From a virus (lineage: Duplodnaviria; Caudoviricetes): a stretch of 64,000 bases of DNA. Position numbers and translations under genes: made by a program. The DNA lies in the IMG/VR virus record IMGVR_UViG_3300020047_005985, positions 44,242-108,241 of that record; one strand, 5' to 3'. Positions 1 through 64,000 of this stretch are shown in pieces. Each line of letters opens with the position of its first letter. Positions within the stretch are counted from its first letter, which is position 1. The notes below the pieces were generated by a model. That model did no database searches. It had not been told where the DNA came from and saw nothing but the letters and a program-made list of their open reading frames with translations.

Positions 1-373
1 ACTTCAACATTGCTTTTAACTCATCTGCTGACATTGCTTCCAATTCAGCATCTTGTTTTCGAGCAATTAAATCCATAATTTTTTGATTGTGGATTTTATT
101 TGCAGCAGCAGCTTGAGTTTCTTCTTGTTCTTTGATACGAGTATCAAGAATAGATGTTACAATGGCAAGCCGCAATTCGTTTGCTTCTTGTTCTTTGGTC
201 TTACGACCAGCCTTACGACGAGTAGATTTACCATAACCTTCTATGGTTTCAGTTAATTGCTCTTCATGAGTAACTAACATATCGAGATTAATATCCCACA
301 ATTGTTCGCAGGAAATAACCCCTCCTAAATGAAAACGGAGTTTAAGCCGTGAGGCTAATTCAAATATATTCAT
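1..373 (-). CDS. Hypothetical coiled-coil phage protein (~124 aa, runs to window edge), downstream partner of the 721-aa protein
   Basis: Manually translated from the ATG at 373: MNIFELASRLKLRF...EQLWDINL...KIMDLIARKQDAELEAMSADELKAMLK. Missing from the ORF track because the stop lies at or after the edge. Confidence 0.75.
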   Translation of the reverse strand, partial: MNIFELASRLKLRFHLGGVISCEQLWDINLDMLVTHEEQLTETIEGYGKSTRRKAGRKTKEQEANELRLAIVTSILDTRIKEQEETQAAAANKIHNQKIMDLIARKQDAELEAMSADELKAMLK

Positions 374-374
374 T

Positions 375-2540
375 TTAAAATTTTATTTTAATTGTTCGTT
401 TATGACTACCTGATAACTTCAATATTAACTCCTCGGAAATAGTCGAATTAAAACCCAATCCACACAACTGTTTAGTTGCTGGTTCAAGTTTTGTAGTTTC
501 ACCTAATACTTCCATTACTTTACGATGTTCTAATAAATCAGAATTTAAGAACTCCGTATGAAATGAACGTAAAGCAATATCAGATTTACAATTATCAAGC
601 ATAAACATGTAATGTTTGTTGCCTGTATTATTATCACCCCAAAAGTTAGGAGATAAGCAAACCAAGTTGACTTTATGGAATTGATTGGTATCAAGATTCC
701 AAATCTTCGTAGAAGCAGATTGTGATTCTAAAATCTGACAATTATTTAAATCAGGAATAAATTCTACTTGTCCATTTTTACACAACAGTTTTCCCAATTC
801 AACTGTTCCTTTATGACTAGCCTTAACAAATAAAGATGTGATTTCCCCAAGTATTTCAACTTCAGCCGTAAAATCTGTTCGAACAGTCGGTCCACTATAA
901 TTATGAACAAACAATCTGTATTCACCATTTGGCATAACAGAAAGATTTGAATATGTCAAATTTTCTACACGTTTTTCAGGTGGAAAATGACCATCACATC
1001 CTTGAGCATCCAAATCCAACATTCCTGATGATGGTTGCATACTACGTCTATTACTATAGTAAATTTCATTACCATTAGGCTCTTTACAATGTAAGTCGTA
1101 ATCAGATGTTGTTTTTGGAAAGTGAATACTTACTCGAATAGGAGCTTCAATTTTACCACCTCGATCTTTAACAGCATCTTTAATCATACTTTTACCTGCA
1201 AGATTACCATTATAAGTCCAACCAAAATTGTTAGACCATTTAAATGCTTTCTTACTGTCAGGATTATTTGCCGTATGCAATGCTACTAAGTTACCACTAA
1301 ATCTATTTTCAAGAAAAGCTTCAATTGAAGCGCATGTTGGAAGAATATCCTTCATAAACTTTTCAATAGAAACTTCTTCAATACCATCAAATTGACTACG
1401 TTTATGTTGAGTAGATGTAGATGGTGCAACTTTATCAAATACAGATGCTTGTTTAATAGTATCTGTGCCTACATTTTGGTGAAGAATTTCTGAGATGTTA
1501 ATATCATCTAATGTAGAGAACCTACGATCAAATGATTCTTCGTATCCATTTTCTTCAACAAACTTTTTAGCTTCCGCAATTTGTTTTTGACTAATAGGAG
1601 CAGTAGCTTTCATGTAATTAGCAGGATCAACTCGCTTATTCCATGTAAGTACAGCCTTATTCAAATCTTCCCCCTGTGTTAATTCTACACAAAGAGTTCC
1701 AATTAATTCATTTCTAAATTTAGCAAATGGTAGATTGTTGGATTTAATCCAACACCAATTATCCTTCTCTTTAGTTGGTACATCTTTGTATTCAGTTGCA
1801 AACTCAATAAACTTTTTAAGCTTATCTAAGTATGAATCACCATTCAACAAACTACCTTGTTGAATCAAATCACGCACTAACACTAATGTATCCAATGAAA
1901 TTTCATCAAGACCTCTTTTGAATACATTTTTAGCATCACGATGATTACCTTGAATAGATTCAACTGAGTTACTAGAAAAATCTACAAACTTTTTAGGAAG
2001 TATAGCATTAAAATGATAAAATGTATATACTTGACCTGGAGTAACTACACCAAATTTGTCAGCTTCTTCCTGAGTATAAATTTTGTTGCTTTTTTCAAAG
2101 CCTAATTTATATTCAGCTTGAGTTTTATTTGTAGATTCATAATTTAATAGTCTATTGAGAGTATCGTATGATTCTACAAATACATTTTCAATTGGATTAT
2201 TCTTTAAAAGAAATGCTACATTGTTTGCAGGGCGAGAGTAAATATTATCAGACAGATCTACTGTATCAAACATTGTTACAATCTCACCATTGACTAAAGC
2301 TACAATGTTACCATAACGATGAATAAAATTCTTGTCATGATTACATGTATGTTCAGTAGAATTTGGATCTCTGAATACAGGATCAGCTTCTTTAGTGAAA
2401 CTTGAGATATACTTATCCCAAACTTCATGTCCAGAAATTTTAGATCTGAATAAAACAGGTTGTTCACACATAAATGCAAACTGCTGTTTAATTGCTTTGT
2501 TAAACTCTTGAAATTTCATATTTCGTTGACAGTACTGCAC
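375..2540 (-). CDS. Conserved large phage protein with a C-terminal YfaP/DUF2135-like domain (likely start 2519, MKFQEF)
   Basis: 721-aa ORF; motifs DYDLHCKEP..EIYYSN..GMLDLD..RVENL..GEY..FVHNYSG resemble DUF2135. Confidence 0.6.
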   Translation of the reverse strand: MQYCQRNMKFQEFNKAIKQQFAFMCEQPVLFRSKISGHEVWDKYISSFTKEADPVFRDPNSTEHTCNHDKNFIHRYGNIVALVNGEIVTMFDTVDLSDNIYSRPANNVAFLLKNNPIENVFVESYDTLNRLLNYESTNKTQAEYKLGFEKSNKIYTQEEADKFGVVTPGQVYTFYHFNAILPKKFVDFSSNSVESIQGNHRDAKNVFKRGLDEISLDTLVLVRDLIQQGSLLNGDSYLDKLKKFIEFATEYKDVPTKEKDNWCWIKSNNLPFAKFRNELIGTLCVELTQGEDLNKAVLTWNKRVDPANYMKATAPISQKQIAEAKKFVEENGYEESFDRRFSTLDDINISEILHQNVGTDTIKQASVFDKVAPSTSTQHKRSQFDGIEEVSIEKFMKDILPTCASIEAFLENRFSGNLVALHTANNPDSKKAFKWSNNFGWTYNGNLAGKSMIKDAVKDRGGKIEAPIRVSIHFPKTTSDYDLHCKEPNGNEIYYSNRRSMQPSSGMLDLDAQGCDGHFPPEKRVENLTYSNLSVMPNGEYRLFVHNYSGPTVRTDFTAEVEILGEITSLFVKASHKGTVELGKLLCKNGQVEFIPDLNNCQILESQSASTKIWNLDTNQFHKVNLVCLSPNFWGDNNTGNKHYMFMLDNCKSDIALRSFHTEFLNSDLLEHRKVMEVLGETTKLEPATKQLCGLGFNSTISEELILKLSGSHKRTIKIKF

Positions 2541-2611
2541 ACCTTACTGGTTTAGGTTTAATAATTCTCTATGTGCAACTTGAGAATTTTACTATTGGTA
2601 TTTTAAAATAG

Positions 2612-2684
2612 TCAGGATGGATTGACTCGAACAACCGACCTCTTGCGTCCAATGCAAGCTATCTACCAACTGATATACATCCTG
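2612..2684 (-). tRNA. trnP: tRNA-Pro(TGG), CCA not encoded
   Basis: Acceptor CAGGATG/CATCCTG, D arm TATC/GATA, anticodon stem CTTGC/GCAAG with loop AT-TGG-AC, T loop TTCGAGT. Confidence 0.9.
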
Positions 2685-2815
2685 GAATTATGGGTATTCC
2701 AACCCACGCATTTAACTTGTTTTACATCAAAGATCTTTTGCCTGTAAAGCCTTTAGGAGCTTTCTGGTGCTAAATGTAAAACCTCGTTGCTTATTTTTTA
2801 AAATCTTAAAATTAG

Positions 2816-2966
2816 TAAGGGCAACTGGACTTGAACCAATAACCTCTGTCTAGTTCGGCAACTCCGGCAGGACTCTAACCTGCAACCTTCAGACCTGAGC
2901 CTGACGCTCTAACAATTGAGCTACGGAGTCAATGACAGCGCTCTATCCAAATTGAGCTATACCCTT
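2816..2966 (-). tRNA. Outer tRNA of a nested pair; anticodon loop replaced by an 83-nt insert (2851-2933); identity undetermined
   Basis: Acceptor AAGGGTA/TGCCCTT-A, D arm GCTC-AATTTGGATA-GAGC, anticodon stem CTGTC/GACAG, T arm ATTGG-TTCAAGT-CCAGT. Confidence 0.85.
2859..2930 (-). tRNA. Inner atypical tRNA-like cloverleaf (pseudo-tRNA) inside the outer tRNA's anticodon loop
   Basis: Acceptor GACTCCG/CGGAGTT-G, D arm GCTC/GAGC (loop lacks GG), anticodon stem TCAGG/TCTGA with 6-nt loop CTCAGG, T arm GCAGG-TTAGAGT-CCTGC. Confidence 0.8.
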
Positions 2967-2970
2967 GTTT

Positions 2971-3053
2971 TCTTAATTAACTCCAGAGGATTTCTCCTAT
3001 CTTGCACCACACATAAAAGTGTACTCGTTACTACTGGATATCTTTAATTAAGA
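2971..3053 (-). ncRNA. Putative structured ncRNA between tRNAs
   Basis: 10-bp closing stem TCTTAATTAA/TTAATTAAGA, TCCAG/CTGGA stem, AGGA-GAAA-TCCT GNRA hairpin on the minus strand. Confidence 0.5.
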
Positions 3054-3057
3054 TTTG

Positions 3058-3129
3058 TTGACCCACTAGGATTCGAACCTAGAACCTTCGGCTTAAAAGG
3101 CCGATGCTCTACCATTGAGCTATAGGTCA
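3058..3129 (-). tRNA. trnK: tRNA-Lys(TTT)
   Basis: Acceptor TGACCTA/TGGGTCA-A, anticodon arm TCGGC-CTTTTAA-GCCGA, T loop TTCGAAT. Confidence 0.95.
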
Positions 3130-3231
3130 TTTTAGAATACCACTTAGGAAATCACCCTTTAGAAAAGACTTAGTGGCACGCCTTTAATTCCTTTACGTAG
3201 AATCAACGATTGTTTATTGGAAAAACAATAA

Positions 3232-3366
3232 AAATCCTCCAGCTTCACATGGCTGGCACACGCGATATTTATTTAACCGTTAAATATCTAAATCCGTTTA
3301 TCTAGAATAAACTTAAGGAGTTAATCCGTTTAACTATACGACTATTTAACTCATAGTTGAGGATTT
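3232..3366 (-). ncRNA. Putative multi-hairpin ncRNA directly 3' of tRNA-Phe
   Basis: Closing stem AAATCCTC/GAGGATTT enclosing about 5 hairpins; repeated TAAACGGATT motif. Confidence 0.5.
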
Positions 3367-3367
3367 G

Positions 3368-3440
3368 TGGTGAGAGTTGGACTTGAACCAACGACTTTCG
3401 GCTTTTCAAACCGATACTCTACCAACTGAGTTACCTCACC
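3368..3440 (-). tRNA. trnF: tRNA-Phe(GAA)
   Basis: Acceptor GGTGAGG/TCTCACC-A, anticodon arm TCGGT-TTGAAAA-GCCGA, T loop TTCAAGT. Confidence 0.95.
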
Positions 3441-3447
3441 AAAAAAT

Positions 3448-3541
3448 TTGAGAATTATGCGATCTTCGTATTGACTAAGACTATACACTAGATTTCCATT
3501 CTCTTTTCAATGTAAATTTGACTGGGATTACATATTCTCAA
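3448..3541 (-). ncRNA. Putative structured element 5' of tRNA-Phe
   Basis: Closing stem TTGAGAAT/ATTCTCAA with an internal ATGTAA/TTACAT hairpin. Confidence 0.35.
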
Positions 3542-3723
3542 GGATTGCCTTTGCTTGACCCATTACTCGCGAGATTATAAATCTCCAGTAACATCTTAAT
3601 AGTGATATTGCATCAGATATTAAGCTAACTTAATTTTATTTACACAAATTACCTGTCACTGTAAAATAAAACAGGATTATTGCAATAGCGGTAAAAGAAA
3701 TCACCAATAACCAAGCAATAACT

Positions 3724-4035
3724 TTAGAAATTATTTCTTGTGTTTTTTCTGAAAATCGGTATTACTACTTTTGGTAATTTTGGTAATTTTAAATATTTAT
3801 TAATGATTATATGTATAATCATTATAACACAACTTACACCAGTCGCAGCAAGTAAAACTTTACAATTGGATACTATTGATTCTAACAATTTATCAATCGT
3901 AAACACCTCGCAACTTGAACTTCCAAGCAAATGATTAATGTATGTTGTGATAATTACAATCAAAGATACCATTAAGCAATATATTGCTGCGATAATTAAA
4001 CTTACTTTTAAAATTATTTTTATATCTTCTTTCAT
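3724..4035 (-). CDS. Small membrane protein (2 TM)
   Basis: Two hydrophobic segments; co-oriented with neighbours. Confidence 0.55.
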   Translation of the reverse strand: MKEDIKIILKVSLIIAAIYCLMVSLIVIITTYINHLLGSSSCEVFTIDKLLESIVSNCKVLLAATGVSCVIMIIHIIINKYLKLPKLPKVVIPIFRKNTRNNF

Positions 4036-4041
4036 AATTAT

Positions 4042-4275
4042 TTAATCTGAAATATCGGACTTACTGAAAGCGTCTTTTTCAACAAAATCAATTTTAGTAT
4101 TCTTTCCTACGTTAAACGTAGAAGAGTTTTGGGTTTTACTTGCTGATTCAGGTGCTTTACCTGTAATTTTTTTTACAATTTGTGACTGTTCAGGAATTTT
4201 GTTTTTTGTAGTTTGACCCACTATCTCCGTTTCTTCTCCTTCTTTTGTTTGAAAAATGGTATAAATCTTTGTCAT
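4042..4275 (-). CDS. Hypothetical protein
   Basis: 77-aa ORF in the minus-strand gene run. Confidence 0.6.
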   Translation of the reverse strand: MTKIYTIFQTKEGEETEIVGQTTKNKIPEQSQIVKKITGKAPESASKTQNSSTFNVGKNTKIDFVEKDAFSKSDISD

Positions 4276-4528
4276 GTTTTTTATAATTTGATTTTAGCAC
4301 CCTTTCATAGTCACTCTCTGATACAATCAAAGCACTTTGAATTAGGGTCACGATATTTAAGCCTCTTTGTTTACATAAACTGATTTAAGCCGATTAGCAT
4401 CCGGCTGCTTAATATCTTGCTGAGAACTCCCCATAGTATATAGTAACATATCTCATACAGTTACATCTATGTTGTATATTACTATACAATTTCTATCAGG
4501 GTTTAGATTTGTTTCCAATTGGTTTTAT

Positions 4529-4786
4529 TTAATGACACTGTTGTGTACCTGCATAATGGTGGCGATGACCGCTTGGAGCAGTAAAAGTACCATTATGGTT
4601 TATGGTTACAGTGCCTGTTTGGGACTTAAAATTGTTATACATTGAGGTACGACGTAAAGCACGTCGTTGGCGACGAGACAATGTCATGGAATATCCATAC
4701 TTATCTCGTTTTGATGCTCGTTCTTTCTTTCTAAGTTGACGTTTTGAAATTTCCAGGTTTGAACAATTCTGCTGCATGGGCCTCAA
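4529..4786 (-). CDS. Small basic hypothetical protein
   Basis: Arg/Lys-rich 85-aa ORF. Confidence 0.45.
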   Translation of the reverse strand: MRPMQQNCSNLEISKRQLRKKERASKRDKYGYSMTLSRRQRRALRRTSMYNNFKSQTGTVTINHNGTFTAPSGHRHHYAGTQQCH

Positions 4787-4830
4787 ACCCTTTTTGTAAA
4801 TCTTCTTTTTGAATTTCGATTGTCAGCATT

Positions 4831-5301
4831 TCAGAATTTTTTAAACATTTTTTCTCCATTCTGGAGAGAAATCAAACAAGTTACTCCTCGCAGAGTACCA
4901 AATGAGCTATACGCCCAATCGGCAATACTGCACCAGATCTCTTCTTCCACTGTAAGAACAGGTGGAATAAATCGCTTTTGTCCTTTGATGATTTTGTACT
5001 CACCTTTCTTACCAGTTATTTCTGTAACTGAAGAATTTGAGTGTGAACCAAACATCGAAGGATTGATCTTTTTCAACAAAGTTGACCTGTTGATAATAGT
5101 TTGATTGTTGGATTGATTCCGAGCAGCTTTATCATACTGCTTTTCAGAAACTTTGATTCCCATTCGTAGATCAAATCCATTAGCAAGTGCTGAAAATGGA
5201 GTTTGATTAGCATTTTCACCTACACTTAGTAGGCTATCCCCTCCTGTTCTAGTAATGGTTGCAATCCCATTAAGGTCAGAGATTTGTAGTTTAGTAAACA
5301 T
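4831..5301 (-). CDS. Hypothetical protein
   Basis: 156-aa ORF, tightly packed with neighbours. Confidence 0.65.
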   Translation of the reverse strand: MFTKLQISDLNGIATITRTGGDSLLSVGENANQTPFSALANGFDLRMGIKVSEKQYDKAARNQSNNQTIINRSTLLKKINPSMFGSHSNSSVTEITGKKGEYKIIKGQKRFIPPVLTVEEEIWCSIADWAYSSFGTLRGVTCLISLQNGEKMFKKF

Positions 5302-5305
5302 ATAT

Positions 5306-5476
5306 TTATAGAAGAATTTCTTCTGGTTTTACGTATGTAATACCTTTAGTGAAGCCCACAAACATTGTGACTGTGGAACCTTCATTAATAGGTGCGTAAA
5401 TTGGTCTTTTTGACTCGAATACCAATTTTGAATATTGTTTTTGGGTTTTTCGTATTTTACGATTTACTCTGCTCAT
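5306..5476 (-). CDS. Small hypothetical protein (MSRVNRK...)
   Basis: ATG at 5476 preferred over the upstream TTG start. Confidence 0.5.
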   Translation of the reverse strand: MSRVNRKIRKTQKQYSKLVFESKRPIYAPINEGSTVTMFVGFTKGITYVKPEEILL

Positions 5477-5849
5477 AATAAGTTGTTTAAAATTTAACAA
5501 TATTTCAGGATTTAACTCCTGACTGCACAATTACTAATAAAGTTAATTACTCTTTATTAGTATAGGATTATATATCTGTTGCTGACCTTAGTCTCATTTA
5601 AACCCTACTAATGGGTACAACTTTACAATATATAAAACGCGAGTACGCAATCTCGCTGCCATCATTTGAGTGTAATGGTTATAACTCAAACTTATCCTGT
5701 TTACCTTTTACTTGAATTAACTCAAGTTTCAGATATAAGGCTTATACGGTCTATTTCTAGCCAATATTTTAAAGTTCTTTTTACAGTAGAACTTCGGAAC
5801 TATTATCTTATAATAACTGTTACCATATTTTAGAAGTCTATGGTCTAAC

Positions 5850-6293
5850 TTAATCTTTTATACGAAGCTGTTCAACAGAACAACCTTTCAATTTCGCAAT
5901 CTCTTCAAGTGTTACCTCAATTACTTGAAATTCTTGAATTTCACGGGCTTGTTGCCAAGTGGTAGTTTGAGTTTCCTTTTCAGCCTCTTCAAATGTTTCA
6001 GCATGTATCCAGGCAATATAATAACCTTGTTTGAATGCAATTACAACTCTTTTGACCCATTCACTATTAGAATCACGAACTTCCATTACTCTTGGAAATT
6101 GAGATTCTACTTTTGACAATGATGGAGTTGGGTCAACTGGTAAATATCGGCCATCTTCCGTATATAAACATGTATCATACGTGGAAAAAATTACGTTAAT
6201 CGGATAGATTGGATGATTGTTTATGCTAGATACTACACCATGTAGATGATGATAGTTACAATAGACTTTATCGCCTATGTTAAAATTTTCCAT
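5850..6293 (-). CDS. Hypothetical phage protein, N-terminal SH3/KOW-like fold
   Basis: FNIGDKV...GVV...YPINV...YTEDGR pattern; C-terminal EVTLEEIAKLKG..VEQLRIKD motif common in phages. Confidence 0.7.
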   Translation of the reverse strand: MENFNIGDKVYCNYHHLHGVVSSINNHPIYPINVIFSTYDTCLYTEDGRYLPVDPTPSLSKVESQFPRVMEVRDSNSEWVKRVVIAFKQGYYIAWIHAETFEEAEKETQTTTWQQAREIQEFQVIEVTLEEIAKLKGCSVEQLRIKD

Positions 6294-6302
6294 ACTGTAA
6301 TC

Positions 6303-6695
6303 TTATGTGTGTGAATGACCGCAAGATGTACATTTGCGTACATCTTTTATTATAGGTGAACCAACTTGTGATTGGGTTGATCCACGTTGACCAGCATCAT
6401 TGTCAAAATCATTAGTTGTTACCAATGTATTTTGTAATGCTTGTGAATTCATCATTAATCCACCACATTCAAAACAAGTGTTACGAATAATTTCTTGAAT
6501 TATTTGTGATGAGACAAAAGATGGAAATTTCCAGACACTTCCATGTTCTCCTGATTCCTCAGGTATATAAATTCCACCAAGTCTTTCAAACGATAATTCA
6601 AAAGATTCGGTCGGTTTTAATTTAAAGATATTACCTTTAAACGTAACATATACAAAGTTTTGTGAAACTTTATAGTTATAATTTATCAATTGCAT
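6303..6695 (-). CDS. Zn-ribbon protein
   Basis: CFECGG...KCTSCGHS. Confidence 0.65.
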   Translation of the reverse strand: MQLINYNYKVSQNFVYVTFKGNIFKLKPTESFELSFERLGGIYIPEESGEHGSVWKFPSFVSSQIIQEIIRNTCFECGGLMMNSQALQNTLVTTNDFDNDAGQRGSTQSQVGSPIIKDVRKCTSCGHSHT

Positions 6696-6854
6696 ATCCG
6701 TTACAATTTAAAAAATGAAGTGAAAATATCAGATAAAACCAATAGAACCTGTACTAGTAGGCATTGATCTATTGGACAAACTCCTGATATACAATAAGAG
6801 AAATAATTCAGCTCCGTTGCTATAATTATTCTGTTACCGCAGTTTGTTACGGAC

Positions 6855-7070
6855 TTATTTTTTTGCGTCTTCTTCTGCTTTTCTTTCTGCTCTTTTGCCT
6901 AAAATAGGTATAAGAGAAAAAAATGAGAAGAGGAATGCTACAATAAACACCTCTGTGGTTTCCATTGCTTGTGTAAGACTTCCATTAAAGTCTGTATAAT
7001 AGCAATATAAAGCTCCACATAATGTGTATATTGATAGCATATAACATGCGACTTTAATCCAGAACCACAT
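6855..7070 (-). CDS. Small membrane protein
   Basis: Two hydrophobic helices. Confidence 0.6.
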   Translation of the reverse strand: MWFWIKVACYMLSIYTLCGALYCYYTDFNGSLTQAMETTEVFIVAFLFSFFSLIPILGKRAERKAEEDAKK

Positions 7071-7210
7071 TAGTTAGGATTAATTTCGGTGTTCATAGGC
7101 ACTCCTGTCCGCTTAGGAGTTTGGTTGCATTTGTCGTAAATAAGTACAACTACCACAATCAATAAGATTGCAATAATTGTATTTACAACTATTTTAGTGA
7201 ATTTGCTCAT
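7070..7210 (-). CDS. 46-aa single-TM protein
   Basis: Manually translated MSKFTKIVVNTIIAILLIVVVVLIYDKC...; its stop overlaps the next ATG. Confidence 0.55.
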   Translation of the reverse strand: MSKFTKIVVNTIIAILLIVVVVLIYDKCNQTPKRTGVPMNTEINPN

Positions 7211-7547
7211 ACATTTTGAAAAAAATAAACATCTGTTTTATCCAGTGATAAATCGACTGTGTATTAGTATGGAACTACAATGTAGAACTCACAACTATTT
7301 ACAAGAACAGAAAAGAGATTTAAATAATAGTGTCATTGCAAGTTGTTCTATGAACTCATATACTTACATATATTTACATATTGCACTATTAAACCAATCA
7401 ATGCTCAATGGTAGTAGAGTGATTGATAATCTATTGTTTATTTTTAATCTTACTGAGTGCGATTTACCTTTCAGTAAACTACGTTTCTTCCCATTGTTCC
7501 GCCTATCACGCGGTGGTTTTTGTGTCTCTAATCAGTAAGATTATTTT

Positions 7548-8243
7548 TTATTTTTGTTGTTTTCTAAAATATCCATTAGGGTTTACACCCATCTGAATAA
7601 GTCGTTCTTCAATAGTTCCTGTTACTGGAACTTGTTGAAGTATTTCTTCAATGGTACATTCTGTTCCAATTTGGTCAAGGATAATATCCTCGTGAGGATA
7701 TTCGTTATCTATTCTTTCAGGAATAGAAAACATCTTATCTGCACCTATAACGATAGATCCAGACGGCTCTTCAATTCCGCTAAGTGTTTCCAGCTTAAGG
7801 AATTTTGCTCTTCCTCTTGCTGGGATACGCAAGAAATACAATGTGACTGCATCTTCCGATGAACATACCAACTGCCAATAAACAGGTAAATCAAAGACTG
7901 GTTTGTTTTCTTGAAATTCTATTTGTGGTAGAATTTCGGTCAATCTTAACATTTCTTCATGGCTTACAAGCCGAAGAAAATTACCATTTGGGTTTGCAAA
8001 CCAATATTGCTGTAATGTAGTTACAAGTAAATTTCCTCCTGCTGTTAGATAGAACTTAGCTTTGTCCAATAGATATGCAAGATGCATTCTATTGAATGCT
8101 TCCCAGGTTTCACATTCTCTGGATGGATTTTTTTGAATAGTTCCATCAGTATTTACAGCGTAACATGTATATGTTACATGAGTGTCGGTTGTTTCTTGAA
8201 CGTAAGCATGGAGAATTTCATCTCCGAATTTTAGCTTGTACAT
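7548..8243 (-). CDS. Hypothetical protein
   Basis: 231-aa ORF. Confidence 0.7.
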   Translation of the reverse strand: MYKLKFGDEILHAYVQETTDTHVTYTCYAVNTDGTIQKNPSRECETWEAFNRMHLAYLLDKAKFYLTAGGNLLVTTLQQYWFANPNGNFLRLVSHEEMLRLTEILPQIEFQENKPVFDLPVYWQLVCSSEDAVTLYFLRIPARGRAKFLKLETLSGIEEPSGSIVIGADKMFSIPERIDNEYPHEDIILDQIGTECTIEEILQQVPVTGTIEERLIQMGVNPNGYFRKQQK

Positions 8244-8500
8244 AATACTTTTTATTTTTTGAATAATTGCCTACTCTTTTGAAGGATTTTTGGCATACTC
8301 CTTATAAACCCTCTGCACTCTGTTATAATCATCAATGATTTCATTCCTATCAATTAAGATGGTGTATTAATTTCAACTATAGATTATAACAGCTTACCAG
8401 GGACTAGTGGGAATTAGAGTTAATAGGCAAAACACCCAATAAGAGTGACAAATCCTATTTACCTGCACTTCCGCAAGTGGAGATATTTGTTGCGGTATTT

Positions 8501-8554
8501 TTAAACATCAGATCAACGAGTATTATTGTCTCTATTGATCTTAAACTGGTGTTA
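8501..8554. repeat. Hairpin element copy 1 (paralog at 9759-9813)
   Basis: ttaaacatcag-atcaa...ttgat-cttaaactggtgtta. Confidence 0.7.
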
Positions 8555-8743
8555 TATCCTTATACAAACCCAACCACAACTTGAGATGTAATCAATATTG
8601 TGTTGAATACAGAAAGCTCTACCTTCATACCATTTAAGGCAGATTTCGACAATACGACCTGATTCAGATCTTATTACTTTGTCAATAATCTCTGCTGGAA
8701 TAGTAATCCCATTGAGATCATAGTCTTTATTATAGTCTTCCAT
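8552..8743 (-). CDS. Small hypothetical protein
   Basis: 63-aa ORF. Confidence 0.5.
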   Translation of the reverse strand: MEDYNKDYDLNGITIPAEIIDKVIRSESGRIVEICLKWYEGRAFCIQHNIDYISSCGWVCIRI

Positions 8744-9758
8744 GACGATGTGTTTTTTTGCTCTAATGTAATAAAATACATCAGAGCGAGTTTGTAGAAA
8801 TTTTATATTGAGGTAAATAGTGTGAGATGGTATTTCACTAACCTACGACAACTGTCGTAGTACTATAAATCCTTGATTATCAACTAATTATCAAATAAAC
8901 ACAAGGATTGAGATCTTGATATCATCCAAGTTTTATACTCAATCCAAGTGTTTATAGGGTAACATTCGTCTCCCCTCCAACTGCATTACTGCAATATCTT
9001 TTAAATTCAGCTATATTACTACTGCTGATTTAGGATAAGTTATTTACCTTACTAAGTCAAGGAAAGTGGACTTATGGATGTAAGGGTTTAAGAAGAATAA
9101 CCAAGTTTAACTTACTCAAACGCTGACGCTATTGAAACTTGGTAATATATTTTTAATCAACAGTAGAGATCAATGAGTATCTCTCCCTGCCCGATTTAAC
9201 CATGAAGTGCTCTACCTACAATATAGGTGTAAAACATGGAACTCACACCTTGGGCCAAGCAGGTGTAATATCTACTGTTGATAATATCTTGACACCATAT
9301 TATATAGGAGACTTTCAACAGAATTTACTGTTCTTACTCCAATGTCTGTATCGCAGATATATAATAGGTGTATTAATCAAATGAAGGAACAGAAGGATTG
9401 AAGGCTATGAAATCTCAGTGCTTTTCAATCCAACTGTTCCCGTAGTTTTTTACTATTATATGCCTGACTCGGAGAAAACGAATGCTCCATGTAAATACCA
9501 GACTGTACCCCTTTAGACCGTAGGGTAGATATAACAGTTATCCACTTGTCCTCTCATTCTTAGTAAGAGTTAAGCCTAAATCAATAGGCTGTGGATACCT
9601 CTTTTTTGATGAACACCTCATTCTATTCATCCCTTGATATAATTATATGAATCAACAAGAATAGTTGTTGTTTGTACATCATATAACCCCAAGTGCACAT
9701 GGCCTTGAGTATTCTTTAAAACGAGTTTTATATGTGGGAAACTCGGTGTAACCAATTC

Positions 9759-9813
9759 TTAAACACCAGTCCAATGTCTAATATCTAAGACTATTGGATT
9801 TAAACTGGTGTTA
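9759..9813. repeat. Hairpin element copy 2
   Basis: ttaaacaccag-tccaa...ttgga-tttaaactggtgtta, with compensatory changes relative to copy 1. Confidence 0.7.
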
Positions 9814-9821
9814 TTTGTAGA

Positions 9822-9995
9822 TTAAGTCTGATTGCCATCAATTAGGCCCTCTTCATATCTTTCTTTAGGAATGAAGTAGGCAGAATCAAGATGCTCCTGC
9901 TCTTCAGAAGCTTGACAAAGATAGGCTTCTGACCGAAACCATTCTTTATCCATATACGCCTGCGATTCAGGCCATAATACCAGTACGTAGTTCAT
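9822..9995 (-). CDS. 57-aa small protein of a type recurrent in crAss-like phages
   Basis: Manually translated MNYVLVLWPESQAYMDKEWFRSEAYLC...SAYFIP; below the ORF-track cutoff. Confidence 0.7.
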   Translation of the reverse strand: MNYVLVLWPESQAYMDKEWFRSEAYLCQASEEQEHLDSAYFIPKERYEEGLIDGNQT

Positions 9996-10083
9996 AATAA
10001 GTTATAGAGTGAGTGAGAACAATAGCTCCCATCAATACTTGAGCCATAAAGCCGGAAGTAATGACAGGAGCAGCATCATGAGT

Positions 10084-10356
10084 TTACAGGGTGGCAATCA
10101 CATCAGCACCTGGCTTTGGGTTGATAAGGCAAGCCTTAGTCATATCACCATCAGGGATGAGGATAGACATAGGCAACTTAACATCCAAATCCTGTTGGCA
10201 GTTATAGTTGGTGCCATTGTCAGCAGCAACAAATAACTTATTGGTGTTAGGATTACGAAGAACATCCAATTTAGTAGCCCCAACATTCTGCTTGAACAGA
10301 TTGATGGACATGAAACCAAATGTGGTTGTTGGTACTTGAGCAGCTTGATTAGCCAT
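10084..10356 (-). CDS. Small conserved crAss-like protein, first gene of the minus-strand block
   Basis: MSINLFKQ..LDVLRNPNTNKLF...CLIN motif pattern. Confidence 0.7.
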   Translation of the reverse strand: MANQAAQVPTTTFGFMSINLFKQNVGATKLDVLRNPNTNKLFVAADNGTNYNCQQDLDVKLPMSILIPDGDMTKACLINPKPGADVIATL

Positions 10357-10760
10357 GATTTACGATAATTTATTGAGTGAAATAAAATGTATGGTTAGGT
10401 CGGCATTATAAGCAATGCCGCAAACTGTTCGTAGTATTTCTCTACGACCTAACCACCAGGGGAGTCTTCCTTCCCTAAAACTAAGAGGGGGTGGGGTTTG
10501 GGTTACTCTATCAAGTGTTATTCTTTCCAAAAAAACTAAAAAACAAAAAAATAAATTTACATTATCAAATACAACTCTTTCTAAAAAATTCCAAAAAAAA
10601 AATTAAAAAAAAAATAAAATCACCTAATTTTTTACAAAACAATGTACTTACAAAAAACACCTAAAATTATTTTCATTTACCCATATTGTATCTGGAGCTT
10701 CCTATTGCACTTTTTTAGTTAAGGAAAAGTTAAAGTTTTAAAAACACCTTAATTTCAATC

Positions 10761-10790
10761 CTGCACTATTTTTTATACCTTATCTTTGTA
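10761..10790 (+). promoter_or_regulatory. Bacteroidota-type sigma-70 promoter (CTGCA-N15-TATCTTTGTA)
   Basis: TAnnTTTG -7 consensus; identical architecture at 38661-38690. Confidence 0.65.
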
Positions 10791-10794
10791 CCAA

Positions 10795-11227
10795 GTTTAT
10801 AACCTAAACCTAGCATCCTTAGATCAGCCTGTGGACTACATTTAACCAAATGTTAGAACAGGTTCAGAAGTCGGTTTATAAGAAGTAATCCCGTAGAGTA
10901 TTATACTTTAGGTGGTGATGAAAATGAAATTTCACCGATAGATGCGAATATGGTGTAGATATAAAAGGTGTTATTTAAACAACTGGGAGAGAAGAAGTAA
11001 ATATTCAAGATTAATTCTTGTTAGAACTTCTTATGCCGGACTTGGTAATCTTTATATAAAGAGTATAAAAGTTAGTTGTTTATGGTTAAAGTTGAATCCT
11101 AAAGATTTGATGTACGCACTGGCACCCAGAAGTTCTACATTAATTATAGAGCTAAAAGCTCTCAACCAAATTGAAGTGACATTCAATGGGGGAGGGAGAG
11201 GTATATCAAAAAATGAACTTTTAAATT
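10795..11227 (+). ncRNA. Putative ~430-nt structured leader or ncRNA
   Basis: Multiple stems including 10868-10886/11026-11043; lies between the promoter and the first plus-strand ATG. Confidence 0.45.
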
Positions 11228-11401
11228 ATGAGTAAAACAACTAAACTTATAAAACACGGTACAATAAAACAAATGGTTAGAAGGAAAACACAAGTAAAAT
11301 ATAAACCTTCACCCAATGAATCTAAAGATTATACTAAACTTATTGTTATTTTTACAATTACTTTTGTAGTAATCACCATAATAAAAATGTTATGCTTTTA
11401 A
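11228..11401 (+). CDS. 57-aa basic protein with a C-terminal TM segment
   Basis: Manually translated MSKTTKLIKHG...IVIFTITFVVITIIKMLCF. Confidence 0.5.
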   Translation: MSKTTKLIKHGTIKQMVRRKTQVKYKPSPNESKDYTKLIVIFTITFVVITIIKMLCF

Positions 11402-11562
11402 TATTATATGCTGTTATCGCAGGAGTTTACACTAAAGCTTACTTTGAAGAAAATATACTTTATGTAAATGTTATGCGTGATGTAATTGAGACAATTATAA
11501 ATGGAGTATTTTGGCCATTAAGTTTATTATATTTTATTTTTAAAAAAGAACTTAAACAATGA
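11392..11562 (+). CDS. 56-aa membrane protein
   Basis: MLLILYAVIAG...GVFWPLSLLYFIF; ATGA overlap with the next gene. Confidence 0.5.
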   Translation: MLLILYAVIAGVYTKAYFEENILYVNVMRDVIETIINGVFWPLSLLYFIFKKELKQ

Positions 11563-11909
11563 TAATTAATCCACTAAAAGATATAATGGATAAAAATCCA
11601 CAAGAGAGTATTGTGGTAACTAAGAAACAGTTTTTTGAATATTTTTACAAACTTTTAAATCTTAGAGGTTTAGGTCTTACAGAAAATGAGATTAAAGTTT
11701 TATCAACTCTTAGTGCTAATATGACACTAGAGGATACAGGAATTAGTAAAAATAATCTTCCACCTGTATTGAAGAAGTTGGAAGAAAAAGGATTAATTCT
11801 TAATAAAGAACTGACAGAAGTTTCTAAATCATTTGCTACTAAATTAGTAGATGATGTGACAATGATTATTAAATTTGAAATAGAAAATGATACTGGACAA
11901 AATAATTGA
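11559..11909 (+). CDS. Winged-HTH (RepL/MarR-like) DNA-binding protein
   Basis: LTENEIKVL...GISKNNL..VLKKLEEKGLI. Confidence 0.6.
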   Translation: MIINPLKDIMDKNPQESIVVTKKQFFEYFYKLLNLRGLGLTENEIKVLSTLSANMTLEDTGISKNNLPPVLKKLEEKGLILNKELTEVSKSFATKLVDDVTMIIKFEIENDTGQNN

Positions 11910-12075
11910 ACTCCAGATCGAATTATTGAAGAAATCAAGAGTACCTACAACGGTATTAATGAGTATAGGAAACTTTAATATATTGGTGAAAGAGTTAGAG
12001 TCTGATAGATACTTAAGTTCTATCCACAATATGAATATTGAAATAATTAATAGTAAACAATTGGTTGTATTATGA
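11887..12075 (+). CDS. Hypothetical protein
   Basis: Overlapping operon-like packing. Confidence 0.55.
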   Translation: MILDKIIELQIELLKKSRVPTTVLMSIGNFNILVKELESDRYLSSIHNMNIEIINSKQLVVL

Positions 12076-12416
12076 TAATGGTTGATGAAATTGCTATTAT
12101 AAGCAGGGCGGAACAAATTAAACCTCAGCCTAAAAAAATTGAGGGATTTGAATATCAAGAAGAACTTACGGAGTTTCATTCTAAAAACAAAACAGGAGTA
12201 TGGAAAATACCTTTTGGTTCTAAGTTAAAAGAAAAAGGATTTATTGCTGTTGATGTTTATAATCCTGATGAAATTGATTTATCTAAATTTATAAGTGGAG
12301 CAATCTATCAAAAATTTCAGACTAAAGATGGTCTGACAGTTATAGCTACACTTATTATTCAAGAAATTGGTAAATATGATAATTTAAATTATACTTTTGT
12401 ATGCACTCTAAAATAG
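12072..12416 (+). CDS. Hypothetical protein
   Basis: ATGA overlap with the upstream gene. Confidence 0.6.
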   Translation: MIMVDEIAIISRAEQIKPQPKKIEGFEYQEELTEFHSKNKTGVWKIPFGSKLKEKGFIAVDVYNPDEIDLSKFISGAIYQKFQTKDGLTVIATLIIQEIGKYDNLNYTFVCTLK

Positions 12417-12542
12417 GAGTTTATAAAGAAGATAATTTTATAGTTTATTATTTTAAAGATGGAACCGTAGTGTCAATGGTCTCTAATCCACTTTTTGATG
12501 ATATAGAGAACTTTGATAAAATTCCAAACGGAACTAAATTAG

Positions 12543-12842
12543 ATGCAAAAAGCATTAGCATTAGAAGTAGCAAGAGAGTTAAAAATGTCACCAGAAAAGG
12601 TGTATGAGATTTGCAAGAGTTTTCATGATGGTATTGGAATTGTTCTATCTGATCCTGGTGATTGTAAAAGTGGTTTATTAATACATAATTTTTTATGTTT
12701 TAATTTAAAAGAATCTAAGTTAGATAAGGTGTTACACTTAGAGGATGAGAATACAGAATTAAGACACCGAATGAAAGAAAATCTAATTAAATTTAGAAGA
12801 AAAAACAAAAACAATGTTAAGAAAAAACAAGCCGAAGGCTAA
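12543..12842 (+). CDS. HU/IHF-like DNA-binding protein
   Basis: LALEVARELKMSPEKVYEICKSF...LIHNFLCF resembles the HU N-terminal helices and strand. Confidence 0.55.
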   Translation: MQKALALEVARELKMSPEKVYEICKSFHDGIGIVLSDPGDCKSGLLIHNFLCFNLKESKLDKVLHLEDENTELRHRMKENLIKFRRKNKNNVKKKQAEG

Positions 12843-13404
12843 ACAAACAATGAATGATTTTATTAAAGCAAATCAATCTGATAATCCAATGGATAAGCAG
12901 GTTAAGATTGCACAAACAAATATCCATGCTTTTAAGTACACTGATACTTATATGGAGCAAGTTGTAAAATACAACGAAAATATTCAGACTATTGATCCTC
13001 TCTATGAGTCTGTAAAACCATTACATGAAATTTTAGTAAGATTTTATTTACATGAACCTACAAAAGTGGGAGAACTTGTTATGCCTTATAAGCAGATGAT
13101 TCCAATTGAAACTAAATCTGGAATTGCAGGTTATAATGAAGTAGAATCTGATTTTCCTTTCACCATGAAAGCTGTGGTGATTTCGGCTCCAGAATCTAAT
13201 CCACTTAAAACAGGAGATGTAGTTTTCTTATCTAGAAAAGCTATCATGATTCATGCTATTGGAAATGGTGCTAACGCTAAGATTGTAGTTGCTCAAAGTT
13301 TTTGTCACCCTGATAGTAATTTAGCAGATCCCCCAACTGATATTACCAATCAGCATTACGGGTATGCGATGATTCAATATCATGAAATTAAAGCTAAACT
13401 TTAA
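12814..13404 (+). CDS. GroES-like co-chaperonin with N-terminal extension
   Basis: VKPLHEILVR..EPTKVGELVMP...KAVVISAP...LKTGDVVFL parallels GroES motifs. Confidence 0.5.
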   Translation: MLRKNKPKAKQTMNDFIKANQSDNPMDKQVKIAQTNIHAFKYTDTYMEQVVKYNENIQTIDPLYESVKPLHEILVRFYLHEPTKVGELVMPYKQMIPIETKSGIAGYNEVESDFPFTMKAVVISAPESNPLKTGDVVFLSRKAIMIHAIGNGANAKIVVAQSFCHPDSNLADPPTDITNQHYGYAMIQYHEIKAKL

Positions 13405-13413
13405 TCTTGATTA

Positions 13414-13638
13414 ATGGAAAGAAAATTCAATGTTAAGTTAGTAAGGACATATAAGTATTGTCTTAAATGTACTGGTATGATGGTTCAATGTACTTGGGGA
13501 AGTATGTCAATAACTGATACTACAGGAACTTTTGCGCTCACCCAATTTAATCATAAATGTGATAAATGTGGACATGGAGAAAGCTATGATAGAAATTATC
13601 CAATATTAGAATATATTGACGATGGAGAATTGGAATAA
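13414..13638 (+). CDS. Zn-ribbon protein
   Basis: CLKC...HKCDKCGH...YP. Confidence 0.65.
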   Translation: MERKFNVKLVRTYKYCLKCTGMMVQCTWGSMSITDTTGTFALTQFNHKCDKCGHGESYDRNYPILEYIDDGELE

Positions 13639-13894
13639 ACAACTTCACAACTTTGGTAATCTTACTAAAGGAAATACATACAAAACACACTTTGAATATT
13701 TAGGCTCTAAATCCATAAAGGAAATAGAGCCTTTGTGTTCTTGTGTGAAATATAAGTTTAATGAGAATAAACTAACTGTTAATTGGACAATTAAAAATGG
13801 TATAGCATCAAATTATGTATCTAATAAGATTATTATGATTACATATCAAGATGATACTGTTGATGATTTAACAGTTACAGGTTTTGTAATATGA
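13616..13894 (+). CDS. DUF1573-like Ig-fold protein
   Basis: HNFGNL..G...FEY.G..I..I.P.CSC motif. Confidence 0.55.
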   Translation: MTMENWNKQLHNFGNLTKGNTYKTHFEYLGSKSIKEIEPLCSCVKYKFNENKLTVNWTIKNGIASNYVSNKIIMITYQDDTVDDLTVTGFVI

Positions 13895-13946
13895 ATATTG
13901 AAATAAAAGTAATATTAGAAATTTTTAACCGAACAAAAAGAACTAT

Positions 13947-14243
13947 ATGATAAAAGAACTCATTAAAAGATATAAACAAGAAATACACCCGTGTATGCTT
14001 TGGCTGTTAATACATGTATATTATGATTTAAATACTAAAGCTTGGTATAATGGAGACCACATACTAGTGGAAGGAGATGAATTTGAAAATTCTCCTGTTG
14101 AGGAGAGTGATGGTTATTCATTTGAGGTTGCACCCAAAGGTTATCTTAATATTCAAGATTACACTTTTCAGGAATTAAAAGATTCGTTTGTTTATCTTAG
14201 TGAACAAGAGTTGAATTTACTTAAAACGTATATGAAAAGATGA
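13947..14243 (+). CDS. Hypothetical protein
   Basis: 98-aa ORF, ATGA-coupled to the next gene. Confidence 0.6.
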   Translation: MIKELIKRYKQEIHPCMLWLLIHVYYDLNTKAWYNGDHILVEGDEFENSPVEESDGYSFEVAPKGYLNIQDYTFQELKDSFVYLSEQELNLLKTYMKR

Positions 14244-14794
14244 GTACCTTTGCAAGTATTGATAAGCATCAAGATGGGAACTTTTGGGAACTTAATCCAC
14301 ATATTAAATATGTAGAACCTTTTGCAACTCTTTATTCTAATGATACTTCTAAGAGTAAAGAACAGTCTTCTAAAGATATGTGGTGTGTGCTTTGGTTAAC
14401 TGATCCTGATGAAGAAGTTAATAAATATTATAGGATTGTGGATAAACAAGAAAAATTAGATATATGTTTAAAATTTAATTCTAATTTTGATCCAAATAAT
14501 CCTGTTGTTTCTGAATGTTTAGAAAAATATCCATACTTATGTTTGAATGCTGATGAATTAGCATATAAGCTTCAGAAAGATCAGTTAATTGAAATTAGTC
14601 AGTTTTTATCTAATCTTCCAATAACAATGGATACGGTTAAAGAGATTATTGATCTTAAGGCTAAGTTACCAAAGATATATCAAGATTTTGAAAAAATAGA
14701 AAAAATGTTTCAAAAGAATAAATCCGAACAAAGAGTTTGGGGTAATAGAAAACTAACTGCTCGCGAGAGAGGTTTAATAACACCTGATGAATAA
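14240..14794 (+). CDS. Conserved protein upstream of TerL (terminase small subunit candidate)
   Basis: Position, helical C-terminal half; D.SKSK..SSK.M motif seen in crAss-like pre-TerL genes. Confidence 0.5.
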   Translation: MSTFASIDKHQDGNFWELNPHIKYVEPFATLYSNDTSKSKEQSSKDMWCVLWLTDPDEEVNKYYRIVDKQEKLDICLKFNSNFDPNNPVVSECLEKYPYLCLNADELAYKLQKDQLIEISQFLSNLPITMDTVKEIIDLKAKLPKIYQDFEKIEKMFQKNKSEQRVWGNRKLTARERGLITPDE

Positions 14795-14990
14795 AGAATT
14801 GTTTGACATTTTAGTTTCCAGTAAGAGTATGGCTTTATTTTTAAAAGAATATTCTTCTGGAAATATTGAGAATAATTGTGAAAAGCTGATAAAGCAAATA
14901 AATAGTTACTTAGAAAACGAAATACTTTATGGAGATAAAGATAATACCATTGCATCCTTTTCCGAAAAATCTTCATGTAATATTCAGTAA
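14787..14990 (+). CDS. Hypothetical protein
   Basis: 67-aa ORF overlapping neighbours. Confidence 0.4.
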   Translation: MNKELFDILVSSKSMALFLKEYSSGNIENNCEKLIKQINSYLENEILYGDKDNTIASFSEKSSCNIQ

Positions 14991-15273
14991 GCCTGATGAA
15001 GCTTTTGATTATATTAAACAGCATTCACAAGGTTTAGATCATTTGACTGTTGAAGATCTTCATTATAGTTTTGGTTATACTGTACGAGATGGAAACTGCA
15101 CAATTTTTCTTTATATTCATAAACCACTAAAGAAAGATATTGGTTTGTTGGTACATGAGTCTTTACATGCTGTTCAGTTTTTAATGGAGTTTATGGATAC
15201 TCCTTTTACAAATGATACTTCAGAAGTATATGCGTATATGCAACAATATATTATAAATAAAATATTAAAGTGA
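14929..15273 (+). CDS. Small zincin-like metallopeptidase
   Basis: LLVHESLHAV (HExxH) followed by SEVYAY. Confidence 0.65.
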   Translation: MEIKIIPLHPFPKNLHVIFSKPDEAFDYIKQHSQGLDHLTVEDLHYSFGYTVRDGNCTIFLYIHKPLKKDIGLLVHESLHAVQFLMEFMDTPFTNDTSEVYAYMQQYIINKILK

Positions 15274-15842
15274 TTACTGATATTCAAAGATTAAAAAAAG
15301 ATCTTATTTATATTGAAGATAGAACTAGATTCTTGGTTAATGTGCCATCTTTACATCCAGATCATCCTGATTTTCCAGGATTATGGAAAAAGTATTTTCA
15401 GTATTGTATTGAAGGTTTATGGGCATATGATAATGGGGGTTGGAGATTTATGCCACCAACTTTATTTTATTACGCAAACTTTTTTAAGATTCAACATACA
15501 GAAAGTGGTTCTAAAGTCAGAAGATATGTTAAACCTACTATAAGAGATTTAGACTGGTTAATACATTATTCTTATTTAGAAGCACAAGGTTTTTCTGGTT
15601 ACAAAAATGATAATTTATATAGTTGTGATATTGCACTTATAAAAGAAAATCTTTATAAGGAATTAGAGAAATCTAGTAAACCTGAACTTAGACTAAGGTT
15701 TAATCACATACATTCTAAAGATGGTAAAAGAAAACAATATATTCCTGCAAGAGAGTATATAAAAAGATTACATGAAGAAAATTTAGGTAAACCTTTATAT
15801 GAAAATCCTGCAAGAAATATTATTATTTTTGGTTCTCGCGGT
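15270..15842 (+). CDS. terL: Terminase large subunit, exon 1
   Basis: LFYYANFFKI..P..RDLDW crAss TerL N-terminal motif; ends IIIFGSRG (first half of Walker A). Confidence 0.85.
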
Positions 15843-16781
15843 TGATCACTCTTCTGCCGCAGTAATTAGTAATAATTATTAAGAAATATGTAAATTGCTG
15901 GAAAGCGACATAACTTATTTCACCACAACATAGTTTGAAAAAACAGGTGTGAGGGTTTGAAAAGAAATAGGTGTTGTAATCAGCAGCCAAGCTCCTTAAA
16001 CGGAGAAGGTTCAACGACTAGTATTACTTTAAAAAATTAGACTTTAACTTAGTTAAGGCATGACAAAAAGCGATAAAAATTTTATAATAGCTTGTGTTCT
16101 TGGAGACGGATGTATAAATCAACGAATTGTAAATAATACAGTTCAAGCAAGGTTTATGCTTCGACACTCGAATAAACAGTTTGACTATTTTCTATGGAAA
16201 GTAGAAAAGTTAAAAACTATACTTAGTAGTTCACAAGCTAAAACATTTCAGAAGAAATCAGATTATTACTATGAGGATGAATCTGGGAGAAGTAAAATTC
16301 TTTCAGTAAAGTTTGAAAGAAATCATCCTTATTTTAAAATATTGTACAGATTTATTTACCAAAATAAACGAAAAACATTTTCAAGAAAAGTTTTAGATAG
16401 ACTTGATCCATTAGGTTTAGCAATATGGTATATGGATGATGGTTCTATTTATAATGCAAAATATAAAAGAAAAGACGGTGTGGAGAATTATAGATCTTGT
16501 ACAATACGCTTAAATACATATTTAAGTGAAAAAGAAAACGAAGTGATAATTAAGTATTTTAAAGATGTGTGGAATATTAACTGGTATCAGGAAAAAGAAA
16601 AAAAATTCTATAGATTAAGATGCGGTAAAGCAGACGAGATAAATAAATTTTTTACTATCATTAAACCGTTTATAATTCCATCAATGTTATATAAAATCAA
16701 TATTAAAATTGGCCAACAAGTAATACATAAAACATATCCCCTACCAAGTAACGTTGAGGGTGAAGATATAGTCTAAATTAG
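15843..16781 (+). mobile_element. Group I intron in terL
   Basis: 5' splice site after U; IGS gccgc pairs with exon gcggt; P (aaattgctggaaa), Q (aatcagcag), R (gttcaacgacta) and S (gaagatatagtc) elements; terminal G at 16781; splicing restores GSRG|GGKSF in frame. Confidence 0.9.
16060..16776 (+). CDS. Intron-encoded LAGLIDADG homing endonuclease (two-motif type)
   Basis: IIACVLGDG and LAIWYMDDG motifs; ORF lies between intron elements R and S. Confidence 0.9.
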   Translation: MTKSDKNFIIACVLGDGCINQRIVNNTVQARFMLRHSNKQFDYFLWKVEKLKTILSSSQAKTFQKKSDYYYEDESGRSKILSVKFERNHPYFKILYRFIYQNKRKTFSRKVLDRLDPLGLAIWYMDDGSIYNAKYKRKDGVENYRSCTIRLNTYLSEKENEVIIKYFKDVWNINWYQEKEKKFYRLRCGKADEINKFFTIIKPFIIPSMLYKINIKIGQQVIHKTYPLPSNVEGEDIV

Positions 16782-18584
16782 GGAGGAAAGAGTTTTTCTG
16801 TTGCTGGAATAGCAACACACATATTAAGTTTTGATGGCGCTAAAGAATATACAAAAGAATGGGTAGAAAATCCAACAATTGCGTCTATTAGTATAGGTGC
16901 AGGTATTACAGATAAATCTTCTGAACTTGTTTCTAAAATTGTAACAGGTTTAAATAGATTAGCAGTTGATAAAGATCTGGGAGTATATGGTACTCCTGAG
17001 TCTATTGTATATGAGCCTAATCCATTTTATAGATCTTGGGTAGGTGATTACAAACCAGGAAATAAAAAGAATCCTTACAGATATGAATATCAAATAGAAA
17101 CTACAAGAGGTTGGGCACCCAAAGGAACTGGCACAGCTTTATATCATGTAAACTATTCTGATAAAAAACAAGATGGATCACAAGCTGGTGCTGGAGCAAG
17201 GGTTTTATTAGATGCATATGAGGAAATTGGTTTAATGCCTAATTTTAGAGATGCTTTGCTTTCTAACCAAGCTACTGTTTCTGTAGATGGAGAGCAATTT
17301 GGAGTTCAAATAGCTATTGGTACATCAGGTAATATTGAATTAGTTCAACAGTCTAAGTTGGTTTTTGAAAATCCATCTGAATATAATTTCTTAGAGTTTG
17401 ATAATTTATGGGAACAATCAGATAAAAAAATTGGATTGTTTATTCCTGCTTATCTTACTGAACTGAGATTTAAAGATGAAAATGGAAATACTGACATTGA
17501 AGCAGCTTTACAACATTATGCCGAAAGAAGAATAGAAGCTGCTTCCAAATCAGATCCTGCTTCTATTTATAATGAGAAGATGAACTATCCGTTAGTTCCA
17601 TCTGACATGTGGATTTCAAATAAAGGTTCTTATTTTCCTACTATTGAGTTAATGGAAAGAGAAAAAGAATTAGTTAGAGATCAATTGTTTAAACAATTAG
17701 GTCAGCCAACTAGATTAATTTGGGACTCTAAACAGCCTAATGGAGTTAGAGCTGAATATGATCCTGAAATAGAACTAATACAAACGTTTCCTTTTGATAG
17801 GACAGTAAATAAAATAGATGGTGGTATTTGTATTTACGAGAAGCCTCAATATCTTAGAGGATCTATTCCTGATGATATGTATATTGCAACGTTTGACCCT
17901 TATGTTTCTGAGAATATAGATGAAGGTGCTTCTTTAGGTGTGACTAAAGTTTTTCTAAACCCAAAGTATATTTCTGAAGGATTTAATGGAAATTATTTAG
18001 TTGCTACATATATAGGTAAACATCCAAATGGTAAAGATGCTTATTATGAAAATCAGGAAAAACTTCTAGCTTATTATGGTAATCCTTTAAGAGGATTATG
18101 GTATGAAGCAAACAGAGGAGATTCTTGTAGAGGTTATTATATGAAGAAAAATAAAATGCATTTATTAGCATTAAGACCATCTAAAGAAAAAGGGTCTTCT
18201 GCTGTTCAAAGAAAGGTATTGGAATATGGTATAATGGTTGGAAACCAAGTTGATAAAATTCAAATGTGTGATGATACACATGAATGGTTGTTAAAACATA
18301 CTGTATTTAATGGAAAGCAGTCCAGAGTAGTAGAAATATATCCTTGTTTATTTACTGTACAACAACTTATTCAATTTGAATTAAAAGGAAACTATGACGC
18401 TGTGTCAGCTTTAATTTTATTTCCTTTAGCTTTAAAGGAAATGGAACATGATATTATAAAAGAAAGAAGTAAACCTAATAAAAATATACTAGCAGAAATA
18501 TCTATGAATCCGTTTTTATTTAAGACGGAAGATACTATGCATAGAATAAGAAAATTCAATGAGAGAATTGCAAACGAGACTTGA
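16782..18584 (+). CDS. terL: Terminase large subunit, exon 2 (spliced product ~791 aa)
   Basis: GGKSFSVAG..., Walker B YEEIG, IGTSG, nuclease motifs FDPY, YEANRG, NYDAVSA; in frame with ORF 17235-18584. Confidence 0.88.
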   Translation, partial: GGKSFSVAGIATHILSFDGAKEYTKEWVENPTIASISIGAGITDKSSELVSKIVTGLNRLAVDKDLGVYGTPESIVYEPNPFYRSWVGDYKPGNKKNPYRYEYQIETTRGWAPKGTGTALYHVNYSDKKQDGSQAGAGARVLLDAYEEIGLMPNFRDALLSNQATVSVDGEQFGVQIAIGTSGNIELVQQSKLVFENPSEYNFLEFDNLWEQSDKKIGLFIPAYLTELRFKDENGNTDIEAALQHYAERRIEAASKSDPASIYNEKMNYPLVPSDMWISNKGSYFPTIELMEREKELVRDQLFKQLGQPTRLIWDSKQPNGVRAEYDPEIELIQTFPFDRTVNKIDGGICIYEKPQYLRGSIPDDMYIATFDPYVSENIDEGASLGVTKVFLNPKYISEGFNGNYLVATYIGKHPNGKDAYYENQEKLLAYYGNPLRGLWYEANRGDSCRGYYMKKNKMHLLALRPSKEKGSSAVQRKVLEYGIMVGNQVDKIQMCDDTHEWLLKHTVFNGKQSRVVEIYPCLFTVQQLIQFELKGNYDAVSALILFPLALKEMEHDIIKERSKPNKNILAEISMNPFLFKTEDTMHRIRKFNERIANET

Positions 18585-19992
18585 AAATAATAATGACTCT
18601 GTGACTAGAGTATTAAGTGGTATTGAAAAAGCTGCTAAGATTATAACTTCTACAATGGGAGGTTCTGGTAAAAATGTATTAATGTTTGAAAAAAAGAAAC
18701 TACAGTTTACAAAAGATGGCGTGTCTGTAGCTAAAAAAATACAACTACAAAATTCTGAGGAAGATGCAGGGGCGCAAATGTTAATTACTGCTGCAAATAA
18801 AACTGTAAAGGAATGTGGAGATGGTACAACATTGACTTCTTTATTTGTACAGGAGTTTGTATCAAGATTATTTGAAGAGTGTACTAAAGCCCCAATCAAT
18901 GATGTTTTAGATGATTGGGAAAGACAGGTTAATATTGTTGTATCTGAACTTCAAAAAAGAAGTTCTAAAATAGAAAAACTGGATGATATTTATAATATTG
19001 CTTTTACATCATGTAAGAATGATAAACTTGCGAATCTGATATACGAAATATATAGAAAAGTTGGATTAAAAGCTTCTATTTCAGTTCAAATGTCAAATGA
19101 TAGTCCTCATACTATGTATGAAGTTACTAAAGGATTAAATTTTGACGGTGGACTGATTCATCCTGGATTTGCTAATCAGTTAAATGGAACTTATCAAGCT
19201 GAGAAACCAACTATTCTTATATCTGAAGATATTATGAATGATTTTCAGGGTTATGTGGAAATGATAAATGATTTTCATGAAGCCAAAACTCCATTAGTAA
19301 TTATTGCTAGAGATTTCTCTGATTCTTTTATCAGGTATTCTCTTACTAATAAAGAATCAAAAAACCTGGATATTTGTTTGTTAAAACTTCCAGGATGGGG
19401 AGCAGCAGTAAAAGAAAACATAAGAGATATGAAATCTTTTATAAAAAAGGATTCTGTAAATAAAATTACAGTTACTCCGATTGATTTTACTCTTTATAAT
19501 AATCCTGAACAAACTAAAATTAAAAAGAGAATTGGACAATTAGAATCTCAACTGGAAGCAGTAACTGAAGAATATGATGCTATTGACTATCAACGTAGAA
19601 TTGATAATTTAAATCAGACTTCTGCAATTATATATGTTGGTGGTAGAACTTTAGCTAATGCTCAAGAAGAATTTGATAGAATTGAAGATGCTGTTGGTGC
19701 TTGTAAAACTGCTTGTAATTCTGGTTACGTAAAAGGTGCAGGTTCTGAATTAGTAGATATTGCAGAATTAGAATTTACTTCTGAATTTAGAAATGTACTT
19801 CTGGCCCCTGCTAGAAAAATATTATCTAATGCAAATATTGATATGGAACCTTCTTCTCAAACATTCAATGTAAAAACAAAACAATTTGATCCAAATCTTT
19901 TGGATCCTACTAATGTAGTTATAACGGCACTATTAAACAGCTTTGCCTTAGCCACATTATTAATAAACACGTCTCATATATTATATGATTAA
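18559..19992 (+). CDS. groEL: Phage-encoded GroEL-like chaperonin (compact, 477 aa)
   Basis: TMGGSGKNV, TKDGVSVAK, GDGTT, YVGG...DRIEDAV.A, GAG, LLDP. Confidence 0.9.
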   Translation: MRELQTRLENNNDSVTRVLSGIEKAAKIITSTMGGSGKNVLMFEKKKLQFTKDGVSVAKKIQLQNSEEDAGAQMLITAANKTVKECGDGTTLTSLFVQEFVSRLFEECTKAPINDVLDDWERQVNIVVSELQKRSSKIEKLDDIYNIAFTSCKNDKLANLIYEIYRKVGLKASISVQMSNDSPHTMYEVTKGLNFDGGLIHPGFANQLNGTYQAEKPTILISEDIMNDFQGYVEMINDFHEAKTPLVIIARDFSDSFIRYSLTNKESKNLDICLLKLPGWGAAVKENIRDMKSFIKKDSVNKITVTPIDFTLYNNPEQTKIKKRIGQLESQLEAVTEEYDAIDYQRRIDNLNQTSAIIYVGGRTLANAQEEFDRIEDAVGACKTACNSGYVKGAGSELVDIAELEFTSEFRNVLLAPARKILSNANIDMEPSSQTFNVKTKQFDPNLLDPTNVVITALLNSFALATLLINTSHILYD

Positions 19993-22516
19993 ATTAAAAG
20001 TTTCCGAAAAGGAAAAATATAAAAACGATGGTCAATGGTTTAAGGATTATCTTAATGAAATTGTACCTGCTCAAATACCGGACAATGATGATTATACTTC
20101 AATGTTAACTTGTTATAAAGTTATAAATGGAGATTTATCTGATTTTAAAAGTATGTTGAAAACATTTTGTCAACCTCTTGGAGAAGATATTGGTGAAGTT
20201 GATGAAGAAGTTCAACCTTATCCAGAATTACACAATTCTGTAAATATTTTAAAGGGAGAAATGATACAGCGTAGAGATGAACTCCATATAATGCTTTTAT
20301 CAGCCAATGCGATTCAAGCAAAAAATAAAGAAAGGATTGAATTAATTAAACGATCTGTTGATGAAAAAGTTGCACTTGAAATTCAAAAACTTCAAATGCA
20401 AATGCAAGGGATGGATGAAAAACAAACTAATGAATTTATTCAAAATTTACGAACTCAGTTAGAACCTGAAAATCTTGCACAACAAAATTGGTTATCAGAA
20501 CTAGAAATATTTTATAATAAAGCGTTACAATATTGTAATTATGAACAAAATGTTTTAGATAAAAAAGCAGATACAATGGTAGATGCTACTATATCTGATA
20601 GATTTTTTATCTATAATGGATGGAGACATGGAAGACCTGTTATTACAATTCGTAATCCTTTATACGGAACTTGGTTAAAATCACCTAATGAGAAATTTAT
20701 TCACAAGGGAGATTGGTTTGCATATCAACAACCAATTACATTAGGTTCTGCAATAGAAGAATATAATTTATCAGATGATGATATTGAAAAACTTCAAGTT
20801 ACTTTTGGAAGAGGATTAGACAAAAGGCATTCATTAGGGCCAGACGGTAAGGTAGTATTTGACCATACTAAACAAGATCTACTTATTAATCAAACTAAAC
20901 CTAGCATTGATAAAACAATTGGGTTGAGTCAGACAGATAGTTATTTATCTAATAATAGAACTTTGATTTGGGAAACTCACTTTGAATTTAAAGCTTTTAA
21001 AGAATTAATCTTTTTGAGTTATAAGGATGAATATGGAGAACTCGTAACTTCTGTTTTAGATTCAGGATTTGAAATTCCAGAAAAAGCCGTAAAAGAAAAA
21101 TTTATTAATAGGTATGATATGGAGTCCGAGCGATATACTTGGGAAGATTACGGATTATTCTTTACTGCTGAAAAGTTGTGGATTCCTAGAAAATATGAAA
21201 TAATTAGATTAGGTTCAGACGTATATCCTATTTATAGAGAAGTTCCTTATCAAGTAACTAACATTGAACGTCCATTTGATTCTTTTAGTCTTTCTACTAA
21301 AGGAGCAGTGATTAATAATAGAAATGCAAAATCGGTTTCTTTAGTTCAAAGAGCAATTCCTCCTTACTTACAATATATTTTCATAAAACATATTATGAAT
21401 AGAGAACTTGCTAAATATCAAGGTGCTATTCAAAGTATTGATATAGATCAAATTCCAGATAATTTAGGAGAAGATTTATATGGAAATAATATTAGGAGTA
21501 AACTTTTAACTTATCTTGCTTTTATAAAAAAGACTAATAAAGATATTTACTCAGGTAGTCAAACTAGTTACGGTGCTCTACCACCTTCTACAAGAAGTCC
21601 AGGTTCAAATGGTTATTTAATAGGAACTGCTGTTGAATTAATGAATCTTCATCAGTTATCTGAATTAGTGAAACAGGAAATAGCAATGGCTATGGGAATT
21701 AGTCCTCAAAGGCAAGCTACTTTCCAACAAGGATCTAATGTTTCAGATAACCAGCAAAGTATTAAACAAAGTTACGCTATTACAGAACCATATTTCTTCA
21801 TACAATCGTTAGTTTGGAAAGATGCTTTAAATGATTGGTTATGTGATTTTAGAACTTATTGTGAAACTCAAATGAAACTTAGAGATGTTCCTGAATTATC
21901 TTTTCAGTATTGGCTTCCAGGTAACGTTGAAGAAACTTTGACTGTAACACCTAAAATGCTAGAACCTATTGATCTAGGTTTATTTTTACAAACTGCTTCT
22001 GGAGCAGAAGAATATGCTAGATATATGTTACAACAAGCTCAAGCTTTTGCTCAAAATCAAGGTCAAGGTATTACTGCTGTAAGTCAGATTTTAAAAGATA
22101 TTGTTGCTAAAGGTAGCCCTGAAGAAATTCACAAACGTATTCAAATTGAAGAAAATAAATTTCATCAAAGACAAGTTGAACTTCAACAACTACAAGCTAA
22201 TAATCAACAACAGTTACAGGAAACTCAAAATCAATTTTTACTCCAACAACATGAAAGAGAAAAAGAATTGATTATTTTAAAAGAACAGGAGCGTAGAGAA
22301 ACTGAAATTCAAAAAGCTACTATTTCTGCATTGGGTTTTAGTAAGGATACTGACGTAGATGATGATGGAACTCCTGATGTTATAGAAATTGCTAACTATA
22401 CACTTAAAGAAGAAAAATTATCTTTGGATAAGAAAACGCAGGAGGACAATGTTAGGTTAAAAGAAAAAGAATTAAAAATAAAAGAAAAAATTGCAAATAA
22501 GCCGACTAGTAAATGA
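19985..22516 (+). CDS. Portal protein
   Basis: 843 aa; position between TerL and MCP; N.LKGE..QR, GISPQRQ motifs and Q-rich coiled-coil tail. Confidence 0.85.
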   Translation: MIKLKVSEKEKYKNDGQWFKDYLNEIVPAQIPDNDDYTSMLTCYKVINGDLSDFKSMLKTFCQPLGEDIGEVDEEVQPYPELHNSVNILKGEMIQRRDELHIMLLSANAIQAKNKERIELIKRSVDEKVALEIQKLQMQMQGMDEKQTNEFIQNLRTQLEPENLAQQNWLSELEIFYNKALQYCNYEQNVLDKKADTMVDATISDRFFIYNGWRHGRPVITIRNPLYGTWLKSPNEKFIHKGDWFAYQQPITLGSAIEEYNLSDDDIEKLQVTFGRGLDKRHSLGPDGKVVFDHTKQDLLINQTKPSIDKTIGLSQTDSYLSNNRTLIWETHFEFKAFKELIFLSYKDEYGELVTSVLDSGFEIPEKAVKEKFINRYDMESERYTWEDYGLFFTAEKLWIPRKYEIIRLGSDVYPIYREVPYQVTNIERPFDSFSLSTKGAVINNRNAKSVSLVQRAIPPYLQYIFIKHIMNRELAKYQGAIQSIDIDQIPDNLGEDLYGNNIRSKLLTYLAFIKKTNKDIYSGSQTSYGALPPSTRSPGSNGYLIGTAVELMNLHQLSELVKQEIAMAMGISPQRQATFQQGSNVSDNQQSIKQSYAITEPYFFIQSLVWKDALNDWLCDFRTYCETQMKLRDVPELSFQYWLPGNVEETLTVTPKMLEPIDLGLFLQTASGAEEYARYMLQQAQAFAQNQGQGITAVSQILKDIVAKGSPEEIHKRIQIEENKFHQRQVELQQLQANNQQQLQETQNQFLLQQHEREKELIILKEQERRETEIQKATISALGFSKDTDVDDDGTPDVIEIANYTLKEEKLSLDKKTQEDNVRLKEKELKIKEKIANKPTSK

Positions 22517-23223
22517 AATTAAAATATTGTGTGTACGCGCATTATCGACCTAATGGGGATGTTTTCTATATAGGAAAAGCAATATTAAACGGAAACCATT
22601 ATCGTAGAGCATACACAAAATATAAAAGAAATGATATTTGGAATAAGATCGTTTCTAAAAATAACAATCTCTTTTTAGTTAAGGAGTTGTATTACTCTGA
22701 TAACGAAGAAGAATGTTTAAATGTAGAATCACAATTTATAAGAAAATTTGGATGTTTGTTTGATGGTTCAGGTATTCTAGCAAATTTAGAAGAACGTTCT
22801 GGAAGTCATATATCAACATCCAAAATGGTTTATGAAGTAAACGAAAACGGAAATATCATTAACACTTATAATTCAGTAGCGACTGTATCACGACAATTAA
22901 ATTGTGATCCTGGAATAATCGCAAATGTTTGCAGAAGAAGAAGTAAAGGATTAAACGTATCCTATAAAACAAGAAAATTTACGTATTGTCCAGAAATCGT
23001 TCCGATTATAGAAACACGATCTAAACTTATTAGTAGGATCAACAAAACTCCTATATTCGCAGAAAGAGACAATGAGTTTTTAGAATTTGATTCTATCAAA
23101 AGCTGTTCTAATGAACTTGGACTGTCAGTGCAATGTATTATTAGAAACTTACAAAACAAAACTATTTCGAGATCAGGGTGGTTCTTTAAAAAGAAGGTTG
23201 CTAATAAAAAATCAAGTAAATAA
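22513..23223 (+). CDS. Free-standing GIY-YIG-type homing endonuclease with two NUMOD1 domains
   Basis: CVYAH...FYIGK..R; TYNSVATVSRQL and EFDSIKSCSNELG. Confidence 0.8.
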   Translation: MKLKYCVYAHYRPNGDVFYIGKAILNGNHYRRAYTKYKRNDIWNKIVSKNNNLFLVKELYYSDNEEECLNVESQFIRKFGCLFDGSGILANLEERSGSHISTSKMVYEVNENGNIINTYNSVATVSRQLNCDPGIIANVCRRRSKGLNVSYKTRKFTYCPEIVPIIETRSKLISRINKTPIFAERDNEFLEFDSIKSCSNELGLSVQCIIRNLQNKTISRSGWFFKKKVANKKSSK

Positions 23224-23303
23224 GTATTTTACATTTATGTAATCATAGGGGCAAAATTATAGCATATTGATTAATGTTAATTCATTAAGTATTTAATATG
23301 TTG

Positions 23304-23311
23304 TAATTTTG
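23304..23311 (+). promoter_or_regulatory. Candidate -7 promoter element TAATTTTG
   Basis: TAnnTTTG in the intergenic gap before the scaffold gene. Confidence 0.35.
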
Positions 23312-23331
23312 TTTCAAGAAAATTAAGAAAT

Positions 23332-24324
23332 ATGACAACATTACCAACACTTGAAGGTGTTAACAAGTCAGATGTAATTTTGACTTTAGAAGATTTAGTT
23401 TCAGATACTCAAACTGAAATACAAGAAGAGTTTACAGAAGAATCAGATCAGGAAGATTTAGATAATGAACCTGAAGAATCGGGTGAAGAAACAAATGAAC
23501 CTGAAGGTGATATTCTGGCATTACATGTTTATGAGACTTTAGTAGAAAAAAACTTAATTCCTAAAAGCGATGACTTTGATGGGACATTTGATTATATTGA
23601 ACAAAGTTTATTGAGTCGTCCTAAAGAACTTGTAAAACAAGAAATATCAACTTATCCAGATTTTTCACAGCAAGTTTTAAACTATGTTTCTACTGCTGGT
23701 CAAAATCTAACAGAAGAAGAATTTAAAAATTTTGTAAAAGAATTTATTAATGAACAAGATACTCCTGACGTATCTACATTAGATTCTGCTAGGTCTTACT
23801 TAGAAGAACATCTTAAGCAATCTGGTTTAAGACCTGCTGCAATTCAAGCTCAATTAGATGAGTTAGAAGATTCAGATGAACTTATATCAGAAGCTGAAAA
23901 ATTATTACAACAAAAAGAAAAACAAACAGATAAACTTATAAAAGCTAAGGAAGTAGAAAATACTGAAATAACCGAAGCTCAAAAACAATTTTTTGATTCT
24001 GTACAAACAGTACTTCAGGAAGTAAAATGGACACAACCTCAGAAAGATAAGGTGTTACAAACTATTCCTAAAACAAATACAATTTTCGCAGAAATATCTA
24101 AAAACCCAAAGGCTTATGTTCAACTTATAGATTTCTTATCTAAGTTTGACGGTAAGGAATTTAACATGGAATCTTATCTGAAACAAGGTGAGTCTAGAGC
24201 AACATCTCAATTAAAAGAGAAGTTGGAAAAATCTGGTTATGATTCTGCTGGTAAATCTAAGTCTGGTAATCCAACAGATCTTTCTAAGAATGATGATTTG
24301 AAAAAATATACAATGATTATTTAA
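23332..24324 (+). CDS. Capsid scaffold-like protein
   Basis: Acidic N-terminus, helical; directly upstream of MCP as in Crassvirales. Confidence 0.7.
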   Translation: MTTLPTLEGVNKSDVILTLEDLVSDTQTEIQEEFTEESDQEDLDNEPEESGEETNEPEGDILALHVYETLVEKNLIPKSDDFDGTFDYIEQSLLSRPKELVKQEISTYPDFSQQVLNYVSTAGQNLTEEEFKNFVKEFINEQDTPDVSTLDSARSYLEEHLKQSGLRPAAIQAQLDELEDSDELISEAEKLLQQKEKQTDKLIKAKEVENTEITEAQKQFFDSVQTVLQEVKWTQPQKDKVLQTIPKTNTIFAEISKNPKAYVQLIDFLSKFDGKEFNMESYLKQGESRATSQLKEKLEKSGYDSAGKSKSGNPTDLSKNDDLKKYTMII

Positions 24325-24339
24325 TAACTTTTAACATTA

Positions 24340-25935
24340 ATGGAACGTAGATCCGCATTAGTAACTCATGAGCGTTCAGCTTGGGGTGGTAGCTATTTTG
24401 ATAGCTTCACTCATGCTAACTTATTCAGAAGTTACTCTCCTTTTGAAATGGGCGTAAAAGGCGCTCAACTGTTTTCTTCTAAAATTGGAGAAGACATGGT
24501 GAACAAAAAATTCACATATTATACTGTTGCCCAAAAAGAAGTTCATATGCTTCCAGGTGGAACAGACGACTACTCTTGGTATCTCATGGGTAGCACAGCA
24601 AACGAATTTCGTTTTACAGAATTGCTGGTAGATCCAGCATCTACTCCTGGTAAAGGTGGTTTAAGATTTAAAATTGCTGCTGATAGAGATTGGTTGCATG
24701 AGCCAGTTTATATTAAACTTGCTGGTGCTGATCTTCCCTTATTGCGTATTATTGGTCAAGCTACCCAGCGTTCAGTAAACTCTTTTGAATATGAAGTTGA
24801 ACTTCAAACAGGAGATATGAATGCTTGGATTCCAGTGAAGTACTTGCAACCTGGAATGACTTTTGTACAAGAAACTACTTTCACTGCGGACGAACTTAAT
24901 ACTAAGTATGGCCCTGATGATTTTGGTGAAATGTTTAAACTGCAAAACTGGTGTACTCAGTATTCTCGTAAAGCAGAATTTACAGACAAATTCATTCGTA
25001 CAGAAATTGAATGTGCAAAAAAGAAAACTCAAAGACCAACTGACGGTTATACTATAGCTGGTCAGAAAATGAAAGGAGCTGCTGTAAGCTCTGGTTATGT
25101 TTATCAAACTAATCTTCAAACTAAAGAGGGTAAGGCTATTTCTAAAGGTACTTTTATTACTAATATTGAGGCTCGCCTTGAAGAAAGAGTAATGTGGGAT
25201 CGTGAAATGGCAATGGAATCTGGTCAATTGCAAAAAACATTTGATGTTGATTCAGGTCGTCCAATCAAGATTCCAGCAGGTTGGAGACAACTTGTTAAAG
25301 AAGGTCAGTATCTTGAACATAATGGTGATTTAAGTCTTGCTGATATTTTTGGTTTCTTTCAAAACCAGTTCTTAACTCGTAAAGGTTTTTCTGATCGTAA
25401 GATTAAGATTGCATCTGGTGAGGGTGGAATTCAATTTTTAAGTCAAAAGATTTTTGAAGAGTACTCAACTATTGTAACAGTAGATACTTTGTTTGCTCAA
25501 AAGAGAACTGATCCTGAAGGGTATCATTCTAATGAACTTGAGTATGGTGCGCAATTCACTAAAATCAAAATGATGAACGGTTTGGAAGTATCCATTGTTC
25601 ATGATCCTACTAAAGATGATAGAAGTCGTTTCCCTGAGTTAGCTCCTGGAACCAACTTTACCTTAGAGTCTTTTACTATGGATATTTTTGATTTGGGTGT
25701 AACCGATCAAACTCCACAAGGTATGAATGGTCAAAACTTGACTATGGTTATGCAAGATGGTGTGGAAGAATATTACACTGTATCAGGTGCATATGATTTT
25801 GCAACTGGTGCAGAAGTGTCAGGTAGTAATGTATCTACCAATTCTAAGGAGTTAGGTATCTACCGTACTATCGCTGGTTCATTGAACGCATGGGACGTAA
25901 GTCGTATTGGTTCTATTAGATTAAAATTAGCATAA
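24340..25935 (+). CDS. Major capsid protein
   Basis: 531 aa; synteny, G.G..FKI, GW.Q.V, SGEGG, YGAQFT motifs; followed by a strong terminator. Confidence 0.85.
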   Translation: MERRSALVTHERSAWGGSYFDSFTHANLFRSYSPFEMGVKGAQLFSSKIGEDMVNKKFTYYTVAQKEVHMLPGGTDDYSWYLMGSTANEFRFTELLVDPASTPGKGGLRFKIAADRDWLHEPVYIKLAGADLPLLRIIGQATQRSVNSFEYEVELQTGDMNAWIPVKYLQPGMTFVQETTFTADELNTKYGPDDFGEMFKLQNWCTQYSRKAEFTDKFIRTEIECAKKKTQRPTDGYTIAGQKMKGAAVSSGYVYQTNLQTKEGKAISKGTFITNIEARLEERVMWDREMAMESGQLQKTFDVDSGRPIKIPAGWRQLVKEGQYLEHNGDLSLADIFGFFQNQFLTRKGFSDRKIKIASGEGGIQFLSQKIFEEYSTIVTVDTLFAQKRTDPEGYHSNELEYGAQFTKIKMMNGLEVSIVHDPTKDDRSRFPELAPGTNFTLESFTMDIFDLGVTDQTPQGMNGQNLTMVMQDGVEEYYTVSGAYDFATGAEVSGSNVSTNSKELGIYRTIAGSLNAWDVSRIGSIRLKLA

Positions 25936-25939
25936 ATTA

Positions 25940-25974
25940 AAAAGGAAGGTTGAAATATACCTTCCTTTTCTTTT
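25940..25974 (+). terminator. Rho-independent terminator after MCP
   Basis: aaaaggaaggt-tgaaatat-accttcctttt followed by a T tract. Confidence 0.85.
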
Positions 25975-25996
25975 AGAAAATAAGAAAAATAAAGAT

Positions 25997-27142
25997 ATGA
26001 AAAGTCACTCTATATTATTTGTTTCTCCAGTATTAAGGGCATCTTCTCAAGGAAGAGATTCTCAAACGTATAATTATATTGATCCTAAAACAAAGGAATT
26101 AAAGAAAGGAGAAAGAATGAATAAAACCAGGGAGTTTGGCACAGAAGTTGTGTTAAAATTCCTTATTGATTTTAATAAAAATAAATACGTAACGGGATTA
26201 GATGAGCTAATTCCTAATCCGTTTCTAGATCTTTCTGAAGAAGAAGTTAGGTCAACTTATAACCTAAGTTCTAAATGGACAGATCTGCTTCCAAAAATTA
26301 TAAAACAATCTCAAATTTCAAGGCAAACTTATTTTGAAATATTAGATAATGTTGATCCTGACTTTTATACATCAACTGTAAAAGGGCCAACAATGTTTAA
26401 TTTTCAACCTTATCAGTTACATGGCCCTGAAAAAGCAGAACCATCTTTTATATCCAGATTTTCTGTAGTGTTTTTTGATAGACCTAATCGTTTTACCGAT
26501 GAAACTCCTCGTCAAAGAATGGCAATGCAGTTAATTAAAAATCATCCAAGTATAGCTTTAAATAAAAGTTCAGCAAACCCTGCTGAACATCTTTTCTATA
26601 TTTCAGAAGAGAATGAAGCTGAAATGGAAAAAATGAGAAAACAAGATGTAATTGATGCTGCTAATTATTCTAAGTATAAACTTCAAACCGAGTCTCCTTA
26701 CTTTATGAATTATAAAGTAGCAAGTCTTTTAACTACACATCAAGGAACACCTTTGATTACTGGTGTATCAACTCCAGATCAGGTAAAACAAGCTATTAAT
26801 AATTTCATGAATGATAGACAATATCAAATGGAGAACATTGGTAAGTTTATGACGATAATGGATCTGTTAAAAACATCAGAAGGTAAACAACGATTTGAAA
26901 TCAAATACTTAGTTCGTCAAGCATTTAATGCAAGAGTTATGGAAAACTCTAATGGTTATATTGTTTGGAAATCTAGATCTGCTTCTAATAATGTTTACAA
27001 ATGGACTGATTATGAAAAATTGGTTTCGTTCTTAGTTTCAGACATGATTGTTTATGATCCAGAATCTACTGATACTTCAGTGACAAACTGGTATAATGAA
27101 TTATTTGAGGAAGTAAAAGCGAAAAACGTCTGGGTAGAATGA
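25997..27142 (+). CDS. Conserved virion protein downstream of MCP (crAss gene-75-like)
   Basis: Synteny; 381 aa. Confidence 0.55.
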   Translation: MKSHSILFVSPVLRASSQGRDSQTYNYIDPKTKELKKGERMNKTREFGTEVVLKFLIDFNKNKYVTGLDELIPNPFLDLSEEEVRSTYNLSSKWTDLLPKIIKQSQISRQTYFEILDNVDPDFYTSTVKGPTMFNFQPYQLHGPEKAEPSFISRFSVVFFDRPNRFTDETPRQRMAMQLIKNHPSIALNKSSANPAEHLFYISEENEAEMEKMRKQDVIDAANYSKYKLQTESPYFMNYKVASLLTTHQGTPLITGVSTPDQVKQAINNFMNDRQYQMENIGKFMTIMDLLKTSEGKQRFEIKYLVRQAFNARVMENSNGYIVWKSRSASNNVYKWTDYEKLVSFLVSDMIVYDPESTDTSVTNWYNELFEEVKAKNVWVE

Positions 27143-27867
27143 CAATAGAACGTCTTCATCAAGAAATTAAATTCCGATGGAATAAACTCAATTCTAATCA
27201 TAAGAAAGATTTACCTGGAGCTTATCTTGATGATGCTCTCAATAAAGCCACTGATGATTTTATTGAGATATTCTATTCTGGAAATAATTCAAAAGAATAT
27301 AAATTCGGTTTTGAGGTAATTCAACAAAGGATTGATATGCTACAAACTCTAGTAGTAGAGTTGCCTTATTCAGTAGCTAATTTAGATGTAAATAAATATG
27401 CTGCGGATATATCTTTATTTAATCCATCATATAGACATTTTCTTAGAGCATATGTTGTACCATTAGAGTGTACAGCTAAAAAGATACCTGTGACAATAAC
27501 ACGTTTAAACGATCTTGATGTAAAATTAACAGATGCTAATACTCAACCAAGTTTAACTTGGAACAGATGTTTAGGTTCAATTCAAGATAATAAGTTAGTT
27601 CTCTATACAAAAGAATATACAATAAACGAAATTATTGTAAACTATTTAAGAAATCCTGTTAAAGTTTTTTCAGGTGGGTATAATTCTTTAGAATATGAAA
27701 ATGGTGATTTAAGCGCATATCAATCTGGTAGTCCTACAGTTACATCAGATTTACCAGAATCATATCATGATCTTTTAGTAGATATGACTGTTCAATATAT
27801 CAGTCGTACACTAGAAGATAATAATAAATTTCAATTACAAAAAGAACAAATCATATCTAAAATATGA
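27139..27867 (+). CDS. Ring / head-tail connector protein
   Basis: GFE..QQRID.L..L, NYLRNP, SDLPESYHD.LVD.TV motifs. Confidence 0.7.
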   Translation: MTIERLHQEIKFRWNKLNSNHKKDLPGAYLDDALNKATDDFIEIFYSGNNSKEYKFGFEVIQQRIDMLQTLVVELPYSVANLDVNKYAADISLFNPSYRHFLRAYVVPLECTAKKIPVTITRLNDLDVKLTDANTQPSLTWNRCLGSIQDNKLVLYTKEYTINEIIVNYLRNPVKVFSGGYNSLEYENGDLSAYQSGSPTVTSDLPESYHDLLVDMTVQYISRTLEDNNKFQLQKEQIISKI

Positions 27868-29315
27868 GAAAAACAAACAAACTTCCCATGATTTCTGTAT
27901 TGGTTCCAACTGGCGACCAAGTTTTAGCATCAGGGGATTTTACAACCGCAGGTACCAATCTTAACTTACTTAATGGTCAATTAGGTGTATTAAGTTTTGA
28001 CCTCAACTCAACTGTTAAACCAACTGGTAAATATTTAGCTGCTGGAGATGATGCTGCTGAAGTAGCTGCTATTAAAGTAGTTCAAGGTACACCAGCTTCA
28101 GCAAATACTCAGCTTGCTGATATTTGGGGTGTTGGCGATCCTTCACATGTAGAATCAAATGTTATTTTACGTAATGCTGTTCGTTCAGTATATGTAAAAA
28201 AAGCTAAATTTGCTACATTAGGTGCACAAGCAGTAACAACTTTTCCTACCATCGTAAACAATGGTGTTTACAATAGTTATCTTACTTTAGAGTCTGTTCG
28301 TATGGAAAAAGAGTATGGTATTACTAATTCCAATTCTCTCTATGGAAGTTCTCCTATAGTAGCTGACTATGCTGGTATTACCAATCCTTTGGATTATGTA
28401 TTGACTAACATTATGACTGATTTTAATAGTCAGTCTAAAGCAGTAGCTTCTAATACTCGTAAAGGTACTCAACCTTTTGTTGTATTTGGTGTGAAAATTG
28501 CTGGTGGTGCAGGTCAAGCACTTGGTACAATTACACCTACTACCAATATTACCTTTCAGGTTACTAATGGTGTAAATCAGGTTTTATCTAGCTCTGTTGA
28601 ATTAGTACAAGCTTTAGCTCGATTGGTTCAAGATTCTACTTTAACCAATACTTCAACCATTGAGGCAGTTGATATTACTACTGCTGGTGCAGCCGCTAAA
28701 ATTGATGCTTTAATAGTAGTTGGTTTACCTCACACACTTGCTGCTTATTATGATAATGTTGAGCAGAAGATGGTATTCCCAAGGATTAGTCTTGGTGGTA
28801 ATTTTATTTCCGGAACTTCTGATCCAGTAGTAACTACTTGCTATCCTGAAGAAGGTACAGGTCATACTTCTAAATGGAAACTTTGGTCTAACTCTAGAAA
28901 TCAATTGAATATTCATACCATGCAGAATGCACCTCACGGTGATTGGTTTTCTGAAGGTAAGTCTTATATTGATTTATCAAAAGCATTTTATACTTCTTAT
29001 ATTATCGAGCATTATGCAGTAGAAAGTACTCTTACTTTTGACATACAGTCTCCTAAGAAAACAGTACTTTTGTTCCGTTGTGAACCGGATGCTGCTTTTG
29101 TGGTAAATGTTGCAAACGTTGTAACTAGAATTGCTGCTGGTAGTACTCCAATTCCAATGTTAAACTCTAATGATGCAGGTGCAGGTATTATATCTGCTAA
29201 TACTATCACAGGTGTTGAAGCTATTTTATCAGCATGGTTGAAATCAACTAAAACATTAGGTTACTCTGATTTGACAGTAGGTGCTGATGCTACTGATGCA
29301 ACTTATATAGCATAA
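27864..29315 (+). CDS. Auxiliary capsid / structural protein
   Basis: Synteny, Ala/Thr/Gly rich, EGTG motif, followed by a terminator. Confidence 0.6.
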   Translation: MRKTNKLPMISVLVPTGDQVLASGDFTTAGTNLNLLNGQLGVLSFDLNSTVKPTGKYLAAGDDAAEVAAIKVVQGTPASANTQLADIWGVGDPSHVESNVILRNAVRSVYVKKAKFATLGAQAVTTFPTIVNNGVYNSYLTLESVRMEKEYGITNSNSLYGSSPIVADYAGITNPLDYVLTNIMTDFNSQSKAVASNTRKGTQPFVVFGVKIAGGAGQALGTITPTTNITFQVTNGVNQVLSSSVELVQALARLVQDSTLTNTSTIEAVDITTAGAAAKIDALIVVGLPHTLAAYYDNVEQKMVFPRISLGGNFISGTSDPVVTTCYPEEGTGHTSKWKLWSNSRNQLNIHTMQNAPHGDWFSEGKSYIDLSKAFYTSYIIEHYAVESTLTFDIQSPKKTVLLFRCEPDAAFVVNVANVVTRIAAGSTPIPMLNSNDAGAGIISANTITGVEAILSAWLKSTKTLGYSDLTVGADATDATYIA

Positions 29316-29334
29316 TAATTACTTATATTTTATC

Positions 29335-29380
29335 GAAAGGGGAGGAATGCTTAATTGCGTTTCTCCCCTTTCTTATTTAT
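29335..29380 (+). terminator. Rho-independent terminator
   Basis: gaaaggggagg...tctcccctttc followed by a T-rich tract. Confidence 0.8.
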
Positions 29381-29384
29381 TTTT

Positions 29385-30785
29385 ATGGGACAATACGATA
29401 AATACAAAGATTTAATCATTCCGGCTAATATAGCCAAGCTATTTGTCTCATCAGCAAATTCTATATTGGGTGTTGGAATGCCTGGTTCTAGACCTACTAC
29501 AGCAGGGCCAGGAAATGAAGGAATAAATCTTGGGATTTGGTTTCAAGAAAAAATTGATTCTGGTGATTTAGAAATAAATAGTACAGATGTTGATTTAAAT
29601 ACTGCTGTTGGTGTTACTCCAGGCTCTACTGATATTGGTATTTTTACAGGTTCTATTATATCAGACAATACTACTGTAATAAATGCTTTACAAGAGTTAG
29701 AAACTTATATAGAAAGTCTGGTTTTAAGTGGTGGTGGAAACGGTATCTACTCTGGTAGCGGTAACATTCCAAACAACACAACTGCTACAGCTTTAGGTAC
29801 ATTTAATATAGATACTACTGGAGCAATAGGTAGAAATATTCAGTTTGGTGGAATATCAGGTATATCTGCTGAAAGATACGGAGTAAAAATACACTCTGAT
29901 AGTGTTTCTTTAGGTAATGTATTTGGTACATTAAGTCAAGGTCAGATTAATTTAAATGCTAATGGAGTGTCTTTTACTGGTGACACTAATAACTTATTTG
30001 AATTAAATTCAACTGGTGGAGGAGCATTAACTATTCTGGATAACTTTATTATTACGGATTCTAATAATCTTGGTGGTATAAAGTACGGAGCAGATTATTC
30101 AGCATTCTTTACATTAGAATCACTGATTACAAAAAGATATGTTGATGATGCTTTAGCATCAATTACAACCACAGGTGGCGGAATATATGGTGGATCTGGA
30201 ACTGTTCCTACAACAGTAACAGCTACGCTTACTGATAATATTACTTTTACAACAACTAATCCATCAGGATACTTTTTTACAAATATAGGTGATTTAGCAG
30301 GTAGTAACTTGCTATTAAACTTTACAGAAGGAAGATTACGTTATTATGATCTAGCAGGAAATAGTGAAGTTATTACTGATGGTTCAGGCATATCCTTAAC
30401 AACACCTACTACAAATAGAGTAATTATTAGGGGAAGTGATGCAAGATATTTTGCTAATTATGCAGGAACATATTCAAATAGATCTCTAGTTGATAAGGAA
30501 TATGTTGACGGAAAGTTCAGTTTAACTGGAGCATCAATAGGAAGTATATTAGTTCATAATGGAACAGGTTATGTATCTGTTTCACCTATAGTAGAAACAC
30601 AATCAGGAATATCAGGAACATTAGTAACATTGGCAGCAACGCCTTGTAGTTTCTGTTCACTAAACATTTTCAAAAATGGTCAATTATTAGTAGTGACCGA
30701 TGATTATACAATATCGGGTTCTTCGCTTACATTGACAACAACTTTAAACTCAAGTGATAAAATCACTGCTCAATATTATATATAA
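29385..30785 (+). CDS. Tail-fibre-like protein with internal duplication
   Basis: ATG 29385; repeats GIYxGSG..P and Y..Y...SL..K.YVD; Gly/Thr/Asn rich. Confidence 0.65.
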   Translation: MGQYDKYKDLIIPANIAKLFVSSANSILGVGMPGSRPTTAGPGNEGINLGIWFQEKIDSGDLEINSTDVDLNTAVGVTPGSTDIGIFTGSIISDNTTVINALQELETYIESLVLSGGGNGIYSGSGNIPNNTTATALGTFNIDTTGAIGRNIQFGGISGISAERYGVKIHSDSVSLGNVFGTLSQGQINLNANGVSFTGDTNNLFELNSTGGGALTILDNFIITDSNNLGGIKYGADYSAFFTLESLITKRYVDDALASITTTGGGIYGGSGTVPTTVTATLTDNITFTTTNPSGYFFTNIGDLAGSNLLLNFTEGRLRYYDLAGNSEVITDGSGISLTTPTTNRVIIRGSDARYFANYAGTYSNRSLVDKEYVDGKFSLTGASIGSILVHNGTGYVSVSPIVETQSGISGTLVTLAATPCSFCSLNIFKNGQLLVVTDDYTISGSSLTLTTTLNSSDKITAQYYI

Positions 30786-30788
30786 AAG

Positions 30789-33065
30789 ATGGCAGTAACA
30801 AGAATTAGAAATGGAAAACAGCTTCAAACATCTGTTGCTCCTGGTGCCTTAATGGTAACAGACAGCTCTACTGAAGTTGCTTTCTTAGAAGCCTCTACTG
30901 GTGCAGATAGAATTGCGTTTTACGATGATTCGGCTTCTGCAATAGCATGGTTAACAATAGGAACAAATTTATCTATTTCAGGAACAACGCTTAATGCTTC
31001 TGCTGGGGCAGGTGGGTATGCTGAAATACAAGAAGAGGGTACTCCTCTTACAGCCAGAACAAAATTAAACTTTGTTGGTGCTGGTTTTACTGCGTCAGAT
31101 GATGCTGGTAACACAAGAACGAATGTGACATTAGATGCTACACTTAATTCGTTAGCCGCATACAATACAAACGGATTTCTTGTCCAAACAGCAGCAGATA
31201 CATTTACTGGTAGATCTTTAACGGCTCCTGCTGCGGGTATCACAATTTCAAATAACGATGGTGTATCTGGCAATCCGACTTTTACACTAGCTAATGATTT
31301 GGCTGCTGTAGAAGGATTAGCTACTAATGGTATTGCTGTAAGAACAGCAACCGATACATGGAATACAAGAACTATTACTGGAACTACTAATAGAATTGTG
31401 GTTACAAACGGTGATGGTATTTCAGGAAACCCAACTTTAGATGTCGGTACTTTAGTTGCAATATTATCTGATAACGAAACTGTATCTGGCACATGGACAT
31501 TCAGTAATAATATTACATTAAACGGAACTCCTTCTGCTGGAACTGACGTTACTAACGTAACGTTTGTAAATACAGCTATTGCCAATGCAGTAGCTGGACT
31601 TAGGAGAGGTTCAGTTAGAGGTGCAACTACTGCTATTTTAACTGCAACAGCTCAAACAGCTACTACGATAACTCTTGGTGGAACTACCTTTACACATGAC
31701 GGAATAACTTATGCGAATGGTGATACTATCTTGGTAAAAGATTCAGTAACAGGTGGTTCAGGTGGTGCATTTAACAATGGTGTTTATACCGTAGGTGGAA
31801 TTGGTTCATCTGTTGTTCTTACTCGCGTAAGTTGGATGGATGCAGCTTCTGAAATAGATGGCGTATATGTAGCTGTTGAAGATGGTACTGCTAACGTAGG
31901 AACTCTTTGGATCACTGTATCTGAAGTAACTACTTTAGGTACTGATACAATTACCTTTACCAGGATTCAAACAACTGGTACAATTGATGGTACTGGTTCC
32001 GCTAATAAGGTAGCTTATTGGTCTGATGCAGATACACTTACATTTAATACCAACTTTACTTATGATGGTAATAATTTAATTGTAGGTACAACTACCGCAG
32101 CAGGTTCTACTAGATTAACTTCTAGAGGTTCTGGAACAGGTTCAGGTACTTATAACTACACAGGTCAGAACTCATCTGGTACAAGCGTATTTAGAGTTGC
32201 TGATGATGGTACTTTAACTATTGGTGCAACCAACCAGTTAAGTATAACAAAAGATGGATTTAGTGCTACAACCAATGGCATATATTCTTTTGATTATGCA
32301 GGAGCTTCAACAGGCTTTATGTTTACTGGATCAGGTAATACTGGTGTTGATGTTGCTATGGGAGCAAACACCTCAAATGTACCTAATTTAAGTGCTTCTG
32401 GTAATAGAACTAGTACTTCTGCCAATCAAATTCAGTTTAGATCTGGTGGCAGTTTTACACCATCAGCAGCAGGTACTAATACATTTGCTGGTGTAGATGT
32501 TAACCATACTATTAATCAAACTGGTGGACATACTGGTATTACTTATGGTGTAAACGTAAGTCCTACATTAACTGCGGCTTCTGACTATAGAGGTTTTTAT
32601 GCTAATGTATCGGCTTCTCATTATGCGATTTATTCTGATTCAGGTAAAGTTCGCTTAGATGTAGGTTCAGACGCTAACTGGGATATATTAACTAGAAGTA
32701 CAACTGGCGAATTAACGAGAATTGCTAATGGTACTACTGGACAAGTTCTTACTGCAACAACTGGTTCTGCTCCAACATGGCAAGCAGCCGCAGGTGGAAC
32801 TATCACTAGAGCATATTTGACAGGTTCTACTTCTTCAGTTATTGACTTGGACTCAGGTACGGCTGTAACTGATGTTGATGGAACTAATATTGCATTTACT
32901 GTACCAGCAGATTTAGATAAAACATTTGTTGTTAGAAACGGTGTAGTTTTATCTCGTTCTGGAACAGTATCTAGAGATTACACATTGGTATCTGCTACTG
33001 GAGTTCTTACTCTTGCAACAGCACTTACTAGCGATGAAAGTTTAATGGTTTATAAAATAGTATAA
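30789..33065 (+). CDS. Tail fibre protein
   Basis: Two NxDGxSGNPT repeats; VRGATTA..GDTILVKD..NNGVY fibre module. Confidence 0.75.
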   Translation: MAVTRIRNGKQLQTSVAPGALMVTDSSTEVAFLEASTGADRIAFYDDSASAIAWLTIGTNLSISGTTLNASAGAGGYAEIQEEGTPLTARTKLNFVGAGFTASDDAGNTRTNVTLDATLNSLAAYNTNGFLVQTAADTFTGRSLTAPAAGITISNNDGVSGNPTFTLANDLAAVEGLATNGIAVRTATDTWNTRTITGTTNRIVVTNGDGISGNPTLDVGTLVAILSDNETVSGTWTFSNNITLNGTPSAGTDVTNVTFVNTAIANAVAGLRRGSVRGATTAILTATAQTATTITLGGTTFTHDGITYANGDTILVKDSVTGGSGGAFNNGVYTVGGIGSSVVLTRVSWMDAASEIDGVYVAVEDGTANVGTLWITVSEVTTLGTDTITFTRIQTTGTIDGTGSANKVAYWSDADTLTFNTNFTYDGNNLIVGTTTAAGSTRLTSRGSGTGSGTYNYTGQNSSGTSVFRVADDGTLTIGATNQLSITKDGFSATTNGIYSFDYAGASTGFMFTGSGNTGVDVAMGANTSNVPNLSASGNRTSTSANQIQFRSGGSFTPSAAGTNTFAGVDVNHTINQTGGHTGITYGVNVSPTLTAASDYRGFYANVSASHYAIYSDSGKVRLDVGSDANWDILTRSTTGELTRIANGTTGQVLTATTGSAPTWQAAAGGTITRAYLTGSTSSVIDLDSGTAVTDVDGTNIAFTVPADLDKTFVVRNGVVLSRSGTVSRDYTLVSATGVLTLATALTSDESLMVYKIV

Positions 33066-33071
33066 TAAATT

Positions 33072-34850
33072 ATGGCAGCAACAAAAATTACTCCTAAACA
33101 GATAGTTGGAACAGGAGCTAATACTAATGATGTGCTGGCCTTCAATGGAACAGATTGGACTCCTACTGCCCCTTCAGGTGGTGGGAGTTCTTCTGGTATC
33201 GCTGGAGCAGTTCAAATATCTGGAGGTTCCGGTACATTTTCTTCAGACGCAACAAATTTCTTTTTTGACGATACTACCAATCAGTTACAACTAACTGGTG
33301 GTACATCTTATGGGCTTCGTATTCAAGGTCAAAATGGTGGTGTTGATGCTTCAGCTAGTTCAGCAGTAACAGGAGCATTTACTCCATTTAGAAGTAATAC
33401 AAATGCAACAGGCTCTGTAAATCTGAACCTCACAAATTCAAATACTAGTTCTGCAACAGCCCACACTGTACTAACTTTAAGTACATCAGTAGGTGGAGGA
33501 GATCCGTTTGTAAAACTAAATACTGCTGAAATAGGTTATGTTATTGGCGTTGATAATTCTGGTTCTGATAAATTATTTATTGGATTAGGAACTGATCCTT
33601 CTACAATGTCGTCTGCCAATATTACTATTTCTAGTATTAATACTGGTATATCACAAACTAGTCCAACAGCCAAATTGCATATTTCAGGTGGAACAGCTAC
33701 TGCAAATACAGCCCCTATTAAGATAGATTCTGGGACAGCATTAACTACTCCTGAAGATGGAGCTATTGAATATCATGGTTCTCACCTATATTTTACAATA
33801 GGTTCAACTAGATATCAATTAGATCAACAAGCATCTAGTTTAACTGATGGTGACTATGGAGATATTACAGTATCTTCAGGTGGTACAGTTTGGACAATAG
33901 ATAACTTAGCTGTTACAAATGCTAAAATAAATGATGTTAGTTTTGCTAAATTAACCAATGGTACTTTAGCAGCTAACTTAACTGGTACTTTAGTTAATTC
34001 TGGAATTTTAGCTTTTAACTATAATTCTGGTTCTAGTGCTTTATTCTTAGATGATGCTAACTCAACAGCTTCTATGTTTTCAGAAGATGGAACTCAATAT
34101 GTTAGCGCAAGTAATACGTCGGTTACTGTGGGGTCAGGTACTACTCAAATGGAATATATTGATGGAGTTTTACGTTTGTATGACTCTGATATAACTCAAT
34201 ATGTAGGTCTTACTGTTCCTGCTACAGGTTCTCTAACAACTTCCTACACACTCACATTCCCAGTAGATGATGGTACTTCTGGTCAAGCCTTAACTACTAA
34301 CGGTACAGGAGGATTGTCTTGGACAACAGTTGGTACGGGAGATGTTACTGGCCCAGGTTCAGCAGTAGATAATCAAATTGTACTTTTTAACTCTACTACA
34401 GGTAAAGTTATAAAAGCTGCAACTACTTCTGGTATTGTTACTGCTACATCAGGTGCTTACGGAGTAGTTACTGCTCCATCAGGAACTATTGTTGGAACTA
34501 CTGATACACAGACTCTTACAAATAAGCGTATAGATCCAAGAGTAACTTCAACGGCATCTAATACTGCACCAGCTCCAGATGTATCTACAACAGATATTTA
34601 TATTATAACTGCATTAGCAGGTAACTGTACTCTTGGTTCACCAACAGGAACTCCTGTTCAGGGAACAAAACTTTTGTACAGAATAAAAGATAATGGAATA
34701 GCTAGAACTTTAGCTTATAACGCTATTTATAGAGCAATGGGAGTAATACTTCCTACAACTACTGTAATTAGTAAAACACTTTACATAGGATGTATCTATA
34801 ACTCAACTGATACAAAGTGGGATATAGTATCAATAAACATGGAGGCTTAA
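33072..34850 (+). CDS. Tail fibre protein
   Basis: GISQTSPTAKLHI, DGDYGDITVS, DGTSGQALTTNG, TDTQTLTNK fibre motifs. Confidence 0.75.
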   Translation: MAATKITPKQIVGTGANTNDVLAFNGTDWTPTAPSGGGSSSGIAGAVQISGGSGTFSSDATNFFFDDTTNQLQLTGGTSYGLRIQGQNGGVDASASSAVTGAFTPFRSNTNATGSVNLNLTNSNTSSATAHTVLTLSTSVGGGDPFVKLNTAEIGYVIGVDNSGSDKLFIGLGTDPSTMSSANITISSINTGISQTSPTAKLHISGGTATANTAPIKIDSGTALTTPEDGAIEYHGSHLYFTIGSTRYQLDQQASSLTDGDYGDITVSSGGTVWTIDNLAVTNAKINDVSFAKLTNGTLAANLTGTLVNSGILAFNYNSGSSALFLDDANSTASMFSEDGTQYVSASNTSVTVGSGTTQMEYIDGVLRLYDSDITQYVGLTVPATGSLTTSYTLTFPVDDGTSGQALTTNGTGGLSWTTVGTGDVTGPGSAVDNQIVLFNSTTGKVIKAATTSGIVTATSGAYGVVTAPSGTIVGTTDTQTLTNKRIDPRVTSTASNTAPAPDVSTTDIYIITALAGNCTLGSPTGTPVQGTKLLYRIKDNGIARTLAYNAIYRAMGVILPTTTVISKTLYIGCIYNSTDTKWDIVSINMEA

Positions 34851-34851
34851 T

Positions 34852-35541
34852 ATGTCAAGAAGTATAATAACTTCAGGAACAACTTGGACATGTCCAAGAG
34901 GTGTTGATTCAATTTATGTTGAATGCTTCGGTGGTGGAGGAGGAGGTGGTGGAGCCTCTGGAAATCCTTCTGCTGGAGGAGGTGGAGGTGGTGGTGGTTA
35001 TGCTGCTGCAACCCAAACTGTAACAGGTGGCACTACCTATAGTATTCAAATAGGAACTGCTGGAACTGCTGGCCTCTCAGGAGGTGGTAGTGGAGGGGCT
35101 GGAGGTGCTACTTGGTTTAACAGTTCTGGAACACTGAGTGCCAATGGAGGTAGTGGTGGCACAGGAGCTTCAGCTAATAGTTCAAATGGAGCAGAGGGAG
35201 CTGGAGGTACAGGTGCTGCTGGAACAGTTTTAAATACAGGCGGATCTGGTTCTACTGGTAACTTCACTTCTGGTGGAGGAGCTGGTGGAGGATGTGCAGG
35301 TACTTCTGCTGGAGGAAATGCTTCTGGGTCAACTAGAGGAACATCAGGGGGTTCGCCTGCTGGCCCAGGTGCTAATGGTGTAGCCACTAATACTGCTGGA
35401 GGAGCTCCTATATCTGGTTATGGCGGTGGTGGTTCTGGTGGTAGAGCCGGATCTGCTACAGATAGAGCAGGTGGTGCTGGAAGAGTAGGTTGTATAATTA
35501 TAACCTATAATGGTGGAGGAGATTTTCTCCAAATGTTTTAA
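34852..35541 (+). CDS. Glycine-rich tail fibre/tip domain protein
   Basis: TWTCP.GV.SI.VEC.GGGGGGG...G..G.IIITY. Confidence 0.75.
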   Translation: MSRSIITSGTTWTCPRGVDSIYVECFGGGGGGGGASGNPSAGGGGGGGGYAAATQTVTGGTTYSIQIGTAGTAGLSGGGSGGAGGATWFNSSGTLSANGGSGGTGASANSSNGAEGAGGTGAAGTVLNTGGSGSTGNFTSGGGAGGGCAGTSAGGNASGSTRGTSGGSPAGPGANGVATNTAGGAPISGYGGGGSGGRAGSATDRAGGAGRVGCIIITYNGGGDFLQMF

Positions 35542-35589
35542 TCCGGCGATAAAATTTTTATTGTAAATTTGCTACTTAAAATCATTAAT

Positions 35590-35907
35590 ATGAAACAAGA
35601 AATAAAAAGAAAAATTGCCCTGAAAGAGGCTGTATCCAAAGAAATCTTAGACGCAGACACTGAACTTAAATCTTTAAGAGATCAGTTGCAACAAGCACAA
35701 AGTATTTTTAATGCTAAAAACGAAGCGCTTAAAAGATTTGTAACTGGAATTTGTTTACAAGAAGGAGTTAATCCTTTAAAAGAAGGTGTTTTCTTTTCAG
35801 AAGATTACAAGGAAATTAATATTTACTCTTTGGAAGAAGTAAAAGAAGAATCTGCAAAAAAATCCCACGTGAAAAAATCCCCCGTGAAACATGAAAAAGT
35901 AAAATGA
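35590..35907 (+). CDS. Small coiled-coil protein (possible fibre chaperone)
   Basis: ATG 35590; heptad pattern; TAAATTTG promoter-like motif at 35564. Confidence 0.55.
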   Translation: MKQEIKRKIALKEAVSKEILDADTELKSLRDQLQQAQSIFNAKNEALKRFVTGICLQEGVNPLKEGVFFSEDYKEINIYSLEEVKEESAKKSHVKKSPVKHEKVK

Positions 35908-36419
35908 AGTCTTATTTAATTAAAATTTTAGCAGGATTGAATAGTTTTGCATTAACAATAACCTCTATATTTCTATCTTTTATCGCACCAATACAAGGCT
36001 TGGTTTTTCTAAGCATTATATTGTGTTTGTTTGATTTTTTAACTAAAATTTATTTAGTGTACCGCCAAAAAGGATTTAAAGCTATTGAATCTAAAAAAAT
36101 GGGGGACACCGGATTCAAAATACTATTCTACTGCTCATTATTAATAGTATTACAATTAATACATAATATATTTTTCGTAGAATTTGGTCATTCTATATTA
36201 AGTACTATATTTGATCCTGAAAATGTTGAAACAATGATGAAATTAAATATCACTTCTGTTGGTGCTTTTTTAATCATTGTTCGAGAAATTAAATCTATTG
36301 ATGAAAACTGGGAATCTTTTTCAGGATGGTCATTTATAGAAACCGTAGCTAGTAAATTTTCATGGTTTTTTAAATTAAAAAATGGAACTACAACTTCAAA
36401 GAAAACAACAGAAGGATGA
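35904..36419 (+). CDS. Holin
   Basis: 3 TM segments; D..T.I, SKKM..T..K, REIKSIDEN motifs; adjacent to a lysin-like gene. Confidence 0.7.
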   Translation: MKSYLIKILAGLNSFALTITSIFLSFIAPIQGLVFLSIILCLFDFLTKIYLVYRQKGFKAIESKKMGDTGFKILFYCSLLIVLQLIHNIFFVEFGHSILSTIFDPENVETMMKLNITSVGAFLIIVREIKSIDENWESFSGWSFIETVASKFSWFFKLKNGTTTSKKTTEG

Positions 36420-36915
36420 TATTACTTTTGGAGAATTATTTATAAATAATAAATTTTTCTGTTATACTTTAGAAGATAAAATTAGAACGGAAAAAATAAA
36501 AAACGAGACATGTATTCCAGAAGGAGAATACATTGTAGAATTATCTTATTCACAAAGATTTGAAAAAATATTACCTCGTTTGAAACACGTACCTAATTTT
36601 AAAGGTATTTTAATTCATGCTGGTAACACTATTGCTGATACAAGTGGATGTATTTTAGTGGGAATGAATCTCAAAGAAGATTCAATTACACAATCTACTA
36701 TAGCACTGAAACGTTTAATGTTAAAGCTGGATAAAGAACAGAATATAAAAATAAAAATTATCAATCCTAAAAAAGAAGAGATAACTAAATCTCCTGAACT
36801 CAACGTTCAACAAATTCCTAACACAATACAAACTAATAAAACATGGAAAACAACCTCGTTCAAAAAGTTATTAACACAAATCTGGATCTGGTTTCTACAG
36901 AAATTATCCCTTTAA
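36382..36915 (+). CDS. DUF5675 family protein (putative endolysin / L,D-peptidase-like)
   Basis: T.G.L.IN..FFCYTLED...CIPEGEY...ILIHAGN...TSGCILVG. Confidence 0.8.
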   Translation: MELQLQRKQQKDDITFGELFINNKFFCYTLEDKIRTEKIKNETCIPEGEYIVELSYSQRFEKILPRLKHVPNFKGILIHAGNTIADTSGCILVGMNLKEDSITQSTIALKRLMLKLDKEQNIKIKIINPKKEEITKSPELNVQQIPNTIQTNKTWKTTSFKKLLTQIWIWFLQKLSL

Positions 36916-37346
36916 TTGACAACTCTTATGCAAGAGTATCCGCTACAGAAGTTTTAGAAAGATTAAAAACTACTGTAATTGTATTAACTGATGATAATGC
37001 TGCTAACAAAGATCAAGTTGCACTTATTTGGGGAACTCTTACTTCAGATCCTAATATTACTGAAGCTGTAAGACAAGCTCTTTTAGAAGCAATTTCTAAA
37101 ATTGATGAACCTGCAATTCAAGAAGGTTTAAGTTTATTAATTCCACCAATCACTAAAACTTTGGTTGCTGTTACAGATAATGTAAAACCTGATGGTGCCC
37201 AGCTTAAACAAATTTGGAAAGAGTTTTTAGAAAGTCCAGAATTTATTAAGTTTGTTCTCTCTAATCTGGATTGGATTTTATCTAGAATTATAAAGGATAA
37301 AAAGCTTGCTGGATGGATTAGTAATTTAATTAAACTTATAGATTAA
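36843..37346 (+). CDS. Hypothetical helical protein
   Basis: 167-aa ORF in operon. Confidence 0.6.
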   Translation: MENNLVQKVINTNLDLVSTEIIPLIDNSYARVSATEVLERLKTTVIVLTDDNAANKDQVALIWGTLTSDPNITEAVRQALLEAISKIDEPAIQEGLSLLIPPITKTLVAVTDNVKPDGAQLKQIWKEFLESPEFIKFVLSNLDWILSRIIKDKKLAGWISNLIKLID

Positions 37347-37864
37347 TGATAGCAACAATCAACTCAGATTGTTCTATTCTAACATTACAGTCAGATGCTT
37401 TAATTGAAGCACCTGGAAAAACAATTACAGGTTTAACGTTGAAGAGTAGTACTAACTGCTCTTCAACAGAATCTGAACTAAATATAACTAGTTTAATCGG
37501 ATCAATTACTAATGAACAAGTACTAATTTCAGCATCATTGTTTTATGATAACGAAACAAGTACTTCTTTTTGTGATGCTGTGTATCATTATACATTATCT
37601 GTAACTTATGATATAAGTGGAACGGAATATTTAATTGAAGATTCAGCTTGTTTGCTAATTGGTTGTGATTTAAAATGTAAGGTGTTAGAATATTGGAACA
37701 ATACAAAAGATAATAAAGCATGGTTTTTGTATTATGCTTTATTGCAAGGTAATGACTGTGATAGTTGTAATTGCACAGACATGTGTTTAATGTACACAGA
37801 TTTAAAACTACTTATAAATGACAACAGTATCTCCAGTAACTCAGGAGGATGTGGATGCTCTTAA
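37346..37864 (+). CDS. Tail hub-like protein
   Basis: Cys-rich C-terminus CDSCNC...GGCGCS as in crAss-like tail genes. Confidence 0.5.
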   Translation: MIATINSDCSILTLQSDALIEAPGKTITGLTLKSSTNCSSTESELNITSLIGSITNEQVLISASLFYDNETSTSFCDAVYHYTLSVTYDISGTEYLIEDSACLLIGCDLKCKVLEYWNNTKDNKAWFLYYALLQGNDCDSCNCTDMCLMYTDLKLLINDNSISSNSGGCGCS

Positions 37865-38171
37865 ATGTCTATATTTTCAAAACACTAAAACATTAATTGA
37901 GATTGACTGGTATGGATTAGATTGTGATAGAAAAACAATAATTTCTAATTTAGAACTTAGTTATGCATATTTAAACATATTACAAAATTCATGTGAAGTG
38001 CCATATAAAATATTATGTGAAATAAAAGCTTTTGTAAAAAAACTTACGTCTGTTTGTATTTTTACAAATACTAAGTGTAATCCTAAATACACAGTTACTC
38101 CGATAGAACCTATATTAACAGAAACTAGTCTTTCCATATTAACAGAAAACGATATTCCTATATATGCCTAA
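37818..38171 (+). CDS. Hypothetical tail-associated protein
   Basis: Tandem ILTE repeats at the C-terminus. Confidence 0.5.
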   Translation: MTTVSPVTQEDVDALKCLYFQNTKTLIEIDWYGLDCDRKTIISNLELSYAYLNILQNSCEVPYKILCEIKAFVKKLTSVCIFTNTKCNPKYTVTPIEPILTETSLSILTENDIPIYA

Positions 38172-38658
38172 AATTTCAACATTACCTGTTGCAACAACTA
38201 TTTCAGACAGTGTTGTATTTCCAGGTGTTCAAAGTGGTGTTACAAAACAATTTTCCACAGATCTTATTTTAGACTCTGCTGAAGCAAGAACTGCAAATAC
38301 CTTTGGTGAAGGTTTTCATCAACCTTCTACGTTTTATAACAATTTTACTCAACATCCTACAACTCCATTGAAAGTATGGTTGACAGGATTTAACAACAAG
38401 GCTATTTATTTTAGAGGTCAGCTAGATTGTAGTTTGGTAACATTTACACCCAATTTATTTATTCAAGCTTTCAGGCTCCCAACTAATACACGACCTACTG
38501 TAATTTTACAATTTCCTGTAATTGGAAATTATGATGCAATAGGTATTTGCTCTGTCCATCCAGACGGTTATGTTTATTTTAAAAACTTAACGGGTAATCT
38601 TTTAGATTCTGGTGTTATTGATTTAGCAAATGTTAGTTATTATATAGATCCTTTTTAA
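38164..38658 (+). CDS. Short fibre / receptor-binding-like protein
   Basis: KISTLP.A....D...PGVQSGVTK N-terminal module; FRLP...RP C-terminal module. Confidence 0.55.
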   Translation: MPKISTLPVATTISDSVVFPGVQSGVTKQFSTDLILDSAEARTANTFGEGFHQPSTFYNNFTQHPTTPLKVWLTGFNNKAIYFRGQLDCSLVTFTPNLFIQAFRLPTNTRPTVILQFPVIGNYDAIGICSVHPDGYVYFKNLTGNLLDSGVIDLANVSYYIDPF

Positions 38659-38660
38659 TA

Positions 38661-38690
38661 CTGCATAAAGTTCATAACTGTATCTTTGTA
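38661..38690 (+). promoter_or_regulatory. Promoter CTGCA-N15-TATCTTTGTA
   Basis: Same as 10761-10790; intergenic. Confidence 0.65.
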
Positions 38691-38706
38691 GGAAAATAAT
38701 TAAACA

Positions 38707-39600
38707 ATGAATCAAGAATTAATTTCCTACTTGCAGGAAAAGCAAGAAAAAGGTGGATGGTTAGATATTGCCAACATCTTCAAAGTAGAAGGAACTCCAA
38801 AGCAAAAATCTGATTATGTCAGAAGGTTATGGAAGAAAGTTCATAAATATCAAGGTTCTTCTGAACCTTTTAAATTAAATGTTCCTCTTAAGGAGTCGGA
38901 CATTACAACACTTATTCGATTTGATAAACCAATATCATCAGATTCAAATTTTCAATATAACGAAAATAACGTTTTATTTATTGGAGATATTCATCTTCCA
39001 TTTGAAAAAGAAGGTTATTTGGAATTTTGTAAAAAGCAATATGATCGGTTTAACTGTAATAAGGTAATTTTTGCAGGTGATCTTCTAGACTTCCATGCTC
39101 AAAGTTTTCATGATTCAGATGCTGATGGTTTATCAGCAATTGAAGAATTGAATTTAGCTATTAAGAAATTACAGAAATGGTATTCTGTTTTTCCAGAAGC
39201 AACTATTCTTTTAGGTAATCATGATAGAATTGTAGCAAGAAAGCTATTTAAAGTTGGACTATCACAAAGATGGATGAAACCTTTAGAAGAAGTTTTAGAG
39301 GTTCCAAACTGGAGATTTGTTGAAGAGTTAATACATAATGATATTCTTTATGTACACGGAGAAGGTGGTACAGCTAGAACTAAAGCTAAACAAGAAATGG
39401 TATCGGTTTGTCAAGGACATTTACATTCTGAAGGATATATTGAGTTTATGAATGGAGGTAAAAACTTTGCACTTCAGGTTGGTTGTGGAATAGATTTTAG
39501 TTCTTATGCTTTTGCTTATGCTAAAAGAGATAAAAAACCAATTTTATCCTGTGCTGTTATTTTAGATAAATCACCAATTTTAATTCCATTTCATGATTGA
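38707..39600 (+). CDS. Calcineurin-like metallophosphoesterase
   Basis: GDIHLP, GDLLD, GNHD, HG, GHLH. Confidence 0.85.
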   Translation: MNQELISYLQEKQEKGGWLDIANIFKVEGTPKQKSDYVRRLWKKVHKYQGSSEPFKLNVPLKESDITTLIRFDKPISSDSNFQYNENNVLFIGDIHLPFEKEGYLEFCKKQYDRFNCNKVIFAGDLLDFHAQSFHDSDADGLSAIEELNLAIKKLQKWYSVFPEATILLGNHDRIVARKLFKVGLSQRWMKPLEEVLEVPNWRFVEELIHNDILYVHGEGGTARTKAKQEMVSVCQGHLHSEGYIEFMNGGKNFALQVGCGIDFSSYAFAYAKRDKKPILSCAVILDKSPILIPFHD

Positions 39601-40459
39601 GCTTCTACAAGAAAGATTTAAAGATATAACTTATAAAGATCAACATCACCAATACTTTTATGGTGAACAAGAACTTCAATCAATAACTAAATGGTTATCT
39701 AGTCTTAAGCCAGAGTTTAATAGTCATTTTTGGTCAATACTAAAAGCCTATACATATTCTGGATATGAAACTAAATTTATATGGAATAACTTTTCACAGT
39801 TTAAAATTATAGATCCTACGCTAGAATCGGGTTATACAACAGTATCTATTTATGATAATCACGATCATTTGAAAGTTACACCAGAAGATGTATTAGATCA
39901 GTGGAAAATAGAAAATTCTATTGGAACTACTAGAGGTAGTTTTATTCATAATTACTTAGAGAATTTAGAAAATAGAATCTTAGATCAACCTAAGATAGAA
40001 CTACCAAATAGTTTAAGTACTGCTCAAACCATAAACTATATTAACAGTTTAAATGTTGCTAAACAATTATGTTTAGATTTTGTAAAATACGCAAAAGAAA
40101 ATCTAATTTTAGTTGCAGCAGAATATGCAGTAGGTGACCCTAAGCTAGGGAAAGCTGGAAGATTTGATAGATTGTACTTTAATAAGTTAACTCAAAAGTA
40201 TGAGATCTGGGATTTTAAAACAGATAAGAAATTAAGATATAAATCTTCTTTTGGTAAAATTAAAGAATTTGATTTACCTGATTGTGAATTTGAAAAATAT
40301 TCTTTACAAACTTCTTTCTATCGAAAAGTAATTCAAGATGTAATTCCTGAATATCAATTAGGAGAAAGTAAGATTGTATGGTTTGATCTAAAAGAAAATA
40401 AATACGAAATAATTGAGTGTAAAGATTATACTCAATTAATAACTACAACATTACTATGA
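39593..40459 (+). CDS. PD-(D/E)xK nuclease
   Basis: RGSFIH..LE, AGRFDRL, IWDFKT, YSLQ.S.Y. Confidence 0.8.
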   Translation: MIELLQERFKDITYKDQHHQYFYGEQELQSITKWLSSLKPEFNSHFWSILKAYTYSGYETKFIWNNFSQFKIIDPTLESGYTTVSIYDNHDHLKVTPEDVLDQWKIENSIGTTRGSFIHNYLENLENRILDQPKIELPNSLSTAQTINYINSLNVAKQLCLDFVKYAKENLILVAAEYAVGDPKLGKAGRFDRLYFNKLTQKYEIWDFKTDKKLRYKSSFGKIKEFDLPDCEFEKYSLQTSFYRKVIQDVIPEYQLGESKIVWFDLKENKYEIIECKDYTQLITTTLL

Positions 40460-41136
40460 AAACCATAGGACAACATATATCAGCTATACGAGGATTAATT
40501 AAATCTTATGGTAGAAACCCAGAAGGTTATACGGACGAAGGTCTGTATAACCTTTTTTCTGTTTCTAGAGCTGACATTTTAAAACAACAATTTGAAAAAT
40601 TATCATTTTTATCAGAAGACAATTGGTTCCAATTTTGCATGTCGTTGGAAATAAGTAAATCACATAATTGCGATTGTGTTCCCGACCATTTAGAATGTAA
40701 AATATTAAAATCTAAATATAAAATTCCTTCTGTTATTGCTGGAATGAATAAATCTAAAATTAATATTGCTACTATTGCAGGTAAGCAAATTAATATTATT
40801 ACTGAAGCTGAGTGGAGAAGAAAGAAAGATAAAGAGCCTACAGAATATTATGGCAGTCTTATTAATTCTTATTTAATTATATGGAATGCACCTTTAACAT
40901 TAAAGGTTGTTTCTGTATCAGGAGTATGGTCAGATCCATTAAGTTTACAAACAATCCCTAACTGTGATCCTGATGGAAATTCTACAAATTTATGCTATGA
41001 TCCTCTTATAACATTATATCCTTTGCAAGAAGAGTATGCTCATAGAACTTATAAAAGAACACTGGAACTTTTAAATGTTCCAATGCAACTTCCTCAAGAT
41101 CAAACCAACGACAGTAATGAATTTGTTAAGGTCTAA
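40456..41136 (+). CDS. Tail ring protein
   Basis: Synteny; R.DILKQ, S...IP, GVW.DP, YPL, D..ND motifs. Confidence 0.6.
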   Translation: MKTIGQHISAIRGLIKSYGRNPEGYTDEGLYNLFSVSRADILKQQFEKLSFLSEDNWFQFCMSLEISKSHNCDCVPDHLECKILKSKYKIPSVIAGMNKSKINIATIAGKQINIITEAEWRRKKDKEPTEYYGSLINSYLIIWNAPLTLKVVSVSGVWSDPLSLQTIPNCDPDGNSTNLCYDPLITLYPLQEEYAHRTYKRTLELLNVPMQLPQDQTNDSNEFVKV

Positions 41137-41617
41137 GCGTAAAACACTTGTTCATATTTACTTAACATATAAATACAAAAAGAACATTCCTCATAAACTA
41201 GGAACTGTTCCTATGCCATTTATAAAGCATTCAGAGTGTACAGACCATAAATTATCTGCTGATTGGAACGAATGGAATACTGTAGTTACAGCATATATTG
41301 AAAAATTAAAGCTTTATTTAGAAGATGGTAATTCAATAATGTTGGAATCAGGATTAGGTGAATTTCATTTAGCTAAAGCAAAAGCTAAGAAATTTTTAGA
41401 TTTTAAAAAATCTAAAGAAAATAAAAAGCAGATTTACTTTGCCAAAAACAATGTTGATAATTATTTTATTACTTATTCTTGGGTTAGATGTAAATCTAAT
41501 AAAAAGTTTAAATGGTATTGGGCCATAAAACTTAATAGATTCTGGATAAGAGACATATATGCTGAATGTGAAAAAGACTTTACAAAAATTTACAAATTAA
41601 AAGATTCTCGTTTATGA
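41117..41617 (+). CDS. IHF-like basic protein of the tail module
   Basis: G..I.L..GLG.F...K...LDFKKSKE motif; synteny. Confidence 0.55.
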   Translation: MNLLRSKRKTLVHIYLTYKYKKNIPHKLGTVPMPFIKHSECTDHKLSADWNEWNTVVTAYIEKLKLYLEDGNSIMLESGLGEFHLAKAKAKKFLDFKKSKENKKQIYFAKNNVDNYFITYSWVRCKSNKKFKWYWAIKLNRFWIRDIYAECEKDFTKIYKLKDSRL

Positions 41618-42405
41618 AAAACTATATAAAATTACGAACAGTATTGGATAATATTCCTGCTTCTTTATTTGAAGAGGATACAGAAGCTTCTTTCTTGGAT
41701 CGCTTTATGGATGGATTAAAATTACTTCCAAACACTATTCAATACGAACCTAGAATAGAACTATTTGAAATTATTGATGGTAAAGTACAATTACCAAAAT
41801 ATGTTAAAAGTATAAATGCTATACATTGGCAAGCAACTAATCCTACTTCTTCTATGATTGAAGAATTAACTTGTGAAGCTGAACCTGCTGATATAAACCC
41901 TGCTGTATGTAAACCTTTATTAACATATCAAATGTGGTTAGATTCAGCTTTCTTTAAAGAAACATTTAAAGTTTTAAAGTATGTAGGAACAGACAAAAGT
42001 TTAATTAATAACGGCTGTGAATGTCTTTACGCAAATTGTAGTGAAACTTTTGTTATCACTCCTCAGAAAACAATGTACTTAAGTATTGATTCTGGTTGGA
42101 TATGTGTAAACTATGATTCTCCTGTTTGTGATGAAAATCAAGATATTTTGATTCCTGATAATCAATTGGTGATTGAATTTTTAGTTGCTTATGCAATAAG
42201 TAAACATTGGGAAAATAGGCAATTTACTAAAGAAAGTAATGCTTATAATTTTTACAATACATATAATCAAAAGCAAGCTTTGCTTTTGAGACAAGCTAGA
42301 GGATCTGTAATGTTAGCTCAAACTGATTTTGCAGACATTGCGAATTTAAATGCGCAATATACTAAACTTATGAAATTACCTGAAATTTTGTTCTATGCTA
42401 GATAA
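41614..42405 (+). CDS. Tail tubular / ring protein
   Basis: I.DGKVQLP, G.IC.NY...DE...LIPD motifs. Confidence 0.65.
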   Translation: MKNYIKLRTVLDNIPASLFEEDTEASFLDRFMDGLKLLPNTIQYEPRIELFEIIDGKVQLPKYVKSINAIHWQATNPTSSMIEELTCEAEPADINPAVCKPLLTYQMWLDSAFFKETFKVLKYVGTDKSLINNGCECLYANCSETFVITPQKTMYLSIDSGWICVNYDSPVCDENQDILIPDNQLVIEFLVAYAISKHWENRQFTKESNAYNFYNTYNQKQALLLRQARGSVMLAQTDFADIANLNAQYTKLMKLPEILFYAR

Positions 42406-45400
42406 ACAATTTCCCGTAGTTCATTCTAATGGAATTAATAAGGATAGATCATTTCAAGATAGTAATGATGTTACTTTTGCCTTGAATGCTATTAGAGATA
42501 ATCATGAAGGTGGAAGACAAGAATATCAGTCGGAACCAGGAAATGAATTATCTGCTAGTTTACCAACAGGGTATATTTTACTAGGTTCTATATATGGGCA
42601 AGATGAAGAAATTTATTTATTATCTACAAATAATGCTTCTTCTGAAATAGGATTATTCAAACAAGGTAGGTACCAAACTTTAGCTAATTTAAATTTAGGT
42701 TTTTCTACTGAACATCCACCAACAGGAGAATATAGAGTTAGAAATGGATGTGAAAGAATAATTTATTGGGGTGATAAACATAATCCAGATTATTGGTTTA
42801 ATGTTGATAAACCAAATGATTTTAAAACATCTGGAGTATTTGATGCAAATAAATTTAAGTTTGTTCCTAATATTCAATGTCCTAAAATAGATTTAATTCA
42901 AGTTAATTCTTCTGGTGGAAATCTTTCATTAGGCTCTTATTATTTTCAATTAGAAGTTGTTGATGTTGATGGCAATTCTATTTATAAAACAGACATTAGC
43001 CCTCAAACAATAATTTATGATGATGACCAAACTGATGCTTATAATAATATTGATGGAGGTTTAAATGCTCCTCAATATGATTCTGGTATTGGTGGTGTAC
43101 CAATTACTAATAAATCTATTACTTTAAGATTTTATAATCTAGATACTAGTTTTGATTACTTAAAGGTTAATGTTGTTAAGCAAATAGTTGGTACACAAGT
43201 TATAGAAGCTCATTCTGTAGGTCAATTAGTTCCTATTACAGGAACTGAATTTCAATGGACTTATACAGGTTATAATCCAAGTGGGGGAGATATTCCATTA
43301 GATTACTCTAGTCTTGTTATTCCTGATGTTAAATATAAAAAATCTTATGTTCAGGAACAAGTGCAAGGTAGATTAGTTAGAGCTAATGTAGAACAAGATA
43401 GAGTTGATTATTCTACTTATCAACGCTTCGCTAGTTTAATAACAGCTAAATGGGTAGCTAAGGAAGTAAAAACAGACGATCAGTTTGATTTAGGTAATCC
43501 TAAAAATCCTAATACTTATTGGGATTGTACTAGTTTTCAAGGAGATGAAGTTTATGCTTTTACTATTCAGTATCTTCTAAAAAACGGAGATTGGACTCCA
43601 TGTTTCCAATTAATAGGAAGACCTTCTGTTCCATCTGATTTAACTGTTTTAACAGTGGTTTCTAATGCTTCTGTTCTTGGTACTAATGATGTATGGGAAT
43701 CTGACGTAGAGCATCTTGGATTAACTATTGGTCAAACTGTTCCTAAATGGAAGGTGTTTAACACTGCTAGTATTACTACATCTAATACTGTTGCTCACCC
43801 ATATACATATGAAGGAGAATTTGGTTTTTATCAATCTGATAATACAACTTATCCTGACTTGTCTAATTGTGATGGCGATAATATCTTTGGAGAAGATTCT
43901 AATGGAACTCCTATTACAACTATTACGAAACTACGATTCTTTAGATTTCCAGACAGAAGGTTAATACCTCACGTAACTGGAACTAATGGAGAATACATTC
44001 AACCGTTAGGTGTTAAATTTGATAATATAACTTATCCATCTACTGATGTAGTAGGTCATAGGTTTTGCCATGCTGTAAGAGATGCTGCAAATAAAACTGT
44101 AGTTGATTCTGGATGGGCATGCCAACCATCAATAATTGTAACAGGTGTTGGTAACAGATTATACTTGGACGCGAACTTCACAGATTTTGATTTAGTATCT
44201 ACAAATGGGTATGTGAGATATAATTCGGCAAACATATTATATAATCAGAAATTATTTAATCCTGATTATATTAAGCTGAATCAAGCTTACCATATAGAAT
44301 CTTCTCCGGATTCGGAAGAAACAATAGTTACTAAAACTGGAGGAACAGATACTATTACAGCTTATTCTTACATTTTTAATATAACGGATATTGCTTTACC
44401 TACCAGATCAAATTATTTAGTATCAAATCAAATTTATGTTCCCGCAAATTCTTATACTCCAGCGTCACTATTTGACATGCCAATTCAATCAGCAGATGAT
44501 TCTGTTGATGACAGTATAATTAAGATTGGATCTTATCCTTTAGAAGATGCTAGCACATTATTAGCAGGGAATGTTCTTGGTGGTGCTAATGTTACTGATC
44601 CTGTAACTGGAACACTAGAGTATAATTCGTTTTATGTTTACAAAAAAGTCAATATTCAGCCATACGAAAATATTTTAAATTTAAATTATAATTACATCCA
44701 TTTTAATCATGCTGTAATAGCAGACGATAATGAATTTTATGGAGGCGATACAATAATTAGTTTAAATACACAAACTCGTACATTTTGGCCGTTGTTTACT
44801 CCGGATAATATTTTACAAGGATTATGTTATACAACATTTTATGAAGAGCACGATATAAATACTTCTTTGAGACATGGGGGTACAGGTGAGGCAACAAAAT
44901 ATTACGGCCCTGGTTCTGATATTGCAGTCTTGTTGGAAAAGTTTGCGGAATTGGAATCTGATGGAAAATATACCATCAGACCCACGAACGAAATAATTAA
45001 AGATTATTTTGCAATAAATAAAGACTATGATGTTCAATCTACTGAAGTAGGTAAAGTAAGTTTACCACTTAACTATGATTACTGTACAGACTGTTTAGCA
45101 GAATATCCAAATAGAATTATATTTAGCCCTCAATCATTTGAAGAAGAATCGTTTGATCTATATCGAATTAATAAGATAAATGATTATATAGATCTTCCTG
45201 CACATAGAGGAGCTATCACTGGTTTAAAATATCAGAACAATCAACTTCTGGTTCATACCGAAGATACTACATTTATTTTACAACCTAATCCTCAACAGAT
45301 TGCAACAGATCAAAATACTGCTTATTTAACTACTGGAGATTTCTTAAGTATTCCTCCTCAAGAATTAATGCAGACAGACGTTGGTATGGGTGGTTTGCAA

Positions 45401-46516
45401 AATAAACAAAGTCAATGTGATACTCCATTTGGTCATTTTTGGGCAGATCAGAAAAGAGGTGAGATATTTGGTTTTGATAATAAATTAGAAGTACTATCTA
45501 ATAAAGGATTAAATCAATGGTTTAAAGAATATCTTCCTTCTGAAGCTACCTCTAATTTCTTTGCTGTTACAAATGAAAAATTCCCTATAAATTCTACTTT
45601 AGATAGAAAAGGAGTAGGTATTATTTTATATTATGATCCTAGATTTAAACGTCTTATGATTACTAAAAAAGACTACTTACCTTTAGATCATAAAGAAGAA
45701 TCAATTGATCTTGGGCCAATTAGTACATTTTGGTCAGATCTTAATAATAGATGGGAAAAATTAAATGGAGCAAGTCTAGTAGAAGTTTATCCAGATGATT
45801 CTACATATTTTGAAAAGAAAAGTTGGACGCTAAGTTATTCTTTTAAAGATCAAAGTTTTACATCTTGGCATTCTTATATTCCAAGAATAGCATTTAATGA
45901 CAGTAATAATTTTTATACTTGTGGATTTAATTCTAGTTCTAATGGAATTTTTAAACATTTAGATAAAACAAAATATCAAAATTATTTTGGATCTAAGTAT
46001 GATTTTATAATTGAATGGTCTAATTTTGATCCTGTTTCTTCTAATGTAAGTAATCTATACTATGTGGGTTATACACACGTTTGGGATAGTTTATCTAAAC
46101 AGTTTAAAACCGTAGATGCTACGTTTGATAAATGTTTAGTTTATAATTTTGAGCAATCTACAGGATTACAAACATTAGTTTTACAAGATCAACATATAAG
46201 TCCTTATCTAAATAATAAAATTCCAAAGGTATCTAAGTATGTTGTAAGAACAGATCAAAATTATAAGATTGCAGGATTATCTGACTTAGCTATTAATCAA
46301 CCAGTAGTAACTAAAGATTGGAGTTCAGTAAAACTATATAATGGTTATATAGATCAGGTTTCTAATGCTGCTAGTATAAATAGTAATAAATCTGTTTATG
46401 ATTGGGGTAATATTTGGGATAAATTTGTGTTTGTAAGATTGTTTTTTAATCCTTTGTTAGATTATAGAAAAACAGTAATACTTCAAGTATTAAATAACCA
46501 ACAATCTATCCGATGA
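42395..46516 (+). CDS. Tail stabilization / muzzle protein
   Basis: 1373 aa; GINKD..FALN, IIYW.D..NP, G.L..GSY, DEVYAF, YDPRFKR, WTLSYS...SWHSYIP. Confidence 0.8.
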   Translation: MLDKQFPVVHSNGINKDRSFQDSNDVTFALNAIRDNHEGGRQEYQSEPGNELSASLPTGYILLGSIYGQDEEIYLLSTNNASSEIGLFKQGRYQTLANLNLGFSTEHPPTGEYRVRNGCERIIYWGDKHNPDYWFNVDKPNDFKTSGVFDANKFKFVPNIQCPKIDLIQVNSSGGNLSLGSYYFQLEVVDVDGNSIYKTDISPQTIIYDDDQTDAYNNIDGGLNAPQYDSGIGGVPITNKSITLRFYNLDTSFDYLKVNVVKQIVGTQVIEAHSVGQLVPITGTEFQWTYTGYNPSGGDIPLDYSSLVIPDVKYKKSYVQEQVQGRLVRANVEQDRVDYSTYQRFASLITAKWVAKEVKTDDQFDLGNPKNPNTYWDCTSFQGDEVYAFTIQYLLKNGDWTPCFQLIGRPSVPSDLTVLTVVSNASVLGTNDVWESDVEHLGLTIGQTVPKWKVFNTASITTSNTVAHPYTYEGEFGFYQSDNTTYPDLSNCDGDNIFGEDSNGTPITTITKLRFFRFPDRRLIPHVTGTNGEYIQPLGVKFDNITYPSTDVVGHRFCHAVRDAANKTVVDSGWACQPSIIVTGVGNRLYLDANFTDFDLVSTNGYVRYNSANILYNQKLFNPDYIKLNQAYHIESSPDSEETIVTKTGGTDTITAYSYIFNITDIALPTRSNYLVSNQIYVPANSYTPASLFDMPIQSADDSVDDSIIKIGSYPLEDASTLLAGNVLGGANVTDPVTGTLEYNSFYVYKKVNIQPYENILNLNYNYIHFNHAVIADDNEFYGGDTIISLNTQTRTFWPLFTPDNILQGLCYTTFYEEHDINTSLRHGGTGEATKYYGPGSDIAVLLEKFAELESDGKYTIRPTNEIIKDYFAINKDYDVQSTEVGKVSLPLNYDYCTDCLAEYPNRIIFSPQSFEEESFDLYRINKINDYIDLPAHRGAITGLKYQNNQLLVHTEDTTFILQPNPQQIATDQNTAYLTTGDFLSIPPQELMQTDVGMGGLQNKQSQCDTPFGHFWADQKRGEIFGFDNKLEVLSNKGLNQWFKEYLPSEATSNFFAVTNEKFPINSTLDRKGVGIILYYDPRFKRLMITKKDYLPLDHKEESIDLGPISTFWSDLNNRWEKLNGASLVEVYPDDSTYFEKKSWTLSYSFKDQSFTSWHSYIPRIAFNDSNNFYTCGFNSSSNGIFKHLDKTKYQNYFGSKYDFIIEWSNFDPVSSNVSNLYYVGYTHVWDSLSKQFKTVDATFDKCLVYNFEQSTGLQTLVLQDQHISPYLNNKIPKVSKYVVRTDQNYKIAGLSDLAINQPVVTKDWSSVKLYNGYIDQVSNAASINSNKSVYDWGNIWDKFVFVRLFFNPLLDYRKTVILQVLNNQQSIR

Positions 46517-48240
46517 AAAAGAAATGTAATAATGGTGGGCCAATAGAGTCCACCAAAGTTTTTATAAAAACACAACCTTATGATAGTAGCTTTAATAAGC
46601 TACCAAGTTTTAATCCTTTTACAGATATAGATTTGGCTAATGAAGCTCAAACTAAATTTGATATTTTAAATGCAACTTTAATGATGAAGACATCAAATAG
46701 TAATAAAGCTAAATCTAATACAAAAAGGTTTAGAGAAAAAAGTTTAGGTGGAGATATTATTCAAACGGGTTTATCTTTTATACCAGGAGTAGGACAAATT
46801 TTAGCTCCTTTGGCTGGTATGATAGATCAAAAATTATCTGCTGAAGAAATAGAAGCTTTAAAGCCACCTGAAAAAATGAATATGAATTTAAATCCATTTG
46901 GTAAATTAGCAAATGGTGGATTTATTAATGATGGTTTTACTCAGTATAATACTGGTTCACACAAGTCAGGAAAAGATTTAGTTGTGGGTCAAGATGGATT
47001 ACCTGATCCTAATGGTGAAAGTTCTGTTCAAAATAAAGAAAATTCTTATAAGATTGGAAACAGACATTATGTTATGTCTGACGTTTTAAAGAATCCTAAA
47101 ACAGGTAACACCTTTAATATTGATGCAGCAAGTGTAAATAAAAAGTATCCTGATGCCAGATTACAACCAGATCAAAGAGCAGCTTTGGATTTTGAAATGA
47201 AAGAATTAGCTGCTTTAAATGATTCTGAAAGACTTAAAGTAGATATGAAAAATAAAAAACAAAAAGCATATGGAGGTTATACAGATAACGGCGACCCTGT
47301 TATACCACCAAGTGAAAATATAATGTGGCCAGCTCAATCTGTATTTCCCACAACTCTTCCTACATTTGAACCCGTTCAATCTTTAGGTACTACTCCAATT
47401 CCACAAGAAACTGGTTTACCTATAAACACAACTTCTTTTGGTAATACGTTAAATGTGGGTCAGAATATAACTACTGATTATGTTCCTGATAGAGGTGAGT
47501 TAGATATTTTAAATCCTAAAAAGAAAAAAGCATCTAATATTCTAGGGCCAAATACTGCAAACGCAATAGGTTTAGGATTAAAAGGAGCTGCTTTAATTGG
47601 ATCTATTTCAGATGCTTTAAGAAGTCCTGAAAAGGAAGAACTTATTAAACCTGATTATAGCAAATCTGACAATTATTTACAAGCTGCAAATATTGATTAT
47701 ACACAAGCTAGACAAGATGCTCAAGGAGTTTCCAACATAGCTGCTGGTACTAACAGAAGTTTAAGTTCTAATGTAGCTTCATTTCAAGGTAGAGAACAGG
47801 CAAGATTAGCTGGTCTATCTGACCAATTGGGAAGAATAGCTGAACAACAAAATCTAGCTCAATCTAATTTGAATTTAACTAAAGGACAAATAGAAAACTC
47901 AAGAGCTGTAGATTTAACAAATAGAAAATATCAAAATCAACAAGGTAATATGCAGAATCAAGCTAATGCTAGATATGCAGATAGAGTATTAAGTTCAGAT
48001 TTAGCAAGTATAGGTAGTTCTTTTAATTCTTATGCCGAATCACAAAAAATGATTAAAAATCAAAAAGAACTTAATCAATTTAAAACAAGTCAGACATTAG
48101 CAATACTGGGAAATAAGTATCCTAATTTTAAATTAGATCCTCAAATTGTAGATAAATTTAAAAATGGAGAAATTGATTTAGATCAGTTCTTACAATATGT
48201 TCCATCAGAAATTCAATCAGATATTAAAGCTAATATATAA
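46513..48240 (+). CDS. Virion cargo (ejected) protein
   Basis: Repeated K-x2-4-GG motifs, G.H..G, FxSD.L-like motif, Q/N/A-rich coiled coil. Confidence 0.6.
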   Translation: MKKKCNNGGPIESTKVFIKTQPYDSSFNKLPSFNPFTDIDLANEAQTKFDILNATLMMKTSNSNKAKSNTKRFREKSLGGDIIQTGLSFIPGVGQILAPLAGMIDQKLSAEEIEALKPPEKMNMNLNPFGKLANGGFINDGFTQYNTGSHKSGKDLVVGQDGLPDPNGESSVQNKENSYKIGNRHYVMSDVLKNPKTGNTFNIDAASVNKKYPDARLQPDQRAALDFEMKELAALNDSERLKVDMKNKKQKAYGGYTDNGDPVIPPSENIMWPAQSVFPTTLPTFEPVQSLGTTPIPQETGLPINTTSFGNTLNVGQNITTDYVPDRGELDILNPKKKKASNILGPNTANAIGLGLKGAALIGSISDALRSPEKEELIKPDYSKSDNYLQAANIDYTQARQDAQGVSNIAAGTNRSLSSNVASFQGREQARLAGLSDQLGRIAEQQNLAQSNLNLTKGQIENSRAVDLTNRKYQNQQGNMQNQANARYADRVLSSDLASIGSSFNSYAESQKMIKNQKELNQFKTSQTLAILGNKYPNFKLDPQIVDKFKNGEIDLDQFLQYVPSEIQSDIKANI

Positions 48241-50957
48241 TGATAAACAAATACGATAAGTTTGTAGAAAAAGATTTTAGTTGGAAAACTTATATTCCTC
48301 AATTACCAGAATTAGATGTTGAACAACTAGATAAATTATTAGCAGGACAACAAGCTAAAATAGATAACCTGGAACAAGTTAAAACTTTAATTCCAAATGC
48401 TCTACAAACTCCAGAAGATTTAGCTTTACAAAAGCAAGTTAAAAATTTAGTAGATTCTGGTTCACAACAAGTTTCAGAAGCTTTTTTAAAATCTCCTTCT
48501 GCTGGAAATTTAGCATATAAGAATTATATTAATCAGGTTAAAAAGGCTTATCAACCAGGTGGAGCAGCAGACGTATTGAATAAAAGGTATCAAGGCTACG
48601 CTGAATCTAAAAAAACTATAGATGATTATTATAAAGACGAAGTTAATCCTGTGTTTAAACAATATGCTTATGACCAACTTCAACAGCAAGTTTTAGCTGG
48701 CCCTAAGTATAATCCTAACACTGGAGAATTTCAAACAGTTCAATCTCCTGAATTATTTAAAAATCCTAATCTCAGAAAAGCTATTTTAGAAACTGCAAAA
48801 CAAATTGAAGAATCAGGTGATACACAATTCTTAGGAAATACTAATAAAGATTGGTGGATTCAAAAGATTCAAAGTACAGGTAAATCTGAAGAAAAACTTA
48901 GATTAATAGCTCAAGCTTTAATGGAGCAACCTGAGTTTGCAAATGAATTAAAGGTTGAACAATGGTATCAAGGTAGAAATGGTCAGGATGAAAAGATTAC
49001 AGAAGGATTTAAAAAAGGAATGCAAAACCAACTAACAGGTTTAACTTCTCAAGCTAAAGATGCTCAATTAGGTAAAGGTACTAAAGAATGGCAAGAATTT
49101 TTAGTAGATCAAGGATATGATGTATCTCCTGATGGAAGATACGGTGATAAGACTAGAAAAGCTACTGAAGATTTTTTAGAAAAGCAGAAAACTGTTTTAG
49201 ACACTAACCTAGCTAGTCCAAATATTAAAGAAACTGCTGTAAGAAAACAAATAGAAAAATCTTATTTAGATTATGCTGCTGGTCTCTCTAATAAAAAGAT
49301 AAGTAAAGAATTAATCTTTAATAAGCAAAGAGAAGTACTAATGAAAGATGCTAGAGATAAAGAAAGAACTAAAGCATTACTTCAATTAAATGATAGATTA
49401 GCCCCTGTAGTTGATCCTGATATTCTAGTAACTCCTCAATCTGCTGTTAACTTAACATCTTCTTTTGAACTTTTAAAAGAGACTAAAGCTAATAAAGAAG
49501 CTTTTGAAAAAGGTGCTACTAAAACATTAACTCAAAATCCAAATTCTGTATTTAATGGATGGACTATGGCTAATGTTGCAGAAGCTCAAAGATTATATAA
49601 TGAAGTTCCTACTACTTTAGAAGGTAGGCATTTAACTGAAGTTGAAAGGCAACAGATGTTCAATGATAAGTTAAGAGAAAATAGTTCTTTTGGTTTTACT
49701 CCAGAACAAGTAACTAGTATCTACAATGGTATTAAAACTGATACTGGTGTAAATAGTACATTTGAACAATTGGCTGCTATGGATCATGCTGAAGAAATGT
49801 TAACTGCTCATACTGAACAAGTAGCCACTGCTTATGTGGATACACAAGAAGGTAAAAAAGCTATTTCTAATTTACGATCTTCTATTCAAGATCCATCTTT
49901 GAAAAGTTTATCAGATACTCAATTAGCTCAAGAAGCTTTAGTTAATCCTGAGAGGTTTGTAAAAACTTTTGTATCTGGGGCCAATCCAAATAGCAAAGTC
50001 CCATCTTCTGTTAAATCAAGGGATACTGCTATATTATCTGGAGAAGGTCAGAACCCAGCAGAATGGTATAAAAAAACAATGGAATCAGATATTCCTAAAC
50101 TTCAGAAACAAGGCATAGACTTTAAAACTGAAAATATTTGGGGAATACATGCAGGGGATAAAGATAAATTCTTAAGACCTGTTTACAATAATATCAATTC
50201 AGCCTTAAATAGTCAAGTAGAAAGTACATTTGCTTCTGAAGGAATGTCTGGTTTAGTATTGCGAGATATGAAAGGTGAAGTAGTAGATGGTAAACCAATA
50301 TTTAAAGATGGTTATGTTTCTGTTGGCCCTGATAATAAACCAGTATATAGAGCTGTTGGACAACTACCAGGTAAACAAGGTCAACCTGGAAAAATGGTTT
50401 CTACCGAGATTAATCTAAATGATGGTAATCCAATTGCTAAAACTCTAGAAAGAGCAATGAGAAAAGAGTTAGCTCAAAATGCAGCTACTGACAATTGGAC
50501 TAATGTTCATGCTATTGCTCAGAATTTATTTAAGTTTGATACTAATAATATTATAACTTCTAGACAAGAACAAGAAGCTCCTTTAAAAGGTGTTCAACCT
50601 CAAGCTATTAATATTATAGATAGAGATGGTACAGCAACAACTACTGAAAAATTAGGGTTTAAAACCAGAAAGATTAATACCAAGAATTATGGTGGTGTAA
50701 ATTACTATACTTATGTAGGCCAAGATAAAACTGGTAATAAAGTATTCTTTAATGTAAGTGATGTAGTAGATCAATCTGGAAATCCAACTGGAGCCAGAGT
50801 TGTAATACCATTGAATAATGGAAAGAATTATACTTCTGATGTATCTGAAATAAATACTTTTAATTTAGCTGGTGAGATTATATCTCAAACTCCAGTAGAA
50901 AGAGAAGTTAAAAAGATACCAGAAGGTACAATACAAGCTATAACTGAATTTCAATAA
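48240..50957 (+). CDS. Virion cargo protein with a peptidoglycan-binding-like domain
   Basis: 905 aa; WQEFLVDQGY...DGRYGDKTRKA. Confidence 0.6.
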   Translation: MINKYDKFVEKDFSWKTYIPQLPELDVEQLDKLLAGQQAKIDNLEQVKTLIPNALQTPEDLALQKQVKNLVDSGSQQVSEAFLKSPSAGNLAYKNYINQVKKAYQPGGAADVLNKRYQGYAESKKTIDDYYKDEVNPVFKQYAYDQLQQQVLAGPKYNPNTGEFQTVQSPELFKNPNLRKAILETAKQIEESGDTQFLGNTNKDWWIQKIQSTGKSEEKLRLIAQALMEQPEFANELKVEQWYQGRNGQDEKITEGFKKGMQNQLTGLTSQAKDAQLGKGTKEWQEFLVDQGYDVSPDGRYGDKTRKATEDFLEKQKTVLDTNLASPNIKETAVRKQIEKSYLDYAAGLSNKKISKELIFNKQREVLMKDARDKERTKALLQLNDRLAPVVDPDILVTPQSAVNLTSSFELLKETKANKEAFEKGATKTLTQNPNSVFNGWTMANVAEAQRLYNEVPTTLEGRHLTEVERQQMFNDKLRENSSFGFTPEQVTSIYNGIKTDTGVNSTFEQLAAMDHAEEMLTAHTEQVATAYVDTQEGKKAISNLRSSIQDPSLKSLSDTQLAQEALVNPERFVKTFVSGANPNSKVPSSVKSRDTAILSGEGQNPAEWYKKTMESDIPKLQKQGIDFKTENIWGIHAGDKDKFLRPVYNNINSALNSQVESTFASEGMSGLVLRDMKGEVVDGKPIFKDGYVSVGPDNKPVYRAVGQLPGKQGQPGKMVSTEINLNDGNPIAKTLERAMRKELAQNAATDNWTNVHAIAQNLFKFDTNNIITSRQEQEAPLKGVQPQAINIIDRDGTATTTEKLGFKTRKINTKNYGGVNYYTYVGQDKTGNKVFFNVSDVVDQSGNPTGARVVIPLNNGKNYTSDVSEINTFNLAGEIISQTPVEREVKKIPEGTIQAITEFQ

Positions 50958-53900
50958 TGTCGAAATTTAAAATTCCCAATAAAGATAGTTCGTTAAATCC
51001 TTACCAGCAAAGAGATGTTCTTACTGGTAGGAATTTAATGACAGTGCAACCAACAGATCCTTTTCTTGGTGCATCTCAAAGTCCATTAGAAGATTTCTCT
51101 ACATTAGAAGTAGATCCAGGTCAATCTTTATATGGTAATTCTGGATTTGCAGCACAAGTTATTAATGAAAGAAAAGCTTATAACCAAGGAGCTTTAGAGT
51201 TATTAGGTAAAGGTGCTTATAATGTAGTTAAAACTATTGGTATTGAAGTTGGTAAGACACCAGGTTATATTGCAGGTATAGGAAGTGCTATTGCCAATGA
51301 AACATTAGGGGATGGTAAAAACTCTATGCAAATGATTGTTGATAATGCATGGGTGAATGCATTTGAGCAATTAGATGAAAAAGCTAAAGAGTTCATGCCT
51401 GTTCATATTTCTAAACAGGTACAAGAAGGTGGATTATTAGATAAATTAGGATCTGGTGCATGGTGGGCAACTACTGGTGCAGAAGGTCTAGGATTTATGT
51501 TATCTATGTATGCACCTGGAGCAGCAGCCAAAGCTTTGAAAATTGGTTCCGGTATAGCATCTGTTGGAGAAGGTTTAGCTAATATAAGTACTAGACTTGG
51601 TAAAACCGCAACTGGTGAATCTTGGGTAGCTAGGTTAGGATTAATGGAAGCTGCTGGCGAATCTGGTTTTAAATATACTACTGACTTTGCTAGAAATGCA
51701 AATGGTTATGCTTCTGCTGCTATTAATACAACATTAGAAGCTTCTGCTGAAGCTGCTAACACTTTTGATAATATGAAGACTAAATATCTTCAACAAGGAT
51801 TATCAGAAGATGATGCTAACTCTAAAGCTGGAGATGCAGCAGCAGCAGTATTCAAAGGTAATCTGGCTTTACTAATGGTATCTAATGTATTAGATGAAGC
51901 TTGGATATGGAAAACTATTGGTACTGCTGGTGAAAAAGAAGCTGCTCAATCTATTCTTTCTAAAATATTTAAGAACGGAGAAATAGATATGAAAGCTTTA
52001 GCAGATGTTCCAAAGCAATTTACCAAAGCTGCATTCTTAAAAAAGACTGGACAAAACTTTGCTGGAGGCATAACTAAAGAAGGATTTTATGAAGAGGGTA
52101 CACAAACATTACTACAGCAAAACATTGAAGCTGAAAAAGATAAAGGGTCTGTTCTTGGCAATTTGTCTAACGTGGTTTCATCTTATTTTGATAGCTTTGC
52201 TGATAATGATGAGCTGCACGAATCTATATTTTTGGGAGGTCTTTTGGGAGGTGGTGCATCTGTCATAGGAACTGTTCAAGAAAATAGAGCACTTAAAAGT
52301 GCACTTCTTGGTTCTAAAGCTAGAACAAAAGATAATAGTTTCTGGACTAAATATGGAATACTTCCTGAGACTAAAGATCAAAAAGGTCTAAGAAATATAT
52401 TAGTCGAAGATCATATAAAGCAATTTAGATCTTATAAAGATTTAATTGAAGATACTCCAGATGGCCCTCAATTAAATGAACAAAAATTAATTGATGCTCA
52501 AATTGAAAATGCTGATGAACTTAGAACCAATATACTTTATGATTTATCTGTTGCTCAAGGTAATAAACTGGCTCAAGAGATTCTAAATCAAAGTTTAGCT
52601 GCTAACTATGTACAATCTTTTTTAGGTCAAGAAGGTTCTAAAGAATTATTTCAAGATCATGTTGATAAACAAGTTGTACCTGCTTGGCAAAAAAGATTTG
52701 AAGATACTTTTAATAGACCTGCTACTAGTAAAGAAGTAGCCGATTATAAAAGAAACTTTACTCAATCTGGTGAAAGAGTGATTGATGCTTATACTCAAGC
52801 TGAACAAACAAATTATCCTGAAAGATACTATGAAGAAAAATCTAAAGAATATCAAGATTTTAAACGTGAGTATTTTCATAAAAAGTTTGCCACCCTGGTA
52901 AATCTGGATTCTGTTAAAACTAGAAGAGAGCAAATTTTGCTAGAAGCTACTCAAAAAGGTATTTATTTAGAAGATTTTTCTAGATTAAGTGGTAAGCAAA
53001 AAATAAAAGCTAAAGAACTTAAATCTGAATTGAACGAGATTGAAGAACTTGAACCTCAACTAGAAGAACATTATACTAAGTTTTTTTCTAAAACTGGAGT
53101 TAAAGAATTATTTGACCAATTTAAGAATAGAAAAGAATCTTTTGAAAAAGCTAAATTAGAGGAACTTGAAGAAAGAGAAAAACTTGGTAAAGAAGTAGAT
53201 GATCTTCCTGCTGCCAATGAAGCTGCTTTATCTGATTTTTTAGGAGATAGCGAAACTATAGTTAGAGATAAAAATGGTAAAACACACATTGTATCTAAAG
53301 ATCCTGCAACCAATGATCCTACTTTAGATGGAGTTCCTGCTAAAACCATTAAAGGTAAGGTAGAAGATTTAGGTTTAATATCTGACGATGTTTCTCAAGA
53401 ACAATATGAGAATTTTAAGCAAACTGGTGAAGTATCTAATAGAACTTTAAAAAGGATAGCTGAAAAGCTAGTTAATAAAGAACCTTTATCTGAAAAAGAA
53501 AAAGAGATTGCTCAAACTAAACAATCTGAGTTAGAACAATATTTTAATAAAGAAGTTATTAAAGTAAAAGAAAAACTAACCGAACTTATTAACAATCAAA
53601 CTGAAGAAGATACTTCTGACTCTGTAGATCAGCTAATAGACCAATATAATAAAAGAAAAAGTACTACATTTTTTAATTCTACAGGTAGAAATTTACAAGA
53701 TGAATTAGTTGAAATAAAACCTGGAGTTTGGATTGAAAAGATGATAGATCTTCCAAGTCAACAATTATGGTTTAAAGTATTAGACGAAGAGGTTTCTAAA
53801 AATCCTAAAGCTTATACAGTTCAGGTAGTTAGAACGGATGATAAATCTAATCCTGATTTACATAAACAAATTCTTAGAAATTACTCTGATCCTACTTATA

Positions 53901-55684
53901 TTGAAGATGGAGATTTATCTGTTATATTATACAAGGATGGTAAACCTGTTATTAAAGATGGTAATTATGTATTTACAGGATTATATAGACCTGATACATT
54001 ATATCGTATTGATAAATCAGGTAATCCTAAATTCTTAATAGCAGAAAGAGTCATTATAGATAATTTTCTATCTGGTTTAAATCTGCATATTGAAGATCTT
54101 AGTAACTTGTCTAAGAAGCAAAAAGATAGTTTAAACTTGGCTGGAGTTAAAGATACTTCAGTTAAAGGTATAACTTTAGCAGCTTTCTTATTTGCTAAAA
54201 ATGAATATGTTAACTGGTATGAAAGTTTACAAGCTAATCCATCTCAATTACAAATTGATGGAATTACTAAAGGTCACAATGTAAAAATGTTTAAAGATAA
54301 ATTTGGTAAAGAGCCTATGTGGGGAAATCCATTACAAGGTATTCCAGGATTATCATTAGATATAAATAATGATCCTAAACCATCTGATTTAAAAGGAGGC
54401 AGGTTAGAACTTTCTACTACAGGTTATATTAAAGTAGGTACAGAAGAATTTAAAATTTCTTCTGGTGATATTGTACTAGTAGATTCAAATGATAATTTAC
54501 ATCCTTTAAGAGCTAGGAATATAACTGAAGATGAGGTTAAAACAGTTTTATATTTATTAAGCTTAAGAGCAGAAACAGGAAGACCAACAGAATCATTTAA
54601 CATAACTTCTCCACAACCAGCTAGATTTGGAAATATACAGTTTAAAAATATTCCAATTTTCTATAATGAAGAACCTAAGAAATCAAGAGCTAACTTAATT
54701 GAATCTTTAATTTCATTTGGCTCCAAAGATGGTGGTAAAGGAGAAATCTATTTTAATAAAGAAACTATAAACTCTACTCCTACTTTGGTATGGACTGATT
54801 TTGAAGGTATTACTCATAATATAGATCTACGAGTTTTAGAAGCTGTTATTAAAGAAAATGATTTTGAGAATATAAATATTCAACCACTAATGAATTTTTT
54901 AAAACAGAAACGATTTAATGTTAATGAGCATCTTTTAGGTAAAACTCAAACATCAGGTAATAGTATTTTTTCTAAACCTCAACTAGTTTATACAAGAAAT
55001 GAATCAGGTAAATTATATCCTGAGTTAAAATGGGATCAAAGTAGATCTTATTACGATCATTTATTAAATGACGTTTTAACCACTACAACCCAAACAGTTG
55101 CTGGTTATCCTAATAGAGTTCAAAGAAACGTGTGGTTTAACAAACAGGCTATTCAGCAAGAAGATTATAACAGTCTAGATCAGAATGGATTTCCTGTAAA
55201 TCTGCAAGCAACATTAACTAAAAACGGAGAAAATGCTTTTTTGTTTGCTTTATCAGATAAGACAACAAATAAAAAGGCTGCTGTTTTTGAACTAGAGGTT
55301 GTAGAAATTAATGGTAAGAAGTATCTGAATATTGGAATGGTTTCTTTAAGGGAGGAGTTTAGAGGAAAAGGAATAGGAACAAATATGTATAGATTTATTT
55401 TAAATAATTTACCCGAAGGAATCGAAGGAATTGTTTCTCCGAAAGACAGCAGAATAAATAAAGAACAGGTTCCTAAAATCCATAATAGATTAGCAAAAGA
55501 GTTTACTAAAACTGAATTAGAAAATGGAGATTTTATTTTTTCTAAGAAACAATCTAAACCAAGTTCAAGAAAAAGACTTACTAAATCTTTAGATGATTTT
55601 AAAGATATGGATAAAATACTAACTACTTCTGACTTACTAAAAGCAAAAATTAAATCAGGAGAAATAACACAAGATTGTAAATGA
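50957..55684 (+). CDS. Large cargo / ejection protein with a C-terminal GNAT-like domain
   Basis: EG.YEEGTQ and ESIFLGGLLGG membrane-associated segments; VSLREEFRGKGIG. Confidence 0.7.
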   Translation: MSKFKIPNKDSSLNPYQQRDVLTGRNLMTVQPTDPFLGASQSPLEDFSTLEVDPGQSLYGNSGFAAQVINERKAYNQGALELLGKGAYNVVKTIGIEVGKTPGYIAGIGSAIANETLGDGKNSMQMIVDNAWVNAFEQLDEKAKEFMPVHISKQVQEGGLLDKLGSGAWWATTGAEGLGFMLSMYAPGAAAKALKIGSGIASVGEGLANISTRLGKTATGESWVARLGLMEAAGESGFKYTTDFARNANGYASAAINTTLEASAEAANTFDNMKTKYLQQGLSEDDANSKAGDAAAAVFKGNLALLMVSNVLDEAWIWKTIGTAGEKEAAQSILSKIFKNGEIDMKALADVPKQFTKAAFLKKTGQNFAGGITKEGFYEEGTQTLLQQNIEAEKDKGSVLGNLSNVVSSYFDSFADNDELHESIFLGGLLGGGASVIGTVQENRALKSALLGSKARTKDNSFWTKYGILPETKDQKGLRNILVEDHIKQFRSYKDLIEDTPDGPQLNEQKLIDAQIENADELRTNILYDLSVAQGNKLAQEILNQSLAANYVQSFLGQEGSKELFQDHVDKQVVPAWQKRFEDTFNRPATSKEVADYKRNFTQSGERVIDAYTQAEQTNYPERYYEEKSKEYQDFKREYFHKKFATLVNLDSVKTRREQILLEATQKGIYLEDFSRLSGKQKIKAKELKSELNEIEELEPQLEEHYTKFFSKTGVKELFDQFKNRKESFEKAKLEELEEREKLGKEVDDLPAANEAALSDFLGDSETIVRDKNGKTHIVSKDPATNDPTLDGVPAKTIKGKVEDLGLISDDVSQEQYENFKQTGEVSNRTLKRIAEKLVNKEPLSEKEKEIAQTKQSELEQYFNKEVIKVKEKLTELINNQTEEDTSDSVDQLIDQYNKRKSTTFFNSTGRNLQDELVEIKPGVWIEKMIDLPSQQLWFKVLDEEVSKNPKAYTVQVVRTDDKSNPDLHKQILRNYSDPTYIEDGDLSVILYKDGKPVIKDGNYVFTGLYRPDTLYRIDKSGNPKFLIAERVIIDNFLSGLNLHIEDLSNLSKKQKDSLNLAGVKDTSVKGITLAAFLFAKNEYVNWYESLQANPSQLQIDGITKGHNVKMFKDKFGKEPMWGNPLQGIPGLSLDINNDPKPSDLKGGRLELSTTGYIKVGTEEFKISSGDIVLVDSNDNLHPLRARNITEDEVKTVLYLLSLRAETGRPTESFNITSPQPARFGNIQFKNIPIFYNEEPKKSRANLIESLISFGSKDGGKGEIYFNKETINSTPTLVWTDFEGITHNIDLRVLEAVIKENDFENINIQPLMNFLKQKRFNVNEHLLGKTQTSGNSIFSKPQLVYTRNESGKLYPELKWDQSRSYYDHLLNDVLTTTTQTVAGYPNRVQRNVWFNKQAIQQEDYNSLDQNGFPVNLQATLTKNGENAFLFALSDKTTNKKAAVFELEVVEINGKKYLNIGMVSLREEFRGKGIGTNMYRFILNNLPEGIEGIVSPKDSRINKEQVPKIHNRLAKEFTKTELENGDFIFSKKQSKPSSRKRLTKSLDDFKDMDKILTTSDLLKAKIKSGEITQDCK

Positions 55685-58600
55685 GTAAATGTAATTATAA
55701 ATACAAAGGTAAGCTCTATTCTCAGGATAGATTGCTTCGAGAACTTGTGAATGAATTACCATCAAGAAATCAGCAGGAAAGTATTGACTTTCTTGTTGAT
55801 TATCTTGGTATGTCAGAAGAAGAAGTTATTGTAGTTCAAAAATTAATTGATAATAAGTCTTTAGGTAGATTTAAATCAGATGGTAAAATTTTACTATCTA
55901 ATTTAGCTGATATTAATATAGCTTATCATGAAGCTTTCCATAGAGTTTGGAGAAAATATTTATCAACACCAGAAAGACTTTTAGCAATTAATGAAGTTAA
56001 GAAAAGAAAGAATATAGGAGCTTTGATAGAATCTTATAAGAAAGTTTATCCCAAGTTATCTGAAAATGAATTAATAGAAGAAATTTTGGCAGATGAATTT
56101 GCAGACTATACTTCTAATAAAAATTTTAAAACAGAAACTCTACTTAAATCTCTATTTGATAGACTTGTTAATTTTCTTAAAAAGATTATTGGTTTAAAAC
56201 CTAATCAGGTGCAAACTATTTACGATAAAATTTTATCTAAAAGTTATAAGGGAAAGAAACTTTCTGCTCAACAATATTTAAAAGACGCTGATAAGCTAAT
56301 TATTCAAGAGCAAGAGTTTACTGTTGAACAAAAGAATGAACTTATAGATCTTCTGACTCAAAGGTTTGTAAAAGCAATGCTCTATTTAAATGGAGATATA
56401 GATTTATTTTTATCTAAAAATCCAGTTAAAATAAAAGAACTTTTAAACGATTATGTTGTATTAGAAGTTGGTACAGATCTTTTAGATTTAAATGAAGATG
56501 CCTTTGGCCCAATAGTTGATGCTTTATACGCAGACACTACTCATGTTCTTGAAAATAATAATCCTATGGAAGAATCTGTTTTTCTAGATGGGATGATTAA
56601 AAAACTTAAATTATTAGGATTAGAAATAAAAGAAAATCAAGAAGATGAATCAGAAGGTTCTCTAGAAGAATATGAAAATAAAACTAGAGAATTTCAAGCT
56701 TCAATAGAGTTTGATCCTAAGTCTGCAATGAGTAGAAAAATCAAATTTCTACTTACTAGTTTGATGGATACTTCAGATACAGGTTCAGCATTTGGTTTAC
56801 CTAAACCTTTAAGTTGGACTAAAGGGTTTGTTCAAATAGCAACTAGGATGGCAGGTATTCCTACATCTGAGTTTATGTCAGAATTAGCAAAAACTAATTT
56901 AACATATGCTAAAGATCTGATAGATATTTTGAATAAGAACCAGGTTTTCAGAAACGAGTTTATATCAACAATGGCTTTAACAGAAAATAAATTTGTTACT
57001 GCCAGATATAAAGATGGTGATATTTATTTTAGTGACGCTAACTCTCAAACAAGAGTTAAGAAGATTGTAGGAGAATGGCAAAATAATTTAATTAAATTAG
57101 TAGAGGATTGGGATCAGTGGAAAGAAGATTTAAATAAGCTTGAAACCGGAAAACCAACTAATGAAGATATACTGGAACATTTCGGTATTATAGTTGATCC
57201 TCTTTTAGAAGATGTCCAAGTTAATTTAAGAACTATACTGCAACAAGCAATTAAGTATAATAAAGGCAAACCTACCAGACAAGATATATTTAAAGAATTA
57301 GGTATCAAAGGTTATGTAAATGAGTTAGCAGAAAAACAATCTAAGTTCGAAGATGCTCAAGATTTAATGGTTTACTTAAATGGTAAAAAGATTTATCTAT
57401 TAGGATTAAACACTCAACAAACAACAGTACTAAATAATATTAGATATGCTCAATCTAAATTTACTCCAGAAATGTCTATTGAAGATAAGATTAATCTTAT
57501 TCGAAAATATGCACCTTTTCAGGTTTCTGAATTTAATGTAACTAAACTGGCAGACGGAACTTATCAAATCCATAATAAATGGTTAGAGAAAATTCTAAAC
57601 GGTGATAATCTTCAATTGGTTATTCCATATAACGCAGATACTAAAACATCTGATATTGAGGTTTCTAAATTAAATGAACCTGATATAATGTCTTTACATG
57701 TGAATGGAGCCTTACAAGGAGTTAATTTTAGTATGAAACATGCAGACCGTTCCACATTTTTTGCTTATACGTTTGGGATTAATTCTCCTTTATACTCTAA
57801 AGGACAAACAGGTACTGTTGGAGACTCATTAAGTATTGTTGAAGATAATATTATTGAGCAAATTGAATTAGAAGCCAAGTTTATTAGAGATTTGAATAAT
57901 AGAAATTTACCTGTTCAATATATAGGTAATATTAAAACTGATTCAGGAGAAATAAAAACCAGTGCCTTTGCTCAAGATGTAATTGGAAAAGATGAATTTG
58001 AGAAAGTTTTAAATGGTGAAAAAGTAGATAATCAACTTGTTAAAAAGTTTGTCGCTAATAAGTTTTTAGAATTTAAAAACGATGTTAGAATGTATGGACT
58101 TCTCCAAGAACATAAAGGAAAAGTAGTAGGATTGAATAACTTTTTAGTTAAGCAATTTGGAAATACAGATAGTTTATTAGCTTCTGCTTTTGCTAATGAA
58201 GTGTCTTCTCATATATTTGAGAATAGATTCTTTTCTGGCTCAGTTCAGTCATTTAAGTCTGGTACAGATCTGTTTAAAAGATTAGCTCCACAAAGTTCTA
58301 CTGGTAAACTTGCTGTAAATGATGATGTAACAAATGAATTTATTAGAGAGCAGTTGGATCAAACATTTGAAGTTGTTAATCCTAAGACTGGAGAAATAGA
58401 AGAAGTTAACCCTGCTTCTAAAATAAAACCAGGACAGGAAAAATACTTTAGAGCCGTCACTGGTGCTGAAAGAAAAAACTACAAATCTGTCTTATTAAGA
58501 CCTGCTATAACTCCATCTGGTAAACCAATTGTATCTAAGTTTACAGGTAAACAAGAGTCTGCATTATTTATAATGTATGAACAACAGTATATCAAAGACT

Positions 58601-61600
58601 TTCCCAATAAAAGTTTAGAAGAAATATCTAAAATTTATGAACCTAAGATTAGATTATACGAAAAGAAATATTCTAATATAAATGAAAATGATGGTCAAAG
58701 TTACATGACTTTACCAGCATTTAAGAACTTTATGAATAGGATTGGTAAATGGACAGATGGAATGGAAGTTGTTTATCAGATTGAAATGAAGATAGCTGGT
58801 TTAAAATCCAGAGAAGATATTGCTAATATTGAAGTAACTATTAAAGGTCAAACTTTTAAACCTTTTAATATTCATTCTCAGAAAATAGATGATAAGGAGT
58901 ATGATGGTTGGAAAACCAGAATTGTGAATGGAAAAGTAATTAAAATAGATCCTGTTCATACTTTAAAAACTCAATTCGGTGGTTATTCAACTCCTGAAGA
59001 ATATTACGAAGAGTTAAAAGGTGAAGTTCAATACTGGTTTAATTCTGTTTACAAAACATCACAACATTTACTTTTACCATCTGCTATCATAGGTACTAAT
59101 CTTCAACTGATGAACTTTAGTCTATTATCCAATGGTGTTGATATATATCATATGGGTTCAGCAAATAAAGTTGGTGGAGTTGATCCTAAATTAGCAGCTA
59201 AACAGATATTAAATGATAACAATGATTGGCGCAATACTGGCTCTCGTAACGGAGATCTTAAACGAATTGCTGAAAGAGGATTAGATTTTTATGATTTAGA
59301 TGGATATTTTAATCATGATGATTTAACCAACAATTTAGATATTTTAACATATCTTTCAGATTGGGATTATTTAAAAAACCAAGTAGAAATTGGAAATAAA
59401 ACCAAAACCGAAATTAAAGGTTCTACTCAAAGTTTAAAGATTCTTCTTTCTAATCTAATCGTAAATAATTTAGAAAGATTTGAAGGTGCTAAACAACTAG
59501 TTGATTCTTATAAAGAAGTAGTAAGTCAAATGGTTGAAGTCAATCATGATAATTTATTAAAAAGACTTGGTTATAATATAGACTTAGGAGAATTTGACAC
59601 TTTAGATAAATTAAAAGTAGCAATACTTCAATCTAGTCAAATTCAAAATAGTCCTGAAAATATTAAGAATGCAGTAGAGAATTTCTTTGAAGATCCTTCA
59701 CTTGGTATTGAAACTGTACCTATGAAGAATAAAATTGAAAATGTTCTTTTCTCTTTAATTACTAATGGTATTATTAGTTTTGATAGACCTGGTAATTCTT
59801 ATCCTCAAGCAGCTATAACTGGCTATGAAGAATTAGGCTCCAGGAAGTTTAAGTATAAAACTTTTCAAGAAGTAATTTCGGCAAATATAGAAAATGCTGA
59901 AGAAAGACTTAATGATTTGAATGATCCTTTAGCTGAAGATTTGGAAACATCGGGTTTAAGTTTTAAATATTTTGAGGAGATGGAAGTTTCAATAGATTCT
60001 ATTTCTCCTCCAACTAAAACAAGCTCTAGTAAAGAGTTTGATTATTTAAAAGAAGATATAAAAAAAGGTCAGAGTGTCCCTGTTTTACTTAACAATTTGA
60101 ATGAGTTGGTTGAGGGTAGGCATAGATATTATTCTCTTATTGCTGCTGGTGTAAAAACAATTAAGGTATATAAACCAGTAGAAGGAATAACAGAAAATGT
60201 CCAAATATCTAATCAAGACACTCTTAAATTCTACAATCCTAAATTTGATGAAGAAGGAAATGTTACAGAAGTAGAACCTGCTGAAATTATAATGCCGCTT
60301 CCAGATTTCTGGATTAAACCTTTACTTCGCTGGGCTAAAACTTCTAACTTAGCAAAAGCAATAGATTTATTAAATGAGGATATAAAAGTTAGACCTGAAC
60401 TTTATCAATTTAAAGGTTTACGTATTCCTAATCAGCAATTTTCTTCTAACGAGTTTTTGCAAGTTAAGAGATTTAATCTTCCGACTATGCAAAACTATAT
60501 TTTAGTTCCTTCAGAAATAGTTATTAAAGCTGGTTCAGATTTTGACATTGACCAACTTAAATTGTATTGGGCTGCTGATACTCAAAATAAAATATTTAAC
60601 CAGTTATCAGATATTGAACTTTTAGATCAATATGATAATTATACCAAAACTTCTAATGAAGTAGGACTAGATATACTCTCTTTCGAAGAATATAAAAAGA
60701 AATATATTGTTGCAAATAGTCTAGATAGAAAACTTTTAGATTTAGAAAAGCAGCTTCTTTTACATCCTAGAAACTCACATCATTTACTTATGCCTTTAAC
60801 AGATGAAATATTTGTTCAAGATATATATAAGTTTTTAAAAGATGAAGGATTAATTCAAGAACCTTCTCCTAAATTTACAAGTGCAATATTCCCATCAACC
60901 AATGTAAAGAATGCTATTGTATTTGTAAAAGGAAAAGATGGAGTTGGCCCAGTAGCATTAGGTATTACAAACGCTGCTACTAATCAAGCAGATGGATTAA
61001 CTGTTGAACAGTTTTATACAGATATAGAAGGTAATATAGCTTCAACTAAACTTTTATTTAAAGGTTTAGAAGAGAAGTATTCTATGGATAATTATACTGA
61101 TATAACAGGAACAATCATATCAGAGATTCAGTCTCAACTACTTACAACTCAAGTGGATAATGTAAAAAATCCAACTGCTGTATTAATGAATATTAATATG
61201 CAAACTTTAGGTGTAGTAGGATATTTGGTTAGAAGAGGTGTAAGTCCAAAATCTATTGTTTTGTTTTTACAACAACCTTTGGTTATAGAATATTTAAGAT
61301 ATCAAATCTTAAATGAGTCTCAGTTTAATAAAGCTGCTGAAAATGAAATTTCTAAAAAGAAGCTTATTAAAGAGCTACTGAAAGACAAAGGGTATGATAT
61401 TCAAGAATTACCTAGTGCTTTTGAAGATTTTGTTATTTCAGATAAACAAATGTTAGATTCAACTAAAGCTAAAAAGTTTGATAAAGAGCAATTAAAGTTT
61501 TTATCTTATTTTTTAGAAATGCAAAATCAAGCAAGAGCTTTTTCTGATTTTCAACAAACTCAAAATTCAGATACCAAAGGTATTAAAGATAAACAAGCTT

Positions 61601-64000
61601 TAGATGAAACTCAATTAATTAGAGGTAGAGTTGGTTTAGCACAATTAGTAAATTCTTTAGATGTTACAAGACTAGATACTACAGGAGTTATATCTCCATT
61701 CTATCAATTTGGTAGAAAGAGATATTCTATTTACGATAGGTTTTACAAATTATTAGATTCTCATTTTGGAACTTTACTTACAGACTTTAAAAACAGTGCA
61801 GCTATAATAGCTCCTGCTGATTCTAAAGATAGAGTTAGGCAAACTATTGAAAATGATTTTTTATTATTTTTAGTTCATAACTTTGTAACAAGTAAAGGTG
61901 AATTTGATAAGTTGATGAAAGGAGATTCAGTTGCTAAAAGAGTGTTAAAACTGAAAGAACAACTTCCTTCTAATTTAGTTCTGAAAGCATTTTTCTCTAC
62001 ATTGAAAATGTCTATAGATAGAACAACTGGTGAGAATATAGATAACTTACGTTTGTTTGAAAAAGAACTTAATCAATTAGACAATAATGATCTAAGATTA
62101 AGCTTAGAAGAAATAGCTGATACTGACATTGATCTTTATAATGATATTGTAAAGCTTTTGTTCTTTCAAACAGGATTAAATATTAGTCCGTTTAACTATA
62201 GATCTATTGTACCTGTTGGTTTAAATAAGAACAGAAACGAGTTTAACGAATATCAATATTTATATCAAGATATTCTTAAACAAGCTGTTCAAGAAATGGA
62301 TAAACAGATTAAAGATTTTGGGCAAGCTAAGAAAGTATTTAACCAGTTTATTACTTTATTCAGTGCTAACAATCCTCAGTTCTTAAGAAAGAAAACAGAT
62401 GGTTTATTTGGTAATCCAAATTATAAATATACTTTAGCTAAAACTTGGAATAGAGAAAAAGAAGATTGGGATTTAAGGCCAGCCAAAGGTTTGGAATTAC
62501 AAACTCAATTAGGTGATGCTTATCATAAACAATATTTCGTAGAGTTAATTAATCCTAATTTATTTGAAGAAAAACAGGTTGTTGGAAAACAAGTTTTAAA
62601 TAAAGTATTTGAAGAGGATATTCCGTTTACTGAATATGAAGATGTTACTAATGTTAAACCATTAGCTTTATCTTCTGGAAAGGCCGTAAATATTTACTTT
62701 GGTTCTAATGAGAATAAAGAGCTATCTAATCTTGCTAGTAGACCTTTTGTAGATAATGACAAGAGAAAATATTATAGTGTAGAACATGCTTATCAATCTT
62801 GGAAATCAGGATCATTTGATATAGATACTTACAATAGATATAAGTCTGGCGGAGTAAAATTGTCTGGAAATAAAGGAACTAAGACTGAAAATGGTTGGAA
62901 TTTAGATTTAATGAAAAGACTAATTCGTAAATCGTTAGAGCAGAATCCAAAAGTTTTACAACAGTTATTAGATACTGGAAATGCTGAGATTACTCATACT
63001 CAAGAAAAGGGGTTGTGGGGAACTGAGTTTCCTAGAATTATGATGGAGTTGAGAAATGAAATGAAAGTTCCAAGTAAACAAGGAACATTAGCTTTACCAG
63101 AAGGTGAAAAAAGGGAACTTAATGCTGGTGATAAAGTTTTTGTTGTTGGGGAATCTGGCGAATGGTTTATTGTTAAAAATGATTTTAATAGTATTATTGA
63201 TGATAATGGTTATGTTCAAGTTAGCAGAGATTTAACTAGAAGCTCAACCCTTGAAGTTAGCGCTAATGACATTAAAACTTTAGAAGGTAAAAAAAGGGGT
63301 GTTAAATTAAAGATTATCTCTGGTGGGCAATTTGGTGGAGACTTAGGCGGATTGTTAGCAGCTAAAGAGTTAGGGTTAGAAACTGGTGGAACTGCACCTA
63401 AAGGATTTAAAGTTGATTATTCAGATAAAAGATCTATTAGAGGATCTAATCCAGATTTGGCTGGGTTTGGTTTAGTAGAAGATGATTCTGCTGATTATCC
63501 TTCAAGGACTATGAAGAATGTAGATAATTCTGATGGAACTATTGCTTTTATGTGGGGATCAAGTGTAGGTACTTCCAAGACAATTGGTTACGCACAAACT
63601 GGGAAATGGGTAAACAAGATTGATAACTTTAAAGGAAATCCTATTAAACCATATTTAGTAATTACAACTAAAGATGAGTTTGAAGCTTCTGTTCAAATTA
63701 GAAATTTTGTTCAAAAGTATAACATTAATACTTTGAATGTTGCAGGACATAGAGAAACTTCTCAACCAGGAATTGAAGAGTTTGTAAAGAATAGTTTGGT
63801 TCAAGGTTTGAAAGATATTTCTGTTGGCAAGAATGAAAAACCAATTCAAGGTACTTTATTTGAATTAGACCAATCTAATTCTAACTATACTCCATCTTTA
63901 AAAATGTATGAAGGATTTATTAAACTAAATCATTTATACCAAGGAGATGAAATACTTCCATTTATAGGTGAATCTGAATATTACAGATATTTAGTTCCAA
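55681..64000 (+). CDS. Giant virion RNA polymerase / polyvalent protein (partial, >2770 aa)
   Basis: ATG 55681 (ATGA overlap), open to the window end; RIPNQ (60421) and AGSDFDIDQL (60529-60558) catalytic motif; HEAFH zincin motif; ParB-like, NADAR and SLOG domains. Confidence 0.9.
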   Translation, partial: MSKCNYKYKGKLYSQDRLLRELVNELPSRNQQESIDFLVDYLGMSEEEVIVVQKLIDNKSLGRFKSDGKILLSNLADINIAYHEAFHRVWRKYLSTPERLLAINEVKKRKNIGALIESYKKVYPKLSENELIEEILADEFADYTSNKNFKTETLLKSLFDRLVNFLKKIIGLKPNQVQTIYDKILSKSYKGKKLSAQQYLKDADKLIIQEQEFTVEQKNELIDLLTQRFVKAMLYLNGDIDLFLSKNPVKIKELLNDYVVLEVGTDLLDLNEDAFGPIVDALYADTTHVLENNNPMEESVFLDGMIKKLKLLGLEIKENQEDESEGSLEEYENKTREFQASIEFDPKSAMSRKIKFLLTSLMDTSDTGSAFGLPKPLSWTKGFVQIATRMAGIPTSEFMSELAKTNLTYAKDLIDILNKNQVFRNEFISTMALTENKFVTARYKDGDIYFSDANSQTRVKKIVGEWQNNLIKLVEDWDQWKEDLNKLETGKPTNEDILEHFGIIVDPLLEDVQVNLRTILQQAIKYNKGKPTRQDIFKELGIKGYVNELAEKQSKFEDAQDLMVYLNGKKIYLLGLNTQQTTVLNNIRYAQSKFTPEMSIEDKINLIRKYAPFQVSEFNVTKLADGTYQIHNKWLEKILNGDNLQLVIPYNADTKTSDIEVSKLNEPDIMSLHVNGALQGVNFSMKHADRSTFFAYTFGINSPLYSKGQTGTVGDSLSIVEDNIIEQIELEAKFIRDLNNRNLPVQYIGNIKTDSGEIKTSAFAQDVIGKDEFEKVLNGEKVDNQLVKKFVANKFLEFKNDVRMYGLLQEHKGKVVGLNNFLVKQFGNTDSLLASAFANEVSSHIFENRFFSGSVQSFKSGTDLFKRLAPQSSTGKLAVNDDVTNEFIREQLDQTFEVVNPKTGEIEEVNPASKIKPGQEKYFRAVTGAERKNYKSVLLRPAITPSGKPIVSKFTGKQESALFIMYEQQYIKDFPNKSLEEISKIYEPKIRLYEKKYSNINENDGQSYMTLPAFKNFMNRIGKWTDGMEVVYQIEMKIAGLKSREDIANIEVTIKGQTFKPFNIHSQKIDDKEYDGWKTRIVNGKVIKIDPVHTLKTQFGGYSTPEEYYEELKGEVQYWFNSVYKTSQHLLLPSAIIGTNLQLMNFSLLSNGVDIYHMGSANKVGGVDPKLAAKQILNDNNDWRNTGSRNGDLKRIAERGLDFYDLDGYFNHDDLTNNLDILTYLSDWDYLKNQVEIGNKTKTEIKGSTQSLKILLSNLIVNNLERFEGAKQLVDSYKEVVSQMVEVNHDNLLKRLGYNIDLGEFDTLDKLKVAILQSSQIQNSPENIKNAVENFFEDPSLGIETVPMKNKIENVLFSLITNGIISFDRPGNSYPQAAITGYEELGSRKFKYKTFQEVISANIENAEERLNDLNDPLAEDLETSGLSFKYFEEMEVSIDSISPPTKTSSSKEFDYLKEDIKKGQSVPVLLNNLNELVEGRHRYYSLIAAGVKTIKVYKPVEGITENVQISNQDTLKFYNPKFDEEGNVTEVEPAEIIMPLPDFWIKPLLRWAKTSNLAKAIDLLNEDIKVRPELYQFKGLRIPNQQFSSNEFLQVKRFNLPTMQNYILVPSEIVIKAGSDFDIDQLKLYWAADTQNKIFNQLSDIELLDQYDNYTKTSNEVGLDILSFEEYKKKYIVANSLDRKLLDLEKQLLLHPRNSHHLLMPLTDEIFVQDIYKFLKDEGLIQEPSPKFTSAIFPSTNVKNAIVFVKGKDGVGPVALGITNAATNQADGLTVEQFYTDIEGNIASTKLLFKGLEEKYSMDNYTDITGTIISEIQSQLLTTQVDNVKNPTAVLMNINMQTLGVVGYLVRRGVSPKSIVLFLQQPLVIEYLRYQILNESQFNKAAENEISKKKLIKELLKDKGYDIQELPSAFEDFVISDKQMLDSTKAKKFDKEQLKFLSYFLEMQNQARAFSDFQQTQNSDTKGIKDKQALDETQLIRGRVGLAQLVNSLDVTRLDTTGVISPFYQFGRKRYSIYDRFYKLLDSHFGTLLTDFKNSAAIIAPADSKDRVRQTIENDFLLFLVHNFVTSKGEFDKLMKGDSVAKRVLKLKEQLPSNLVLKAFFSTLKMSIDRTTGENIDNLRLFEKELNQLDNNDLRLSLEEIADTDIDLYNDIVKLLFFQTGLNISPFNYRSIVPVGLNKNRNEFNEYQYLYQDILKQAVQEMDKQIKDFGQAKKVFNQFITLFSANNPQFLRKKTDGLFGNPNYKYTLAKTWNREKEDWDLRPAKGLELQTQLGDAYHKQYFVELINPNLFEEKQVVGKQVLNKVFEEDIPFTEYEDVTNVKPLALSSGKAVNIYFGSNENKELSNLASRPFVDNDKRKYYSVEHAYQSWKSGSFDIDTYNRYKSGGVKLSGNKGTKTENGWNLDLMKRLIRKSLEQNPKVLQQLLDTGNAEITHTQEKGLWGTEFPRIMMELRNEMKVPSKQGTLALPEGEKRELNAGDKVFVVGESGEWFIVKNDFNSIIDDNGYVQVSRDLTRSSTLEVSANDIKTLEGKKRGVKLKIISGGQFGGDLGGLLAAKELGLETGGTAPKGFKVDYSDKRSIRGSNPDLAGFGLVEDDSADYPSRTMKNVDNSDGTIAFMWGSSVGTSKTIGYAQTGKWVNKIDNFKGNPIKPYLVITTKDEFEASVQIRNFVQKYNINTLNVAGHRETSQPGIEEFVKNSLVQGLKDISVGKNEKPIQGTLFELDQSNSNYTPSLKMYEGFIKLNHLYQGDEILPFIGESEYYRYLVP

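What the first reader, a model, noticed from the sequence alone, without database searches (positions are those of the whole stretch)
2612..3541. tRNA-punctuated array of structured non-coding RNAs
Several gaps between tRNAs are filled by elements closed by terminal stems that abut tRNA ends within a few nt: 2971-3053, 3232-3366 and 3448-3541. RNase P and 3' tRNA processing of one minus-strand transcript would release them as discrete ncRNAs (inference). Together with the nested tRNA this looks like a phage RNA operon feeding directly into the 721-aa protein and its partner gene.
Basis: partly seen in the sequence, partly recalled or inferred. Interest (0 to 1): 0.7.

Follow-up and report, generated by a model that had tools for sequence, protein, structure and literature searches.

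The report
Hairpin-clamped spacers in phage tRNA cluster
In this phage's tRNA gene cluster, one gap between tRNAs (and less surely a second) holds a small self-closed RNA-like element that tRNA processing would probably cut free, as in phage T4, but no relatives share them and nothing links them to the neighbouring 721-aa gene.

Summary
Element A (2971-3053) has a perfect 10-bp clamp and fills the tRNA-Lys to next-tRNA gap. That does not arise by chance (0 of 5000 shuffles), and A stays a separate domain when 950 nt are folded together. Element C (3448-3541) also stays a domain, but its 8-bp clamp is not significant alone. Element B (3232-3366) is marginal (p 0.03), and its closure is lost in the long fold. 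Together, three clamps at seven independent tRNA boundaries exceed the genome background (p about 0.001). Fold energies are modest (z -1.1 to -2.4).

No Rfam family matches. No homologue turned up in about 230 related phage loci, in IMG/VR word scans or in prokaryote genomes, so covariation could not be tested.

The link to the 721-aa gene (DUF8224) is not supported. Only 13 of 130 relatives have any tRNA upstream of that gene.

Best reading: these are lineage-specific leader or spacer modules released by RNase P and 3' tRNA processing, as with T4 RNA C and RNA D. Similar 12-13-bp clamps sit just 5' of tRNAs in three other phages. Other notes in this scan cover this same genome only.

The parts
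3448..3541 (-). Element C: 94 nt closed by an 8+3-bp stem that ends 7 nt before tRNA-Phe. It is a long irregular hairpin.
   Evidence: Inverted repeat I7. z -1.75. Kept as a domain in the 950-nt MFE and centroid. The clamp is not significant on its own.
3367..3440 (-). tRNA-Phe(GAA), no encoded CCA.
   Evidence: ARAGORN. Rfam RF00005 71.4 bits.
3232..3366 (-). Element B: 135 nt with an 8-bp terminal complement. It holds a 14-nt direct repeat (3291-3304 / 3323-3336), several local hairpins, and a GC hairpin (3239-3256) followed by a U-rich tract.
   Evidence: I9 and D2. One-sided clamp p 0.031. Centroid almost unpaired. Closure lost in the long fold. Terminator-like hit.
3130..3231 (-). Spacer B2: 102 nt with three local hairpins and no terminal clamp.
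   Evidence: z -1.50. Hairpins kept in the long fold.
3057..3129 (-). tRNA-Lys(UUU), no encoded CCA.
   Evidence: ARAGORN. Rfam 78.5 bits.
2971..3053 (-). Element A: 83 nt. A perfect 10-bp clamp, then a 5-bp helix, then a three-way junction with two hairpins (a 6-nt loop and a GAAA loop). It fills the gap from tRNA-Lys to the next tRNA.
   Evidence: I2. 0 of 5000 shuffles. z -2.16 for the element and -2.42 for the whole spacer. Centroid matches the MFE. Kept in the 950-nt fold.
2815..2966 (-). Outer tRNA (read as Val with a 76-nt insert) carrying an inner tRNA (2859-2930) with a 6-nt anticodon loop.
   Evidence: ARAGORN with introns. Rfam 57.6 bits for the inner tRNA, with the anticodon loop one nt short.
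2685..2814 (-). Spacer D: an AU-rich start, a 9-10-bp hairpin (2719-2782) and a short hairpin (about 2690-2707) 5 nt before tRNA-Pro.
   Evidence: I6. z -1.13 and -1.49. No terminal clamp.
2611..2684 (-). tRNA-Pro(UGG).
   Evidence: ARAGORN. Rfam 58 bits.
375..2519 (-). 714-aa DUF8224 protein (PF26675, phrog_1735), downstream neighbour of the cluster. It is not functionally tied to the cluster.
   Evidence: Model and TerD-like match.

Best explanation
This is a lineage-specific, co-directional phage tRNA cluster: Phe, Lys, a tRNA nested inside another tRNA, and Pro. None of the tRNAs has an encoded CCA. The long spacers contain hairpin-clamped modules.

Two modules fold as separate domains immediately 5' of a tRNA. 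A is 83 nt and ends 4 nt before the next tRNA. C is 94 nt and ends 7 nt before tRNA-Phe.

Inferred mechanism:
- The cluster is read as one minus-strand precursor.
- Host RNase P cuts at each tRNA 5' end.
- An RNase Z-type cut follows each discriminator base.
- A is therefore released as an RNA of about 90 nt. C's 3' end is set by RNase P, and its 5' end is undefined.
- In both, the ends are locked in a stem that should slow exonucleases.

They would then persist as small by-product or leader RNAs, like RNA C and RNA D of the T4 tRNA region. Alternatively, they would simply protect the upstream fragment's new 3' end.

B is not a robust closed element. It is a loose spacer with local hairpins, a 14-nt internal repeat and a weak hairpin-plus-U tract.

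Shown: the positions, the stems and their statistics, the domain behaviour in folds, and the absence of known families and homologues. Inferred: co-transcription, the cleavage sites, RNA stability, and any function.
For: - A's clamp arose in 0 of 5000 shuffles, and its predicted structure is well defined.
- Three clamps at 7 tRNA boundaries against a 3.3% background gives p 0.0012.
- All five spacers cut only at tRNA ends have z of -1.06 or below, against a background mean of -0.40.
- No promoter-like site on the minus strand lies inside the cluster.
- No tRNA has an encoded CCA (sequence), so an endonucleolytic 3' cut is expected from established tRNA maturation.
- T4 precedent: rnaD starts 1 nt after tRNA-Arg, rnaC starts 6 nt after rnaD, and their roles are unknown (PMC3014915). 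rnaD folds with z of only -0.83, so a weak z does not exclude a real RNA.
- Independent analogues: elements of 90-106 nt closed by 12-13 perfect bp and ending 4-6 nt 5' of a tRNA occur in L096, L123 and L218, with z -2.6 to -3.7. The rate is 3 of 289 tRNA-adjacent segments against 1 of 4521 controls, Fisher p 0.0008.
- The L218 element is kept at 95-100% identity in two further records. Its four changes fall in a loop (2), in an unpaired stretch (1), or turn G-U into A-U (1).
Against: - No homologue of A, B or C was found, so there is no covariation. Searches: BLAST against about 230 DUF8224 loci, the covariance model of A over 1.68 Mb, exact-word scans of IMG/VR and prokaryote genomes, and the phage's own genome.
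- GC content is 31-34%, like the genome and unlike the tRNAs at 47%.
- Individual z-scores fall within the lowest 5-25% of random genome windows.
- All clamp pairs are Watson-Crick, so the strand, and even RNA versus DNA, cannot be decided. The plus strand folds as well or better.
- C's clamp is not significant alone. B fails in the long fold.
- The statistical thresholds were chosen after seeing the data.
Confidence: 0.4

Rival explanations
1. The spacers are non-functional filler: leftovers of insertions, deletions or decayed genes in a fast-changing tRNA cluster. The stems are relics or chance, and any released RNA is degraded.
For: No conservation anywhere. The tRNA arrays themselves are not conserved among relatives. 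GC content matches the genome. z-scores are modest. B and C are weak.
Against: A's 10-bp clamp, placed exactly at both tRNA ends, has p below 0.0002. Clamps are jointly enriched. Clamps recur 5' of tRNAs in other phages. No residual similarity to the neighbouring tRNAs. ARAGORN finds no tRNA in A or C even at 60% of its threshold.
Confidence: 0.3
2. The clamps act in cis as processing or stability signals and are not RNAs in their own right. A stem just upstream of the RNase P cut caps the 3' end of whatever lies upstream (an mRNA or a tRNA precursor) and keeps neighbouring tRNAs folding independently. The interior sequence does not matter.
For: Clamps lie preferentially 4-7 nt 5' of a tRNA (A, C, L096, L123, L218). 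In L096 the clamp fills the whole gap between the DUF8224 stop codon and the next tRNA. The interiors are unrelated in sequence. This would explain the lack of conservation.
Against: A simple hairpin would do the same job. Long-range clamps around 60-80 nt of structured interior are an odd way to cap an end. A's interior is itself well folded.
Confidence: 0.15
3. These are DNA-level features. They could be inverted-repeat remnants of small mobile or recombination elements. For B they could be a transcription terminator plus protein-binding repeats.
For: The stems are perfect Watson-Crick pairs and fold equally on both strands. B's GC hairpin plus U tract is called terminator-like. B holds a 14-nt direct repeat at 32-nt spacing and a 7+7 palindrome.
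Against: No other copies of any element occur in the genome. No target-site duplication flanks A (sequence). The repeat word is not enriched elsewhere in the window beyond two local copies. The terminator hairpin is weak: 5 bp, an 8-nt loop, and 4 nt before the U run. No promoter-like site follows it.
Confidence: 0.1
4. This is the first reader's stronger claim: a dedicated RNA operon whose ncRNAs work together with the 721-aa protein and its 124-aa partner.
For: They are adjacent on the same strand, with no predicted terminator between tRNA-Pro and the gene. DUF8224 often lies near tRNAs: 44 of 133 loci have a tRNA within 1.5 kb downstream.
Against: Only 13 of 130 loci have any tRNA upstream, and none has A, B or C. 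The DUF8224 model gives a TerD-like domain with no RNA-related match. There is no Pfam or PHROG function.
Confidence: 0.05

Closest known systems
RNA C and RNA D (species 1 and 2 RNAs, rnaC / rnaD) of the phage T4 tRNA region
   Same: Small RNAs (139 and 119 nt) encoded on the same strand as a phage tRNA cluster. rnaD lies 1 nt from tRNA-Arg and rnaC 6 nt from rnaD. Their function is still unknown (PMC3014915). rnaD also has an unremarkable fold z-score.
   Different: No sequence similarity. rnaC carries a canonical T arm next to its 3' end, which A and C lack. The T4 RNAs were seen as stable RNAs in cells, while these are predictions only.
Theta (minimal HDV-like) ribozymes next to phage tRNAs (Kienbeck et al. 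2024, PMC10879173)
   Same: Structured RNAs of similar size found within about 5 nt of phage tRNA ends.
   Different: cmscan matched no ribozyme family, HDV-like included, at E up to 10. In A only about 3 nt precede the clamp, too few for the 7-nt P1 strand that begins an HDV-like fold (my own reading). The published descriptor itself was not run.
tRNA-like RNAs of phage tRNA regions (YrlA / Y RNA-like, RF02553; tRNA mimics elsewhere in this genome)
   Same: They occupy the same genomic neighbourhood. A weak YrlA-like match lies about 8 kb away in the same genome. A relative has an anticodon-arm-less tRNA-like element filling a tRNA gap.
   Different: A, B and C give no tRNA or YrlA match at E up to 10. 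ARAGORN finds nothing in A or C, and only inconsistent low-score calls in B.

Membership tests
T4-type small stable RNAs of phage tRNA clusters (RNA C / RNA D) | Encoded on the tRNA strand inside a phage tRNA cluster, within a few nt of a tRNA end | tested here: met
   A lies 3 and 4 nt from its flanking tRNAs, B lies 0-2 nt after tRNA-Phe, and C ends 7 nt before tRNA-Phe. In T4, rnaD is 1 nt from tRNA-Arg and rnaC 6 nt from rnaD.
T4-type small stable RNAs of phage tRNA clusters (RNA C / RNA D) | Accumulates as a discrete stable RNA during infection | not testable with these tools
   No expression data are available. This needs a Northern blot or RNA-seq with end mapping.
T4-type small stable RNAs of phage tRNA clusters (RNA C / RNA D) | Sequence homology to rnaC or rnaD | tested here: not met
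   Only chance words of 9-12 nt against the T4 tRNA region.
T4-type small stable RNAs of phage tRNA clusters (RNA C / RNA D) | tRNA-like acceptor plus T-arm end, as in rnaC | tested here: inconclusive
   rnaC has a canonical T arm. A and C have none. B has a 5-bp hairpin with an 8-nt non-canonical loop stacked on its terminal stem, but that fold is not stable in context.
tRNA (RF00005) | Cloverleaf scoring with the tRNA covariance model or ARAGORN | tested here: not met
   No RF00005 match in A, B or C at E up to 10. ARAGORN at 60-70% of threshold finds none in A or C, and inconsistent calls in B.
HDV-like / theta ribozymes and other small self-cleaving ribozymes in Rfam | Match to the family covariance model | tested here: not met
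   No ribozyme family matched at E up to 10 in 2400-3800. The RNArobo descriptor of PMC10879173 was not run.
Intrinsic terminator (for the 3' end of B) | GC-rich hairpin directly followed by a U tract | tested here: inconclusive
   The consensus scan calls 3256-3239 (5 bp, 4 GC pairs, 8-nt loop) with a U-rich tail starting 4 nt later. The shuffled expectation is 0.9 sites and 2 were found.
Miniature inverted-repeat transposable element | Terminal inverted repeats, several copies, and a target-site duplication | tested here: not met
   Inverted repeats are present. Each element is single-copy in the 108-kb genome, and no duplication flanks A.

The most novel reading that the evidence does not exclude
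Hairpin-clamped modules of about 85-105 nt sitting 4-7 nt upstream of a tRNA (A and C here, with unrelated analogues in L096, L123 and L218) may be a recurrent, undescribed class of phage pre-tRNA leader RNAs. RNase P would release them with protected ends, and their variable interiors could carry lineage-specific functions such as decoys or regulators.
Probability: 0.2. Interest if true: 0.55.

Novelty: new member of a known kind. Interest (0 to 1): 0.3.

Why it matters
Phage tRNA clusters have been known since T4 to carry extra small RNAs whose roles are still unknown. If clamped leader modules next to tRNAs are made and kept, they give a simple rule for finding phage small RNAs from sequence alone: look for long-range clamps ending a few nt before a tRNA. 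They would also be a handle on what such RNAs do. As it stands, this locus offers one good candidate (A), one fair candidate (C) and one poor candidate (B), and nothing links them to the DUF8224 gene.

Tried and rejected
- **Homologue searches, all empty.**
  - BLAST of every spacer against 140 and later about 230 DUF8224 loci.
  - Whole records of three relatives.
  - The phage's own genome, for paralogues.
  - Exact words in IMG/VR and in prokaryote genomes.
  - A two-copy motif pattern, which gave only chance hits.
  - A tRNA-Pro anchor word, which found unrelated phages.
  - P0002 as a query in IMG/VR.
  - A covariance model of A. The best foreign hit had E 0.21 and folds differently.
- **Spacers as decayed copies of the neighbouring tRNAs.** Rejected: no local alignment beats shuffles after allowing for 36 tests.
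- **Each spacer displaying its neighbour's anticodon loop.** C contains the exact 7-nt tRNA-Phe loop word and A matches 6 of 7 of the tRNA-Lys loop. Rejected as chance: best p 0.038 among 24 tests.
- **The 8-nt palindrome in A's clamp as a common genome motif.** Rejected: 15 copies, average for AT palindromes.
- **B's repeat word as a genome-wide site.** Rejected.
- **A common alignment of A with the three analogue elements.** No shared structure.
- **RNA enzymes in the phage.** No RtcB, CCA-adding enzyme or Ro60 was found. One RNA-ligase-family match was found.

Full report
**Setting.** The window is bases 44242-108241 of a 108,241-bp phage record with direct terminal repeats. The genome is 30.7% G+C. 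On the minus strand, ARAGORN and Rfam find tRNA-Phe(GAA) 3440-3367, tRNA-Lys(UUU) 3129-3057, an odd tRNA 2930-2859 with a 6-nt anticodon loop, and tRNA-Pro(UGG) 2684-2611. With introns allowed, ARAGORN reads 2966-2815 as one tRNA with a 76-nt insert, so the odd tRNA sits in the anticodon loop of another tRNA. A 714-aa gene follows at 2519-375. It belongs to DUF8224 (PF26675, phrog_1735, function unknown) and is followed by a 124-aa gene (phrog_2018). Four more tRNAs lie further downstream on the same strand, outside the window.

**The observation.**
- A: 2971-2980 / 3044-3053, 10 bp, perfect.
- B: 3232-3239 / 3359-3366, 8 bp.
- C: 3448-3455 / 3534-3541, 8 bp.

A fills its gap, lying 3 nt after tRNA-Lys and 4 nt before the next tRNA. 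B touches only tRNA-Phe and is followed by another 102 nt before tRNA-Lys. C ends 7 nt before tRNA-Phe and has no tRNA on its other side.

**Is it more than chance?**
- For A, no shuffle out of 5000 of the 90-nt spacer gave a 10-bp terminal stem.
- For B, the one-sided test gives p = 0.031. That test's 12-nt edge caught only part of C's arm. An 8-bp clamp at C's position meets a 3.3% background rate.
- At random points of this genome, a perfect clamp of 8 bp or more that starts within 8 nt and spans 45-150 nt occurs at 3.3% of points. A clamp of 10 bp or more occurs at 0.3%.
- Three independent clamps at seven independent tRNA boundaries then has p = 0.0012. These thresholds were chosen after seeing the data.

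Fold energies are modest. The elements give z = -2.16 (A), -1.96 (B) and -1.75 (C). Spacers cut only at tRNA ends give -1.15, -1.11, -2.42, -1.49 and -1.06. Random 90-nt windows of the genome have mean -0.40 and sd 1.20, and 9% reach -2.0 or lower. All five spacers fall in the lower quartile, but only the A spacer stands out.

When 950 nt are folded as one RNA, both the MFE and the centroid keep A (clamp, 5-bp helix and two hairpins) and C as separate domains, along with the tRNA cloverleaves. B's closure is replaced by other pairings. B's own centroid is nearly unpaired.

All clamp pairs are Watson-Crick and the plus strand folds as well or better. The sequence therefore cannot show the strand, or decide between RNA and DNA. 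G+C in the spacers (31-34%) matches the genome, not the tRNAs at 47%.

**What the elements are not.**
- Rfam 15 gives only tRNAs in this region at the gathering threshold, and at E up to 10 it adds only weak sub-threshold matches (two snoRNA families, malK-II, two plastid UTR motifs). No ribozyme, riboswitch, Y RNA or tRNA-like family matches A, B or C.
- ARAGORN at very low thresholds finds nothing in A or C, and only inconsistent calls in B.
- The spacers show no significant similarity to the neighbouring tRNAs.
- The apparent anticodon-loop words in C and A are within chance after multiple testing.
- None of the elements has another copy in the genome, which argues against a multi-copy mobile element.
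- B's 3' GC hairpin followed by a U-rich run is flagged as terminator-like. It is weak, and no promoter-like site follows it.

**Comparative evidence.** DUF8224 is widespread, so I collected about 230 loci around its homologues from IMG/VR and metagenomes.
- The best available relative is 69-70% identical in protein (L061, L062).
- None of the spacers has a BLAST match in these loci.
- The covariance model of A finds only itself in 1.68 Mb.
- Exact-word scans of IMG/VR and of prokaryote genomes find nothing related.

The absence of homologues says little either way, because the tRNA arrays themselves differ completely among these phages.

**The link to the 721-aa gene.**
- Of 130 unique DUF8224 loci with at least 1.5 kb of upstream flank, 13 have a same-strand tRNA there and 4 have two or more.
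- 44 of 133 have a tRNA within 1.5 kb downstream.
- In L061, ordinary open reading frames sit upstream of the gene.

The gene tends to lie in tRNA-rich regions, but the array upstream of it is peculiar to this phage. An AlphaFold model (56 sequences, mean pLDDT 82) matches only TerD-like beta-sandwich proteins, weakly (E about 0.001, probability 1.0, about 160 aligned columns). Nothing RNA-related matched. The operon reading is not supported.

**Analogues elsewhere.** I scanned 289 tRNA-adjacent segments in the related loci with the same clamp test.
- Three segments have perfect clamps of 12-13 bp ending 4-6 nt upstream of a tRNA: L096 2568-2671, L123 7252-7341 and L218 250-355.
- These elements fold with z = -3.4, -2.6 and -3.7.
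- Controls give 0 of 895 in the same loci and 1 of 3626 in this genome at 12 bp or more. Fisher p = 0.0008.
- The elements share no sequence or common structure with A or with each other, and none matches Rfam.
- The L218 element recurs at 100% and 95% identity in two other records. Its four differences lie in a loop (2), in an unpaired stretch (1), or change G-U to A-U (1). This fits the fold but is too little to prove it.
- In L096 the clamped element fills the whole gap between the DUF8224 stop codon and the next tRNA.

Clamped modules just 5' of tRNAs therefore seem to recur in this group of phages as an architecture, not as a sequence family.

**Closest known.** In T4 the tRNA region encodes rnaD (119 nt, 1 nt after tRNA-Arg) and rnaC (139 nt, 6 nt further on). 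A review states that their roles are unknown (PMC3014915). rnaC folds strongly (z -4.6) and has a canonical T arm. rnaD folds with z of only -0.8, so a modest z-score does not exclude a real stable RNA. There is no sequence similarity to A, B or C. Theta ribozymes also sit beside phage tRNAs (PMC10879173), but nothing here matches HDV-like models.

**Mechanism proposed.** The cluster is read as one precursor. No minus-strand promoter-like site lies inside it, and only the weak hairpin in B looks like a terminator. RNase P cuts at each tRNA 5' end. Because no tRNA has an encoded CCA, an RNase Z-type cut after the discriminator is expected from established tRNA maturation. That would free A as an RNA of about 90 nt. 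C's 3' end would be set by RNase P, and its 5' end is undefined. In both, a stem lies within a few nt of the processed end or ends, which should hinder exonucleases. Whether they then act in trans or merely cap and insulate neighbouring RNAs cannot be decided here. I put 0.4 on this reading, 0.3 on plain non-functional filler, 0.15 on a purely cis role, 0.1 on DNA-level explanations, and 0.05 on a dedicated partnership with DUF8224.

**Verdict.** Interest is modest until expression data or close relatives are available.

Noticed in passing
window 2815-2966 (minus): A tRNA sits inside a tRNA. ARAGORN with introns reads an outer tRNA-Val-like gene with a 76-nt insert that is itself a tRNA (2859-2930) with a 6-nt anticodon loop. 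RNase P and RNase Z excision of the inner tRNA would leave a 3'-OH and a 5'-phosphate on the outer halves, but the rejoined loop would be 11 nt. The phage has one RNA-ligase-family match (PF09414, genome 26307-26762, minus strand).
   Followed up: partly
L096:2568-2671, L123:7252-7341, L218:250-355: Elements of 90-106 nt closed by perfect 12-13-bp stems end 4-6 nt upstream of a tRNA in three other DUF8224 phages. They fold with z -2.6 to -3.7, match no Rfam family, and are unrelated in sequence. The L218 element is 95-100% conserved in two more records.
   Followed up: partly
L070:5360-5430: A 71-nt gap between two tRNAs is filled by a tRNA-like element with an acceptor stem, a canonical D arm and a T-like hairpin, but no anticodon arm. 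It gives a weak YrlA-like partial match.
   Followed up: partly
related loci (one search list): Many tRNA genes around DUF8224 in related phages have 6-nt or 8-nt anticodon loops. ARAGORN reports these as 2- or 4-base anticodons.
   Followed up: no
window 8268-8303 (minus): A DUF805b RNA motif (RF02914) scores 42.4 bits, above the gathering score. It lies just upstream of the 231-aa ORF 8243-7548, which has no Pfam or PHROG match.
   Followed up: partly
window 375-2519 (minus): The DUF8224 protein model (mean pLDDT 82) has a part that matches TerD-like beta-sandwich proteins (Foldseek probability 1.0, E about 0.001). No other fold match was found.
   Followed up: partly
L141:6200-6319 (genome 39199-39318, minus): A weak YrlA (Y RNA-like) match of 33.7 bits, E 0.0004, lies in the same tRNA region. 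The genome has no TROVE/Ro60 gene.
   Followed up: no
L150:9740-9839 (minus): A 100-nt near-perfect long hairpin (z -5.5) starts 3 nt after a tRNA-Pro in an unrelated phage contig.
   Followed up: no

Follow-up and report, generated by a model that had tools for sequence, protein, structure and literature searches.

The locus analysed here raises the question of what is encoded by a phage gene in which a complete tRNA-like cloverleaf is inserted into the anticodon loop of a second tRNA. The gene lies in a window of 64,000 nt (the whole stretch of DNA that was analysed), which comprises bases 44,242-108,241 of a complete genome of 108,241 bp with terminal repeats. This source genome (G000; G000 coordinates count along the full genome and not along the window) belongs to a crAss-like phage, encodes a Crassvirales-type capsid protein and has Cellulophaga phage phi14:2 as its nearest GenBank phage by GroEL (28%). 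A tRNA-encoding intron had been noted in the tRNA-Thr(UGU) of Lak megaphages, with neither a mechanism nor a family being described (Devoto et al., 2019; PMC6784885), so that the nested layout itself, which the original prediction took to be undescribed, has one descriptive precedent. For the conserved family presented below as type II and its link to a protein pair no description was found in the literature searched, in which the topics nested tRNA, tRNA-like intron and DUF8224 gave the Lak paper only.

Genomic Setting of the Nested Gene

The tRNA cluster on the minus strand is arranged in the order tRNA-Phe, tRNA-Lys, nested gene and Pro-like gene, followed by ORFs encoding proteins of 721 and 123 amino acids (Table 1). 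The Pro-like gene might possibly represent a second, single-body mimic of the same module.

Table 1. Features of the nested gene and of the adjoining module (window coordinates).
Feature	Position	Strand	Remarks
Nested double-tRNA gene, type II	2816..2966	-	151 nt through outer discriminator A73; outer CCA not encoded
Outer tRNA 5' half	2931..2966	-	Acceptor 5' strand, D arm (G18 G19), anticodon stem 5' strand, loop AUU
Inner cloverleaf, 72 nt	2859..2930	-	U19-A56 elbow pair, 6-nt non-decoding anticodon loop, discriminator G73
CCG after inner discriminator	2856..2858	-	CCA in 23/25 homologues; RCC motif (pairs with RNase P RNA) kept
Outer tRNA 3' half	2816..2855	-	Loop AACUA (A35, C36), anticodon stem 3' strand, variable loop, T arm, acceptor 3' strand, A73
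721-aa protein, PHROG 1735 / DUF8224 (PF26675)	375..2540	-	TerD-like domain at residues 466-600; candidate RNA partner
123-aa helical-hairpin protein	2..373	-	Adjoins DUF8224 gene in nearly all loci examined
tRNA-Pro(UGG)-like gene	2612..2684	-	Atypical loop (A32, A37, C38); between nested RNA and DUF8224 gene

An 83-nt element with a perfect 10-bp terminal stem is located between the tRNA-Lys gene and the nested gene (window 2971-3053, minus strand). In the part of the same cluster at G000 39,000-44,240 (L315:2998-8240), odd anticodon arms are found in further tRNA-like genes, namely one with a 9-nt loop, a weak Ser(ACU)-like one and one with a long arm. A match to the Rfam DUF805b motif at window positions 8268-8303 (minus strand) reached 42.4 bits, which is over the gathering score. 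Further products of G000, some encoded within the window and some outside it, are a PARP-domain protein, a GNAT acetyltransferase, GroEL and an AAA_33 kinase (7,855-8,187), as well as two metallophosphoesterases and endonucleases of the GIY-YIG and LAGLIDADG types.

Structure of the Nested Gene

The sequence and coordinates given in the original prediction for both outer halves, the inner cloverleaf and the CCG were borne out, and every stem of the outer and the inner body pairs, as it had stated. Rfam scored the inner part as a tRNA with 57.6 bits, and ARAGORN with introns allowed read the outer part as a tRNA interrupted by a 76-nt intron. The minimum-energy fold (z -2.2) retains the inner cloverleaf together with the acceptor stems of both bodies and the anticodon stem of the outer one. 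Since minimum-energy folds recovered both acceptor stems in only 16 of the 25 type II members, the structural case leans on covariation more than on folding energy. None of the 16-mers of the nested gene is repeated elsewhere in the source genome, which rules out a chimera built from tRNAs of the phage itself. That it was joined artificially during assembly has a practically negligible probability, as homologues come from independent samples and cultured isolates and no part is duplicated in the source genome.

Neither body is able to decode in the normal way, as had been proposed: the anticodon loop counts 6 nt in the inner tRNA and 83 nt in the outer tRNA (8 nt after excision). The view that the inner tRNA, with the T loop TTAGAGT, has lost the D-loop GG had to be revised, because its GU and UUAGAGU amount to a U19-A56 swap for the G19-C56 elbow pair. 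No Rfam intron model matched the gene, with a library that did find a group I intron in L011, and the junction forms an asymmetric internal loop; the insert is thus neither a group I nor a group II intron and shows no bulge-helix-bulge motif, which agrees with the first description of the locus. Group I introns occur in bacterial tRNA anticodon loops and have the site of insertion in common with the window's insert, which differs in being 75 nt long, tRNA-shaped and without a ribozyme core. The introns of archaeal and eukaryotic tRNAs are short, protein-processed inserts of the anticodon loop, located at a bulge-helix-bulge or at 37/38 and handled by EndA/TSEN and RtcB. In contrast, the window's gene belongs to a bacterial virus in which no RtcB was found, and its junctions carry RNase P-type signals instead of a bulge-helix-bulge.

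Two Classes of Nested tRNA Genes

IMG/VR, metagenomes and GTDB were screened with patterns that were loose in sequence and described nested D arms or nested T arms, and the matches were parsed by base pairing. A total of 121 distinct nested parses at 172 places was obtained, two parses being false. Relatives of the neighbouring 721-aa protein led to L006, a second nested gene that differs in sequence. The exact junction pattern of the window's gene had no match in IMG/VR, and a BLAST search of GenBank phages with the window's copy gave single-tRNA matches only.

The larger class, type I, comprises 97 genes with a CCA-ended insert that begins with an acceptor stem, extends as far as the CCA and whose removal restores the exact canonical 7-nt anticodon loop (Y32, U33, R37). 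The outer tRNAs are of the isotypes Lys-UUU (37), Ile-UAU (19), Asn-GUU (12), Arg-UCU (10), Thr-UGU (8) and others. The inserts measure 44-87 nt, are placed after position 32, 34, 35 or 36 and are shrunken in many genes, unlike the inner body of type II, which remains a full cloverleaf. A match to Rnl1 or Rnl2 was present in 19 of 19 near-complete type I genomes, with 13 above the family cut-off (a raw count, not set against a baseline), and RtcB was found in none of the near-complete type I genomes tested. RNase P products carry 3'-OH and 5'-phosphate ends, which RtcB is unable to join; the ATP-dependent ligases of the type I carriers fit this end chemistry and RtcB does not. Judged from the sequences, religation into a working tRNA would fit the type I inserts.

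Type II, to which the window's gene belongs, consists of 25 distinct genes (two near-duplicate pairs included) and the later-found L174. It differs from type I in that neither body decodes, both are full cloverleaves, the genes are tied to DUF8224 and co-occurrence does not require a ligase. The closest relative of the window's copy is L160 with 74% identity, and the remaining members share 47-65%. One type II gene, located at NC_021788 143200-143347 in phi4:1, is 100% identical in the cultured Cellulophaga phages phi4:1 and phi17:2; the annotation of phi4:1 covers only its inner part and labels it tRNA-Ile. The chance that the arrangement was confined to a single genome, which had been reckoned with originally, is countered by the occurrence of type II in many genomes and in cultured isolates. 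Type I and, by the description of the paper, the Lak intron share with the window's gene a tRNA-shaped sequence in the anticodon loop of a phage tRNA gene, and the window's insert, a 72-nt cloverleaf plus CCG, likewise has a CCA-type end. In type I, however, a canonical tRNA remains after removal of the insert, which itself has often degenerated. The phage tRNA introns of the Lak kind, regarded as "enigmatic", are hereby split into a spliceable class with ATP-dependent ligases and a non-spliceable class.

Conservation and Drift within Type II

In the type II alignment 94.9% of the cells are paired and 35 of the 44 pairs change on both sides, whereas none of 500 shuffles reached the observed level and slid controls gave 31-45%. 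The elbow pair 19:56 of the inner body is G-C in 17, U-A in three and A-U in two cases, and two outer bodies of type II have U-A; where positions 19 and 56 of phage tRNAs are both occupied by A or U, 35 of 35 pairs are Watson-Crick. Because the pairs covary and the elbow changes are compensated, the folded type II RNA is under selection, and the proposal of selection on structure, made from the single gene, is thereby supported. The D arms are near-invariant across type II, a conservation which is biased by the search patterns, as these demanded a TAGCTCA-type D arm. Free-standing phage tRNAs (L316-L354) often have A19-U56 or U19-A56 in place of G19-C56, compensated every time.

The inner anticodon loops of type II differ in length and sequence. 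Removal of the insert leaves outer loops of 4-11 nt, none of which is canonical among the 25 homologues and in which neither U33 nor purine 37 is conserved; in the window's gene the result is the 8-nt loop AUU|AACUA with A32 and U37. Mismatches at the pair 1:72 occur in nine of the 25 genes. Retained outer bases are A35 (17/22), C36 (14/22) and A73 (24/25), and both L006 and L174 have a 7-nt loop with UAC after excision. As read from this alignment, both cloverleaves and both elbows are under selection and both anticodon loops are free to drift. A quadruplet-decoding tRNA making use of the 8-nt loop was ruled out, because loop size is not conserved.

The retained A35, C36 and A73 hint at a Val/Ile-type ancestor; loop bases kept in a few members suggest an outer tRNA of possible Val and an inner tRNA of possible Ile descent. 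A nearest-neighbour search for the ancestral isotype gave a mixed result, and no canonical insert-free orthologue of the window's outer tRNA was identified in the relatives examined. Single-body genes with enlarged loops are found at the module in L005 and L019.

The drift of the loops is what would be expected of a neutral relic, i.e., of a one-time insertion of a tRNA into a tRNA by recombination or by ligation plus reverse transcription, which hitchhikes and decays. Both anticodon loops are degenerate, L068 is without the outer 3' half, and fusions between a full tRNA and a tRNA half occur at many phage loci. Such decay is at odds with stems that remain almost fully paired through compensatory changes, including those of a tertiary pair, while the loops drift, and with the 100% identity between phi4:1 and phi17:2. 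The covariation seen in the aligned sequences largely refutes a relic, which we regard as very improbable.

Processing Signals and Ligases

The inner body of type II has a purine at position 73 in all 25 genes and CC in 24, and a CCA is encoded for the inner body in 23 of 25 genes vs. eight of 25 for the outer one. The further member L174 has U73. Position -1 of the inner body is U where 73 is G (9) and C or A where 73 is A (16), and is never Watson-Crick; among free tRNAs with A73, 68% carry U at -1. In the window's gene the final U of the outer 5'-half loop AUU is position -1 of the inner tRNA, which gives U/G at -1/73, vs. C/A in the closest relative L160. The RCC motif pairs with RNase P RNA, and stronger -1/73 pairing promotes miscleavage (PMC10465520). 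With its U19-A56 elbow, GCC and U-1/G73, the window's inner tRNA has the sequence features of an RNase P substrate. From these features we infer that RNase P may cut at +1 of the inner body; in an alternative reading, the -1/73 pattern would reflect a conserved wobble-like pair that lengthens the helix.

The original prediction had considered excision by RNase P and subsequent religation. The resemblance to an RNase P substrate speaks for the first step, whereas religation to a working tRNA is unsupported in view of an 8-nt loop in the window and 4-11 nt in the family. An RtcB-type ligase, which had been suggested for the joining, is missing from the source genome and from 24 of 24 near-complete carrier genomes (search control positive in 10 of 14 genomes), and the ends left by RNase P are unsuited to it. 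In the source genome an Rnl2/Rnl5-like ligase is encoded beyond the limits of the window (G000 26,238-27,530); no match to it was obtained in 12 other type II records in a search run without positive control. In four of six complete type II carriers, phi4:1 among them, none of Rnl1, Rnl2 and RtcB was detected. The two outer halves cofold at -26.5 kcal/mol. A scan for promoters and terminators gave results at chance level.

The ligase of the source genome is one of the observations that would agree with a type I-like intron, in which RNase P and 3' processing excise the inner body and an ATP-dependent ligase seals the outer halves to a Val-type tRNA (8-nt loop, 7-nt after trimming). The exact canonical loops of the 97 type I genes and the Rnl1/Rnl2 matches in their genomes provide the analogy, and the UAC loops of L006 and L174 as well as the retention of A35, C36 and A73 point in the same direction. 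We nevertheless consider an intron of this kind decidedly unlikely, as the variable outer loops without conserved U33 and purine 37, the 1:72 mismatches, the four complete carriers without detectable ligase and an inner body that remains a full cloverleaf, where many type I inserts shrink, stand against it.

Association with the DUF8224 Protein Pair

PHROG 1735 is present in 11 of 12 type II vs. one of 24 type I virus records; the single type II record without it is a 19% fragment, and about nine of the 12 records are independent. At the level of loci, a DUF8224 gene was found on the same locus and strand in 20 of 25 type II vs. one of 91 type I loci of similar length, mostly together with the small helical partner, counts which include related, non-independent genomes, so that the strength of the association is exaggerated by Fisher p-values. 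Three of the five type II loci without DUF8224 are contigs of less than 2.7 kb. In loci with a G+C content of 31-63%, the RNA is positioned upstream of the large gene, between both genes or downstream. Its carriers fall in both deep halves of the DUF8224 protein tree (a quick search without bootstrap, in which L086 and L136 are labelled non-carriers though they are carriers). There is a weak correlation between the identities of the RNAs and those of the proteins (Mantel rho 0.28, p 0.004). The RNA accompanies the protein pair on one and the same strand and in several gene orders. This linkage to a DUF8224 gene and its small partner was not picked up in the original prediction and is new here.

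The DUF8224 protein was found in 530 GenBank phage records. Of the loci reached through the protein, one of 58 carried the nested RNA, as did none of five GenBank records tested. DUF8224 proteins therefore do not need the nested RNA, since most carriers of the protein are without it. In several genomes free of nested RNA, single tRNA-like genes with 8-16-nt loops stand beside the protein pair, and many type II loci have one too. Such single genes with U1, A73 and loops of 8-12 nt were recorded in DUF8224 genomes at L005:6113-6192, L452:1501-1576, L445:1501-1606, L004:5869-5944 and L017:5913-5987; for the gene of L445 a loop of about 40 nt with a hairpin was noted. The single genes at these positions may represent the nested RNA in reduced form.

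The structural model of the DUF8224 protein is confident (pLDDT 87), and its TerD-like domain at residues 466-600 was recognised with Z 11.0 and rmsd 2.8 over 128 aligned residues in a fold search that covered mainly residues 465-600. No match was found in PDB sequences or in the Pfam copy searched, nor a usable Atlas match for residues 1-345, and no RNA-binding or nuclease domain was recognised in the protein. The best folds for the small protein are ribosomal helical hairpins (Z about 8.5), which may be generic. In phi4:1, the candidate partner proteins of the RNA are gp180 (YP_008240768) and gp193 (YP_008240781).

The wide distribution of the proteins without the RNA would be in line with a functional stand-alone double-tRNA mimic or processing substrate that shares an early host-takeover cassette with the protein pair but has no physical partnership with it. 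The distance from RNA to gene is about 24 kb in L392 and 4.5 kb in phi4:1, and the source genome has several further tRNA-like genes, as a shared cassette would allow. Plain co-carriage would, however, be expected to decay, whereas adjacency has been kept through at least three gene orders, 31-63% G+C and 28-77% protein identity, and the type I nested tRNAs are without such a link. A mere sharing of the cassette is therefore a serious but rather unlikely explanation.

Proposed Function of the Type II RNA

A conserved nested RNA beside two unstudied protein genes points to an undescribed RNA-protein system. Among known systems, bacterial and phage YrlA is a non-decoding tRNA mimic encoded within few kb of a Ro60/TROVE gene and on the same strand (PMC4201824). 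The type II RNA resembles it in its tRNA-like fold, its conserved elbow and its location near its protein on the same strand, and by analogy may work like YrlA-Ro60. It differs from YrlA, which consists of one tRNA-like domain and a Ro-binding stem, in having two complete nested cloverleaves. A TROVE domain was detected in none of 13 carrier records (control positive in two of 14), 54 DUF8224 proteins gave no Pfam TROVE match, and the window's gene has no Rfam match to Y RNA. Altered anticodon loops in genes of tRNA clusters are also a feature of phage tRNAs that evade or replace the targets of anticodon nucleases (PMC10264068, PMC11555353), and the isotypes Lys-UUU, Ile-UAU, Asn-GUU, Arg-UCU and Thr-UGU prevail among the outer tRNAs of type I. 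The tRNAs that evade or replace nuclease targets still decode, whereas the window's RNA cannot.

The explanation that we favour, with about even confidence, is that type II encodes a non-decoding double-tRNA mimic, which is trimmed and probably nicked by the host RNase P, is not religated and works together with the DUF8224 pair. The nested gene would be transcribed together with the tRNA cluster and the outer 5' end would be trimmed by host RNase P, a cut at the inner +1 being probable too. Processing of the 3' side past the inner CCA may free a CCA-ended inner mimic, and the outer tRNA may remain as a nicked molecule of 36- and 40-nt halves that are still paired; the halves would not be rejoined into a decoding tRNA. 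Intact or nicked, the product would be bound or used by DUF8224 and the small protein. Its likeliest purpose would be to occupy or neutralise host defence or translation factors that recognise tRNA, and the double-tRNA mimic is perhaps a counter-defence decoy, an idea already put forward in the original prediction. The family probably goes back to a tRNA-shaped intron of type I that interrupted a Val/Ile-type tRNA and was later repurposed.

A more far-reaching version is possible, though we put it at somewhat less than even: the two-elbowed RNA, or the nicked tRNA plus the mimic freed by RNase P, would be the dedicated ligand or guide of the DUF8224 pair in a new phage RNP system that counters tRNA-targeting immunity or reroutes translation. 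If this holds true, a tRNA-shaped intron would have been converted to a structural non-coding RNA. Type II represents a conserved phage RNA family overlooked by standard annotation and gives a first functional lead for DUF8224, which is unstudied despite its occurrence in about 530 GenBank phage records. The cultured pair of phi4:1 and Cellulophaga baltica makes the proposed function directly testable.

Further Nested Arrangements

In L230, L232, L223 and L068, free-standing look-alikes of the outer tRNA (loop CCGATAA) and/or of the inner tRNA (loop TTCATAA) lie 100-280 nt upstream of the nested gene. Within type I, the inserts of L061, L167, L312, L166, L270, L264, L177, L071, L261, L144 and L211 still resemble decoding tRNAs with a normal anticodon. 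The combinations include Asn-GUU in Lys-UUU, Phe-GAA in Arg-UCU or Lys-UUU, and His, Gly or Asp in Asn-GUU; these nested genes may either provide two tRNAs each or contain recent insertions. The gut-phage loci L216, L229, L208, L224, L149, L163, L276 and L277 carry two to three different tRNAs, each of which holds its own tRNA-shaped insert. A third kind of nesting, with a complete tRNA placed on a short hairpin within the anticodon loop of another tRNA, was seen in CPR-type bins and metagenome contigs (L137, L138, L180, L204, L234, L246, L252, and L253). At L385:3995 (minus strand), the halves of a Lys-UUU-like outer tRNA are about 1.15 kb apart, and a full tRNA-Lys starts the insert.
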